DNA of 64,000 nt from Eutreptiella sp. 'Long Island Sound 2002' (GCA_964036045.1 OZ038378.1:2108001-2172000); one strand, 5' to 3'. Positions 1 to 64,000 are shown, counted from the stretch's first letter. Notes: generated from the sequence alone by a model not told the origin. Made by a program: numbers and translations.

Positions 1-119
1 ACGGCCGGGCGGCCGTCAGCACTACGATCGGGCTGACTGTGTTCCGGTGGCTCCACCCGGACTTTCCCATCTCACGCCTGATTGGCCTGTTGCAGATGCC
101 GGACCACATTGCAGCGTTG
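1..119 (+). CDS. Gene A exon (5'-partial), GRAAVSTTIGLTVFRWLHPDFPISRLIGLLQMPDHIAAL
   Basis: Frame open from nt 3 to a TTG|GTATGT donor at 119/120. Phase 0 joins the exon at 3294 to give DHIAAL-IPVPLVV. Confidence 0.72.
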
Positions 120-3100
120 GTATGTGCGGGCCCTGGGTCGCGAAGGGGCGCGCGCAGGAGCAGAGTGGCACTTAAACACGGGCACCGTTGGGAGGGGGGG
201 GAGCGTTGGGTTGGGTTGGGGGGGTACAAAAGCACCGTGACAGGACCAGTAGAATGACCGGAAACCAACAGGAAACACCCGGAAAACATGAGGACCCCAG
301 GAAGAGACCAACAGGAACACCGTGGGGGAGGGCTGCCTGCTGAGGTACCCGACCCCCTCTGGGGCCTCCAACCACAACAACCCCGTCGGGCTCCAAAATC
401 CCAACAGGCAGCGCCCCGTGAGGAACACACGAGACAAGTTCCTGGGGAGTGACAGGCCAATACCGCGAAACCACCAGGAACCTGTCACACGCCGCTGCGC
501 GGCACGCGGCCAAGCGTCGCGCCCCCAATCCCACGTTCGGGTGCAGCAGACCCCTTTGTGCGCGGACTCGAAGCGGGAGCCCCTGTCTGACCGGGCATCC
601 TCGGAATCGCTTTGTTGCTCCCCCGATTCCTTCGGAGGGCGGTTTGGCAGTCCAGGCTAAATAAGTGTGCCGGTTGGCACTTTCCGGGGACCAAGAAAAG
701 ATCCACTGGATCGTTCGCGGTCGACGAGAGTGTTGCATCGGATGCCTCCCTGACCTGATGAACCATCCCGCTCCACTCCTGAAGGGACAACCGGCGCACT
801 GCGCACCCCCTGCGCAGGGGGTGTCGGAACGAAATCCTTGGCGAACGGGCTGGTGGTAGAGCCCCTGAAAAGACCGTGCCTTGGAGGCTCGTGGTGGGGT
901 GTGGACTGCGCAGCGCAAATGCCTGTTACTGTCCGAAGATTGATGTTGGTGGGTGGGTGGGCCAGCCGGGCTGGGCCAGACCGGCCTCCCCCCCCCCCCC
1001 CCCCGCCCCAAGGATGTGTGAGAACGGCTGACCACCATAGGAGGAGCCCTCCTCTCCTCTCTCCTAATACCACCCCCCACCCCACACCCTTTTTGGGTCA
1101 CTACGCAACCTGATCGAGAAAAGGTTTTCTCAGCTCCTTCGGCACCTGTTCTTTCATGCAGACCTCAGGGAGTCTCGTCTCGTTTCCTGTTTCTTTTCAA
1201 GCATAATTGCCCCCTCCAAACACTTGGGAGAGAGGAGGATCCCCCCCCAGTCCATCACCTCTGTTGCGATGTGGGTCACGCGTACAGAAACCTGCGCTTG
1301 TGGTTTGCACATAGTGTCAGCATGGCGGCGGCACGTGTGCATACCGCTGCCAGCCATGCTTGTGCTCTGGGGCATGATATATTGACACGTGGTTGTATGA
1401 AACACGCCTCAGGACCGTTTCCTGCTTCATGATGAAACGGTCTCCTCAAACGCCCTATGCACGTATGGCCATTATCCGTTTGTGCCCCCTCCCCCCCACT
1501 ACTTGGTGGGTTTGTGCCCCCCCCCCCCCCGCCCCCACTACTTGGTGGGTTTGTGCCCCCCCCCCCCCCCACTACTTGGTGGTGATTTTCAGACGAATAA
1601 GGATACCCTGGGATCTGAGGGTCAATCATCATTCAAAACTGTAACTGTTCTGTGCGTCTATGTACAAGGTTGCCTTTATGCATATACGGTCATTTTCTGT
1701 TTGTGCCCCCCCCCCCCCCCCCTCCCCGCGGAGTGGGCTTTTGGGGGTGGTAGGTATAGGTACCCCGTCCTATTTTTGGGGACAAGTTCAGAACAAAAGG
1801 TTCAGGAGCCAAATGAAGCAGGGGAAAAGCAGTGCAAGGGCAAAAAAACATAAAACTAGGAGAACATCACTGTTGCTGAGACGGTAAATAGTGTACGAGA
1901 AATGAGTCAAATTATAATCCAAAACCTCTAAACTAGTCCTTTGCATCCCAAGTAACAGTTTGGCCAACATTGAAGTGAATGGGAGTGAGTCAAATACTCC
2001 TGCTTATTGTGTTAGGCGTGGTGTGGAATTCCTTTATGGGAAAATGGTCAATTTTAGTACTGTGGTTGGGGTCCTACCAGCAGCGACGTCGATACCCTAC
2101 TTTTAGCCCTTCGCATCCCTTGCCGGGTACTGTATCCCAACCATCTAAAAATCTTCTAAAACATGTTTTTTTAGTTCGTTGCCCGCGAAATAGCGCCCTC
2201 CATCTTTTTGTATGGAGGCTTGCGGTTCTGCATCTTTCCTGCGGCATTTTTTTTTGTATAACACGTTGCATGCTCCTAACACTGTGCTGCCAAATTGTCA
2301 TGGGGGGCCAGTCCTTCACACAGGCGACAAGTAAGCGTGCTGAGCAACCCCCCTCCCGCGTGCCCTTAAGTACCAACACCACCTCCCCACTCGCCGGCGG
2401 CTAGCACCCCCTCTCGGCCATCCTCGGGGTCACCTGCTCCCACGATTGTTGAGTTGCATTTTTGAGTTAAATTTCCGAAATCAGGTTTGCTGTCGAGTCG
2501 AGTCCTGCTGTTGAGTTGATTGTATTGGTTTTCATGGTGGGGTTGAGTCGATGTGGTGATTCGTGCTATTGGATCGAATGAATGGTTGAGTCGCATTGTG
2601 AGCTTGAGTTGTTGCGTTGGCCAGTGAGATCACCACTTATTCATAATCCCTTCCCCTTTGGGGTTCTCAGAAACCTGGGGACCCCCCGGCTGCCCATAGC
2701 TCTTCGCAACCCAATCTTCCCCCAAAACTGCCCCTCGTCATCATTACTCTCGGGGAGGGACAACACACAACACACTGCGCGAAGCGCTGTCGCAACAGCT
2801 CTTTGAAGCGTGACCTAAACCTCACCCCTCCCCCAAAACATCTGGGGTGCGGCTCACCTGCAGTACGGAAATAAAGCGTGGCAAACCCCGAGCAGCCAGT
2901 ATTTTCAAGGGTGTGGGGCAATGCACCCGATTTTCAAGCCCCTTTGAACATTATTCGGGACTACCATTGCCACTGGGGGTTCCAGGTGTAGTGTCGTATG
3001 TTTCTCACTGATGAGAACACGGCATGTAGCCGCGTTGCTCCTCTCTACTTTGTGGACCCCAACACTGCCGGGGTACTGTAGCAGTGTTACCTACCCTAAC

Positions 3101-3293
3101 GCCCCTCATGGACCTCTTTTTTTTCTTGCATGGGGACATTGGGGTTGTTTCTCAGTGAAACCGTCTGGAAGGCATGCGCTGTGAAGGTATTGACCCTGGT
3201 GTTCGCCTTCGTGACCATTAGGGGGGTTATAGGTGGGGGCGCGGTTTAATCGAGAAGGCATTGCAGGGCTGCCTCTGCCACTTCTGCTTGCAG

Positions 3294-3491
3294 ATACCGG
3301 TACCATTGGTTGTGCCTCAGCCCAAAGGCCTCGATATTTATTTCCCGTCCTATGTCGAAACGGCTGCCATCTGGAACAACGTCGTAACCGCCAAGCTACT
3401 GCACCATTTGGGCTGGACGCCCGAGTTTGAGGCCCATGAAGAGCACGTGGCCCATGGCAAACAATATAAGGGCCGGCTGCATATCAGTCTG
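3294..3491 (+). CDS. Gene A exon, IPVPLVVPQPKGLDIYFPSYVET...YKGRLHISL (66 aa)
   Basis: Pyrimidine-rich TTCTGCTTGCAG acceptor and CTG|GTATGT donor, phase 0/0, within ORF 3261..3572. Confidence 0.78.
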
Positions 3492-4187
3492 GTATGTCGG
3501 ACCTTTGCTTCCTCCAGGCAGACCCAGCGACCCTGTCGCCTGCGCTTCAAGAAGAGAGAAACCACAGGTTAGTGCAGTGAATGCGTATAGGGCCAGCTGG
3601 TTACAGTTACAAGAGCGGTTGGAGACTGGAGCTGGCGATTCCAAAACCGTTGGACCAGCAGTCGGAGTTGGAAGCAAGCAGTTGGGGGGGGAGGGGGGCT
3701 TAATATTTGCTCAAGAGCAACTACTGAGCCGTACTGAACAACAAGTTGCCTAAAACGCATCCTTGAACCTGCTTTCTTTGCTGAACCCGGTGGCTCTTCC
3801 CCCGGAGCAACCAGACCTGGCGCAGGTTGATCCAGATCGCTCAGCTCCCACGGACACAGCATCTAGCCTCGCATGCAGCACAGAGAACTCAAGGTGCTTT
3901 ATAACCCCAGAGCGCCCAGAGTGACTGGCATTCAACCCCCCCCACACCCACCCATCCATTGCATGGTCGTGAGTGACACCAACTCAAGAAAGCAAGGGCT
4001 ATTATAACTTAAGGTCTCAGAACAAAACCATTGCCAGTGGGGACAGTGCACAGTGCAAAGTTTTTGAACTGCTGGGAATACCGGGCTGCTATCCCAGGGA
4101 GAGGGACATTGGGTTAGGATCAGTATCAGGAATTCCTCTTTGCCGAAGTTAATGAAAGCACTGGACACCCCCCTGCAAGTGATGACC

Positions 4188-4516
4188 TTTATTGCGTTTT
4201 TTCCCCGCTGCGATTTTGGAGCCCAAAATCAAAGTGGACCAAAAATGCAACACACGGTCCCGGGCCCAATAGGACCAGCCCCCCCCCCCCCCTACAACTG
4301 ACGATGTTTATTGCGTTTTTTGCCCACCTCAATTGCTTTGGACAACATGGAACGATCCTCCCACTCTCCTGCATTTTCCGAAAACGCAATTAAAGTCACT
4401 TGTAAGGTGGGGGGAGTCCATGGATCCCTAGCCATTGGGCCCCGGAAGTTTTATTGCATTTTTGGTCCACTTCAATTTTTCGGCTCGAAAAATCAAAGTG
4501 GGCACGAAACGCAATA
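4188..4516. repeat. MITE-like inverted repeat with ~85-bp imperfect arms
   Basis: AAGTGGACCAAAAATGCAA...CCGGGCCCAAT at 4233-4271 is inverted at 4432-4471. Confidence 0.6.
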
Positions 4517-6713
4517 GAAGGGCACGCTCTTCGGGGCAGGGGTGGTCTCTTCCTCTGGATCCCAGGAATGGGTGGGGGCTTGCAGAGCCCGTTGGTAGCT
4601 CCAGCTGCTGGCAGGCGGGCAGGGGGCCCCACAGGGGCACGGGCAGTCCTCGGAGGGAGCAACCCGGATCCCCCTTGGCCACCTCGACTGACCACGTACT
4701 CTCCATAACCCACCCAACCCATCAAGCACACCTTGGGGAGCAGACAATGGCATGGCCGAATGGGGCTAGTGGCAAGCAAGTGCTTGCACGTGACCCAGAG
4801 AAGTGGCGTTGGGCCTGGCACGGGCTGCTGCTGAGCCTTGAGCAGTGCTGCACGACAGGGATCAGAAGGCTTCAAATATGCATGCATCTCAGCACATTTA
4901 TCAGGCACAATTGTTTTCAGTACTCCCACAGAAAACCAATCTGTTGCAGCATGTCTATTTGCAGGCATTCAAGCGCAATTTGCTGCCAGTGAAACCTCCG
5001 CCGCAGGTACCTGCTTCTGTATGGAAGCAGCAGCCTTTTGAGGCCCCTTGTATGCTTCAGCCCTCCGCTTCCCATGGAAAGCGTCAGTGCGACTAAAACA
5101 GTGACTAAAATAGCCGCCATCTCTTTGGCAGTGGCAGTTTTCACTGCCCTTTTAACAGGGAAAAGCTTTCCATCCTTTGTCCTGCAACACAAGCATACTA
5201 CAATGCCACAACATAGAATGCATGGCACAAGCCAATTTAGGCTCCACACAGTCCACCTGGACAGTGACCCCGCAGTGTGCAACGGAAGTGTAGGGGATGG
5301 CATGATTGCGACATTCAAATGTAGCAACCAAAAAACAACAACAATGACACCCCCTCCCCCCACCCCCACCCTCCTCACCCGAACAACAGGGGTTTTAAAG
5401 TCTAGAAGTGTAGCGCAGGTGTAGCCCTCAGAGGGTCATTTGCACTTTGCTGCTCCTCTTCCTACGTCCCTCCACCTCAGCGCTACCTCCACTGCCAGTC
5501 CCCTGGACTCCGTTCTCACATGTGCCCCTTACCTCCGCTACTGTCCTTGGGAGGCTGGGTGTCTCTTCTTGTCCTGCCCTTTGAGCTTCCCCTTCGCACA
5601 CCACTCACTGCACGCCTCAAACAGGGGCTGCAAATTGCAACCGCATTTCTCTAACTCTCAGAGTTGAATGGGGAATTCAAATTCGCCAAAGAAAAAAGCC
5701 GGGAAACTCTGACCTCCCCCTCAAACTGGGGGGTTGTTGAGGTCTCAGAGGTGGGCCTAAGGCTGGTGCTATGCTGGGAGATGGTATCCCTTGACCGGAC
5801 CCTCGAGATACAAACAGGAAGTGCTGACCCCCCATCCCCATCCCCGGGAGGCAGAGGAAACTGGCAATGGGGGTGTTGGTGATGGTGAGTCTGCAAGATT
5901 TGCATGCACACTGCGTTGGCCAAGCGCATGGCTTGTGACCACCCAAGCCACTAACTGTCGTTGGGGGGGTGGGGGGGAATTGGGCACTCACTCTTTCCCC
6001 GCCAGCCGAGGCAGATTAAAGTGAAAGAGTGAGTGGGTTCCGGTGGCAGAGGGCTCAGAACTCGCTTCCCCTCGCGTAATATGCGTACTCTGGAGATCTT
6101 GGCTCCTTCTGTGAGGGTGAGGGCTACACCCCTGCGGCGCCTGCAGCGTGCGGCAGGAATAATTCGGACAGCAAACAAGACAGGCAATGCACTGTCATTG
6201 TATTCACTACTTTTTCACACTCCACCCCTCTATGTTGTGCAACACGTCACCAAATTCGCAAGACAAGACAAGGCAATGTCTTTGGTTGCTCAGTAAAGAT
6301 CCTGCATTCGGAGAGAGACGGTGTCAACAGATCAATGTCCCCCCAACCCCCAACCCCGACCCCCCACCCACTCAGTGGGTTTTGTATAGGCAGGTACTCC
6401 AAATGGTCATAGAATGGTGTTTTTTCCTTCTTGTTGCAAGTTCCACTGTTTCTGCAGTTTAAGAGGATTATTTCTGCCCTGTGGCACCTGCGGTGCGCCC
6501 TGCGGCGCGCAGGTGTAGCCCTCTGTGGCCACATGCTGGCGAGGTTCAAGCCAAACTGAGTTGTCCCCTGCCACCCCACGGCAAGAACAGGGAGAGCCAC
6601 GTTGCAGACCCCCAGTGGGGAGTGTGGGGGGTCGCAGTTGCAGCCTTGATTTAACTGGTGCCCGCCATCGCCTGGCCACTCCACTCCCACTCTTCCCGGC
6701 CACATTCGCACAG

Positions 6714-7982
6714 GATTGGTTGGCAGCTTTCGTCGCCCTCACCAGCCCCGACAGCGCGTTCCCCCCAGAGTCACGGTCTTGCTCCTCCATCGCGAGCCTG
6801 TACCACTTCGTGCAGGGGGACAAGGGCGAGTGGCTGCAGCACCTGGCGGCATCCGCTGGCCCGGCTCCAGCGTTGTCCCCAAAGGGCAGCACCAACCGGC
6901 ACAGCAACGCGACGAGGTCCGCGACCTGTGTGGCCCCGGCCCCGGGCCCGGCCCCAGTCCTGCCTCCCACCCCGGGAGCCGGGGCCGGGCCGGGGACCAG
7001 GACTGCCACCGCGTCCAGCGCAACGCCCGCAGCCACAGTGCATGGGGCTCATGCACCCGCCGTCACCCTGTCAGCCCTGAGGGGGGGCGCCGCGGGCGCC
7101 CCCGCCCCAGCTCCGTCCCCCGCGTTGTCCTCCGGGGCAGCGACACCCGGCATGGCCGGCCCCGCGGCGTCCGGCGCCCCCGCGGGCCAGGGCCAGGGCG
7201 GGGGCGGTGGCGCGGCGGCGGGGCTGCTGCGGGAGCTATCGGAGCCGATGCCCGGGACCGGGCCGTTGGTGGACGACCCCCTCGCGCGCTCATGGTCGTG
7301 GTCCGAGGGCCCCGTCTCCGTCGACGAGTTCGTGGCCCGGATGTTCCGCCGGAGCAACACCTTCATCTACGGCAGCGGCCGCCTCACGGACAGCGTGGCG
7401 GCCCTGCTCAGCAAGGCCCTCCACGCGACGCACACGGTCAGCCGGAAGCCGCTCGCGCAGCAGGCCGCGTGCATGCGGCAGCCGGTGCGGGAGTGGCTCG
7501 TGCAGCTCGGGCGGCCGCCGGCAGAGTCCGGGATGCAGATCTCGTTGACGGCGCCGCTGGACGCGCTGCAGGACGACCAGGAGTTCTGGCTGGGCCCCAG
7601 GGCGGCTGCGGGTGCGGAGGCCTCGTTTGTGTTGACGGGGTCGGAGGTGAAGCAGTTGGCAGACGGGGCCGTGCTGAGTTACCTGGAGCCTCTGATGCCG
7701 CCGGGCAGCATTCTGAAGGCCGGGTACGCGGAGCAGGACCACACGGCCACGCAGCTGCTCGTGCTCTGCGGGGACATCTACGTGACGTTCGACTCGGAGT
7801 TCCGGCCGCAAAGGAGGGCGCCGAGGCCCGTGTGCTGCTGCTCCGTCCCTGGCATCAACTTCGCGTACTCCCCGGCAGACGCGACAGAGTTCATGGAGCA
7901 CGGGCTGATCAACCGGCCAAAGGCGTTGAGGCGGATGTGCAGCATCTGGGCCCATGTCTTTCTGTGCATGCAGAAGCGTGAG
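6714..7982 (+). CDS. Gene A large exon (423 aa): end of N-terminal domain, Ala/Pro/Gly linker, start of PARG-like macrodomain region
   Basis: CACAG acceptor at 6713 and GAG|GTGTGA donor just before the ORF stop. Very GC-rich codons. Joins the next exon as QKRE-VTYPCLNAIGCGAF. Confidence 0.9.
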
Positions 7983-10094
7983 GTGTGAGTTGTGCTCCCC
8001 CAGCCCTGTCTTCAGCCACCGGGCCACGTTGGCTCAGCCGCCATAGCACATGACGCTGGGTGTTGTAGTTCGCCCTGTAGCAGCCACGTCCGCCCCTTGC
8101 CATGGCCCCATGCGCTGCACCAACTTGGACTGCGTGCGTTTGTCGAAGCGTCTGCACGGGTTGACCATGATCGGGATGGGTGTCATGATCGAGCCGGTGA
8201 CCAAAGGGGGCGCAAGGGAAGCGAGCAAGAAGTGGTCCTGGCCCCCGGCGAACACCTTTTTGCGCCCGGACTACCCATCGCTATTAGACACATCCCTGCC
8301 TGGCCCTGACCATGTAGCCTGCCTCTCCCTCTTCCCTCTCCCTCTCTCTCTCCTCTCTTCTGTTTCTCTGTCTCTCTCCCCTTTCTCTCTCTTCTCTCTC
8401 CCCCTCCTCTCTCTGGCTCTCTCACTTGCTCATTAAGATCATGCCTCAAACCACCCCCGTATGGTGCCCGTAGGGTGTGTATACTCCCTCTTTGGGGTGC
8501 ACCATGCACCGTGCAGGCGCATCTTTTGCCCCTCCCCCCCAACCATCTATTGTATAGTGGCCTGTGCAGCGACATGCTGCCTTGCAGTCTTCTGTCTCTC
8601 TCTCCCTCACACACACACACACACGCACAGGGCCACGGCAGGGAGAAAAATCAATGGCATCAAGAGGTGCCGGGACAATACCCAGAGAACTGCCAAAGGC
8701 ATGAACTGATTGCGTGAAAAAACCACCCCCACGGCGGGGCAATGGGCAATTGGCACACACACACACACTCCCTCTCTCTCCCTCTCTCTCAACCCCTTCA
8801 CACGGACAAGGCAGGAGAAGTCAGTGCTCCCAGCACCACAGATCACTCAGTGCCTCTTCCTCACCCCAATGGCGGCTGGAACTGTGGCGCAGTCAATGGC
8901 AGATCATTCGTCACCTGCCCCAAGGAGGTGCAACGACATCTGTTGCGCTGCAGCAATGCAGCGAACGACGCTAGGCGGTGCAGCGGCAGGCACGGGCAAG
9001 CGGCCAATGGAGCAGGCGCCAAGAGGGCGGTGGGCCGCCAGCGCTCACCCTCACGCACTCCCACAGGCAGTGTGGCAATCTGGGAAGCACCGGACACCAA
9101 GTGCCCCGGGAGAGGAGGAGCTCGCCGCTCTGCGCAGCACTTTGTGGCGGACTTGTACATGGATCCGACGATGGTGGATCACCCCACGCAGGGGCTCGGT
9201 GAGCAGGCGTAGTGGTGTTCTCTCCCAGCGGGGGCCAGGCATCGCCGCAAGCCAGAGGTCAGGAAAAGCTGCAGCGTGTGGCTTTGTGAGGTCCACCATA
9301 GATCCCAACGTGTGGCGTGCGCAGCCATAGGTCGAGGAGTACGGAGCAGCAGGGGGCATATGGGCCACCCACAGGGCGCGCCCATGAGACGCACGACTGC
9401 GCAGCGCCCACTGGCCGGTCGCATTTCACCGGGGAACACGCCGAACGGCCAAGAGGAGGCGGCAGAAGGCACCACTTTGGTCCGCCCTCAGCAGGCGGAC
9501 AGCAGACTGCGAGCGGTTGCGGTCTGGGGCACCCAGAGAGCCCCACACAACAGGCGACAAGTGCTAGCGCCAGAGGCTGGCACAATGTGTCATGGGTGCG
9601 CGGTGACCGAGGTCGTGTAATCGCCCACTCTGGGAGGCTGTTGCCAGGGTAGGCCAGATCCGGGGACTCGAGCCCTTCTGCCAGACCCAGTATGGCCTAT
9701 GATCCCGTATGCGTGCTGACCCCACTGGCCCATGCGGGTGATACCCGCTCACCCACGCACAATCGGACCCTATGGAACTCGTAGACCCCGGCAGGGCTGG
9801 CCTCCACAGGGCCTTCGAACACCGAGCACATGGTTATCTGCAGGTGGTGGGATTGTAGGAATGTTGAACCTCACAGTTTGGGCACGAGTGAATGGCGGCC
9901 TTGGCACAAAAACACCATCTGCTGCAGGGCGCGGTCGGGGTGCATGGCCTGTATGTAGTCTTGCTGTCGTGCTGAAATGGAGGAAAGGACACCATGGGCG
10001 CAATCACCAAACATTGCTGCAGTGCGGACAGAGCCGTAGATGTGCTGTATGTTAGCGAACACTGTGAATTTGCTTCAAATGATTGGGCGTCACG

Positions 10095-10096
<2 letters not shown>

Positions 10097-10135
<39 letters not shown>
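10097..10135. repeat. (CT)n microsatellite serving as the polypyrimidine tract
   Basis: Ends about 30 nt upstream of the 10167 acceptor AG. Confidence 0.9.
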
Positions 10136-10139
<4 letters not shown>

Positions 10140-10167
10140 CCTCCCCGGCCATGTCACAACCGTTCAG

Positions 10168-10380
10168 GTCACATATCCATGTCTGAATGCAATCGGCTGT
10201 GGGGCCTTCAAAGGGTCACAGGCTGGCGTCCCGGAACTATGGGCCCAGGCCTTGTTTGACGTCCTGAGTGCCTGGGACTACGGCTTCAAGACCGTCATCC
10301 TGTGCCTCCCCACGTTCGGGGACGACAATGTCACTGCGTTCAAGACGGTCTTCCACCGCAAAACATCGGAGAACGGAGAG
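10168..10380 (+). CDS. Gene A exon containing the AIGCGAFKG loop (71 aa)
   Basis: TTCAG acceptor downstream of a (CT)n tract and GAG|GTCGAT donor. GCGAF matches the ADP-ribose-binding loop of PARG-type macrodomains. Confidence 0.88.
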
Positions 10381-11337
10381 GTCGATGGGTGCCCCCCCTC
10401 GCAGGGGAGGGCAGAGTTCCATGCAACAACCCAGCACCAGGAGGGCGGTGGTGGGCTGGGGTTCCCAGAAGCCGCCCCCCGCACCCCCCACCCCACACAC
10501 ACCCGCCCCAGACCCCGTTAAATGATTGGACAAATTTTTCCTCTGCGACTCCGGCACAAATTTTCGTTCTTCAGCCTGCACCTCTGTCTGGTACCTCTGT
10601 CAGTTCATGATAATGGGGGATGCCATTGCATGCAGGCCACAGCTCAGTGGGCAAAATACAGGGGGGAGGGGGGCACGGGTCAGAGGCCACAGAAACTTTT
10701 TGTACCTAAAAGCGGCGTCAACCTTCCCTCCTCACTGATGAATTTCCTTTTTTTCCTACGAAAAATTGTTCTCTGGGTGGATGGATCGGATGTGGGCCCC
10801 AAACCCCCCCCCCCCCCAAGAAAGTCGTGGCCGGATTGCATGTCATGTCCAAAGCTGCGGTCTTTTTTGCCAGATTTCCGGAAAAGGCCTGAGACCGCCA
10901 TTATCCAACATGGCATGGCAGCTGTTGGTGACTGGGTGAATGCATTTGGCCGTTTGTCAGTTGACAATAATAATTAGCCTCTGAAATTTCAGATGAGGAG
11001 CAGGGGGGGGGGGGCGGGGGAGCAGGCGGGCGCCCCCCCTCCCTCGATTCCCAAAGCCAGGCTCAAGATCAGGTGTGCTGGCGGTTCGCACCCCGGTAGC
11101 CGTCACCAGAGCGGAGGCAGTGAAGGGACTCTCTCAAGCGGAGCCGGGTGCGGGGAGCCCAACCCTCGACAAGGTCTGGGGCCATGTGATGCGCGCGCAT
11201 GCACGGCAGCACAGGTCTCAGCCCTCTGGTGGCCACCCCTGAAAGGGGTGGGCGTCAGGTGTGGGGGAAATGGACCAAAAGGAATGGGCTGAGCCCTCGG
11301 TCCTGAAGCTCTCAGTGGAACGAGATCACGTGGGTCA

Positions 11338-11396
11338 GGGGCCATAGCGCAGCCCGCCTGACCAGGGGATCCCGGGTTTGAGTCCCGGAGCGGGGC
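11338..11396 (+). pseudogene. tRNA-derived degenerate sequence
   Basis: tRNA-like start GGGGCCATAGCGCAG and T-arm CCGGG-TTTGAGT-CCCGG. D-arm is truncated and the acceptor stem is unpaired. Confidence 0.4.
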
Positions 11397-12332
11397 ACGG
11401 GTATCACCTCTTCGCCATCTTCGGCGCTCTCCGAGGGGACGCCGCTGAGTCGCATGGGACTACCGGCGGTTGGTTGGTGCCGGAGAATGCCTGGGTATTC
11501 GACCTCAAACGCTGTCCGCGGGCCCTCAGGGCCCAGGCACTGCACATGGACCGGGAGGCTGTGGCAGGTTCCGGTCTGCGCCAGAGTGTCGACCCCCCCC
11601 CCACCCCCCGTTCAGAGGGACGTGGTGGTGGGTCGGGTGTGGCCTGCTTGCCCGGGCCAAGTGGGCCTTTGATCGTTTTGTTGGGGAAAGTGAAAGGGAC
11701 TCAGCCCCCCCCCCCCCCCCCCCGAAGCCATCCCCCCCCCCTCCCCACAATAAAACAGTGACGGCAGAACGTGGACAGTTGATGGAGCAGAGTACAGGTG
11801 AGCACAGGCGCCGCGATCTGAACCCACGGTAGATATCCTGATCCTGCTTTGATGGGGTGCAAAGGCTCTGGCGGGACTGAGCACCTTCAGTTCGAGAACC
11901 CTGAAGCCCTGCTGTGGTGCCGCTCCATGCTTTGAATGTGTCGTGCAGCCCTTCCCCGCACAGGGGTTGGGGTGGTGATGTTGTGGCAGCACAGCCAGGG
12001 TGGGATGCGAAAGGACGTTGTCAGCGGATTGCATCGCCAAGGGCCGCCCTGGCCCTATCGAAAGGCAACAAATCACAGTTTGCAGTGCAACCAGGGCGCT
12101 ACGCAGGGCATAGGGCGACAGCGTCGCACATTCCAAGAAAGTTATGCCGGAACGTTCTACAGTGTTGCATGCAACCCCCGACAACAACAACAACAACACC
12201 AAGGGGTATGATGCCAAGCAACCACTCTGTACATCCCCATGGGTGCTAGAGTACTCGCATGGCCACCAAATGATGACCCGAGCCCATAAAAGAGCCCGTA
12301 GAAGAATGATGATCTACACCCAAAAGCCAAAT

Positions 12333-13232
12333 CACCTCGAAGAGAGGATTATAGATCAAGTGTGGGCGCGGACGCCATACAGCCCCGCTTTTTGGGGGTC
12401 GTTCGCGTAGCATACCCCAAGGCATGATATTGGATGTCTAACCTCTTGTAAAATCATTATTTTTCTCGACAAATGATTCCCCAATGGATTTTTTTTTTGA
12501 GCCCTCTATCCCCCTGAAACCGGATACCACATTTTAGGGGGGTGGGGATCCTCCTGACAGGGCTAAGCAGACCCTAGTGGTGAGTGCCATACTTCGCTTG
12601 AGCGAACCGGCGGGGGGTAATCGCCGAGACCACCACCGGGGGCCTGCAGCGCGGGCGCCACACCACGGGCTGGGGTCTGAGCGAAGGTTAATGCCGTATG
12701 GATCCTTAATGTCTTGACCACCACAACCCGCCGCCATGGAGAAACAGAAATGGTGGGGTCAAGACAGCGGCTTGGCGGACCTTCATGAGAAGAAGGAGAA
12801 GACCGACACTGCATCATGCGGTGAAGGATAAACGGGTGACTGTCCTGGGCCCCGTAAAGCAACCAGAGATGGACTTTATGTCACACAGGGGGGTGGGGAG
12901 TCAAACGTTTGCGCTTTGAAGGATTTGAACCAGGGCCGGGTAAAACAGAATGGCTCGTTGATGAATCTGTACCGACGGTTGCCGGCCAGGATACCAACCA
13001 GCGCCAGGCAGGCCGTCCGGCGAGTGTTTTACCGCTCGACCACTGGTTGCTGCATACAGATCAGTCCCCACTGCTTGTACCTGTTGGCTGCCACCAAAAA
13101 AGCCAAATTGTGTTTTTCCGCCTGCCTGTTTGCCTGCCTGCTTGCCTGACTGACTGCCTGACTGACTGCTGGACTGACTGACTGATTGGCTGACTGTCAG
13201 CCTAACTGACTGATGCTAGTCACTTCGAGGTG
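12333..13232. mobile_element. CACCTCGAAG inverted-repeat element (MITE-like)
   Basis: CACCTCGAAG at 12333 and CTTCGAGGTG at 13223. The left ~150 bp is shared with copies at 22475, 31336 and 32126. Confidence 0.6.
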
Positions 13233-13838
13233 CCTTGCCTAAGGCAATAGAATTTCCATGCTAGCAATGAGGGAAGGGAAGGACCAGCAAAGCAAGGGGA
13301 CAAGGTGGTGACAGGCCAATGTAACCCCCCCCCCCCCCGGCTCCCCAAAACGGGGCCCGATTTCCCCGACTCACCCCAATTTGTTAGCCCGATTCAGTGG
13401 GTTGCAGGATCGAACACGAGAAGTCGGCATTTTACCCGGGCGGGCGAGAGGCGCAGCATACACGCCGCGCCCCCAGCCATGCCAAGCAAGGCAAACACTG
13501 GTGCCAGAACATCCCGGCACATAAGGCTGGGCACCTTCCTCAGTCACCAGCAATGACACCCCTACCCGATTTCCGGAGGGCAAGGGGAACAAGAGCACAG
13601 ACAAGGCAGAACAATGTAAGGGCGGTCACGCTTTGCACTGAAGCGCGAAGCAAGTCGTGAGGCAGGTGTGGCTGGGGCCAAAGGTGGCGGTCCACATCCA
13701 ACAAATTGCAGCCCCGCTCTCGCCTTGCGATCCTCTGCTTTCCCCCCACGACATTCCGCATCCCACTGCAAACTGAAATGCCCTCCAAGGGTTGGGTTGG
13801 GATGGGGACGTGCCCCTGCACTGCCTTGTGCCCTCTAG

Positions 13839-13971
13839 ACCCTCCGGAGCCCGGTGCTGCTTGTGGAGGACAAGAGCATGGTGGCCATGGTGGATTTCAT
13901 TGCCCGCAGCAGTGAGCGTGCGGGGCTGCTCAACCCCTCGGACTGGCAGGCCCTGCGCCATGGCTTTGTAG
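13839..13971 (+). CDS. Gene A exon TLRSPVLLVEDKSMVAMVDFIARSSERAGLLNPSDWQALRHGFV(G)
   Basis: CTCTAG acceptor (phase 0) and G|GTGTGG donor (phase 1). Not in the ORF track; read manually. Phase matches the next exon. Confidence 0.88.
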
Positions 13972-14961
13972 GTGTGGAAGGCGCGCGGGCAGCCGGGCTC
14001 ACACTTGCATTGCCTCTTGTCCTTTGAATCCCCTGACCCCCTCATCCCCATGGCTGGGCACAAGCAGCCGGACGGTCAACAGGATGCCCCAATGTTCCTC
14101 CTTCAGCTTTGATTTCCTCAACACATTCTGAGCACTCTGAGGACATCAGTGGTGCAAAAAACGGGGGCGGGGATGAGGGGTCAGATCAGTAGCCCCCCCT
14201 CTCGTGGGTGTATCATGTACCTTTTTGCTTCATCTGAACCCCAATGAGGTGCAATGACCCCCTATGACCCCCCAATACCCCCCCCCCCCCCATGACTCCA
14301 CCATGACCCCCTAGTGACCCAGTGAGGGAAGGGGGTGAATGTCCGGGGGAAACTGCGATTTAGCAGCAGATACCCCTGCCTAATGTGTCCTAATCCTTAA
14401 AAACTAGGGTATTAATTATGTCCCAATTCAGAAACCTCCCTTTGTTTCATCCAAGGTTGCTTGCTTAAACAGAGTTTGAGAAACCCATTGCTGGATGTTT
14501 GCTGATGTGCACCCATTTTTTTGGCCACATTTTTGGGTTATTTTTTTTTCCAATGTAGACCCAATTGACAAGAAAATTTAGTTCAGGGTAAACAACATAC
14601 GTGGAGAAAGCAACGGTGGCTGACGGGCAAACACTCATGTCGGTGCAATCAAATATGTCCCAACCCTTAAAACTTGGCATTAAATTGCGTCCCAATCTTC
14701 AGACACAATGAATGTTTTTATAATTTCTAGGGTGGCTTTTTTTTTCACCCCCCTCCCAAGTAGGCGGACTGAGAAAGCAGCTGGCATTTTACCAGGCCTA
14801 GCGGGCAACAGGCTATCTAGTGAGTGTACCATGGGACCGAGGATAGACCGGGGTAGGACTAGCCAAAAGGGCAAGCACGGGCACAATGCTGCGGGTGCCG
14901 GATTCAAGGCGAGTCTTGTGTGGAAGCATCGCCACCGATGAGGTGTCCTAGAGCACCACAT

Positions 14962-15797
14962 GGGGGAGCGTTAATGCGCCGGGCACGCGCTAGGCATCTT
15001 TTTGGGCCATTTTTGATATAGGGTCCTAATCCACGCTTTTTGCAAGGCCCATTTCCGGTTTGGGATATGGACCGGCCCCTTTCCAGTTGGGGATATGGAG
15101 TGGCCCATTTCCGGTTGGAGATATGGACTGGCCCCTGCTTTTACTTTCATTGGAAGAAAGAATGGAATTTTTGGCCCTGCTTTTACTTTCATTAGAAGGA
15201 AGAATGGAATTTTGACGGCCTAGCAACAATCGTACAATGATGTGCATGGGTGGTATAGGGCATGCATTGAGCATTTGTTTGGACAGTTGTGGCACATCTA
15301 GTGTGGCGGGCTTGACAAGTTGCACCACTCCATGCGTGTTTTGTTGCATTTCATGCAATTTTGCATTCAGAGGCAGGTCCGTCACCCTCGTTATGGACCA
15401 TGGGACCATGTCCCGCCTCATGTGTGGACTGGTAAACGCAATACGGCCGCCATGCAAGATGATGGAGTGGATGAGGCAGATGTGTGTGCCTTGTGTTGTC
15501 GGAAGCGCTCCACCATCACTGCTTGTGGTGAGTGCAAGGAGCATTATTGTGATGAATGTATTGATGCCCACATTTGTGGGGAACAAATTGTTTATTAGCC
15601 AATACATGAGTAATACACATTGATGTTGAAATTCTCCGTTTCACTTTTCAGTTTCAGTTTTTTGTTTTGTAGGGAAGGTTTGCGGTCCACTTTGGTCGAC
15701 TTGGGGGGCTCCTCTAGGGGAGGGTAAATCCAGGGTGACAGGCAGGATCGTTAATACAAAAGTAGCGCGCCGGGCGTGCAGCGGGCAAACACCCCCC
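14962..15797 (+). mobile_element. Second PIF/Harbinger-like derivative retaining the transposase C-terminus and Zn-finger tail (stops, frameshift)
   Basis: Homologous to 27172..27852 (GGAAGAA..AATGG...ACAATGA.GTGCA.GGGTGGTAT; Cys-rich tail). Same end motifs. Internal 28-bp and 43-bp tandem duplications at 15046-15215. Confidence 0.75.
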
Positions 15798-17020
15798 CCC
15801 CCCCTTGGCCCTGTGCCACAAGGGTGTTCAGGTTCCTTCCTCGGGTCAAGCGGACTGCAGCTACATCCGGGGGCTGGGTGAGCAGGTCACGGGGTTGAGG
15901 CAGAGCGCGGCGGGGATGGGCCTGAGTGGTAGCATGCGGCTGGGAGCGCACCAGAAGCGGTACATGGGGCCTCCTTTGGTTGAGTCTGCCTGGGGAAGGG
16001 GGGGGGGGGCTCTGCTGGCAGAGAGGATGACTCAGCTCTGCGTGGCACATAATCCAATGGGCCAACACTGCCACACACTACTCAGCGTGGATCTTGGCAC
16101 TGTATATGCGGGTTGAGGGAGGAGCTAGGGTGGGAAGAGTACGTACGTGCCCCAAAACAGCGCCCAGGACACTGTGGAACAGTCCGGGTGCATTCAGCCC
16201 CCTCTCTGTGCGTTTGGCCTGTCACAGCACAGTCCAGGGGCATTCTGCACAGTCAGGGTGCATTGCGGTTAGAGGGTAACTGATGGCAGTTGCAGGGTAA
16301 TTCGGCCCGTCCCCGGGGGCGATCCTGAATGCAAAGCAAACCACTGCGAAAGTTCTCAACGACCACAGCCATTGCAGGTTTCTTTTGAATGGGTACTGCA
16401 CCCTCTCGTGGTGCCCTCCGCGAGCCACTAGCTCATGAGCCCTTCCCTGCAGGTCAGCTGCCGCGTGTGTGTGCCACGTGCCGTGCTCCAATATTTCTTG
16501 TGCCCAGGCGTTCTGTTCACACCCTACCTGGAGAGGCGCCGCCTGGTCCACTACAATACATGTGACGTCATGCCGACAACCCTTCTCAGCTTTGCATGCC
16601 CCGTGTTTTTCTTGCGACTGATGTGGGCTCATGTGAAGTCCCCCCCTTTAGTCTCTCTCTCTCTCATAGGAAGGCCTCACCCTGGTCCAACCGCCGTCAC
16701 AGTGGCCCTGCAAACCGACCGCCCCCTCCCTCCCCATGTGACTCAAGTTGTGAGATACTTCCCCTCCAGGGCGGACCTTAGGGGCGGCACCGTGACGTCG
16801 CGCACTCCTGATGACCAGCACTCTCGAATACGACAACCGCATGACCCCTGCACAGCACCCCTGTGCTCACTGTTTTCCTTCCTTTTTGCCGTGCGTGTGG
16901 TGACCCTGGTGCTCTCGGCTCTGAGTCGCCCTGAGTAGCCCCCGCCTACGGGGCGCACCTTTGCCCTCCGTGGGATCCCGGGTGCTGCACGCTGTGGTAC
17001 GGCGTCCTCATGCACCACAG

Positions 17021-17181
17021 GCATGTACTGGGACGGGGGTCACATTGCACTGGAGGAGATCCTCGCGATGCAGACCACGCTGCTGCTGCAGCACGTGGGG
17101 CTCAACCCACAGCTGTACGCGGACCCGGGGCGGAGAGTCGGCATGGCGCTGCCCGAGCCGCTGCGGAGTTTATGTGGATGA
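17021..17181 (+). CDS. Gene A terminal exon (G)MYWDGGHIALEEILAMQTTLLLQHVGLNPQLY...CG-stop
   Basis: CCACAG acceptor in phase 1 and TGA at 17179-17181. GC-rich codons. Not in the ORF track; read manually. Confidence 0.88.
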
Positions 17182-18591
17182 CTGCCGCTGGGTGGAGACG
17201 TAGAGGGGGTCCCCCCGAGCAGCCGGGAGGCAGCAGCGAACCGTTGTTGAATGCCGTCATGGCAGGCCTGTCCGGCGTGTGGACGGACGATGCGCTGTGA
17301 GAAGGCTCAAGGGGTGCGCCACGTTTAGGTTGGTGTGTTTGGTGCCGAGTGGGCGGCAACCGAGATGACCCCCCACCCATATTCGCGTCTTTGTCCCCGT
17401 TTCTGGTCAAGATGCAGACAATTTTGGTGAGCACCCTGCGGCGTGCGGGGTCAACGAGGATACCCCAGCGCCCGGCGCGACTTATGAAGGGCGCGGGGTG
17501 TGGATATGAAGGGGGGCTACCCATTGCAGCCCAAGTCATCCCTTGGCTTTGTGCTCCTGCACCATCGACCGGATCACTGCTCTTGAAGACCGTCCGCCCA
17601 CTGAGCTACGGGAGTGCCCCCGGGAGACATGCGGTGGGTTGGGAGCAGTCGGCCCGGAGCTGTGGTGACAGAGGTTTGTGGAAAGGCGTGATTTCCCGTT
17701 TTTTTCAGGGAACATTTCGGGATCCGTTGACGGCCGGGTGCCGGCGGTTGGCGGTTTCCTACGGTGCTCCTGAAAGGCATTTGGTGGTTATTCGGTGGTG
17801 ACATGACCGCGGTGGCGCCCTGCCGCGGTGCCCGACCGTTGTGCCGAACGTAGTTGCACGTCAGGTGTAGCGGGCCGCATGCTGCAAAGGAGGGATGGCA
17901 GGGGTCCCTTCGCTTGGCAACAATCGTAGGCCAATGAGGGCCGTTTTCGGGCCACCCGACGGTGGTTGGACTCGACGTTTTCCGACGAAAGAAGAATCCC
18001 GTTCACTGCAGACCCCGTTCATTTGTCTCGCATCAAGCCGGAGACATGACCAGACATCCAAGTAGACAATCCATCAGTGCCAACCATGCAAAGTCGACCA
18101 TTTCATACTATGACCAATTTCTGGGAACCATACATAATTTGTTCGCTCATTTTTAAGAAATTGTACAGAATTTCTTGCCGCGGAATTTGTAGATTTACAA
18201 TTTGTTAGACATGGATTAACCCCATCTTCGGTAGGCTGCTTCATAACATTGCTTCTCAACCTCAAGTGCAATGGATTGAGAATATGGTCCAGCTTACCCC
18301 ATCCACTGAGATCTGCCCTGGAAGCACCGCTCAGGCATACTGCACATGATGCCCTTGGTATTGGAATCCGCACGGGTGCGCCTCCCTGACACAGGCCGTG
18401 ATCCTCGGAGGTTCGCCCTCGGATGCTGCCTGCAGAGGCGCCGTGCCTGCTGCTGTTTGCACGAGCACGGCCCAACCGCGACTTTGGTGGTCGACCGTGT
18501 AGGGCGACATGCGTGCGACCATGTAGCGGGAAAGGGGGGCTGGGTCATGCATGTGAGGGTTGCCCTACCAAGCCCTCAGCCTCCACCACAC

Positions 18592-18662
18592 CCCTACCAC
18601 ACCCCTACCACAGCCCCTACCACAGCCCCTACCACAGCCACTACCACAGCCCCTACCACAGC
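18592..18662. repeat. 12-bp tandem repeat CTACCACAGCCC, about 6 copies
   Basis: Direct periodicity. Confidence 0.9.
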
Positions 18663-20345
18663 CTCTCCCAAGCTTTGTGCTGATAAACTTGTGCTTGAGA
18701 CTGCAACCCACTTCTACTTTTTCATTTTTGATCCACTCCACCGTTGCTATACCCTGCGAGGCTATCATGTTCATCCGGTTCACTGGTGAGCCTGTGCCTG
18801 CCGCCATCGCTGTTTCCTGGGTTTTGTTCAAACCCAACAAACCGCGTTATTCCATTCTTTCACCCACCAACAATGTATATATGTTTCTGGCCTCCCGTAT
18901 CATATCCCCCCCCTCTCCTGGTCTAAGCATCGCGGTGCCTTGACTGCTGTGCTGTGCCGTTGCTTCCACAACCACCACCAGATGCCTTGGAGATTCCACT
19001 TGTTCCGGTTTCCCATGTCAGGGGCAGGCCAAGGAGGCCACTGCCGGGAAGGTATTGCAAAGCAATGCCAGGGCGAACCCGAGACCAAGTCACGCAGGAT
19101 CCCTGTCCTCTCCACTGTGCCATGGAGTGTGGCATGCGGCTGCCAGTGAGTGGCGCAGCGAGAGTGCACAGCCCTGGCCGGGCATTTTGGGAGCAAACCT
19201 GAGCGCCAAGCGATGTCACCTCCGGCTCGGTCGGCGCCCAGGGTAGGTCTTCCACATGCCGTCCAGTGGGAACACTCTTAGCCCCGTCGGCTATGCTTCT
19301 TAATGTGCATTCATTCCCTGTGTTGATGCCTGTTCGTTCGTTGACCCCCTACTAATGTCTATCTGGCCTTCTTTGTCATAGCTCTGCCCCCCCCCCCCCC
19401 ATCTGGTCTAAAGACCGCGTTGTCGAAGCCCTCCCGTTGAGGCGGTAATTTTCGGGACCCCAATGCGGTCCCAGCCGTAGCCGTGTGGGGCAGAGTTTGT
19501 CTGGGATTCTCTCACGTGGCAGGCGGTTGACAATTGGTTTCTGCATCTATGAGCTCTTCAACATGGATCCCTTCCCCCGTGCGTTTTATCACCCCTTTCC
19601 TGCTCGAGGCTGGGAAGCATGCCTTGTTCACTACCTTGTCGAAGCGCGACCCCTTGGAAGGACCGTGATGGCCTCCAGTGAAATTGTGACAACTCAAGCG
19701 TGACCCCCATAGCTTTCTGTACCCCCACTGCATTTGCAGTTTCACTTTGAGTACAGACCAAATGTCTGGTAGCTTGACCTTCTGCAGCTGGCCCGCTTCA
19801 CCTTCGATGCCGCACTAAGGCTGCGCGTATCAATGACGAGTAGTGAATCAGCTTTTCTGCAGCCTGCTTGGGATTAGGGCTTGGGAGCTGAAGCGCTTTC
19901 GGTTTGTCATTTCGTCATCATCTCCGCCACCAAGGCCTCGCCGTTTGCTCCGTTGATTTTGGTGATTTCGGCCATGCCAGTGGAAGGAGTGGGAGGCGGG
20001 GGGGGGGGGGGGTTGCACCTGCTTTGGGTCGAAGTGCGAGGTCCCTGCCTGATCATCGTTTGCCTGATTGCCTGACTGCCGTGCTTGCGCAAGGCTCTAG
20101 GCGCCTGGATGGGGGAGGGGGTTCTGAGCATGATCTGTGTGGCAGGAGATGTCCTCCTCCGCCCTGTCTCGATGCCTAGCGCCTGAAAGGGCAGGCACGG
20201 GACCATTCGACGAAGCGCAGTGGCAACGCCTGCGGCATTCAACGTCCTGCAGCGCAATGGGTGTTCATCAGGAATAGGGTGGCACCAGTTGTGCACATGC
20301 GTGCAGTCGGTTCCCACCATAGAGGCCCGCAGCAAAGGTCCCATA

Positions 20346-21074
20346 GGGGGCGCCCTTAGCGCAGTGCAACTATTTGGGCGTCTAGCCGTACTGGGGACCC
20401 ATACTTTGTGACACTAGGGGCATCATTGTTGCCCCTAGCATAGGTTTTGATGCTTCTTCCACATGGGGCATACGGCATTTTTGGATTTTCACCCATTTTC
20501 ACCCATTTCCACCCCTTTTACACAATTTTTTTTGCTCATCTTCACCATGGACCCCCACACTTTGGTGTGGGCCCGTGAGTTGGGGTGATGGACTCTCACG
20601 CTTTGGCGTGGCCCCTCGAGTTGACGTGACGGACTGCTTGGTTTTTGCCTGGCCACACTTGAATGCCCTATGCGAGGCCGCATTCCTGCTGATGAGGAAG
20701 CGTGGTTGGACCACAAGTTGAAAACAGAGGTTGACATGGATTCCCTCCTGCAAGAGACTTTGCCCCCCGGTCCAGTTGAGGATGAGGTGGACACATACGC
20801 GGCTTTGGGACTAGCTGGTAGAGTGAGTGAGCTTTCAATTGACAAAGAAGAGGATATGTGCGTGGTTTTCCATTTTGCATGATGTCTTATATAAGGGAAG
20901 GTAGCTTGCATTTGTCTTGAGCTGGGGTAGTTTGAGTGACTTAAATTTAGGGGCATTTGGGTAGCTAGGGTGGCCTAATTTTGAGGGTGTTTGAATTTTG
21001 GGGGTTCTTCATAGGGGAATCTAGTCTAAAAGTAGCACACAGTGCGCGCGACATGTGCGCGCAAGGGCTCGCCC
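20346..21074 (+). mobile_element. Harbinger-like non-autonomous element
   Basis: 12-bp TIR GGGGGCGCCCTT/AAGGGCTCGCCC (10/12 match) with ATA on both flanks. Family subterminal motifs GCGCAGTGC and AAAAGTAGC. Small acidic ORF 20670..20882. Confidence 0.7.
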
Positions 21075-23032
21075 ATAGGCTCGGTTTCTTGCTTCAATGT
21101 GTGGGGTATTCGGTTACCCCCCCCCCCCCTACCGCATCGGGGGTGTGCAGTTTGCAACACTGAATTTTCCCCAATCAGCATGCCCTCCCCTCAGAGGACG
21201 GGCTAGGGTGCAAAATTACTAATGAAGTTGTCCCGTAACGCCCCGGCAGCCCAGGTACCTGCCTCGAGGCCCCTCTTTCTTTCCACCCAACCCTAGCCTC
21301 CCCCGAGGTCCTCATCCAGATCTCCTGCCTGGCCACGCCCCCCAGCTGGGCCCTCAGCCCCCACCATGTTCCTGTGACTGCCATGGTGCCCAGTTCCGAA
21401 GTACGATCCGTGTGCGTGGCTCCCTTGCTCTGCTGAATGACTGGAACTGACTGTACAACATCTGGGGATGTATTCATGGCTTGATATCCACGTTTGTCCC
21501 TCTGTTGGTGTCCCCTCAAATGTCGGGCCGTGCGGCCGTCCAACAAAAAAAAAAGGGGGGGGGGCACTCTGACCCGTTCTGCGCCCCCCGTTCTGCCTCC
21601 CCTCCTCCCTCCTCTGGAGGGCGGGTCGACCAGTGGAGGCAGAACCATCCTTGTTGCAGCCTTTCCGGCCTTTCCAATGTACACCATTTTCAAAGCCTCA
21701 CCGCCTGAAACACTGTGTTCCATGGCATCGACACAGTACCCCAAACAGCACATCTGCCAAGAAACAGTGTATCTCGCCACGATTATTCCTAAGCCCTCGG
21801 GGTGGTCTGCATTTGGCTTTGTTCATGCATGCAGTAGAGTCATGACTTTGTGCTCTCAGACAGTATGTTGTCACTCAGGGCGCTGAGCCCTCGCTTCTCA
21901 TGCGCGACCCCTGTTCAACAGAACGTCTCTGCATCTACTCCTTCGCGTGCGGACTGCTGCACCTGTTTTAAATCCCATCATTTGTGTCCCCATTCCATCC
22001 ATGAAATCTCCTTCACAGAGGCCCCGTGAAGAATCGTGGTGAAGGAGCCCTAAAAAAGAACCCCCACGAAAGACCCCCGGAAGGAGTCTCTCAAATACCC
22101 CACCCCCTCATGCTTCCACCGCATCCTGTAGCAGCTAGAAGATTTTGACACTTTTGCGAGCAAGTATGGTTCCAGGATAGCTGTTAATAGCACAACAACT
22201 TGCGTTAGCATTCCAAACAATCCAGTATTTTCCCCCGAAAAATCCGTTTTTTTTAACCCCTATTTGACCTTTTTCTCGTCCCAAAATGGCCCTTTTCTTT
22301 GGCGGCTAGTTTCATGGGGGTTAGAAGACACCATTAGGTCCTTACACAAACAGAGGAATTCAGGGGTACAACAGTCACAACAAAACATTGCCAAATTTAG
22401 TCACAGTTGTGCCTCCTTTTTCATAAATTGGTTGTATTTTGATCTGTTTGGCCGTCAATTTAACACATACAAATCACCTCGACGCAGGCGCGAGCGTCAT
22501 ATACCCCCCCTTTTTTGGGGTCGTTCGCCTAGCATACCCCAATGTGAGGTTTCTAACGTCTAACCCCTTGTAAAATCATTATTTTAGGACCAAAAAACAT
22601 CCTCCAATGATTTTTTTTGAATTTTGACCCCGTACCCCCCCCCCCACACCTGGGTACCCCCTTTTTTGGGGGGGGTCAAAACTTCTTTGCGTATTGTGGC
22701 CGCTGTGTGTGGATTTGGACCTGGGGCCTACAGAACCTTTTTCTTGTGTATGGACCCCCTAACCCATGGCGGGGGTCCCGGGTCCCAATTCCAAGCACCC
22801 CTAGTCGCCCCCCCCCCCCCCCCCATATGGCCCCTTGGCAGTGAGGACTTTGCCGTTTTCACATTGGATAGGCTGTTTAGTGGCACGTGAGAGTTTTTTG
22901 AAATTCGATTTTTCATGAAACCCTTCCGTTGCCCCTAGCCCCTAGGATGGGTTTGGGTGATCATTTGGTGACAATACGGGTACTTGAGCACCCATGGGGA
23001 CCCACGTAGTGGCCGCTGGGCCAATGTAGCCC

Positions 23033-26000
23033 GTGCCATGGGAAACACAGGGGTTGGCGCCGCAAACAGGCTCCCTAGCACTCTGTCGGGTGCGCCCGGG
23101 GCTGGTTGTGGTGGTGATTGCGGCGGTCTCAGCAACAGTGGGCTTCTCCCTAGGATGGGCCCGGGAACTGGTCCCTCTATGCGGCAGGAGGGTGTCTATA
23201 CGCCCACAGCCCACAAAGGCGCCCCGCGGCGAGGTGACGGCCCTGAGTCCCTCTCGGGGGGGGGGGGGGGATCACCCCCGAGCGGTGACAGGGGGCCCCA
23301 ATCCGGGGTGGGGTGGTGGCGGGATGGCATGGAACCCAGCCGCCGCGGCGCTGCGGCTGTCCCTCGCGCTGCGCGTGGCCAGGGGTGTGTCAAGGAGCCC
23401 CCCCCCTCCCCCCCCCGAGGGAGAGACGGCCGCCGGCAGGCCCCACGCCGTGCCGGTGGACTGGTGGGGCCGGGTGTGGGAAAATGACCCCGCCCGCCCG
23501 CCCCCCCCCCCCCCCGACCCCGACCCCTCGGCAACTTGGCGGGAGGTGGCCGTCGAGGTACACGCCCTCCTCCCCCGGCTCACCGACGTCTGGTGGGCCG
23601 CCCTGCCGGAGCCGGGGCAGGTCGGGGCCACCGCTCGGTGGCCAGACATCCTCCGCCGCGTTCCCCCTGCCTTCCGGCGCCCAGCTTGGGCCGGTGACCT
23701 CCGCCGACCACCTGGCCTCGGTGCAGCGTGCCCGTGTGGCCCAGGAGCGACGGTTGACCTGCAGCCATGCGATGCTGCCCCTCCTCTGACCCCTCCCCTT
23801 GCGCCCTCTGACCGCCTGCAGTTGAGTTCGTGGGTGGGCCGGGCACTCCTCCCCATTCCACCCCCCCCCCCCCCCCCCGCTGGGGCGGCCGTGGCTCAGC
23901 CCCTTCCCCCCCGCTTGATGGGATGGCGATGGGACCTCCCTCTCCTCCCGCTGCTGCGCTGCGGGGACGTGCACCCCCACCCGGGGCCATTGCGCGTGGC
24001 GCAGGCCAACCTCACGTCCCTCCGCATGCACTGGCACACGGTCGCCGAGTGGCTGGTGGACGTGGTGCTGCTCTCTGAGACCCGCCTCATGGCGGTCGCG
24101 CAGCGGGTGATGCGCGCCCAAGCCGGGGCCTCGGGGTGGCAAGCATTCCTGGGCGCCCCCCGGGAATCCTTGGGGGGGGGGGGCATCTGGGATGCAACGG
24201 CTGGGGGGAGGGGATCAGGGTGCCCCAGGGCATTACCGCGAGACACCTCCTCCCCCGCAAAGGGGCGCCCCGGAACGAGGTAGACTCCCTCACCCGGGCC
24301 CTGTGGCACTCCATCAGATGGTGCCATGTCCTGGTGGGTCTGGGGCGGGGATCGGAATCCCTGCATGTCCACGCGGCCTACGGCGTCTCGTCTCAACCGG
24401 CCCTCAACCGGGCCTTCTGGAACCAGGCCACACAGTACGTGGCGCGCCACGGGCAGCCCCCTAGCTGGCGGGGGGGGCGCCTAAACTTCAACCTCGTCCA
24501 CCTGCTAGGGCCCCCCCCATCCGTCCTGGCTCCCACCTGGTGCGCCGGCTGGTGGACGCGGACCTTGAACTGGCATCCGCCTTCGGGCGGGACCCCCTCT
24601 GCTCGTACCAGGGCCCGGGGGGTATGCGCCCCTCGCGCATCGATGGGTTGCTGGTTGACACGCGGCCGGCGGCGCTGCTCCACGCAGCGGAACTGCTCCC
24701 GCGCGGGGCCATCCCTGGCCACATCTTGGTGCGATACGACTTGCACCTGAAGGGTGCGTCTCAGCGGGTGTTGAAGTTCATCCGCCCCAAGCCCGTTGAG
24801 CTGGCGCCGCGGGAGGAACATGAGAGCCAGAGCGCTGCCCACGCCCGCTGCACCCCGCTCGGCGTGGCGCCCATGTCGTGCGCCATCAGCTCCAATCAGT
24901 GGAGGACCTCCCGGAGGGGGCCCTGGGCCGCCTGGATGTGCGCCAAGGGGCAGGTGAGCAGCCCTCCGGTGTCCCTGCACTGCTTTGGGCAGAGGCGCAC
25001 CTCAGGTAGCAGCTGGTCGGTCTCCCTGCCCCGGGGTAGGTGCGGAGGGGCCAGCGGCAAGGCGGCCCCCGCCGGGAGGGAGTCTGGGGCAACGTCCGGG
25101 CAGGCCAGGGCGAGGAGGGTTTCCTCTGCCGCCGTGGTCCAAAACGCCCAAGCGTGGTCCACGTCACCCGTGGATAGGGCTGCTCACCAGCCGGCCTCCA
25201 GGGGGTCAAGGAGGCGATGCACGAGGAGGAGCCCGCCACCTTGACAAATTCCACGCTCTGGGCCCAGAGTATGCCGGCCTGGAACCAGGCGGCACGCACG
25301 ACCGATTGGTGCCGCCGGAGTCGCTGCGCCGCCTCCGCACGACGCTGGTGGGTAAGGCTTGGGCTACGTTGCGGGCGGAGGACCAAGGCCGCCTGCGCGC
25401 CTGGGGCGCCTGGTTGGAGGAGGCCCGGATCTCCGACCGGGGGGCGGTGTACCAGTGGCTCAAGGATGAGTACTACGCCCCGCCGGTCACCTTCCTCTCC
25501 AGGCCGGATGGCATGGGCACGGCCGACCTGGCGGAGATGGCTGGCCTCTCGCAGGACACCTGGCGCCCGGTAAACCGCAAGTATGCGGCGGACGCCAAGC
25601 CGGATCCCACGTCCTTCCTCCGCCGGTATGGGCACCATGTCCGGCGAGTCCCCATGATTCCCTCGCGGCTAGAATGCCCCCGCCTACGCAAGGGGCTCTC
25701 CCGCATGAAGCCCTCGGCCCTGGGGCTGGACGGGTGGAGCCTGGCCGACCTCCGCTCCCTCCCAGACAAGCTGCTGCGCTGGCTGGCAGACCTCTTGCGG
25801 GAGGTAGAGTGTCTGCGCAGGTGGCCGACCCGCCTGGCCGAGGGCTACACTGCCCTCATCCCCAAGGAAGGCCCGCCGGGACCCCTGAACACCCGCCCGC
25901 TCAGGGTCCTGTCCATGGTCTACAGGCTGTGGGCGGGCGTGCGCTTGGCGGATGCCATTGCGTGGCAGCAGTCCTGGGCCCACGCGGCGGCCTTTGGCTT

Positions 26001-26085
26001 CCGCCCAGCCAGGAGCGCCCTAGACGGGGCGGCGGTAACACAGGTCCTTTTAGAGATGTGTCGCCTCCGGGGGTGGGCTGTATGA
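23033..26085 (+). mobile_element. Inactive APE-type non-LTR retrotransposon (upstream ORF, 2A-like motif, endonuclease, 5' part of RT)
   Basis: APE motifs QANLTSL, LLSETRL, SRIDGLLV and GH. RT motifs GLDGW, WP...ALIPK...RPLRVLSMVYRLWA and FGFRPARSALD. Frameshifts near 24205 and 24535, an internal inversion, and the RT stops at GWAV. Confidence 0.92.
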
Positions 26086-27171
26086 TAGAGCCTTCCAATC
26101 CACCTCACGAGCGATCCGCCACTCGCACGCGACGTTGGTGTGCTCACGCCTCAATAAGGCATATGCCTCGGCTAGTGCCCAAAAACGCCAATTTTTTCCC
26201 AATGGCCGGCCCTCTGCACGGAACGTCACCTGACACGCCTATGGGTCCACTGGATTACTGCAACAGATCACTGGCCGGAGGTGGCATGGAGGGAGAAAGG
26301 CCGTCACGTGGCCGACGAAACAACGGCACTTACGGTCCTGCAACTGAAGCGCCGCCGCTCATTGTTTCCAGACTCCCGATCTGGCGAACGCTAGAGGCGC
26401 CTCCCCCAGAGTCCCAACGTGGTCCAGCTGACTGGTTCCCTCGACAGAGCCCATGAGGACGCCCCGTTTATTCAGCTCACGGGGTCCCCAATCAAGGAAC
26501 TCCACCCCCTTACTGTCGCTTACCTGTAGCCCAGATGGAAGAGTCTGTAGATTCTGCACTCTGAGCTTCTTGCTTTCTCTACTCCTGCCTGTTCAATCAG
26601 TTCTTACATTACAAGTGTTGACCTTCGTGGTCGTGGCAGGCCCGACCTCCTGCATCGAGTGTACAGTGCAATCAGGGTACGCACCCCCATTGGACTCTCC
26701 CTTGTGGAGAAGTGCCTGACCCGCATCCCATCCAGTGGCCAAGCAACCCTTACCGTACATACTTCCTAGGCCCAGCCGCCTATGTACACTGTCTGCCTTG
26801 ATGGCCGACCTATTCAGTATCAGAACTCAAAAAAACAAAAAAAGAAAGTTCATCCATCCCGTCGCGATTGGGATGGTCTTTCAGTGCACCCCGTTGTTTT
26901 GTTGGAGCAACAATGCCCCATGTGTGCCGGTGGGCCTGCAAGGGGCTGGGTCCGGACAGTGACAGAACCAATACAATAGGTAGGCCACATTGGGCACATT
27001 GAGCTCAGGAGCAAGCAGAATAGAACACAGCAGATGACTGCTCTTAACAAGGCAATGGAGAATTCTAGGAGATTTTTTATAGGTTGCAATGGACAACGTG
27101 GAAGGCTCCTACTAGAGGGTGAAGGGGCTGCCAATGGCATGGAGTTGCCTGCGGTGTAGGAGTAGGTGTAG

Positions 27172-27852
27172 GGGGGAACGTTAGCGCGCCGGGCGCACGC
27201 CGGGCATCTTTTGTGACCCGGGCCCCACTGGTGGACTGTTGCCGTTGATATGTTGGGCAACATTATATGGATTTGCCCCTTGGCCCCCGGGACATCAGCA
27301 GATGTTTTGATTTGGGATGGGTATGGACCTTCTCGTACCCGAGGTGATTTCTTTGATTTCGAAGTTGGGGGCCATGATGGTGCTTATAAAGGCCAGATTC
27401 ATGTCATTGTGCCATTCATTGGAAGAAAGAATGGCACTTTGACAGCCCGCCAACAATGTTACAATGACGTGCACGGGTGGTATGGGGCACGCATTGAGCA
27501 GTTGTTTGCTCGGTTGTGGCACGCAAGATGAGGCAGAGGATGAGGCAGAAGTGTGTGTGTTGTGTTGCCAGAAGCGCTCCACCGTCGCAGTTTATGATGA
27601 GTGTAAGGAGCACTATTGTACTGAATGTATTGACACCCACACTTGTGGGACCAATGTTGTTTGTTAAGTACAATACAGATGACAGTTGGAGTTGCTGAAT
27701 TCACAGATATTGCTTTATTATGCAACGCGCTTTGTAGGGAAGGTGTGCAGTGCAACGTGGTCTACTTGGGGAGCTTCTCCATGAGAGGGTAAATCTGGGG
27801 TTGAAGTCGGGATAGTTAATAGAAAAGTAGCGCGCCGGGCAAACATTCCCCC
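27172..27852 (+). mobile_element. PIF/Harbinger-like internally deleted element with DDE transposase remnant
   Basis: TIR GGGGGAACGTT/AACATTCCCCC with TAG on both flanks. ORF 27250..27531 reads PGTSAD...DGAYKG...P...LTARQQCYNDVHGWYGARIEQLFARLW, the DDE_Tnp_4-type pattern. Confidence 0.85.
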
Positions 27853-28072
27853 TAGGTGTTGCTGCGGTGCAGGTCATGATGAGTTTGAGATAACCCTAAC
27901 GTAGGTGCTGAGTGTGGTGGACATCTGTTTGCTTCAGCAAATCACATGATCGGTCTAGACGCCGAGAGCTGAGAGCGATGCTGATTCTTCCGTTCAGGTC
28001 TTGTTTGATGCCATATGCAGTGCAGCACTGCACCATAAGCCCCATGCAGTGCACGTGCTGCACCACTGTGCC

Positions 28073-28251
28073 ATGGAACCTCTTCCAGCCACTACTCTGC
28101 CCCGTGTCGTATGCCGCCCCCATGCAGCCAAACAGAGGCGTGGGACTGTGTTCCACGTGCCACTGAAGCGCAAACGTGTCCGCGCCCTCCGACAAAGCAC
28201 CCTCCCACGCCTCTCAGCAGGGCATACCCCTGGGCTCGTGCCCTCACGCAG
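28073..28251 (+). CDS. Gene B probable first coding exon MEPLPATTLPRVVCRPHAAKQRRGTVFHVPLKRKRVR...
   Basis: ATG in GCCATGG context and CAG|GTCTCC donor in phase 2, matching the phase-2 acceptor at 30017. An in-frame upstream AG at 27997 means the true start could lie further 5'. Confidence 0.6.
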
Positions 28252-29029
28252 GTCTCCATCTTTCACACGTTGCTATGACCGTGTGCAGTGCACCTGCAGT
28301 GCAACACTTTGATGCTTGGCTTTCTGCCCCCTTCCCCCCCCCCTTCGTGGATGCCCTTGGCATGGTGCACAAAAGGGTTTGAACTTAGCACTGAATGAGA
28401 CCAGATTTTGGACTCCACCGTGCCGTCGCAGACAGTCTGCAGCCGCTGAGGCCCCTTCTTGCTGAAGGAATATGCGAATTGGAAGTTGTGCCAGTTTACA
28501 CGGGGACAGGAGGCTAGTCCACTTTGCGTAGATTTCTTTGCCTGCATTTGTCCGGATTTCTCCCCACCATGGAGACCCCTTGGTTCACGCTGTAGACCCT
28601 GCGGCCTGGGCGGAATGAACCGGCGGTAGGCTTGGTGGCGGTTCAGCTCAGCCAGTTGTGTTCCGGTGGTTGGGCTTGGAGGCGGTGTCGGCCACCCGAA
28701 TCGGCCGGCCGAAACACCGCCCAGCGATTTGGCCGGCCAAAGCACCGCCCGGGACTTCGGCCGCCGGGCAGTTCTGACGCCCCACCCCAGCCCCCCCCCC
28801 CAACATCCCAGGTTAGGGACCCCTTTTTTTCACCCACTTTCACCCATTTTCACCCATGCTTTGCTCAAACCACGGTTTGGCTGTCCACATACAAGGCGGT
28901 GCACACACAAGGCGGTCTGTGGCCGCCGCTCTTGTTATTTAAGGGGGGTGCGGGGGCTGGCCCCCGCATTTAGCGAAGCGAGGCGTCTGTTCAGCGAAGC
29001 GAGCTAAAGGGAAGTTTTGGCTGTCCACA

Positions 29030-29120
29030 CACAAGGTGGTGCATCCACAAGGCGGTGCATACACAAGGCGGTGCATACACAAGGTGGTGCATACACAAGG
29101 TGGTGCACACACAAGGTGGT
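29030..29120. repeat. 16-bp tandem repeat ACAAGG(T/C)GGTGCATAC, 6 copies
   Basis: ACAAGG at 29031, 29047, 29063, 29079, 29095 and 29111. Confidence 0.9.
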
Positions 29121-30017
29121 CCGTGGCCACCGCAGGAGTCTTCTTATTTAAGAGGGGTGCGGGGGCTGGTCCCCGCCTCGAGTGAAGCGAGCCGAAGAAG
29201 GTAGGGAGGGCGGTAGGGGTGGGGGGTGAGGTTGGGGTGGGGTTAGGGGGGGAGGTGGGGGAGGGATTTTCGTGCATAATATCCATGTAGGTGGGTTTTG
29301 CTTCTGCAAGACACACATGGGTGTGGAGGGTGTATCGGAACCAGCCGGCACTTCGGCTGGCCGAAGCACCGCCCGGCGGTGTCGGCCGGATTTTCGGCCG
29401 AAATGCTTGGCGGTGGTCTCGGCCAGCCGACCCCGCCGTTGGCAACTTCACTTTCAGCCGAGCCAACACCGCCACCGAGTCTCACTGCCGTCCCATTCCG
29501 ATGAGCTGACACTGCGCATACATGTAGCCACCATGCACAGTATGTAGACGCGATGCACGGCCTGTAGACACTGTGCACAGATAAGTTCACCCGGCTATAG
29601 TTGGTAGACACTATGCATAGGTGGTTTACAACATGCACATGTTGTGCACACTAGGCATTGTGCAAACATGTAGAGACTGTGCATAGTTTGTAGACGCGGT
29701 TGACAGTTGGTAGATCCTGTGCACAAAAGTGTACATCCGAGGAAAATCTGTAGACACTGTGCATAGGTGGTCTACAATGTGCACATGTTGTAGGCACTGG
29801 GCACATATTGTAGATGTGAAGAGACAATATCAAGGATGGGTCCCGAAGCACCACCCTTAGAAAAAGTTGCGTTTGTGCGTTTACTGGGATACAATCTTTA
29901 GACACTGTGCATACATGTAGACACTGTCCACAGTTGTAAGACGCATGTAAGACGCATGTAAGACGCCTACGAATGGAAGACGCCCCGCCTTACAACACTT
30001 CTCTGTCATGTGCTCAG

Positions 30018-30785
30018 ATCGTCCAAGAGCGGCTCACCCCGGGAGGGCCCGGCAGGGGAGTCTCCACGGTGGTTGCACCCCGCAGCCTATGCGTCGTCTG
30101 AATCGGAGGGTGCGCCTCTGAGGCACGCGGCGCCGTCCCCCTATCGCCACATCCACTCCCAGAAGCGACGCAGCCGGCACAAGCACTGGCGCCCGAGGGA
30201 GCACAAGGCGGACGTATGTGGGCCAGCGATTGTGCCGGAGGCGACGGCCCCCAGCGATGAGGACAGGGCAGAAATGGTTGCCCTACCCCGCCTCTGCCTG
30301 TCCGATGCACAGTTCCTGCAGCTCCTGGAGCACGACCCCACGAAGATGTGTCCCTTCCCCATGATGCTCCCGGCCTCGCTGGAGCCCGTCCGTCGGCAGT
30401 CGCCGCCAGTGGGGAGCAGCCAATGGGTGCCCCCGCTTGCCTCTGCCTCCAGGGCAGACTTCTGCAGGTGGAGCCCTCAAGGCAGCCCCTTGTCTGAGGC
30501 GCAAGGCAGCCCCTTGGCCGCTTCCCAGAACATTCCTAGGTGCGTGTCGCGCAGCAGCCTCAGAGATGCCTCGCAAAATAACCCCCAGTCCCCTTTGCAG
30601 AACAGCCTGGAGACCTCTTCACACAACAAGATCCGGCCCGTGTCCCGAAGCCCACCCAGTTCCAGAATCAGCCACAGTTCCGCTTCCCCTCGGCGCCGAC
30701 AACAGCTTCCAGTCTCCACACCTCCAGCTCCGGATCCCCATGTTCATCATGGCACCTGCATTCCACCTCCTCAAGCAGACAGTAG
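30018..30785 (+). CDS. Gene B exon, Ser/Pro-rich low-complexity region
   Basis: GCTCAG acceptor and AG|GTGTGA donor, phase 2/2, within ORF 30010..30849. Confidence 0.72.
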
Positions 30786-31128
30786 GTGTGAAGAGGGTAC
30801 ACCGAGAAAGAGAGAGAGAGTGCCAGGCCCCAAAGAACAAAGTGTTTAAATGACAACAGAAGTTTTCTATTTTCGGGCGAATTTTTCTGGCTGGGTGGAG
30901 GACGGACCCGAAGGAGGAGCAAAATGGCATTGCTGTGGGAGATCGGTCTGGATGTGCTTCCATGTAGAACGTGCAGGGCATGTGGGGTATGCTGGGCAGG
31001 TGAGGCATGCATTGCATGTGGGGCATGAAGACACGGTGTGACATGGTGATTCCTTTTTCGGACAACGGGAATGGAACTGGGACCCCCAGCTGCGCCGCAT
31101 ATCACTGTTGGGCACCTGACCTTTTTAG

Positions 31129-31261
31129 ATCTGAAGCTGGCGATGAAGTGCTGCAGGATTCACAGGAGGACGATTCGGCGGAGGTGGAGGCGCCTCAAGG
31201 CTGGGTGGAGCTGGTTCGGCTCATTACTCAGCAGAAGGAAAAGCAGGCCCGATTGAAACGG
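31129..31261 (+). CDS. Gene B exon (R)SEAGDEVLQDSQEDDSAEVEAPQGWVELVRLITQQKEKQARLKR
   Basis: CTTTTTAG acceptor (phase 2) and CGG|GTGTGT donor (phase 0). The charged helix continues into ETEGKLREIQ at 51538. Confidence 0.78.
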
Positions 31262-32125
31262 GTGTGTGCGCGTGGTGTGGGGCACAATGCTCCCTTGGGA
31301 GGGAGATGATGTGGGATGTACAGGGGTGACGACATCACCTCGAAGAGAGGTTGTTAGATCAAGCGCAGGTGTGGGTGTGTACCACCCTTTTTGGGGTCAT
31401 TCGCGCGGCATCACCTGATGCGTGATATCGGATGTCCAAGCCCGTGTAAAATCATCATATCGCAAAATGAGGACAGGGGGGTGCTATCCCCCTCTCGTGA
31501 TAATTTGGCAGGAGAAAATAGCACCTGCAGATCCAGAGTGGAGAGCAAGCGTGCAGGAGGGGGATCTAAAGGCGGGGTGGGGTGTTCCAGGTATACGGCC
31601 ATTCTAATACATCCCTGATGGAGGGGTTGAAATCCAAAAAATTCATTAGGTTATCATTTTGTCTCCCAAACTGCATATAACATACTGTCCGTCCCGCCAG
31701 CCACTGTCACCGTGATCGAGCACTCCTTTGGCTCTCGATAGCCATGGTTGTCCTAGTTTGTACTACGTGTGTCAGCTTGTGGCTGCGTGGCCATAGGGGT
31801 GCAGTTAATATTTGAGTCGTTGGTGTTTCCTGGGTACCAAGACTTCAGCGCTGGCAGAGGACGCCAAAGAGACAGTGCTCTGGGTGGGGACACTGTCTGT
31901 GGACTGTAGGCATCAATGATGCCGTATCCCTATACTATCTTCAGGTTGCACGTATGATGTTCCATTGTAGATGTGGATGCCAAGTGACAGGTGAATACTG
32001 TTCATCTAGATTGTTCATAGCATACCCCTTTGGACACCAGAACTGATGCGGTGTGAATGATGATTGCACCCCCTAGACCCCCCCCCCCCTCTCCCCCTTC
32101 CAATATTTAAGGCTGACAGCCAAAT

Positions 32126-32664
32126 CACCTCGAAGAGAGGTTGTTAGATCAAGCGCAGGCGCAGGCGTCGTATACCCCCCCTTCTTTGGGGTCATTCGCA
32201 TAGCATACCCCAAGGCATGATATTTGATTTCCAACCCCTTGTAAAATCATTATTTTGCCCAATAAGACAATGCCCCAATGATGTTTTGATTCTGAGGCCT
32301 CTATCCCCCAAAACTTGATATCACTTTTTGAGGGGGGGGTGGGGGGGGGTCAAAAGTTCGTGGTCAGAAGGCTCCAAGCAGTGGGGAGGCATATTGCTGT
32401 CACAACAAACCCTGGTTGAATGGTACTTTTGTGTCGGCGTTTCAAATCCTTGTCCGTCGACTGTCATCGCCAGCGCCGCCGCCATGTTCGCCCGACCAGG
32501 GTTCGAACCGCCGACCAAAAATTCTGCGGTTGGCTGCATTACCATTCGACCACTGCTTACCCTGAGAAACAGTTGTCCTCCCAACTTCTTGGAGCCGAGT
32601 CTGCCACTGACAAAAAACCCAACCTGTGTGTTTCTGTCTGATCTGTCAGCCTCTCTTCGAGGTG
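32126..32664. mobile_element. CACCTCGAAGAGAGG inverted-repeat element containing a tRNA-like segment
   Basis: Perfect 15-bp inverted repeat at 32126-32140 and 32650-32664. No TSD found. Confidence 0.65.
32488..32562 (-). pseudogene. tRNA-derived (SINE-head-like) sequence, not a functional tRNA
   Basis: Minus strand has an A-box-like TGGTCGAATGG and a perfect B-box GGTTCGAACC with a CCGCAGA loop. Acceptor and T stems do not pair. Confidence 0.5.
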
Positions 32665-33169
32665 CACTGCCGAAGGCAATGGAATTTCTGCTTCGGCCCC
32701 TTTGGCGCCAAGAGGAATTAAGCTTAAAAACTTTTGGCCCACCTCTGGCGGGAACCATAGGGGGACCCAAGGAGGAGGGGGGTCCCAACCAAACCCCCCA
32801 CCCCCCCCCCTTCAGACCCGCCCCCGCTTCTAATACGTCCCTGCCCTCCATCCCCCAGTAGCCGGGTGCGAATTTGTTGGGAGGGAGGGGTCGGGGGGCA
32901 AGGGGGGGGGGTTCAAAACATTTGTGCGTGTTGTGGACGCTATGCGCCGATTTGGACCCAGGTCCTGCACACCCTTTTTGTTGTACATGGACCCCTAACC
33001 AATGGCTGGGGTCTCAGGTCTGAACTGCGGGTACCCCCCACAGCCCCCTATGGTGCCCTTGCCAGTGCAGACTTGGCTGTTTTTAGGCTGGCATGTGTGG
33101 GCTGAACATCACCTCACAGAGGTTGCCAGATCAAAACCACGCAGGCCTGCATACAGGGGAAAATGCCAC

Positions 33170-33460
33170 ATGTTTATGTTGTAATTCGTGTAATTTTTTT
33201 TGTGGTAAATGCGTGTAACAAAAAAATCGTCTAGTCGTGTAATTTTTTTTTTGCGGTAAGTCGTGTAAGCCGGTCACACGCATTACCGCAAAAAAAAATT
33301 ACACGACGTGACAATTTTTTTGTTACACACATTTACCGCAAAAAGAAATTACACGACTTACTGCAAAAAAAATTACACAACGTGACGATTTTTTCCTACA
33401 CGCGTTTACCGCAAAAATACAAAAATTACACGACCTTACCGCAAAGAAGCAATTACCAAT
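33170..33460. repeat. AT-rich palindromic TTACACGAC/TTACCGCAAAAAAA repeat cluster
   Basis: Unit orientation flips near 33270. Related units occur at 35620-35830. Confidence 0.8.
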
Positions 33461-33849
33461 TTTACTGAAAATGCATGCATGTAGGGGATGTGCCCACCTG
33501 TGGCCACGTAGTGGCCGCTAGGCCTATGTAGCCCGTGCCATGGGTCCTCCGAAAGCCCCAAAATTGTTGTTGTGTAGGCTATTTAGTGGCACCTGAAAAA
33601 ATTTTCACACTTCGACTTTTTCCGAAACCCTTCTGTTGCCCCTAGGTTGGGTTTGGGTGATCATTTGGTGACAATACGGGGGCTTGAGCGCCCATGGGAA
33701 CCCACGCAGTGGCCACCGGGCCCATCTAGCCCGAGCCATGGGCCCCCCAAAAGCTTCGAAATTGCTGTTTGCAGGTGGTTCAATGGCATTTGGTGTGTGC
33801 ACAAACTGCTGAGCAGTTTTCCACCCTCTACAGGTGAAAGATGGAAAAT

Positions 33850-34420
33850 TTCGCAATTTTTTTTTTGATATTGTGACCACTCACAATGATGAAATCTGCT
33901 ATGTAAAGCATGTTTTAGCCCCTCTTTGTGTGTTTTTCACCCTATTTGGGTGTTTTTTTTTGGGGGGGGGGGTCCCAAGGGGGCCAGGGCACAACCGGCT
34001 CATGCAGTTTTCCAACCTCGGCAACTCAAAAATGGAAAGTTCCAAAACTGTTTTTTTTTATATTCCTACCATCCAAAATGATCAAATATCCGATGTAAAG
34101 CGTGTTTTAGCCCCTCTTTATGTGTTTTTCGCCCTATTTGGGTATTGGGGGGGGGGGGGGGGGCTCCCAAGGGGACGGGGCACAACCTACTAATGCAGTT
34201 TTCCAACCTCGGCAGCTCGAAAATGGAAATTTCCGAAACTGATCTTTTTGATACTCTGACAATCCAAAATAATCAAATATCCGATGTAAAGCATGTTTTA
34301 GCCCCTCTTTATGTGTTTGTCACCTTATTTGGGTGTCGGGGGGGTGGGTGCTCCCCAAGGGGCTGGGGCACAACCTGCTTATGTAGCTTTATGGCCTCGG
34401 CAGCTCAAAAATGGTCGTTC
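33850..34420. repeat. Three tandem ~192-bp monomers
   Basis: ATGTAAAGC..GTTTTAGCCCCTCTTT at 33901, 34093 and 34284. Confidence 0.85.
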
Positions 34421-34632
34421 CTCTCCCCTCTTCGAGGTGCCTTGCCGAAGGCGATATAATTTTACTAAAAATGCATGCCTGCAGGCGATGTGCCCACCTG
34501 TGGGCCACTTCTGATTTTTTCCCCGCGCTTGGCGTTGGGGACCCCCGAGAATGCAGGGGATTCCAAACGGACGGTTGGTCTTGTGGTTTTCAAAGCTTGA
34601 ACATCGCGAAGCTGTGCGGGCCGTTGAAGCGC

Positions 34633-35243
34633 CCTATGGACCTATGGGGGCCTATGGGGACATATGGGGACCTGTGCGGACCTATGGGGGCCTTTGGGGA
34701 CTTCTGGGAACCTATGAGGACCTATGGGGACCTATGGGGACCCAAGGGGGCCTATGGGGACCCATGGGGGCCTATGGGGACCTGTGGGGACCTATGGGGG
34801 CTTGTGGGGACCTATGGGGGCTTATGGGGACCTATGGGGGCCTTGGGCACCTATGGGCACCTATGGGCACCTATGGGGGCCTGTGGGGACCTATGGGGGC
34901 CTATGGGGACCTATGGGGGCCTATGGGGGCCTGTGGGGACCTATGGGGACCTGTGGGGGCCTATGGGGACCTGTTGGCACCTATGGGCACCTTTGGGGAC
35001 CTATGGGAACCTATGGGCGCCTATGGGGGCCTGTGGGGACCTATGGGGGCCTATGGGGACTCATTGGCATCTATGGGGACCTTTGGGGACCCATTGGCAC
35101 CTATGGGGACCTCTGGGGGCCTATGGGCACCTATGGGGGCCTATGGGGACTATCGGGACCTATGGGGGCCTATGGGGACCTTTTGGGACCCATTGGCACC
35201 TATGGGGACCTATGGGGACCTATCAGGGCCTATGGGGACCTAT
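34633..35243. repeat. 10-bp minisatellite CTATGGGG(G/A)C, about 60 units with variants
   Basis: Direct periodicity. It produces repetitive ORFs in all three + frames. Confidence 0.95.
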
Positions 35244-38200
35244 GTGGTGGGGGGCATCAGCTTTTTGCACACCCATTTTGACACCAACCCCCCCCCCCCC
35301 TTCCTCCAAGCATCAGATCTATATCAGACATATCACACATCTTGTTGTATACACTGCAAAAACAACATGCCACATCAGACATTAGACATGAGACATTATA
35401 CACAATCCTGCCATGGCCCTGTCAGGACTCTTTTCTTGGGCCTGATTTTGTGTCTAGTGCCAATGACTCCATGTGAAACTATGTTATATTGGCCGAGCCC
35501 CAACTAATTGGTGGCCACGCAGAGTCCTATGTGCTTTGCGTCCCATCGTTAAGGTCGCCATGGGGTGCCATATGGAACCGGCAGCTGTACACATTGCGCA
35601 TGTATTGCAAAGGTTGCATTTCTTTCAATTTTTCAATTTTTTTTATGATTTACACGACTTGCAAAAAAAAATTACGCGCCCTTACCGCAAAAATAAAAAA
35701 ATTCAATTTTTTTTATAATTTACATGACTTACCGCAAAAAAAAAATTACACGCATTTACCGCAAAAAAAAATTACACGACTAGACGATTTTTTCGTACAC
35801 AACTTACATTTTTCACACGCCACATACCCCCCCTTTTGGGCCTTTTGGCGTACCCTACTCTAGGGGGTTGAACTCATGGTTTAACCCCAAGTCCAATGAA
35901 CTCATCCCCGAAAGACCCCCCCCTCTTTGGGGTTCAAAATCACGAATCTTTTGGTTTTTTTTCGATTTTGAGCCGAAATGGTGTTTCCGGCCGACTCCAT
36001 AGGGTTTGTGTGGGCGGATTGGGAAAAGCGCTCATGGATTTTGTGCAGTTATCAGCCATTTTGCTATGTCGGTGTTTTTCGCAACCTTAGTGACACTGTG
36101 GCACCCAATTTGAGGGGTGCAAGTGGGGACCTTGTGACAATATCTGCATACACTGAGGTACCAAAGGACGTTTCAGCAGCCTCTAGCCTTCCCTAGGGCC
36201 GGTCCTGGCCCGTGTGAATGACAAGAAATGACCGTTTCCACTAAAAGTGGCCTACATGCGGATGCATGCATCTATATTGGGGCATGTTTCCACTGCGATG
36301 GGCGGAATTTCGTCGGCCCATCGTTTGCACTTTCCCCACAACGTACCTCGTGTCTCTTTAAAGTGCCTTGCCGAATGCAACAGAATATCTTATCTGCAGA
36401 ATTTTTCTCTTGTCCTGTCTCTTTGCCTCTATTTACCCCAGTCCACATGCCCACGGGGCCATGCCGAGCCCCAGTTCCTGTTTTCCCCTGATAGGCCTAA
36501 TTTGTTGCCTGCCTGGAAAGGGTCAGGGCACGGGAAATAGTATTGGAGAATATGAATCTCTGTTTCAGAGTCATGTCTTCTTGGTGGGGATGCCATATGT
36601 ATTTTAGCAGAAGGAGCTTGAAAGCTGAACAACAGCACCGTTTTGGGGCTGATGTGGTGGTGAGGTTTTTGCCTGTATTTCATCCTTGACATCTGCAGCG
36701 TGAGATCATGCAGAAGGCGTGGGGCAGTGCATATGACGGTGCATCGGGCTGTGCATGATACAGTACATGGCGTAGTGCATGACGCAAGGCAGGAGACAGT
36801 CGAAAGGGATTGCGGGAGACAAGGGACATAGGAAGAACACAGGGCAGTCCAGCAGTCCACACTGTTCCACTTCCGGACGAACAGGAGGAACTTGCTGCTG
36901 AACTTGGTGCTGAACCGGCAATGCAGAGCAAGCAATGGCCTGCGCTTCGAAAAGTCCTGCAGCTGCCAGGGGCATCCGCCCCACAGAGACGAGCACAGGT
37001 GCATGTCTGCATTTGTAGGGTTCACCATGTGGCTGGGGCATGTTGAGGGAACGTCACGTGAAGTGGGTGAATCAGAGAAACGGGGAGACGGAATGTATGA
37101 GGAGTTGGTAGATGAGGGGCCAATGGGGAGAAATTGGGGCCCAGCGGGAAGACATAGGCAAGGGGCAGAACAGACTGGATGTGAATATTTTAAGATAAGC
37201 TCATGCTCAGACGCGGGGGACCATGTGGTTCCTAGCGGCCAGTTTCAGTTATGGCCCTAGGTCTGTCATCCTTGCTTGTGAGTGACTGGTCATTGTTGAG
37301 CATGAGAGAGCGTTGCCAGAGTTGGCCGGGTGATTGCTGTGAAGGCTGGGCAGACAACCTGGCACAGTGAAAACATGGGCACCCCCTTTCAATGCTGCCA
37401 CCTGGCACAAAAGCAGCGGCCTCAGAGATAAGTGTATTGCCGTATCTCTGTGGAGTCCGACCAGGGCAGTATTACAACGGCCGTACACTATAGGAGAGGG
37501 GGGGCAACCCTATCTGTGGACCCAGCCCCCCCTTCTAAGGTGTAATTGAATGCGGTAAATTTGTCGTGCCAGATTTCGGGTGTTCGTGTGTGTTCTCCCT
37601 TCTTTTCTTGTTGCTTACCCTGGTATCAGCGTGATCACAACCCCTTTGCGGCACGATTCCAGGGTATTATTGAGCTTGCTTCAGCGGCCACCTGTGACAC
37701 ACATGAAAGTGGAGCGAGGTGAGGCACGGGGAATATAACAGAAGGCAAAAAGGAGGAGAAAAGTACCACACAAGAACCGTTGTGCAAGATCTAATCCACA
37801 AACACAGGAAATTGTTGTGTTGTTCGGAAACACACACAATCCAAAAACCCTTGCATGCAAACATATAAATTCTTGATACTTGTCTGGTTCCAAACGCAAG
37901 AACCAAAATAAAGAAGAAAAACTCAGCAATGTAGACTCAACAATGATATAATGCAAAATGTGAGATGGTCCGACTGATAGCAAACTTAGATGGGATGCAG
38001 CAAGTGAAACAACACCTAAGAGGCAAGGCGAAATGTAAGAGAAAATGTACTTTGCACCTGCACTCAAGCAGGCCAGGAAGCAAGAAGCACATCACATGAA
38101 ACACCGGAAACAGGCACCAACAAGAACCTGATTCTTCTTAGCACCATGGAATCGCTCCTTCCACGCCCAAAACCCAGTGTTGGCATGTTCTCAGTACTTT

Positions 38201-38665
38201 ACCCCCACACCCTCATCGTTATTTTTACTGGCACTCTTGCAGGAAGTTGGCCTTGCACGCCATCGTGCATTTTCACACGTGATTGCAAATGCACCCATGC
38301 ATGCGCCCCGGGGGGGGGGACTCCGCGGGTCCTAGGACGCCAACTACCCCCCCCCCCCCCCTAGGGGCCTCCGGCCGACAGTTAGTTGTCAAAGGTATGA
38401 GCCCAAGGAGCCAACGGGCGCCGAAGGCGCCCCGGCGCCGAAGGCGCCCAACGGGGTTATGTAGCCATCTTGCCCACTTGTGGGCCTTTTTCTGATTCTG
38501 CCCCCCGCTCTGAGGCGGTGGGGATCCCCTAGGCGGCAGGGGTTATGTAGCCACCTTGCCCACAAGTGGGCCAATTCTGATTCTGCCCCCCAACTCTATA
38601 GCGGTGGGGATCCCCGAGACGACAGGGGTGACGTAGCCAGTTTGCCCACAGGTGGGCCAATTCTG

Positions 38666-39519
38666 TCCGGTGCTATTGAGGAAACCGGGACAATCTTTGA
38701 ATCCACGCTTCGTTGCGTGGTGCATCAGGGTGCCCCCCCGGCGTAGGTTTTGAGTTCTGATTTTGTTCCCTTTGTTGGGGACCCCCGAGAATGCAGGGGT
38801 GATGTAGCATTTCCGCCCTCTTCTGGGCCCCAACCGTCCGGTGCTATTGAGGAAACCGGGACAATCTTTGAATCCACGCTTCGTTGCGTGGTGCATCAGG
38901 GTGCCCCCCCGGCGTAGGTTTTGAGTTCTGATTTTGTTCCCTTTGTTGGGGACCCCCGAGAATGCAGGGGTGATGTAGCATTTCCGCCCTCTTCTGGGCC
39001 CCAACCGTCCGGTGCTATTGAGGAAACCGGGACAATCTTTGAATCCACGCTTCGTTGCGTGGTGCATCAGGGTGCCCCCCCGGCGTAGGTTTTGAGTTCT
39101 GATTTTGTTCCCTTTGTTGGGGACCCCCGAGAATGCAGGGGTGATGTAGCATTTCCGCCCTCTTCTGGGCCCCAACCGTCCGGTGCTATTGAGGAAACCG
39201 GGACAATCTTTGAATCCACGCTTCGTTGCGTGGTGCATCAGGGTGCCCCCCCGGCGTAGGTTTTGAGTTCTGATTTTGTTCCCTTTGTTGGGGACCCCCG
39301 AGAATGCAGGGGTGATGTAGCATTTCCGCCCTCTTCTGGGCCCCAACCGTCCGGTGCTATTGAGGAAACCGGGACAATCTTTGAATCCACGCTTCGTTGC
39401 GTGGTGCATCAGGGTGCCCCCCCGGCGTAGGTTTTGAGTTCTGATTTTGTTCCCTTTGTTGGGGACCCCCGAGAATGCAGGGGTGATGTAGCATTTCCGC
39501 CCTCTTTTGGGCCCCAACC
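38666..39519. repeat. Tandem array of five essentially identical 171-bp units
   Basis: TCCGGTGCTATTGAGG recurs at 38666, 38837, 39008, 39179 and 39350. I noticed only one substitution, in the last unit. Confidence 0.95.
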
Positions 39520-40106
39520 ATCATGGTGAGATGTAGCTAATTCGCCGGACCCGGCACTTGAAGATCCCTGCCTCGAGCTTTCATACCCCGGCTCGAGGAG
39601 GAGGCAATCAGGGGCTTGGAGATCCCTGCCTCGAGCTTTTCCCCGGCTCGAGAAGGAGGCAAAAAGGGGCTTTCTTTCTTCCTTTCCTTTCTCGTAGGCG
39701 TAGGCGTAGGCAGGGGTGACGTAGCCACCTTGCCCACAAGTGGGCCACTTCTGATTGTTGCGTCTGTTGCGTCGCGATTTTCCGCATTTTCTTAGGTAAG
39801 CGCGTCAAGGGGCGGTTCCCTTTGCAAAAAGTCATTCAGCCACCACCGTGCCCAAACCCAAACCCGTGTGTGCCGAAACCTAAACCAACACAACTGCACT
39901 CGCCGCAGAGCGATGGGAGTAGGCACCCGGGAAAGCATTCGCCGCAGAGCGACGGGAGTAGGCACGGTGTGGCTGGCGAGGCGGCTAAAGTATCGTTGCA
40001 CAAAGATGTCTTTTCCGCTGGTGCTACCTCATCTTTCCGTTTTGTTTAGTAGACATGCCTGCAAAGAAAGCAATGCGACGAGACATGTTCTGTTAGGGTT
40101 GGGAGT

Positions 40107-40854
40107 GCAGCACCAACCTCAGGGTTGTGTGAAGTGTGTCAGAAGAGTGTACCCCTGCATTCCATGCGAACACACATTGGTAGGCACGTCCTCCTCGGAG
40201 AGTGCGCTCGCGATGTCTGTGGTTATTGTGGTGGCCATGATTGCACCACACAATTGTTGCGTAATACGCAAGGCAGGCTTGTGTCAGTCATCGTCACAAA
40301 CTGTCCTTTGGAGCCCACAAATGTGCGGTATGGTGCGATGGCGCGTGGCTCTGCACGTAATCCGTGCACCAACCGCCCCATGCAATGCGTGTTGTGCCGA
40401 GATACCGTTTGGTTGTATGGCATGGCCCATCATTTTTGATTCCAAGCATGCCGGTTCTGCACCTCCAAGTGCCTTGTGCGTCAAGGCAGAGGAAAAGGAA
40501 ATGGTGGTGAACTGGTCGGGAAAGAAGAACAACAGCAAGCGGTCTCATCATGAGATGGATGCTGAGGATGGAGGGGACGTGGCTGAGGGCCCTCCCCGTG
40601 CCAGCACAGCACCAGCCCCGCACCCCAAGAGGATCAAGTCCTCCTCCTCCTCCTCCTCCTCCTCCTCCTCCTCCTCCTCCTCCTCCTCCTCCTCCTCCTC
40701 CTCCTCCGAGGCATCTTCCGGGGCGGAGCGTTCTCGCCCGTTGCAGAGTGTAGGGAGGAGGAACCAGGTGTTTAGTTGGCAGCCAAAGAAGAGGTCGGCC
40801 GCCGCAGCATATGATTCTGATAGCTCATCAAGTGAAGGTGAGTTATTTAAGTAA
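40107..40854 (+). pseudogene. Frameshifted Cys/His zinc-finger gene fragment with poly-Ser tail, inside transposon cargo
   Basis: CEVC...HSMRTHIGRH...CGYCGGHDC...C...PCTNRPMQCVLC...W.YGMAHHF. Removing one T from the run at 40433-40437 fuses it to DSKHAG...KEMV...(TCC)n. Confidence 0.65.
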
Positions 40855-40875
40855 GGGCTTTTTCCTGTGCCCTTA

Positions 40876-40990
40876 TTAGGTCGATACGTAGAAAGTGTTC
40901 CAAGGAGCCACTCTTGGTCTTAGGCCCCTCCCTCCTTAGGTCGATCCGTAGAAAGTGTTCCAAGGAGTCAATCTTGGTCTTAGGCCCTTC
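40876..40990. repeat. 60-bp tandem duplication
   Basis: TTAGGTCGAT.CGTAGAAAGTGTTCCAAGGAG at 40876 and 40936. Confidence 0.9.
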
Positions 40991-41146
40991 TTTTTCATTC
41001 CTCGAGACGTTTGGGGAGAAGGCTGCTGCAAGTGTGGTGTAAGCGGGGAGGGGTGATGTACCATCATGGCGGTGTGGTCCGAGGCCACCGCCCCGAGTTG
41101 CTATGACCACACGTTTGCAGTTGCATTCCAACCCCTATATATATGA

Positions 41147-41152
<6 letters not shown>

Positions 41153-41194
<42 letters not shown>
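41153..41194. repeat. (TA)n microsatellite
   Basis: Direct dinucleotide run. Confidence 0.95.
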
Positions 41195-41196
<2 letters not shown>

Positions 41197-44100
41197 TTGT
41201 ATGCATGTATGTATGTCTTGTGGCATGGTGTAACTCTAATCCCATGGCCGCCTCAGGAGCCCACCCCCCTGAGGTTCCCAGTGTGGCTGGGAATACCCAA
41301 GCCGATGATACCCTACCCTCTATTGTGGGAAGGGGCGGTGCGAACTGTCGGATCACACCTGGGCCGCATACCCAACTGTTCGGAGGTGCCCGACACCCCC
41401 CCCCCCCCCCCACGGGAACCCCGGGAACCCCCCCCCCCCCCCCCGGGAACCGCCCTCCCCGGCGCCCCTCCTAGACCCCCCCCTCCAAGGCCCCCCCCCC
41501 CCCCCCCCCCCCCCAAGGGGCCTCCGGCCGACAGTTAGTTGGGGGGGTAGTTGGCGTCCAGAACCGAGGGGTCGCCCCCCCCGGGCATGCGCATTTGCAT
41601 GCAACCTATTATGTTTTGTACACCAACAATTCCCCGAGCACTTTGGGGGCAGCATGGTTAAAAGTATTTTCCAGTTCCAAAATGAGTTAAACTTTTTACC
41701 ATGGACCATGCCCTTCCACATGACAAAAACAAGGATCATTCCTATGCCTATGAAATGTCTATGAAATGATGCATGCAATATCCAATGTCACAAAGACCGA
41801 GTTGTGCACAAGCATGTGAGGTCGAAATCAGTAGTGGCGGCAGGATCTATGGCAATGGCTCAAGGAGTCCCATCATGGGTAAGAGACTGTCCATGCTGGC
41901 CGGGGCAACAAACCCCATCTGGTCGTGTTGGAGCCTGGTCTAGAACCATGCGAGCCCCTAGCACTGTCAACCACATGCCAAACAGGCGGTACCAGAGCAG
42001 CTGGGTAAATCCTTGTGGTGAGGCACGATGGGACAAGCTGTGTGCACCGCATTCACACTTACCAGATCTGTCTGCAGCCCTGACCCTGCTGCCAGACCAT
42101 CAGCAAAGTGTTGCTGTGGTTGCTGTGCATGTTTCCTTTTCGGAGCCTGCGTGCCTCTGCAAGCATGCACACAGATGTACACACCTAAACACACATCGAA
42201 ATCCTCGTGTACGCCCTTTGCTGTCTCAAAGTGACCACGAAATTGACCACATTCTGGACCCCTGAAATTCTCTGCAGGTGTCTTGGGCTGGCCCATGGTC
42301 TCCAAATGTGAGTGTCTCAAGGATCGCCAAAATGTGGTTTGCCTCCGGGCTAATTGCGCGTTTCCATAGCCATTCTAAGAACCTTCGCAAAATTGTCCTT
42401 GGCATATTTTACCCCCACAAAATAATCCCACTTTAATATTCTATGGCCTTTGGCATGGCAACTCAAAGAGAAGAGGGCAGTCTGCAAGGTAATGGCATGT
42501 AACGATTCAACCACCCTCCTATTCAGGTGCCAAGACGGGTACACGTGACGTGTGAGATCTGATCATGGGGAGTGGTAATAATGAGAAAATTTCAATTTTT
42601 GTGCTGTTGAGGGCATAGGCAGTCTGTGCTCAGTCCCTTGGAGCCCCGCGCACCCAATGACAAACAGTGAAAAATACGGAAAAAACCCCTAAAACAGAAT
42701 ATGAAAAGCCGCTCTTGAAAATTTCCGTTTTTAGAGCTGCTCAGGGTGAAAATTGCATTGGCAGTTTGCCCACTAGTCCCTTGGGAACGCCCCCAGTCAG
42801 CACCCAAGGCCAGCGTGGTGAAAAATGCATACAAGGGGCCTGAAACATGTTCTACATGGGATATTCGATCTTTGCTAGTGGTCACAATAAGCAGGAAATG
42901 GGTTTTGAAATTTTGCATGTTTGAGTTGTTGAGGGTGAAAATTTCCTCCACACTTTGGGTGCTCATCTGTGACCCCTCGCTCCCTGCTAGTGGCACCCAA
43001 TGGCCATTTGGGGTAAAACAACATGTAAAGAGCACCTAAAACACGCCTGATAATTGTGCCTGTAGCTGTAACCCATTCTTCAAAATGTTTGCATGCATAT
43101 GAGGGTGTTTTGTACATTTCAGAGGCACTGATGCGCAGTATGCTTCTCATTTTTTCCATGTTGCATGTCCAAGGTTACAAATGGGTTTTTCCCTGGTTGG
43201 TTTGGGGGTATGGTTGAAAGGGGGTTAGTGTGGAGGCTTCTTGGTTGCCTAAAAGTAGCTCAAAATTGAGAGGGCAAAACCACTTTAATTTTAAGGGGCT
43301 GGTGCACAAGTTGCACCCTCCACATGGGCAGCTCCAATTTGCTGGTGGGGGGATCCCATCTCAAATTCCTTATGTGGGGGAGGTGTCATATACAACAAGG
43401 GTCAAATGCAGTGGGATGGGGGTACAAAAAGGTTACAGTCAAATTTTCGTTTCTTCTGTACGCTGAAAAGTGATCAAATCAAATGAAATAGGAGATAGAG
43501 GAGAATATTAATGCCTCCATGTCCATCACATTTTGTAGCACATGGTCCAGTGCACAGTCTTCTCTGTGTTCTCTGTTCTGTTTGCGACTCGCACAACAAA
43601 TTCTTTTGTAAGGCTTTTGGGATGACAAAGATGGAATGGTCAGTGCAATATGCAAGCAATTATGTATGACGAGGACCTGAAAATATTTGACCTATGTAAT
43701 TCATATTGTGCAAAATACTTGCCGCACAAACAGATGCTCATGATTAAGATTTTTATGTGCCCTTGTGCCATCAGACGCAATTTTAGATGAAATGGTTGGC
43801 ATGGAACGAAAGTCAAGGCGTGTGGTACAGAATGGATACCGTTGCATAGATGCCACAGCCTAGCATCCTATATCTTGCGGCGTCATCATCCATGTCAACA
43901 GGCCAGGATGAGTAGCCAAAAATAAACTCAGTGTGGTAAAAATGTTGACCGCAACTATCTCCAAGCCACATTCATCCCTTTAGCGGCATTTCTGTTTGGA
44001 AGAAAGACGATGGGTTGAATGAAAAGGTTGAGAGCCACGTTGCTAGCTGTGGATCTCTCAAAACTGCCGTCCCATTGTAGCAAAAATGACTCTTATTCAA

Positions 44101-46319
44101 AAATTTGAAGTGTCTCCAACAGCAACTGTGATGCTTTGAGGAACATCTGAAAGCCTCCAAGTATAGTGCCATGCATGCTGAGACCAATTTTAAATGGCCT
44201 AAATGGTGAGGTTTCAGGGACCCACTCTGTCTTGCAAAACAAAAATGTTACACATGGGGTTTTCGACATCTTTAGACAGAAATCATGGCAAAATTGGGGG
44301 TCTAAAAACCTTTGTCCAAAAGGAGGGCGGGGGATCCCACTCAGATTCCTTATTGGGGGGGAGGGGGCGTCTTAGCGGGGGTTGCACTGGTGTAATCCCC
44401 CCCCATAAGCAAGTTGGAGCTGCCCCACCTAACAAGACGAAAAATCCAAAACTGTTCTTTTTGTGACCACATGAATCAAACACCACATGTAAAGCATGTT
44501 ACCACCTTGTATATCTCTCGGGGAGATCCAGAATGTGCCAACTTGGTGGGTTTTGGCATTTTTCCTGGGTTTTCTGAACTTTTGGTCTGATGCGCCAACA
44601 GATAGTTCTGTGTGGGGGGGTATGTGTATTCTTTTTTTGAATATTTGAAAAAAGGACATTTTAGAAATATATGGGTCAGGCGGGAGTATGTGGTCACATT
44701 TTTGAGCACAGAGCTGGAAAATGAACGATGTACAGGAGGGAGCAACGCTCAGGGAGCCACTGATTATTCCAAATCAGAATCGTCGTCATTGTTGTCCCTG
44801 TCCACAAGAGCTGGGACCCCATTGGGGCACACATCCCCCTGCTGGTGAATGGGCACATATTTCTTCATTGTTTGCCAATCCTTCAGCCTGCGTGCCTTCA
44901 CAGGCACCCACGCTGTGTTGAGAGGCATGGCCCACAGGCCGTCAGTGGTTTTGTCAACAGGCAGCCATGTCCACATACAAATTCACACCACATGCTGTTG
45001 CATCCCCAGATGCACCACAGAAACCTTTGGCTCGGAAAAGAGCACGCTCTGGCGGCGCAAACTGGGTGCAAGTTACTCATCAGATGTCCCCTGGCAAAGC
45101 AAAAAGGCCTCGTACAGCCTGTTTGCAGCAATCTGCATGCACCCACAAGGAGCACCAGATTCTGACGTAGGCAGAAAGCAACACAAGCACTGTCCAAAAC
45201 TGACAAAAATCTGAAACATGTCGTCAGTACAGCATGCAGACCCGGGTGTTCCGAATAGCCCTTTTCAAGGGCTTTCCGAATGCGCCACATACCCCTATTT
45301 CCGGAACTCTCAGTGGGCACAACTGAGGGAACAATGGCACCGAACCCCGAAAACCCACCGAGTTGGCACAATTTTCAACGTCCCTGAGATATGTCTTTTG
45401 ATCGCATTTGGGTGCATACCCCCCACCCCAAGGCCAAATAGGGTGAAAAACACATGAGGATTAATCTGTCAAGGGGTGTGAGAGGGTGGGCCGCTAATTA
45501 CTGCGACCCCCCCCCCCCCGGCGATCACTTGACCCATCAGCCTATGGTGGGCAACTATTCCATGGCTGTGCTGTAACAACATCTCCAGTTGTGCCCCCTT
45601 AAGAGGGTACCACAGGGTCCCAAAAGCTAAAACTGATTTTTCCCAACCTTGCGAGCAGTTACAGTGATCAAAGTTCACATGTAACGCACATAGTACACCC
45701 TCTTTATGCGGCGGCGACGCTCCCGCATTTCAGCTGTGTGCATGTGTGCGTGTGCTGTAGGATGTTAGTGCTGTGCAAGGCTTATGGAATCGTAGATAAA
45801 GTGCACTCTAAGGCATACACTCATTGCACAGAGCAAAGACTATCCAATTTACAAGAAGATGTACCAAATTATGGAGAATGACGCAAAGCAATCTGGGGAC
45901 CCTGTGACTCGTGCAGACGCACGGTCTCGATTACTGACGTTGTACCGCAATGCTGGCGTGTTGAAGGGTGTGAGGTTTCCGCGGATTACATTGGGAAAGG
46001 GGAATTTCGAGCGGTACTTGGAATACGTACAGAATCCTCAGGATTGGAACGTAGCGATGGACATCATCAAGATGGAGTTGGACAGACTGGAACAAGAGCA
46101 TCTGCACGAACAGCTCCAGGACACGTTCAAGTATCCTTGTGCTCTTTCACAGTCAATAGTCACTGCCTCAAGGCATCACGGTTCCATCTGCCGTCACAAT
46201 CTGCAACAAAGCCAGTCTCTCTCCACAGCCACAGCTATTTTTTAATGGACAGGAGCCTTGGGTAGCTCCAATTTGATTGTGTGTGGGGGGGTATCATCCC
46301 ATCCCAATTTTTTGCAGAG

Positions 46320-47200
46320 GATGCTTGGTATGGCACCCCCCGTCTGTGAATTGGTATGAGCACCCCTCACCCCTCAATATTACACCCCAACACCAGAGGT
46401 CGATGCATTGGTATGAGCACCCCTCCCACCTCTAATTTACACCTTTACACAGCAGTTTGATGCATTGGTATGAGCACCTCTTACACCAAAGTTGGTGCAT
46501 TTGTATGAGCCCTCCCCCCATGTTACATTCTTACACAGCAGTTTGATGATGCATTGGTATGAGCACTCCTCCCCTCTCTAAGTTACACCTGTACGGCAGA
46601 GTTTGGTGCATTGGTATGAGCACTTCTCTCCTCATGGTTACACCTTGACACAGAAGTGTGGTAGATTGATGTGAGCATCCCCCCCCCCCTCCATCTTACG
46701 CCGTTACACAGGGGTTCAAAAGCACTGGTATCAGAAGCCCTCACCCATTACACGTTCACATGATATTTTGGTGCATTAGTAAGATTCACCCTGCCCCCCT
46801 CAATGTTACAACCTCACAGAGCAGTCTGGTGCAGTGGTACAGAGCAGTCCTGACCCCTCCATTTTACACCATTACACAGGAGTTTGGTGAGGGGGGGATG
46901 GTGCTCTTACCAATGCACCAAACTCCTGTGCAAGGCTGTAACACACAGGGGTAAGGAGTGCCTGTACCGGAGCACCGAACTCCTATTTAGGGACGTTGCA
47001 TGGAGATGGTGAGGGGTGCTCAAACGAATGCACTAAACTCAACACTGAGGGGTGTGGAGTCCTTAGACCAATGCACCGAACTCCTGTGTAAGGGTGTAAC
47101 TCAGGGGGATGGGGGGGGGGTGCTCATACCAATGCAATAAACTGCTGCAAGGTTGTGACATGCAGGAGGGTCTAGGGACTCATACTAATGCAATGTTACA
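46320..47200. repeat. Fold-back array of ~56-bp degenerate units
   Basis: About 10 forward GCATTGGTATGAGCAC units, then about 6 inverted units. Perfect 15-bp inverted repeat at 46875-46889 and 46917-46931. Confidence 0.8.
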
Positions 47201-48149
47201 CCCCGACAAAAAAGTTTGGTGCATTGCTATGCGGAATCTTGCCATGCCTGCAGCACCCGCGGCGCACCCTGAGGCACGCAATTTGGTTAATTATCCCAGC
47301 ATAGAGGGCATATCACGGTGCATACAGTCAGCCTTTTTTCATGCAACACATATCGTACTATTCTTTTCATATTTATTTCAACATTTTTCTCCCTTTTGGG
47401 CCTTTTCCTTTCACAAATGGTGCTCTTGTTGCCCATCCCCAACATGTTAGGGGCTATGTATCCACTTTGAACCCTATCCACTCTGGAGACCCCAAGATGG
47501 CAAGGGCCATGTAGACACTTGGCCCCTTGGAGTCCTTGGCCCCTTGGCTTGGGGATGTAGAGACACAACCTTGAGTGCAAGGGGCATGAGTACAAGGGAC
47601 AGTTCCAGTTTTTTTTTTTTGCAAAATAATCCACACTCAACGCAGAAGTAGGGGATGAGCAAGGAGGAGTGTATCCCAACTAAACTGGATGGCCCTGATG
47701 CCAACCCCACTCTGGCCCTGATGCCAACTCTAGCTCCAACCCCAAGTCCACCTAAGATTCTAACTCTAGGTCTAGCTTGACCGCCGTGGACCCTTTGTCG
47801 CCCGAACCCAAGCACTCACCCTCTTGCTTAACCACAGTAGAACGGGGAGATTCCCTTCCACGTTTTGCACGTTGAGGTGGAGCCATAGTACCTCTATCTC
47901 TATCAATCAATTTGCACGGAACAACAGGCTAGATTCAAGTGCGGGGGAGTGGGGGGAACAAGGGGCCCAGAGCAATTTACGCTATAAATTACCTGAATTT
48001 TTGTAAACACACAGAAAATAGGGTAATTCCTAGAAATTTTTGGAGCGTGGCTGCTAGAGTATCAAACTCTTGCCACTCCGTATCAGCGCCTTGCTCCCGC
48101 ATCCACATTACATGACAAAGCTAAAAGAGCGAATAACACTTTACGAACT

Positions 48150-48510
48150 TTTTTCGGTTTTTCGCCCTTGGCAGCTCAAAACCCGGCCTTCCAAAACTTA
48201 TTTTTTTTTGATATTGTGACTGCTCACAATCACCATCCAAGCTATGTAAAGCATGTGTTAGGCAGTATTCATGTGTTTTTTCCTGATATTGGGTGTATGT
48301 TTGTGTGTGTGGGGGGGGTTGTCTCCCAAGGGAGTGGTGCACGAACTGCTGTTTTTCGCTGTGGGTAGTACAAAAAACGAAGTTTCAGAAACTTATTTTT
48401 TTGATATCGTGACCACTCACGATGACCATCCAAGCTATGCAAAGCATGTTTTAGGCAGTATTTATGTTTGTTTTACCGTGTTTGGGTATTGGGAGTTGGC
48501 GGGGGGGGGG
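48150..48510. repeat. Two tandem ~193-bp monomers of the same family
   Basis: CCATCCAAGCTATG(T/C)AAAGCATG recurs with ATG at 48244 and 48437. Confidence 0.75.
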
Positions 48511-50178
48511 GGGGGGGGCATTGCTCGGGGCAGATCCTCTGCGAGGTGGATTTGCCGAAGGCATTAGAATTAACCATCAATTCGTCCGTCCATGCCCCCC
48601 CTCTCCCTGAAGCCTCAGAAGTGGTTGTCCATATTTGAACAGGCCATGTTCTAGTTCACATCCAACAGTTCATCAACGAGCGCAACGTCAAGAACTGGCC
48701 CTATGGCCTGTGGGGCTACTTCCCTAGGTGGTTTTTTTGGGGGGTAACAAGACCCTATGCCATTGGCATTGACTCGTCCACATCCGATTTCGGCTCGGAA
48801 TCGCCCCCCCTGGAACAGGATTCTGGTGCATTGGAATGAGCACCCTTGCCACATGTATGCCACACCGTTACACCAGCATGCCTTTGGATCATCTGATCCG
48901 ATTTGTGCCCAGCACTCGGTGCATTGGGTTGTGGGGTTTGACGGGCAGCTGTGCCAGCCGCATTGTACAATAGCTGGGGACATACTATGAGGTATGGGTG
49001 TTGGGACAATACTGACCACGCCTCTGGGTGGTATGACTTGGGGTCTGATTTCCACATTGAGTTGGGTACTTTGGTGTTTGCAAATGTGGTGAGGATTCCC
49101 ATTTTGTGCTAGTGCATCGGTGCCATGCTCCATGCGACTCCAATCTTTGTCATGCCCTTCAGTGCCTTCATCAGCATCCCTTTTTTCAGTATGCTTCTGT
49201 CACTCCAAGTGCCCGGACAGGCTGTCCACGACTTCATCAATGAAGTGCACATGTGGATCTTGAGCATGGACAGCGGTTGGGTCCGCGGCCACAGCGATCC
49301 TCTTGCTGCAGCCCTTGCCGACTCCAAGATGGCAAAGAATTTCATGCCACTTGCGCAATTTCTCCGGCTGACCATCCAGGTATTTGCAGAGTGCGGTGTG
49401 TAGAAGATGCCTGTGTACATGTGGGGGCCCCTGTAGGGGGAAAGTTGAAACAACAATAAGTCTGGACAAACATAAAACACCCAAGTGTGTGAGCCAGCCC
49501 CCTTTGCACATGCGTCGCCTTGCGCAAGCACCCATGGGCTGCAAAGCGTCAATTTTGGGCGTTGTCATAAGCTTAGTTCTTCAAATTCTCCTTGAGCATT
49601 TTTCCGCCTTCTTGGAATTTGGTGCTCGGGCTCATGCTTGGGGGGGCCTGGGGCTTCCATGTTGAGGAATGGGTTGAGTTTGATGCTTCAGGTGGGCAAA
49701 CCGGGGTATCAAATTGCAGTCTGTGCTTCCAGGTCCTGCCAGGCTGACCAACAACTACAATCCCACAGGGGTGCCCCCAATCCTTGACTGCCGGATGGCA
49801 CAGGTGGTGCCGCCTTGAAGCTTGGGTCCCACACTCCCACGGTGGGACCTAGGGCACACAAAGCGCTTCCCTGCCCTGGGAACCACCTACCAGGGATGGC
49901 TCCCAGGCTGCAGCGCCACGGCCCCTTTGGTCCGGGGGGGGGGGGCCTTGACGGCACACTACCAGACAGGGCTACTCTCTCCCGCCCCGGGCATCCACGA
50001 CATTCGGTTTACCAGAATCGTTGCTGTACTCAGGAACCTCCTGAAGCCGCCACGGTCCGCCGGGGCACTCCCGGAACAGTGGTTGGGCTTGCCAGTGGTT
50101 ACCCCCCACCCCCCCCAAGGCCAGCAGGGTGGCGCTCCCTTGTCCTCGAGGGCGGCAACGGTGCCCATTAGTTCTACC

Positions 50179-50460
50179 CCCGGGGGGGGGGGCGACTCCG
50201 CGGGTCCTAGGACGCCAACTACCCCTGCCCCCCCCCCCCCCCAGGGGCCAGTTAGTTGCCAAAGGTGTTGCCCTCAGGCGTCCATGGGCGCCAAAGGCGC
50301 CTGATCCCCCCCCCCCCAAGCCCCTCCTAGACCCCCCCCCATTCGCCCCTCCTTGAACCCCCCTCCCATCCCCCCCCCCCCCCCCCCCCAGGGGCCTCCT
50401 GCCAACAGTTAGTTGGGGGGGTAGTTGGCGTCCAGAACCGAGGGGTCGCCCCCCCCCGGG
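50179..50460. mobile_element. CCCGGG-TIR MITE (282 bp)
   Basis: TIRs as in 38307..41584 and an exact 8-bp TSD GTTCTACC at 50171-50178 and 50461-50468. Confidence 0.85.
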
Positions 50461-51537
50461 GTTCTACCGGTCCAGCGATGTCCAATCAGCAACCCCCTTA
50501 GTTGAAGAGGCGCCTGAAGATGTGATGGTGATGTTGATGATGATGATGATGACTGTCGGCTACAGCCCCAGGCGGACGTCAGCATTGCGTCAGTCATTCA
50601 GACGCCGTGTGCAGTCGCGAGCTCGCTCCACGGTGGCCCCCGCACAGGGGCCGGCACACGCCATGGCATGGGCGGGATTGGGGTGAGGAAGGGGTGCATT
50701 GACTGTATATAGCCGTGCTGTCGTGCTGAATGGGCGGAAAGGGCGCTGGAGTAAGTGATCGGTACGTTGCTGCAGTGATGTATGTTAGCGAACGCGATGA
50801 TGGACTTGAAAATGGTGGGGCGTTGCGCACGGACACACACACACACACACAGCCCCCCCCCATCTCTTACGAAGGGATGCATGAGCTGGGCTGTGGGGAG
50901 CGATAGGGCACACGAGCATGCAATGTGCATGCATTCGGCAGAGTGCTGTACTTGTGAGCAGTAGGACAGGCATTCCACTCCCACCCACAAAACTGCACCA
51001 ACCCCCCGGCCCCAGCGCAGCAACAACGCTGGACCACCAACGCACGGGCCGTCCACAGTGGAGGCACACATCCACAACCCAAACCACTGTGCCCAAGCCG
51101 GAAGCACCAACCGGCACACGTATTCGGCCTTTCCTCGCCCCCACCCCCAGAACAAGATGTTGTTGCCGAACATTTTCGGCCATTCTCAACGTGCTGTGGA
51201 GGTCGCGAGAGGGGAAGTCAGGTTTTGAACTCGGCGGGGGTGGGGGTGGTCTCTGGCGCCGACGGCGCGCAAAAAAACTTGGAGCATTGAAAATGGTCAA
51301 ATTTGTGTTTCACCAAATACATGGCCATGAATTTTCTGAACCCCCTCGACACGCTGATTCCAAAAAATGCCATTTTCATTTGTTGCCAAATTGCGGGTCT
51401 GGCCACTTCCGGGGCCTCGGGACACAAACTTCCGGGCCTTCCCCTTCCTCTCTTGTAGAGGAGCCCTCACCCGCACCCTGCCCCCTCTTGCATCGCCTGC
51501 AGGTCTGCACACACCCTCTGCGCATCCACGTTTGCAG

Positions 51538-53322
51538 GAAACGGAGGGGAAGCTGCGAGAGATCCAAGTGAAGAAGGCCGCGCACGGCATCACGCTGCTG
51601 CAGCGCATCCACCGCAGTGTCGCCACGCGCCGCCGGACGATCCGCATCATGCAGGAGGCCCGCCGCCAGGAGGAGTTGCGGGTGAAGCGGAACGGCGCCG
51701 CGTGCCGCATCCAGCGCTCGCTGCGGTGCCGGCTCTGCCGGAACGCCGTGTATGCGGCGCTGCAGCAGCTGAAGGCGGTCCTGGTGCTGCAGCGCGCCGT
51801 AAGGCTGTTGCTGGCGCGCGCGCGGCGGAAGAGGGCGGCAGCGGCCGCCGCCGCGAAGGCGGCGGCGCACCGCATCAAGTCCCGGGGCAAGGCCAAGCCG
51901 GCCGAGCTGCCGCCGTGGGGCACAGGGCGGCTGTCGCGGCCCCAGGCCTTCCCGGTGTGGTGCGACCTGCTGGACTGGAGCCTCTCGCTCGTGGGGTACA
52001 TCGATCCGCACCGCCAGCGCCTGGCCCAACTGCACGAGCGCATGGTCGCGATGACCGCGAAGCCGAGGCCGACCGCGCCGAAGAGGCGCGAGGCAGAGCC
52101 GGAGCCGGAGGAGTCGGACGACGACGGGGAGCCTGTGCCGGAGGTGGAGCAGGAGATGCCGGGCCGCTTCCTTGAGGACGGTCCCCCGCCTCCGCGGGAG
52201 ACCCATGTCGACGCTCCGGAGGCTCCCGATGCAGCTTCAGCGCCCACGCGTGTGCCCCCCCCCAGCGCCGCCCCAGCGGCGGTGTCGCCGCGCCTGGGCC
52301 CCGGGTCCGCGGCCGTCCTCGGGCTGCAGCGGTTGTCTGCCGCACGACGGAAGTCGCCCCCGGAGGTCCAGGACCGCACGGCCGCTCCCGCTCTCACTCC
52401 CGCGATGGCGGGGGCGAGGCCCGGGGCCGCGGCTGCCCCCGGTCCCAGCGCCGCCGCACCGCAGACGCCGGGGGGTGCGGACGGCAGCGGTCCGGCCCCC
52501 GTGCCCATGGCCGGCACAGTGCCGCAGCAGCGGAGGCCTCCTGCGCCCCATGCCCCGCCCATTCAGCCCATGCCCTGGGACTTCGGGGTTCTGACGGGGC
52601 CAGCGCCCTGCGGCCCCGCGGAGCAGCCCGACGCCGTCCCACGGCCCGGGACGGCCTCGGCAGCAGCGCCCGCGACCCCCTTGCGGACCCCTGCGGCCGT
52701 CCCGCTGACCTCCACTTTGTCGGTGAAGCAGCGCCTGCTGCCGGGGGCTCAGGGCCGGCACGACGTGGCGGCCCCCACCGCCACCGCGCCGCCCCCGGCG
52801 GAGGCGGCGCTGCTGGAGGACGGTACGAGGCAGAGCCCGGCGCAGTCACTTGCCGTTCCGGCGGCGGACGACTGCATCGAGGTTCGGTTGGGCACGGGCC
52901 AGACGGTGCGGGCGTCCCCGGAGCGCGTGAGCGCCGCGCGGCGTGCGGAACAAGTGGTCGCGGAGATGGTCGGTTTTTTGTCGGCCGGGGGCTGCGTCCG
53001 ATGCCGGCGCTGCGCGAGCACCCATCGCGTCGATGTGGAGTGCGGGGCAGCGGCGGGGGGCGCCGGGCCCGGTGGCCCAGGGCCGGTGGCGTTGGACGCG
53101 GAAGGGTCCGCGAGCCATTCGCTGCGGTGGGCGGAGGACAATGCAGAGGCAGTGCGGGCGTTACTGCTCAGCCACCACCGCACCCTGACGACCATGGGGC
53201 ACGGGCTGCGGCACTGGGCCATGGCGGACTATCAGTGGTACAGTCAGCATTTGACCACGCAGCACCTTTTGGTGGTGGCCCTGCAGCAGGTGGACTGGAC
53301 TATGCTGGAGGCACTTCCTCAG
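51538..53322 (+). CDS. Gene B exon with three degenerate IQ-like motifs and an Ala/Pro-rich region (595 aa)
   Basis: TTTGCAG acceptor and CAG|GTGACC donor, phase 0/0. Motifs LLQRIHRSVATRR, RIQRSLRCRLCR, VLQRAVRLLLAR. Strong GC codon bias. Confidence 0.88.
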
Positions 53323-56300
53323 GTGACCCCCGTCCCCACTGGCCCTGAGATTCATAACTGTACTGGGCCGTTGGTCAAGGCGCTTATTGTCTTGCGGTGT
53401 TGTGGTTCCTTGTTCCCCTCACTATGAACGATCGTCTTAGAGATTCCGTGGCAGAGCTGCGGTACCTTCTGGGGGCCTGAGTCTAACAGCCCTGAGTATG
53501 GAATGTCCCCCTCCGGCCTCTGCACACACACGGACAGCTGATCCTTTCCCTGCAGGTGCGATGTACGCTCTGACAGGTAATGCATTTTGGGCAGGGATCC
53601 CAGTTCTGGATCCGAAAAAAGAGTCATCTTCATTTGTGTTTGTCTGAGGTGTTGCCTGTTTGCCTGTTTGTTTGTTTGAGATTCACGAAATTCTTCAGGC
53701 GGCTGAAAGCAAGCTGTGTTCCGTGGACCATTGTGCAGTGTCATTTTTCCTCCCGGTGCTTCTGCACATTGTTTTGTCACGGGCTGGTTTGTGCATATTT
53801 GGATTCCATACATCAAACCCCAGGTTGGGTTTTATCTCAAGCTACGTTGCTCCAAATCCCACATTGTGCAGACCGAGTGTCAGCACATTAGATTCAACAG
53901 CTGGAGTCTGTTTTTTGTTGTAATCTATGGAGAAACCCCCTGGTGCTCCATTTCGACCCCTTTCTCACAGAGTTCTCATTCTTTTCAAGCAATCCTGCTA
54001 AAACAGATCCAACGGCAAAGTTTTGCTTCCGAAAAATGGCATCAACTGTGTTTGAGGGTCTCCTCCACTACCTCAATCAAGGTCCCGGCGCGTTGTGCAA
54101 TTCGCGCGCCGCTTGATCTGCCAATGTCTTTGGCGGAAAACACCTACTCCTCGTGGTGCCCACTAGGACCTGGAGGTGCCTGTTTGCACCGTGGTGAGCA
54201 AAACTTGGTTGGCCTATGGCTGTCACTGTGCGTCAATTCGGATCCTGGTCCCAGGGAATTTTATTTACTTCTAAATGGACCCCGTAAGCAATGGGATCCC
54301 GGGCTCCATCTCAGGCGTGGGTTGGTTGGAAAATGGTGATTTCTAAGTGACCTCCAACAACCCGCGGGGACCCTTGGGCCAGGCTTCGGTGACCCACAAT
54401 AGGCGTGCGTATAAGCCGATGGGGAGCCATGTAGCACCAATCAGCCCCCCCTTAGCGGTGCTTATTGGCCCCTAAAAGGGCTGTTTTGCGCCTGTTTGGG
54501 CAACACCATCATTTGGTGACATACATTTGGGATACAGTTACTCTAGCACCCATGGGCACCCATGTAAGCGGTTGCTAGACCCATGTAACTGCCGTGCCCC
54601 GCCCCGAAAGCCCCGGCATTGCTATTTGTGCATAGGGACTCCCCACGCCTCTTTCAAGGTGCCTTGCCGAAGGCAGTGTATTTTTTTTATGTTTGGCTGC
54701 TTTTTGCATGAATGACAGGCAGCTTCGCAACACCAACTGACTGGACATAGTGCAGTAGGCAGCAAAGGTTGCCCATTCGCCCGATCCTACAAGTTTGGGA
54801 AGCAATTTTTCTCGCAAACACGCTCATACAATTTGGTGCTCCTTGCTTGTTGAAAAGCCACTGAAAGCCACTCTAGTTCCACACCTGTTTTTGCATCGCT
54901 TATTTTGAAACTCCGGAAGAGGTTTGGGTTAGGGTTAGGGTTAGGCATGAAGAAGCCCCCATGGAAGTATTGTGTTGTCTAAGCATGGCAACCCCAGGTG
55001 AGCGTTGTTTTCCTGATCTTCCCCATATTTGCGCAAGTGAGGGGGGGTTACCATCTTCCGTGTGTATAGTGCATTTAGAACCACGCACTTTCCAGTGGGT
55101 GAGTCTAGCCTGGGGATCGACTGTATGTACACAATGTGGAACTACCCCTGAGGTATCCCCCAGTCAGTGTCTGGTATATGCCCGAAACCTCTCAGTGCCG
55201 CCATATTCCTTCTCCCTTTACCCAAAGTACTTCCATCTGCTAAATGGGATGGGCAGCTTGAATTCACGTTTGGCGACCTTTGTGCATGTGCTCACTGTTG
55301 CTCTTATGCTCAGGACCTGCAGCAGCTGGCACACGTGTGGGACGCCCACAAGCATCGGCTTGATGCCCTTGCAAGGGTACTGGCGATGCTGGAGGCCGGA
55401 GGGTCACTGCCTGACCGTACGCAGATGACACGTGATGTCAAGTGGGAGGTGCAAGTGTTGAAGCAGTTGATGTGTGATTATCACATGTCCTTCCTGAAGA
55501 TGAAGATGGATCTTCTGCGTCTTGAGGGTCGGCTTCACGGCCATTTACCATCCTGCCACCCAACACCACCTCCTCTGCTTGGCTCCAAGGAGGCTCAATG
55601 TCATTCTGCCATTGCTGTGCCCCAGCCTGTGCCTCTGATCCCGGGCCATGGCAATCAAGACTCAAGTGAACATTCCAACGGAGATTCTACCAGCACCGGC
55701 GCAGGAGTGCCCGTTATGGCAGAGGTACATACTGGCCCATCCTCATTCTCATGTTTGTGCCCTACCATTTCCCCTGTCCAGGCCCATCCATGTGCCCATG
55801 CCCATGCGCATGATGATGGTGGGAACCCCAACAACAACATTAGTTGAAAAATGACAAATGTGGACTCACAAGTGTGAGAACTTGGAGACTCTGATGCAAC
55901 CTTTGCCACATAAAGGGCACCAACGCCAAGAGGAGACTCTTTCCAGTCATATTAGGGTCTCTTAGGTAAGAAGGCAACGCATATCGGGCACAGATCCATG
56001 CCATGCCCCCACACAGGCCGAGGCTTCCTCGTGCCCATGCCCATGCCTCCACAGAGTCCACCCCTGTGTTGGGAACACCATGCTTTTGACGGGTGCGGGG
56101 GGCAAAAGGGGGTCAACTAGGCGACCAGAAATTTGCTCTCGGGCGGGGGGCGGGGGGCGGGGGGCGGGGGGCGGGCGCTCGGGCCCTAGGATGGTGTGGG
56201 GTGGGGAGGTAAAGAAAATGGGCTCCCAACTCCAAATTTTACCCGATGCTGATAGGTGGAAAACAATTTTGGAAACAATTTTTACCTTACTTCAATTATT

Positions 56301-56747
56301 ATAGCAACAGGCAAACGTCTTAGTAAAAACAAAATTTTATTTCTTTGTTAAAGTGAAAAACTTGGTAAACATTGATTATCTTTTTCACAAAGCCACAAAA
56401 AACAAAAAGCATCGTTTCTTCCCAAAAGGAGACCCCCAACACGGTCGGGGTGATGCTGCCACTTTGCCCACATGTGGGCCCCCGAGACAGCACTTGTGAT
56501 TTTGTCCCCACATTGTGCTTATGGGACCCCTGAGGAGGCAGGGGTTATGTAGCCACTTTGCCCACACATGGGCCCCTGAGACGGCAGGGGTTAAGTTGCC
56601 AATTCTGATTTTGTCCCGGCGGTGCTAATGGAAGTACGTTGGCGTCCGGCCCGTTAGGCACGGTCGTGTGAGGTGGGCAATTGCCACCCATGTGTAGCCG
56701 CTGCATCTGTAGGAGTTCAAGCTGCCCTCCCATAAAGTTGGCAAAAA

Positions 56748-57099
56748 GGGGGGAGCACTTGACGCAGTGCGCGCGCGCGGCGCAGAGATTTAGCCATGTG
56801 GCCCGACCAAGCGGCCATGGATTAACTAGTGACTAGGCCGGAAGAGCTATAATTTCCTTCCACTATTAGGACAAGGGTCGGAAGAATTGACAATCCAGCA
56901 GGGAGACCCCAAACTAGGGTGGTGCCATCTTATGTATTTTCACCTTGGGTGGCACCAGATAGGGCAAGACACACAATGTTTGCGCATGTTTTGTACCCAA
57001 GGGTTTGCTCTCCTTAGGGGGCACGTTGTGATGGGGTAAAAGCAACCCCATTCCTGGTAAACCTGCCTTAAAAGTAGCACGCGGCGCAGATACTCCCCC
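56748..57099 (+). mobile_element. Harbinger-like MITE, same family
   Basis: GGGGGGAGCACTT left end, AAAAGTAGCACGCGGCGCAGATACTCCCCC right end, AAA on both flanks. Confidence 0.6.
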
Positions 57100-59388
57100 A
57101 AAAGGCCCGAAGGGTTGTCGAGGACGACTCCCCCAATGACAGTAGCTGTGATGGTGAGCCTCTTTCTCTTTGACCACGATGTGAAGCGTGAGTTGGTTGC
57201 AAAGCACTCATGGATAGCCATGACTCGTTTTGGGAATCCTCGCAAGAGGTCGAGGCGCTGCTTAGTGACGACTGGGAGCAGCCACTACATGTCACGATTC
57301 CGGGACTGTCTCCTCAAACATATGAGTTGGAGGCACACCAATTCAAGGAACAACTGTGCTACGGACAATGCTGAGATTGTGGAATATTACTGGTGGCAAG
57401 CCAAAATTGCTCTTAGTGCGGATAGGGACACAATGGGTGTGGCATGGTGGTGTCCGTGATTCATTGTGGAATGTGTCATTTGCACATCAGCTGCGTAGAC
57501 AGGCTTTGGTTGAATCATGGGCGCACCGCACTTTGCAAGCGGCATCCATTGATATGGCTTTTCCACAACCCTTGATTGTGGTGCTTCTAAGTTTCTAATC
57601 TGGCCAATTCACATTGGGTGCTCCGCTTGTTGTTGAATACCCCAACATGTGAATACCTCCGCCTTAAATCGGACCCCCAATGTGACCAACAACACTTAGT
57701 TGGTGCAAAGATGGAGGAGTTGGCCATTGTGGATTTGATTGCTGAGTGAGAAGACCTTCAGCCATGAGACCGGAAGAAGTAGGTGAGGTTTGGGGAGCTT
57801 TTGGAAGTCCTGCTTTTGCAATTGCACCCTTGTATTTCGTCTCGGAGGAGGTGGATGCGAGTTGCCATCTAGTATGTCTCTTCATGTTGCTTGGTGCCTT
57901 GTCTGTTGTCAATAGCAAGAAGCAATGACCACAGGATAGATTTGTGGTTGTTGCGTGAAATGGCACAAGTTGCTTTGCATTGCAGCGGTTCTAAGTGCGC
58001 TTCACCACCCCGGACCACAACGATGAATTGGGCCGCGGCTCGGTTGTGCCTACGCTCAATCTATGGGCCCCATGAGTCTTGTGACTTTTGTGATGGCATG
58101 CCCTACATAGTGTGCCCTAAATGTCGTCATCTACAGTGTGAGAGGTATGCGTAGGGTTGCGCCACGCGTTGCGGGCGCAGCTGTTGACGCAACTGCGCAA
58201 GATGGTTTCAATCTGCACCTCCTCTCCCATGTTTGTAGAACCCATTTGACCTCATTCTTATCGTATTCTTATCGTTGAACCGCCTGGAGGCACTTCACTC
58301 CAACCAAGCACCAAATGCACCCATTGCAGTAGATGTACCACAAATACACTTGACCACATGGAAACGGCCCCTTTCTAGGGATGAGGTGTGGCCGACCGCG
58401 TTGATTTGGGGGTAAGGAATATCTTGTTCTTGAACGGTACCCCAAGAATTCGCCTAGGAGATTGTACAACAACAAAAAGGCAATTGAACACTTGGACGGC
58501 AAGTTGACAGGTGTTCTTCGGGACCTGTGTAAAGCCAATCCAAAGGCTGCAAAACCCAGCCCTAAAGACACAAAGGCGGACCTCCTATACAAGGGTTTAT
58601 TTTGTGATTACCGATGAAAGGACACATGTTCCCTCAAAATATATGTATGTGTAAAAACCATGTAAAAGCACACATGTGCAGGATGGTTTGGCCTAGGTGG
58701 GGTGCCACTCACACGAGTGGCCAGGAAATGACCCCAGAGCTTTATGCCCTCTAACAAAAGTACCACCTACTGTTCATAAATTTATTTTTACTTACCACAC
58801 CCCCCTTTTTTGCTAAGTAACTTCACACTTCGATGGTAGGTCATAGATTTATTATTACTAAGTTTTATCTCTTTTCTACTAGGTTTTGCCACGGTTTACG
58901 AAGTTTTACCTCGTCTGATATTACCACACACCCCCTCAGCCCCCCCCAACAACGCCAGCACCTGGGGCCACTCAGTCGCAGCCCACAGAACACCCACCTG
59001 GGACGCATGTTTGGGCAAGGCACGGCACAGCTGTGGGCCCGGTCATGCTCTGCCCCACGCTGTCTCACACACCCATGCCCGTGCCCTGCACACAGCGACC
59101 CTAGCACCAGCTCATGACACACACCAAGCACCCTGACCTCCCCCCTCCCCCATTTCCAAGGTGCCCCTTGCCCCAGTTGTCATACGTCACCCTCTGCGCC
59201 ACGGGGGCTGCACGCGCGCTCCTCGTTTGCGCGCTTCCCATGGAGAATGCGTCTCGAGCTTCCCGCCAGCAACCGCTGGGCGCCAAACAACTACAACCAC
59301 AACCCTGCCCATGCCTTTGTCAATACCAGAGCCCGTGCCCAAGCCCGCACCACGACCTATGCTCACCGCTGCACGTGCGTCTCCATAG

Positions 59389-60867
59389 GCTGAGATTGCT
59401 GCCGTCCTGGAGCGGCTGGAGGGGCACAAGCAGGAGCTCACAGCCCAGGCTCGGGAGCTGGCAACCTCTGCGGATTCGGACGCCTTCGAAAGTGAGACCA
59501 TGGAGCGGCCGGTGGACAAGGGGATGGAGGAGACGGTGCTGAAAGCAGCAGGGGCACTGCAACTGCGGCTGTTCAACCTGCGGAATCTGGACATTGGCAC
59601 GTACGATCTTCTGGCAGTGCCCGACCAGCCAGAGCTGCAGGTGCAGCCCACCCTGCAACCCACAAACGTAGACTGCACCGCATCACAGACATCTTCGGAC
59701 ACACTGCAGCCGGGCCCTAGTGTTGTGATCACTGCGGAGGACGTCACGGAGGACGGGCTATGTGCATGGCCACAGCAGTCGTCTGCAAGAAATGAGGCCG
59801 AGAGCGTGGGGAAGGCAGAGGCCGCGAACGACAGCTGCGAGCGGCAGTCGGAAGCGACGGCCACCAGCAACAGCTGGTCGTGGGGGGATGCAGTGGCAGC
59901 AGCGGAGGGGGGCGTGGAGGCGGAGGGGGAGGCGGAGACGGAGGCGGAGGCATTTTGGGATAGCGGGCAGGCCATGAACCCCGGCAAATGGCCGCGGCTG
60001 AACCGCGTGACGCGCCTCAGCATGGACTCCCCCTGCGGCCTGGACCCCCGCCCTCTGCCCCCCGGCGGGCGCCTGACGCTGCGCCTGCACGCCTCGCGCC
60101 TGGCGGTGCAGCCCCAGACCTTCGGGGTGCAGGTGCCCAAGGGGGACAAACGGGTGCCGATCGCGGAGCAGCTGTCGAAGATGCGGCACGTGTTCCACTT
60201 GTTGCCGAAGCCCAAGGCCCCGCGGAACTGGGGCGAGGCGAGGCCGGACGCCGAGACCGTGGGCTACGACGCCGCGCTCAAGCTCGTGCAGGAGTCGTGG
60301 AACCCGGGGGCCTTCCCGAACTTGCTCGTGGAGCAGTCCGGCGCACTGCAGTGGCTCGGGCATTTGGAGGACAGCGGGTTGGCGGCGGTGCAGTCCCTGG
60401 CCGACCCCTGGAAAGACACGGTGCTGACCCCCGTTTGGTCGCCGCCGTCGGCCTCCGCGCCGCCGCCGCCGCCGGCAGAGCCCGGGGCTGACCACACGAA
60501 CACCCGCGGCGCCGGTGCGCTGCCCCTTCTTGGCAAAGCCGATGCGGTTGCGTCTGCGGGTGATGCATCAGAGGCCCCTGTGGACTGGGCTGTGTCCGAG
60601 GGCAGCAGGACGCCCTCGGAGGCAGGCTCAGTAGTGCCCGAGAACGAGGCGGACGCGGCAGTGGCAGTGGACGCGGAGGTGGTGCTTGATGATGGGTCGT
60701 TGGGGCCTACGGAGGGCACCATGAGCCTTGTGGAGGAGCACCCTTCGGCCCTGCTGGAGGCCTGCCGCACCGCAGCGGAGGCGGTGCGGCAGAGCTCGGC
60801 GCATCGGCTTCTGCGCTGGCAGGCCCCGGCAGAGCCCTTCACCATCGCCCCTTTGTATCAGTTCCAG
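59389..60867 (+). CDS. Gene B exon AEIAAVLERLE...PLYQFQ (493 aa)
   Basis: CCATAG acceptor in frame with ORF 59500..60984. CAG|GTCGTC donor followed by a pyrimidine-rich intron. Phase 0/0. Confidence 0.85.
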
Positions 60868-62768
60868 GTCGTCCTTCTTTGCCCCCGCTTGTTTGCCCAC
60901 CCGCGCTCGCCCCCTCCGTCATCCCGCGTCCCTCCGCCCTCCCGCCGTCCCTCCCTTCCTCAGTCCCTCCCTTCCTCCGTATGACCATCTGATCTCAATA
61001 TCAGTCGCCCCCTTGCCGTGCTTGCACCCTTTCCCTTACGCGCTGTCATGCACCCCTTGGGACGGGGCCAAAAGGTTTCCGGGGCGGAGAGTTGCTTCAA
61101 TTTTCATGCCAGCAGGGGGGGGGTTGGCAGAAGCCCCCCACCCCAGCCCACCCTTCCTCCACTCAATGGTCGGTGCGATTGTTGCCTCATTTGTCCACGC
61201 AGTGTCCGCTTAGGTGCCCAGGGTTGGGGGCAGGGGGGTCTGGAACCATTCTTTTTTCCTCAAAAATTGGCCATTACGGTTGACTTTTTGGGTTTTTTGT
61301 TCTGCCTGTTCTGGTCAGGGTTCAGACCGACTGCACTGCACCGTGGGTATGGGGTCCAAGATTGTTTTTGGACCATTTGTTTTCATATCCCAGGCCTTTT
61401 TGGAAACATTTGCACACACACACACACACACACACACTCACTCACACACAAGAGCAGCAAGGCACCAGCACCGTGAGAAATTGACCTCACTTGGGCTTGG
61501 CTGACACCTTTTCCCCCCTGCTCCACCAGTGTGTCAATCTCCAGGCACCCACAGCACGCAGCCGGCCCGAAAATCAGAACTCCCCACATCATACCATCAA
61601 ATCACAACCCAACACTCTGAAAAGTGGATACCCCATCCCAAAAATAGGGGGCAGGGGGTGGATGCCCAACCAAAAGCTGGAAAAAGCGGCACCGGTGACC
61701 ACCATATCGCAATTTCTTCCCCTGCCTGTCTGGCAGCAGCAGCCAAATGTGGCCAAAATGTCAATCAAAAGCAGAAGTTCTCAAACATATCATCACATGG
61801 TGACCTAATGAAACCTTCAAAAATGAATTCACCACCCGAAAAATAAGGAATGGGGGCTCATCACCCCAATCTTCTGAAAAAGTGCCAAAACGCTCCGCGT
61901 TAGCACATTATGAATGCGGCCGAGAGATATAGAAATGCAGTGATTCATTGCTCCATTTCTACCCTATGCGTATTACATCACAGATGTCTATCCCAGCGCT
62001 CATATTTTGGCACCCGATCCAACTGCTGCCCCATTCATAATGTGACGATCAAGCAATAATTTTTTTTTCGGTTTACAGAGAGACTCACCAGACAGAGGAG
62101 ATAAGAAGCATGCAATAACGAGCAAAATGCGCGTCCTACTTTTTTTTTTTGAGTGTTTCAATGACACTGCTGTGTGATTTGGCGACAGTAGCAAGGGAAA
62201 TGGCTTCATAATGATGAGAATCACATGAATCCCATCCAACACTCAGCACTAAAACAACCTCATTGATTGACAGCAATGTGACTGGTAATCAGCTGTCTCC
62301 TGCTTTTTTGTGTTTGTTGTGTGTTGGTGAGTGAATTGACCCAGAACGGTGATTTTCGTTTGTCTGCTGCTGGCAACATGATTCCTCAGTGTCCTATCTG
62401 GGTCTAGCAAACTGGAACATCATTTCCCAGGAATTGGGCACATTCCAGCAAGCTCCTAACCCCCTGGACGCCCCCCTCATTTCCTTGAACCTGCGTGGGT
62501 AGGGCTGTTTTTGTGGCTATTAATTTGTGGGGCGAGGGGGATCATGGTGGGGCTGTTTGTGTTTGGGGTGCCAGGGTTTGATGTACTAGCTCGCGATCTG
62601 TCGTGTCACCGGTTGTTGGTTGTGGTGCTTTGTCGTCATGCGTGGGTATGGGTGGGGAGGTGTGGGGCAGAAGCAGCACTTGTGAGCGTGTGCCAAAAAC
62701 GCGTTTTCGCGGCGCTGCTTCTCGCAGAAGAGGCAGTTTTCTTCGTTACTCATTGTGCAGTTGGTAAA

Positions 62769-63101
62769 GTGGGCCTTAAGCGCAGTGCGCGCGCAGTGCA
62801 ACTATTTGGGCGCCTGGCTGTACTAGAGACCCATACTTTCAGATACTCGGGGCCCCTAGGGGCATCATGGGGCCTCCCCTTTTCAAGCGCAGTGCCTCTT
62901 CCTGTACCGTCACAGGGGCGATGGTAGGGGGAACCATGGGGCGCCTCTCCACGACCGAGTGCACCTACCTACCTACTTGAGCTGGGGCAGTTTGGGTCAC
63001 CTAATTCTAAGGGCGTTTCCAAGGGGTGTGCTTGGGGGCTCTTTGGGGGGAACATAGTCTAAAAGTAGCGCGCAGTGCGCGCGCAGTGCAAAGATTCCCC
63101 C
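62769..63101 (+). mobile_element. Harbinger-like MITE related to 20346..21074
   Basis: Shares GCGCAGTGC(...)AACTATTTGGGCG...GACCCATACT at the left end and GTCTAAAAGTAGC...CAGTGCGCGCG at the right end, finishing AAGATTCCCCC. Left TIR is degenerate and no TSD is visible. Confidence 0.6.
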
Positions 63102-63562
63102 TATGTTGAAACCCAAAGCGACTTGGGGATATTTTTTTTTGAAACCCCGCCTTTGACATTTGCCTCGAACTGATTAGTGCGTGGCGGGGATGGTTTTCAT
63201 GTGTTGCGGGACACTCCCACACCTCAGCGTCCGTCCGTCCGTCCCATGCCGACACCAGCATGCGTCACATTCAGCCCTTCCCATGCCAGTGAAGTTTGGA
63301 GGGTGCTCACCACCACTGATGCAGGAAATGCACCACAGAGCAAAGGGGCAATTTCTATCTGAAAACCCCAACCAGTGTGCACAGCAAGAAGTGGCAACGG
63401 GCGCATTTACTCGGCCTTTATGGCAGCCTCCACTCCCCTTTTTGGGCCTTTCCAGTGCCCCCACATTGGAGCTCTGAAGCGAGGGGGTCCAGAAAAGGGG
63501 CTCCACCCGCTCCCCCTCTCCTCTGCAAACCTTTACCCCCCCACCACCACCCCTTCGCTCAG

Positions 63563-64000
63563 GTGGAAGCCATTCGCGAGGTCTCCAGACTGCGGCGGCA
63601 GGAAATGGAGTGCTGGCACGCCCTCACCACCGGGCTGGGCCACCTGCGCCTGCTGGACCACCGATCGAAGCACCCGCCGCCGGCTGATGTTTCCTTCGCC
63701 TACAGCCCGCGGGTCGCCACCAACGTCCTGCAGCCCAGCCTCTCCTCCCACAAGTACGCCTTGCAGAAGCGCGAGTTCCGCCTCCTGCGGGAGCACCTTC
63801 TGGAGTTCGAGTCGCTGCGGGAGCAGGAGCACGCGGAGTACTGCGTGCTGACGGAGGCGTGGGGCACGATGCAGCTGGAGGCCAGGCTCCGGGCGCAGCT
63901 GCAGGACCACGAGGGCATGGTCTGGCAGATGCTGGTCACCCACTGCACAGCCCTGCGCAAGGCCTTGGCCGCGGCCATCGTCCCGGCCGCCGCCCAAGTG
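63563..64000 (+). CDS. Gene B exon (3'-partial) VEAIREVSRLRRQEMECWHALTTGLGHLRLLDH...
   Basis: CGCTCAG acceptor and 146 open GC-rich codons to the window end. Absent from the ORF track because there is no stop. Confidence 0.85.
   Translation, partial: MEAIREVSRLRRQEMECWHALTTGLGHLRLLDHRSKHPPPADVSFAYSPRVATNVLQPSLSSHKYALQKREFRLLREHLLEFESLREQEHAEYCVLTEAWGTMQLEARLRAQLQDHEGMVWQMLVTHCTALRKALAAAIVPAAAQV

Follow-up and report, generated by a model that had tools for sequence, protein, structure and literature searches.

A spliced four-exon gene of Eutreptiella and its Euglenozoan family of predicted macrodomains with noncanonical, Larg1/MavL-type topology

Results

Gene structure and transcripts

In the window, by which we mean the whole stretch of 64,000 nucleotides from Eutreptiella sp. 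'Long Island Sound 2002' that was analysed, the plus strand holds a gene of four exons (peptides are read by translation, and a slash marks an exon border):

Exon 1, 7152..7982, plus strand: start at ATG 7152 or ATG 7248; a variable N-terminal region, then a conserved LGRP..E.G block and the strands GD-IYVTFD and CSVPGINFAY (YVTFDSEF at 7779, PVCCCSVPGIN at 7827, SVPGIN at 7842-7859); donor GAG/GTGTGAGT at 7982/7983, phase 0.
Intron 1, 7983..10167, plus strand: GT..AG, with a (CT)n tract just upstream of the acceptor ttcag/.
Exon 2, 10168..10380, plus strand: acceptor ttcag/; a strand, the diphosphate-binding loop LNAIGCGAF, a helix, and then the strand VILCLPTFGDDN followed by the last helix (VTYPCLNAIGCGAFKG at 10168, GCGAF at 10195-10209, GFKTVILCL at 10282, AFKTVF at 10336); donor GAG/GTCGAT, phase 0.
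Intron 2, 10381..13838, plus strand: GT..AG; very high-copy repeats fill 12323-13322.
Exon 3, 13839..13971, plus strand: acceptor tctag/; strand VLLVED, helix SMVAMVDFIA and strand GLLNPSD, the opening part of a relocated module (VLLVEDKSMV at 13854, AGLLNPSD at 13920, LNPSD at 13929-13943); donor GTAG/GTGTGG, phase 1.
Intron 3, 13972..17020, plus strand: GT..AG, phase 1; it interrupts a Gly codon of the conserved GFVGMYWDGGH motif.
Exon 4, 17021..17181, plus strand: acceptor cacag/; the catalytic-loop-like MYWDGGHIALEE, helix ILAMQTTLLLQH and a C-terminal tail (MYWDGGHIALEEILAMQTTL at 17023, Glu-Glu at 17053-17058); stop TGA at 17179-17181.

Read from the DNA, all three intron borders are GT-AG, the reading phases are compatible across the four exons, and the codon split G/GC between exons 3 and 4 gives the Gly of GFVGMYWDGGH. 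A preliminary description of this DNA, made from the sequence alone, had quoted the peptides and proposed the four-exon splice; all of the peptides are where it had placed them, and splice sites, phases and homologs agree. In a related contig, L121, the joints between exons 1 and 2 and between exons 3 and 4 are uninterrupted DNA, i.e. introns 1 and 3 are absent. Its adjacent bases 10423/10424 correspond to window positions 7982 and 10168, one of its ORFs reads ...GLLNPSDWQALRHGFMGMYWDGGHIALEE..., and the GFVGMYWDGGH-type motif is continuous there. The position of intron 2 is kept in L121, at 10623-11162.

The RNA evidence consists of two low-depth contigs of 151 nt from two estuary metatranscriptomes, libraries that also contain intron-matching contigs. 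RNA covers 10258-10378 of exon 2, after which the next 30 letters of the contig diverge, and it matches again from 13837 (exon 3) onward, with five differing letters upstream. The 2-letter offset from the predicted borders is an AG/AG ambiguity, and the breaks fit the use of both the donor and the acceptor of intron 2. Together, the GT-AG sites with matching phases, the colinear homologs described below, the joints in L121 and the RNA breaks at intron 2 show that 7152/7248-17181 is a real spliced gene of a Euglena-like protist. The two database calls that were checked, for the window gene (P0001) and for its closest relative (P0003), both end before exons 3-4, and it is these decisive exons that automated annotation had been predicted to miss.

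A family across the Euglenozoa

With exon 1 as query, 43 database proteins were found at E <= 1e-3, and the full-length homologs among them run colinearly on through exons 2, 3 and 4; the exon arrangement is therefore beyond chance. Homologs with the same order, whose existence the preliminary description had left to a search, come from euglenids, diplonemids and Bodo (more than 40 are colinear), and the colinear ones derived from transcripts are from E. gracilis, Ploeotia, Entosiphon and Diplonema. Twenty-four aligned family sequences, with a mean identity of ~38%, all have the residues N, D, G, H, A, E, E and G-C-G-x-F (24/24), and the most conserved stretch of the family is the LNPSD...GGHIALEE block of exons 3-4. 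When each exon translation is aligned separately, every invariant active-site residue of the family is found in the window gene, which keeps 42 of the 44 columns conserved to >= 90%; in one of the two exceptions Val replaces Ala, and the other is the Gly codon split by intron 3. The di-glutamate, which had been called intact, is indeed present in the window gene and in all of the 24 homologs. A Pfam scan of the individual window exons and the 24 homologs gave no PF10021 match, while the four bacterial PARG ORFs (of 58) that were scanned as a control scored 157-181 bits. This Euglenozoa-wide family without Pfam annotation is new.

A WWE domain (PF02825) stands at the start of 13 of the 24 relatives, with a best E of 2.7e-12, and matches those of RNF146, DTX1 and HUWE1. 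RNF146, Deltex and HUWE1 are WWE-domain proteins of poly(ADP-ribose) signalling. An HMM made from the relatives' WWE domains finds none in a six-frame translation of the whole window, and the domain is absent from the euglenid family members checked. This distribution, in just over half of the relatives and not in the window gene, is new, and we found no described fusion of a WWE domain to a Larg1-type macrodomain.

Motif order compared with microbial PARG

By sequence, the nearest solved family is microbial-type PARG (PF10021 PARG_cat_microb, TIGR02452; T. curvata 3SIG, D. radiodurans 5ZDC), in which a GGG-x(6-8)-QEE catalytic signature precedes the diphosphate loop (PMC7050489). The module order of the family is swapped: the GCGAF diphosphate loop of exon 2 is N-terminal to LNPSD...GGHIALEE of exons 3-4. 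In hhalign comparisons with a profile of 58 bacterial PARG sequences, the exon 2 region aligns to columns 204-293 (probability 95%, E 2e-8), and the exon 3-4 region to columns 79-147, the strand-helix-LNFAS-GGG..QEE part, where GHiALEE of the relocated module stacks over GAqAQEE of PARG. With the family blocks put in PARG order, one alignment of 211 columns spans PARG columns 79-293. These placements and the structure model below support the order first described, with the GCGAF half first and the LN...G-H-x-A-x-EE half last.

The two halves differ in how well they match PARG. The GCGAF half reaches the hhalign probability of 95% given above. For the relocated module alone, the profile-profile score has a P of 0.018 and is equalled by three out of 100 column shuffles, which is suggestive but marginal, and this module has no match in Pfam or NCBIfam. 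TIGR02452 matches exon 2 alone (E 0.024, 14.2 bits where the cut-off is 50, positions 211-255 of 266), no PF10021 or TIGR02452 match to the window exons reaches the curated threshold, and the sole matches of the core profile among PDB sequences are weak ones to Tc and Dr PARG, E 0.5-1. The diphosphate loop agrees with the PARG pattern G[A/V][F/Y], as GCGAF is invariant in the family and aligns to GAWGCGVF, the LN-x-[AS]-[SD] strand is similar to LNFAS of PARG, and the G-x-x-A-x-E-E loop to its GAxAQEE. The claim of a PARG-like catalytic loop holds as far as Glu-Glu and G-x-x-A-x-E-E are concerned, but the window loop reads G-MYWD-GG-HIA-LEE, a G-x5-GG-x3-LEE pattern that departs from the textbook GGG-x6-8-QEE, with Leu for Gln and about five more residues.

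Structure model of the E. gracilis homolog

An AlphaFold (AF2) model was made with the family alignment for the E. gracilis homolog P0005, which is 29-63% identical per exon to the window gene. It has a pLDDT of 88.9 and a pTM of 0.88, with the C-terminal module mostly above 90; modelled alone, the exon 3-4 block gives no fold (pLDDT 64.6). Foldseek places Larg1 first (7w3s/7wbk, E 1e-9, 394 columns), followed by MavL and CG2909/CG3568. In VIA-align comparisons, the Z-score is 26.9 for Larg1 (rmsd 3.0 A over 287 residues, model 65-402), 20.1 for CG3568 and 18.5 for MavL. TcPARG, at Z 10.7, aligns only with model residues 58-302 and leaves the last module unaligned; as this alignment begins at residue 58, the N-terminal extension of the family probably has a PARG counterpart. 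The bacterial PARG alignment ends one residue before the C-terminal module, and PARG and canonical macrodomains reach only residue ~305. In the ESM Atlas, likewise, MavL and DUF4804 clusters span residues 74-396 of P0005, and TIGR02452/PF10021 clusters just 56-305. The model is colinear with 7w3s over its full length and has b1-b2-a1-a2 after b3..a5, so that, as judged on this predicted homolog structure, the fold class is shown to be the noncanonical Larg1/MavL type. The permutation suggested at the outset is supported, as the whole length of the model is matched by Larg1, MavL and DUF4804.

The permuted topology itself is already known. In Lpg0081/Larg1 the canonical b1-b2-a1-a2 module sits at the C-terminus (PMC9191684), and in MavL/DUF4804 the catalytic loop comes after the diphosphate loop (PMC10951314). 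Since this rearrangement has been published for Lpg0081/Larg1 and MavL/DUF4804 (Kubori 2022, PMC9191684; Zhang 2024, PMC10951314), the novelty of the gene is lower than the preliminary description assumed. What is new is an invariant PARG-like G-x-x-A-x-E-E loop where the MavL motif would stand.

The best structural match, Larg1 (Lpg0081; PDB 7W3S, 7WBK), is an ADP-ribosylarginine hydrolase of Legionella pneumophila that shares the connectivity of the family, with its C-terminal b1-b2-a1-a2 module, and, like the family, has a Phe closing the diphosphate loop and an acidic residue on the next helix that touches, or in the family would touch, the distal ribose. HMMER finds no sequence similarity between the two. 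Larg1 lacks the Glu-Glu pair that the family has, and was hence judged not to be a PARG; the residues it uses (D372/N379/E380/E387) are different, it has an additional insertion domain of ~70 residues, and it is, unlike the family gene, a secreted bacterial effector that targets Arg-ADP-ribosylated ADP/ATP translocases. MavL/DUF4804 (PF24754 MavL, PF16062 MavL-like; Drosophila CG2909, CG3568) has the fold and loop order of the family (Z 18-20). Its loop motif [VIL]xGxGxGx[FWY] fits LxAIGCGAF of the family at four of five fixed positions, the first Gly being Ala. The family differs in a 7-residue helical insert following LNPSD and in the WWE fusions of many relatives.

Discussion

We consider it probable that the gene encodes a macrodomain of noncanonical Larg1/MavL topology, belonging to a Euglenozoan family, that binds ADP-ribose and acts as an (ADP-ribosyl)hydrolase. 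The protein would be one macrodomain, in which the canonical opening module (strand, helix, strand, catalytic loop, helix) has moved to the C-terminus, after the strand that bears the diphosphate-binding loop. Exons 1-2 (SVPGIN, GCGAF) would then supply the body of the domain and exons 3-4 (LNPSD, GGHIALEE) the relocated module. ADP-ribose may bind in the space that separates the GCGAF loop from the C-terminal one. The invariant Glu-Glu, predicted to lie where the last long helix begins, could hold or activate the distal ribose, by analogy with Glu114/Glu115 of T. curvata PARG and Asp332/Asp333 of MavL.

The PARG-like loop and the WWE fusions in relatives point to poly(ADP-ribose) as a possible substrate, although the nearest solved structures, Larg1 and MavL, are arginine mono-ADP-ribose hydrolases without Glu-Glu. 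The pair alone does not prove PARG-type chemistry, because D332/D333 of MavL have the same spacing from the conserved Gly (+11/+12) as Glu364/Glu365 of the family. A bolder proposal, which we put forward tentatively and think will rather turn out wrong than right, is that the family is a poly(ADP-ribose) glycohydrolase on a rearranged Larg1/MavL scaffold, and a living intermediate in an origin of the Legionella/DUF4804 macrodomains from microbial-type PARG by permutation. The catalytic Glu-Glu of PARG would then have been kept, with a PAR-binding WWE domain to guide the enzyme in many lineages. The noncanonical macrodomains would have arisen from PARG, against the convergence proposed by Kubori et al., and the Legionella effectors would likely derive from protist genes of this kind.

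The equal spacing of the acidic pairs can also be read the other way. It is possible, if somewhat unlikely, that the family adds one more arginine-specific mono-ADP-ribosyl hydrolase, inactive on PAR, to the MavL/Larg1/DUF4804 class, and that the likeness of its last loop to PARG arose by convergence or coincidence. Every one of the best matches in structure is an Arg-specific enzyme, the relocated module resembles PARG at no better than P ~0.02, and nine of the 24 members weakly match Pfam MavL (PF24754). These matches are however limited to the diphosphate loop (positions 162-220) and stay below the cut-off (at best 16 bits against 27), and PF16062 has no match among the 24 members. The catalytic motif of the class, WDxx[S/A]xPGN[D/E][F/Y][F/W/Y], with the Asn and Asp by which MavL contacts Arg and ribose, is absent; the family has LNPSD-x7-G-x-x-GMYWDGGH instead, with no Asn-Asp or Asn-Glu pair after the Gly, and the WWE fusions fit better with poly(ADP-ribose) signalling.

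Many macrodomains bind their ligand without catalysis (PMC7050489), and the loop deviates from the signatures of both PARG and MavL, so a non-catalytic ADP-ribose reader or pseudo-enzyme on the rearranged fold has to be considered. We regard this as improbable: the adjacent glutamates, the His, the Asn and the Asp are invariant over euglenids, diplonemids and kinetoplastids, which exceeds the usual needs of binding, and the WWE-bearing relatives already have a reader.

That the domain is instead normally ordered, with a degenerate catalytic loop in exon 1 (VLSYLEPLMPPGSILKAGYAEQD or DEFVARMFRRSN) and with exons 3-4 as a mere tail or a separate peptide, is very improbable and disfavoured: VLSYLEPLMPPGS-x7-EQD can be superimposed by eye, with the right spacing, on VLNFASAKNPGGG-x7-QEE, but this stretch of exon 1 varies among the homologs and has gaps there, without a conserved Gly or Glu, whereas the exon 3-4 block, the best conserved part of the family, is modelled inside the domain of the whole P0005 at a pLDDT above 90, though unfolded when alone, and the Larg1 alignment runs through it.

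Results

The gene and its introns

The + strand of the window holds a clean four-exon gene at positions 7152/7248-17181, read from the DNA and with phases that agree across the exons. The preliminary description had already noticed it, and its observation is confirmed; every peptide quoted there was found in the window at its position.

Exons of the gene in the window
Exon 1, 7152 or 7248 (ATG) to 7982, + strand, donor GAG/GTGTGAGT
Exon 2, 10168-10380, + strand, acceptor behind a (CT)n tract, donor GAG/GTCGAT
Exon 3, 13839-13971, + strand, donor GTAG/GTGTGG, phase 1
Exon 4, 17021-17181, + strand, terminated by TGA

The Gly of GFVGMYWDGGH is encoded by a codon split at the last joint, between exons 3 and 4. 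None of the exons has a paralog elsewhere within the window. A (CT)n microsatellite (10097-10140) lies 25-70 bases upstream of the exon 2 acceptor, which is the expected place for a polypyrimidine tract.

The closest relative is the database call P0003, situated on L121, a 1.39-Mb ENA contig from a related genome, where the equivalents of the window exons have 54-80% protein identity to them. In L121 the DNA runs without interruption across the exon 1/2 and exon 3/4 joints, with one ORF reading ...GLLNPSDWQALRHGFMGMYWDGGHIALEEILAMQTTLLLQH..., so that the borders of introns 1 and 3 in the window gene are fixed to the base. Only intron 2 is common to both genes, and at the same position; introns 1 (7983-10167) and 3 (13972-17020) are missing in L121, and the L121 equivalent of exon 1 is split by an additional intron that the window gene does not have (the differences lie at L121 8969-10181, 10414-10424 and 11296-11304). 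The pattern suggests that introns are gained or lost quickly between related euglenid genomes.

For intron 2, contigs of four runs were compared with window positions 7923-13922. One metatranscriptome contig of 151 nt matches 10258-10378 without mismatch and continues with 30 letters that differ from the intron, and a second one matches from 13837 past 13922, with five differing letters upstream; the offset of two letters is an alignment ambiguity, because AG is present at both borders of the intron. These contigs are consistent with intron 2 of the gene model, at a thin depth of 2-4 and in libraries that also contain intron-matching contigs. Run X3 is genomic DNA and covers introns and exons alike. 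Within intron 2 (12323-13322) there are very high-copy repeat blocks, at 12323-12522, 12723-12922 and 13123-13322, for which the word depth in X3 ranges from tens of thousands to more than 100,000, compared with roughly 7-9 in single-copy DNA. They are also deep in both estuary metatranscriptomes, and are thus transcribed repeats.

An unannotated family in Euglenozoa

Most searches gave little. When the exons were scanned separately none of them matched Pfam, and neither Pfam nor NCBIfam matched exon 3, exon 4 or the L121 ORF corresponding to both; the NCBIfam match was confined to exon 2 and weak (TIGR02452, E 0.024, profile positions 211-255 of 266). Exon 1 had no match in a word-index protein search and no confirmed relative in a scan of metagenome contigs, sequence searches of the PDB with exons 1 and 2 returned chance matches only, and a feature search of the ESM Atlas gave no usable match. 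Among the searches tried, only exhaustive HMMER with exon 1 as the query revealed the family, with 43 proteins. The full-length matches (381-737 aa, 29-39% identity to exon 1) are colinear through the counterparts of exons 2, 3 and 4. Some of the matches were translated from transcripts of Euglena gracilis, Ploeotia vitrea, Entosiphon sulcatum, Diplonema japonicum, Namystynia and Flectonema, and further matches come from the genomes of Diplonema papillatum and Bodo saltans; with these sources, the family spans Euglenozoa.

In their sources the members are called "hypothetical" or, in Bodo, "WWE domain-containing", and no Pfam family spans the proteins. A WWE domain is found at the start of 13 of 24 relatives (best E 2.7e-12), and the family profile also matches the WWE domains of RNF146, DTX1 and HUWE1; the domain is absent from the window gene and from the euglenid members examined. 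The 43 proteins include P0001, which is the exon 1 ORF of the window itself (6525-7988, +) as called in prokaryote style, and P0003 (L121 10001-10660) is likewise truncated. Both end at the first in-frame stop in intron sequence and so lack the C-terminal catalytic-loop module. It had been claimed that automated annotation would miss the decisive exons, and the recorded calls do end before exons 3-4; as annotated, they resemble catalytically dead fragments.

Order and conservation of the motifs

The bacterial PARG set for comparison consisted of 58 ORFs of 250-330 aa, extracted from fetched loci that encode GAWGCGVF; four of the 58, when scanned, were strong PF10021 members (157-181 bits). They read ...VLNFASAKNPGGGFLxGAxAQEE..., YSPxVPVFR, an ..APNAG strand and LVLGAWGCGVF, which is the order that the preliminary description had ascribed to microbial PARG. 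The family starts instead with SGPVYVxFD, CSIPGINFAYS, LCAIGCGAF and SLPTFGDDN, and only afterwards come PVxLxED-SMV..A, GxLNPSD and GMYWDGGHIALEE-LAxQTTLLLQH. The GCGAF half is thus first and the LN...G-H-x-A-x-E-E half last, as had been proposed, and homologs with this order are found across Euglenozoa. The loop of the catalytic region can be written LNPSD-x7-G-x-x-GMYWDGGHIALEE, and its end, G-x-x-A-x-E-E, resembles the GAxAQEE of PARG.

In the numbering of P0005, the Euglena gracilis homolog, the invariant residues are G76, G158, S182, G185, C251, G252 and F254 in the first half, and A326, L339, N340, P341, D343, G350, G353, H360, A362, E364 and E365 in the last block, which by this distribution is the best-conserved portion of the protein; the Glu pair is among them. 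With the window exons as four separate rows of the alignment, 42 of the 44 columns conserved at >=90% are kept; of the two that deviate, one has Val in place of Ala and the other is the split Gly codon.

Profile comparisons bear out one half of the swapped order more firmly than the other. In hhalign, the region from the helix and GCGAF to the end falls on columns 204-293 of the PARG alignment (probability 95%, E 2e-8), a solid match. The exon 3-4 region falls on columns 79-147, where GHiALEE is paired with GAqAQEE and LNPSD with LNFAS, but its score of 19.9 (P 0.018) is equalled by 3 of 100 column shuffles, the reversed profile reaching 13.7, and for this half the claimed similarity is only suggestive. 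Re-ordering the family blocks in silico, with the last one first, gave a single alignment of 211 columns over PARG columns 79-293 (E 1.3e-8), against 93 columns in the native order. With a doubled template the local alignment crosses the junction in part (128 columns), and the re-ordered query did better. Against PDB sequences the full family profile found WWE domains only and the core profile weak bacterial PARG matches only, Larg1 and MavL not being reachable by sequence.

Predicted structure

P0005 (421 aa) was folded with the 24-sequence family alignment, giving a model with mean pLDDT 88.9 and pTM 0.88, and mostly above 90 in the C-terminal module. Its top Foldseek match in the PDB is the Legionella effector Larg1/Lpg0081 (7w3s, 7wbk; E 1e-9, 394 alignment columns), followed by MavL, another Legionella effector, and the Drosophila DUF4804 proteins CG2909 and CG3568 (E 2e-6 to 2e-4), whereas bacterial PARGs come at E ~0.05 with clean alignments of about 165 columns. 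VIA-align places the model on Larg1 with Z 26.9 and rmsd 3.0 A over 287 residues (model 65-402), on CG3568 with Z 20.1, CG2909 with Z 19.5 and MavL with Z 18.5; the match to T. curvata PARG has Z 10.7 and is confined to residues 58-302. The ESM Atlas clusters divide in the same way, with MavL and DUF4804 spanning residues 74-396 and TIGR02452/PF10021 only 56-305. The permuted reading is thus supported by the model, which follows Larg1 through the C-terminal module and PARG only as far as residue 302.

Folded by itself, the C-terminal module reaches only pLDDT 64.6 and pTM 0.41, too low for use in a structure search but in keeping with a module that is integral to a single domain. Since the alignment of T. 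curvata PARG begins at model residue 58, the N-terminal extension probably remains N-terminal. Judged from the model, the change relative to a whole microbial PARG is probably that the catalytic-loop module has moved to the end, and the rearrangement would then be a circular permutation of the macrodomain core and not of the whole protein.

Discussion

The permuted order is real, yet it is the hallmark of an already published fold class. Kubori et al. 2022 solved the structure of Lpg0081 and termed it a "noncanonical macrodomain", with the canonical b1-b2-a1-a2 module placed after the b3...a5 part, so that alignment to PARG or MacroD has to be piecewise; HHpred similarity to D. radiodurans PARG extended across 84 residues, and without the Glu-Glu pair the protein was considered "unlikely to be a PARG" and convergence was proposed (PMC9191684). 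Zhang et al. 2024 defined the MavL/DUF4804/Larg1 class as arginine-specific, with the diphosphate loop [V/I/L]xGxGxGx[F/W/Y] first and the catalytic loop WDxx[S/A]xPGN[D/E][F/Y][F/W/Y] second, and reported "connectivity differences" from T. curvata PARG (PMC10951314). The catalytic motif of that class is missing from our family, which gives no Pfam match to DUF4804, and to MavL only weak ones, below cut-off and limited to the diphosphate loop. Of the features that define PARG, GGG-x6-8-QEE and a G[A/V][F/Y] loop (PMC7050489), the family has the latter, and the former only partially and at the wrong place. Literature searches on circularly permuted macrodomains, DUF4804, Larg1 and MavL-like proteins turned up no such euglenozoan family. 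We regard the newness as moderate: an unannotated family and a loop variant inside a fold class described 2022-2024.

The family protein is probably an (ADP-ribosyl)hydrolase. Beyond the fold and the conservation, which the model and the alignment display directly, we infer that the GCGAF loop, encoded by exon 2, and the relocated loop, encoded by exons 3-4, would bind ADP-ribose between them, and that the invariant Glu-Glu, with which the last long helix begins, would act on the distal ribose. By residue counting, not superposition, E364/E365 have the same offset from G353 as D332/D333 have from G321 in MavL, where D333 binds the 2''-OH. As for the substrate, poly(ADP-ribose) is favoured by the chemistry of the loop and by the WWE fusions, arginine mono-ADP-ribose by the structural neighbours of the P0005 model. 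That the family is a plain MavL-class Arg hydrolase is accordingly the rival to be taken most seriously, although with the loop and the fusions against it we consider it a minority possibility. A non-catalytic reader seems to us improbable, about half as credible as that. A domain in normal order, with an ordinary degenerate catalytic loop in exon 1 (VLSYLEPLMPPGSILKAGYAEQD, 7670-7745), is very unlikely and was rejected, as the homologs vary and have gaps along that stretch and the last block is the best conserved.

Rearranged macrodomains were previously exemplified by two Legionella effectors and, among the DUF4804 proteins, two fly enzymes; each of the four enzymes tested is specific for arginine and has no PARG catalytic pair. 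A conserved and expressed protist family that combines this topology with a PARG-like G-x-x-A-x-E-E loop and with frequent WWE fusions would extend the known range of the rearranged fold to a whole eukaryotic phylum, offer for testing a possible second PAR-degrading enzyme of distinct structure, and provide sequences that connect the rearranged class to microbial PARG.

Some other features of the window deserve mention. In intron 3, a 536-base stretch (15224-15736) that overlaps ORFs at 15237-15623 (+) and 15026-15607 (-) is 74% identical to L121 20131-20657, about 9 kb downstream of the L121 ortholog; it is possibly a repeat common to both or a conserved small gene. A 416-aa ORF at 23033-24283 gave no match in a Pfam scan. 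An ORF of 324 aa at 38543-39517 (-) gives Pfam matches to ankyrin repeats and to zf-4CXXC_R1 (4CXXC-type zinc finger; E 2e-7), and probably represents an exon from a different gene.
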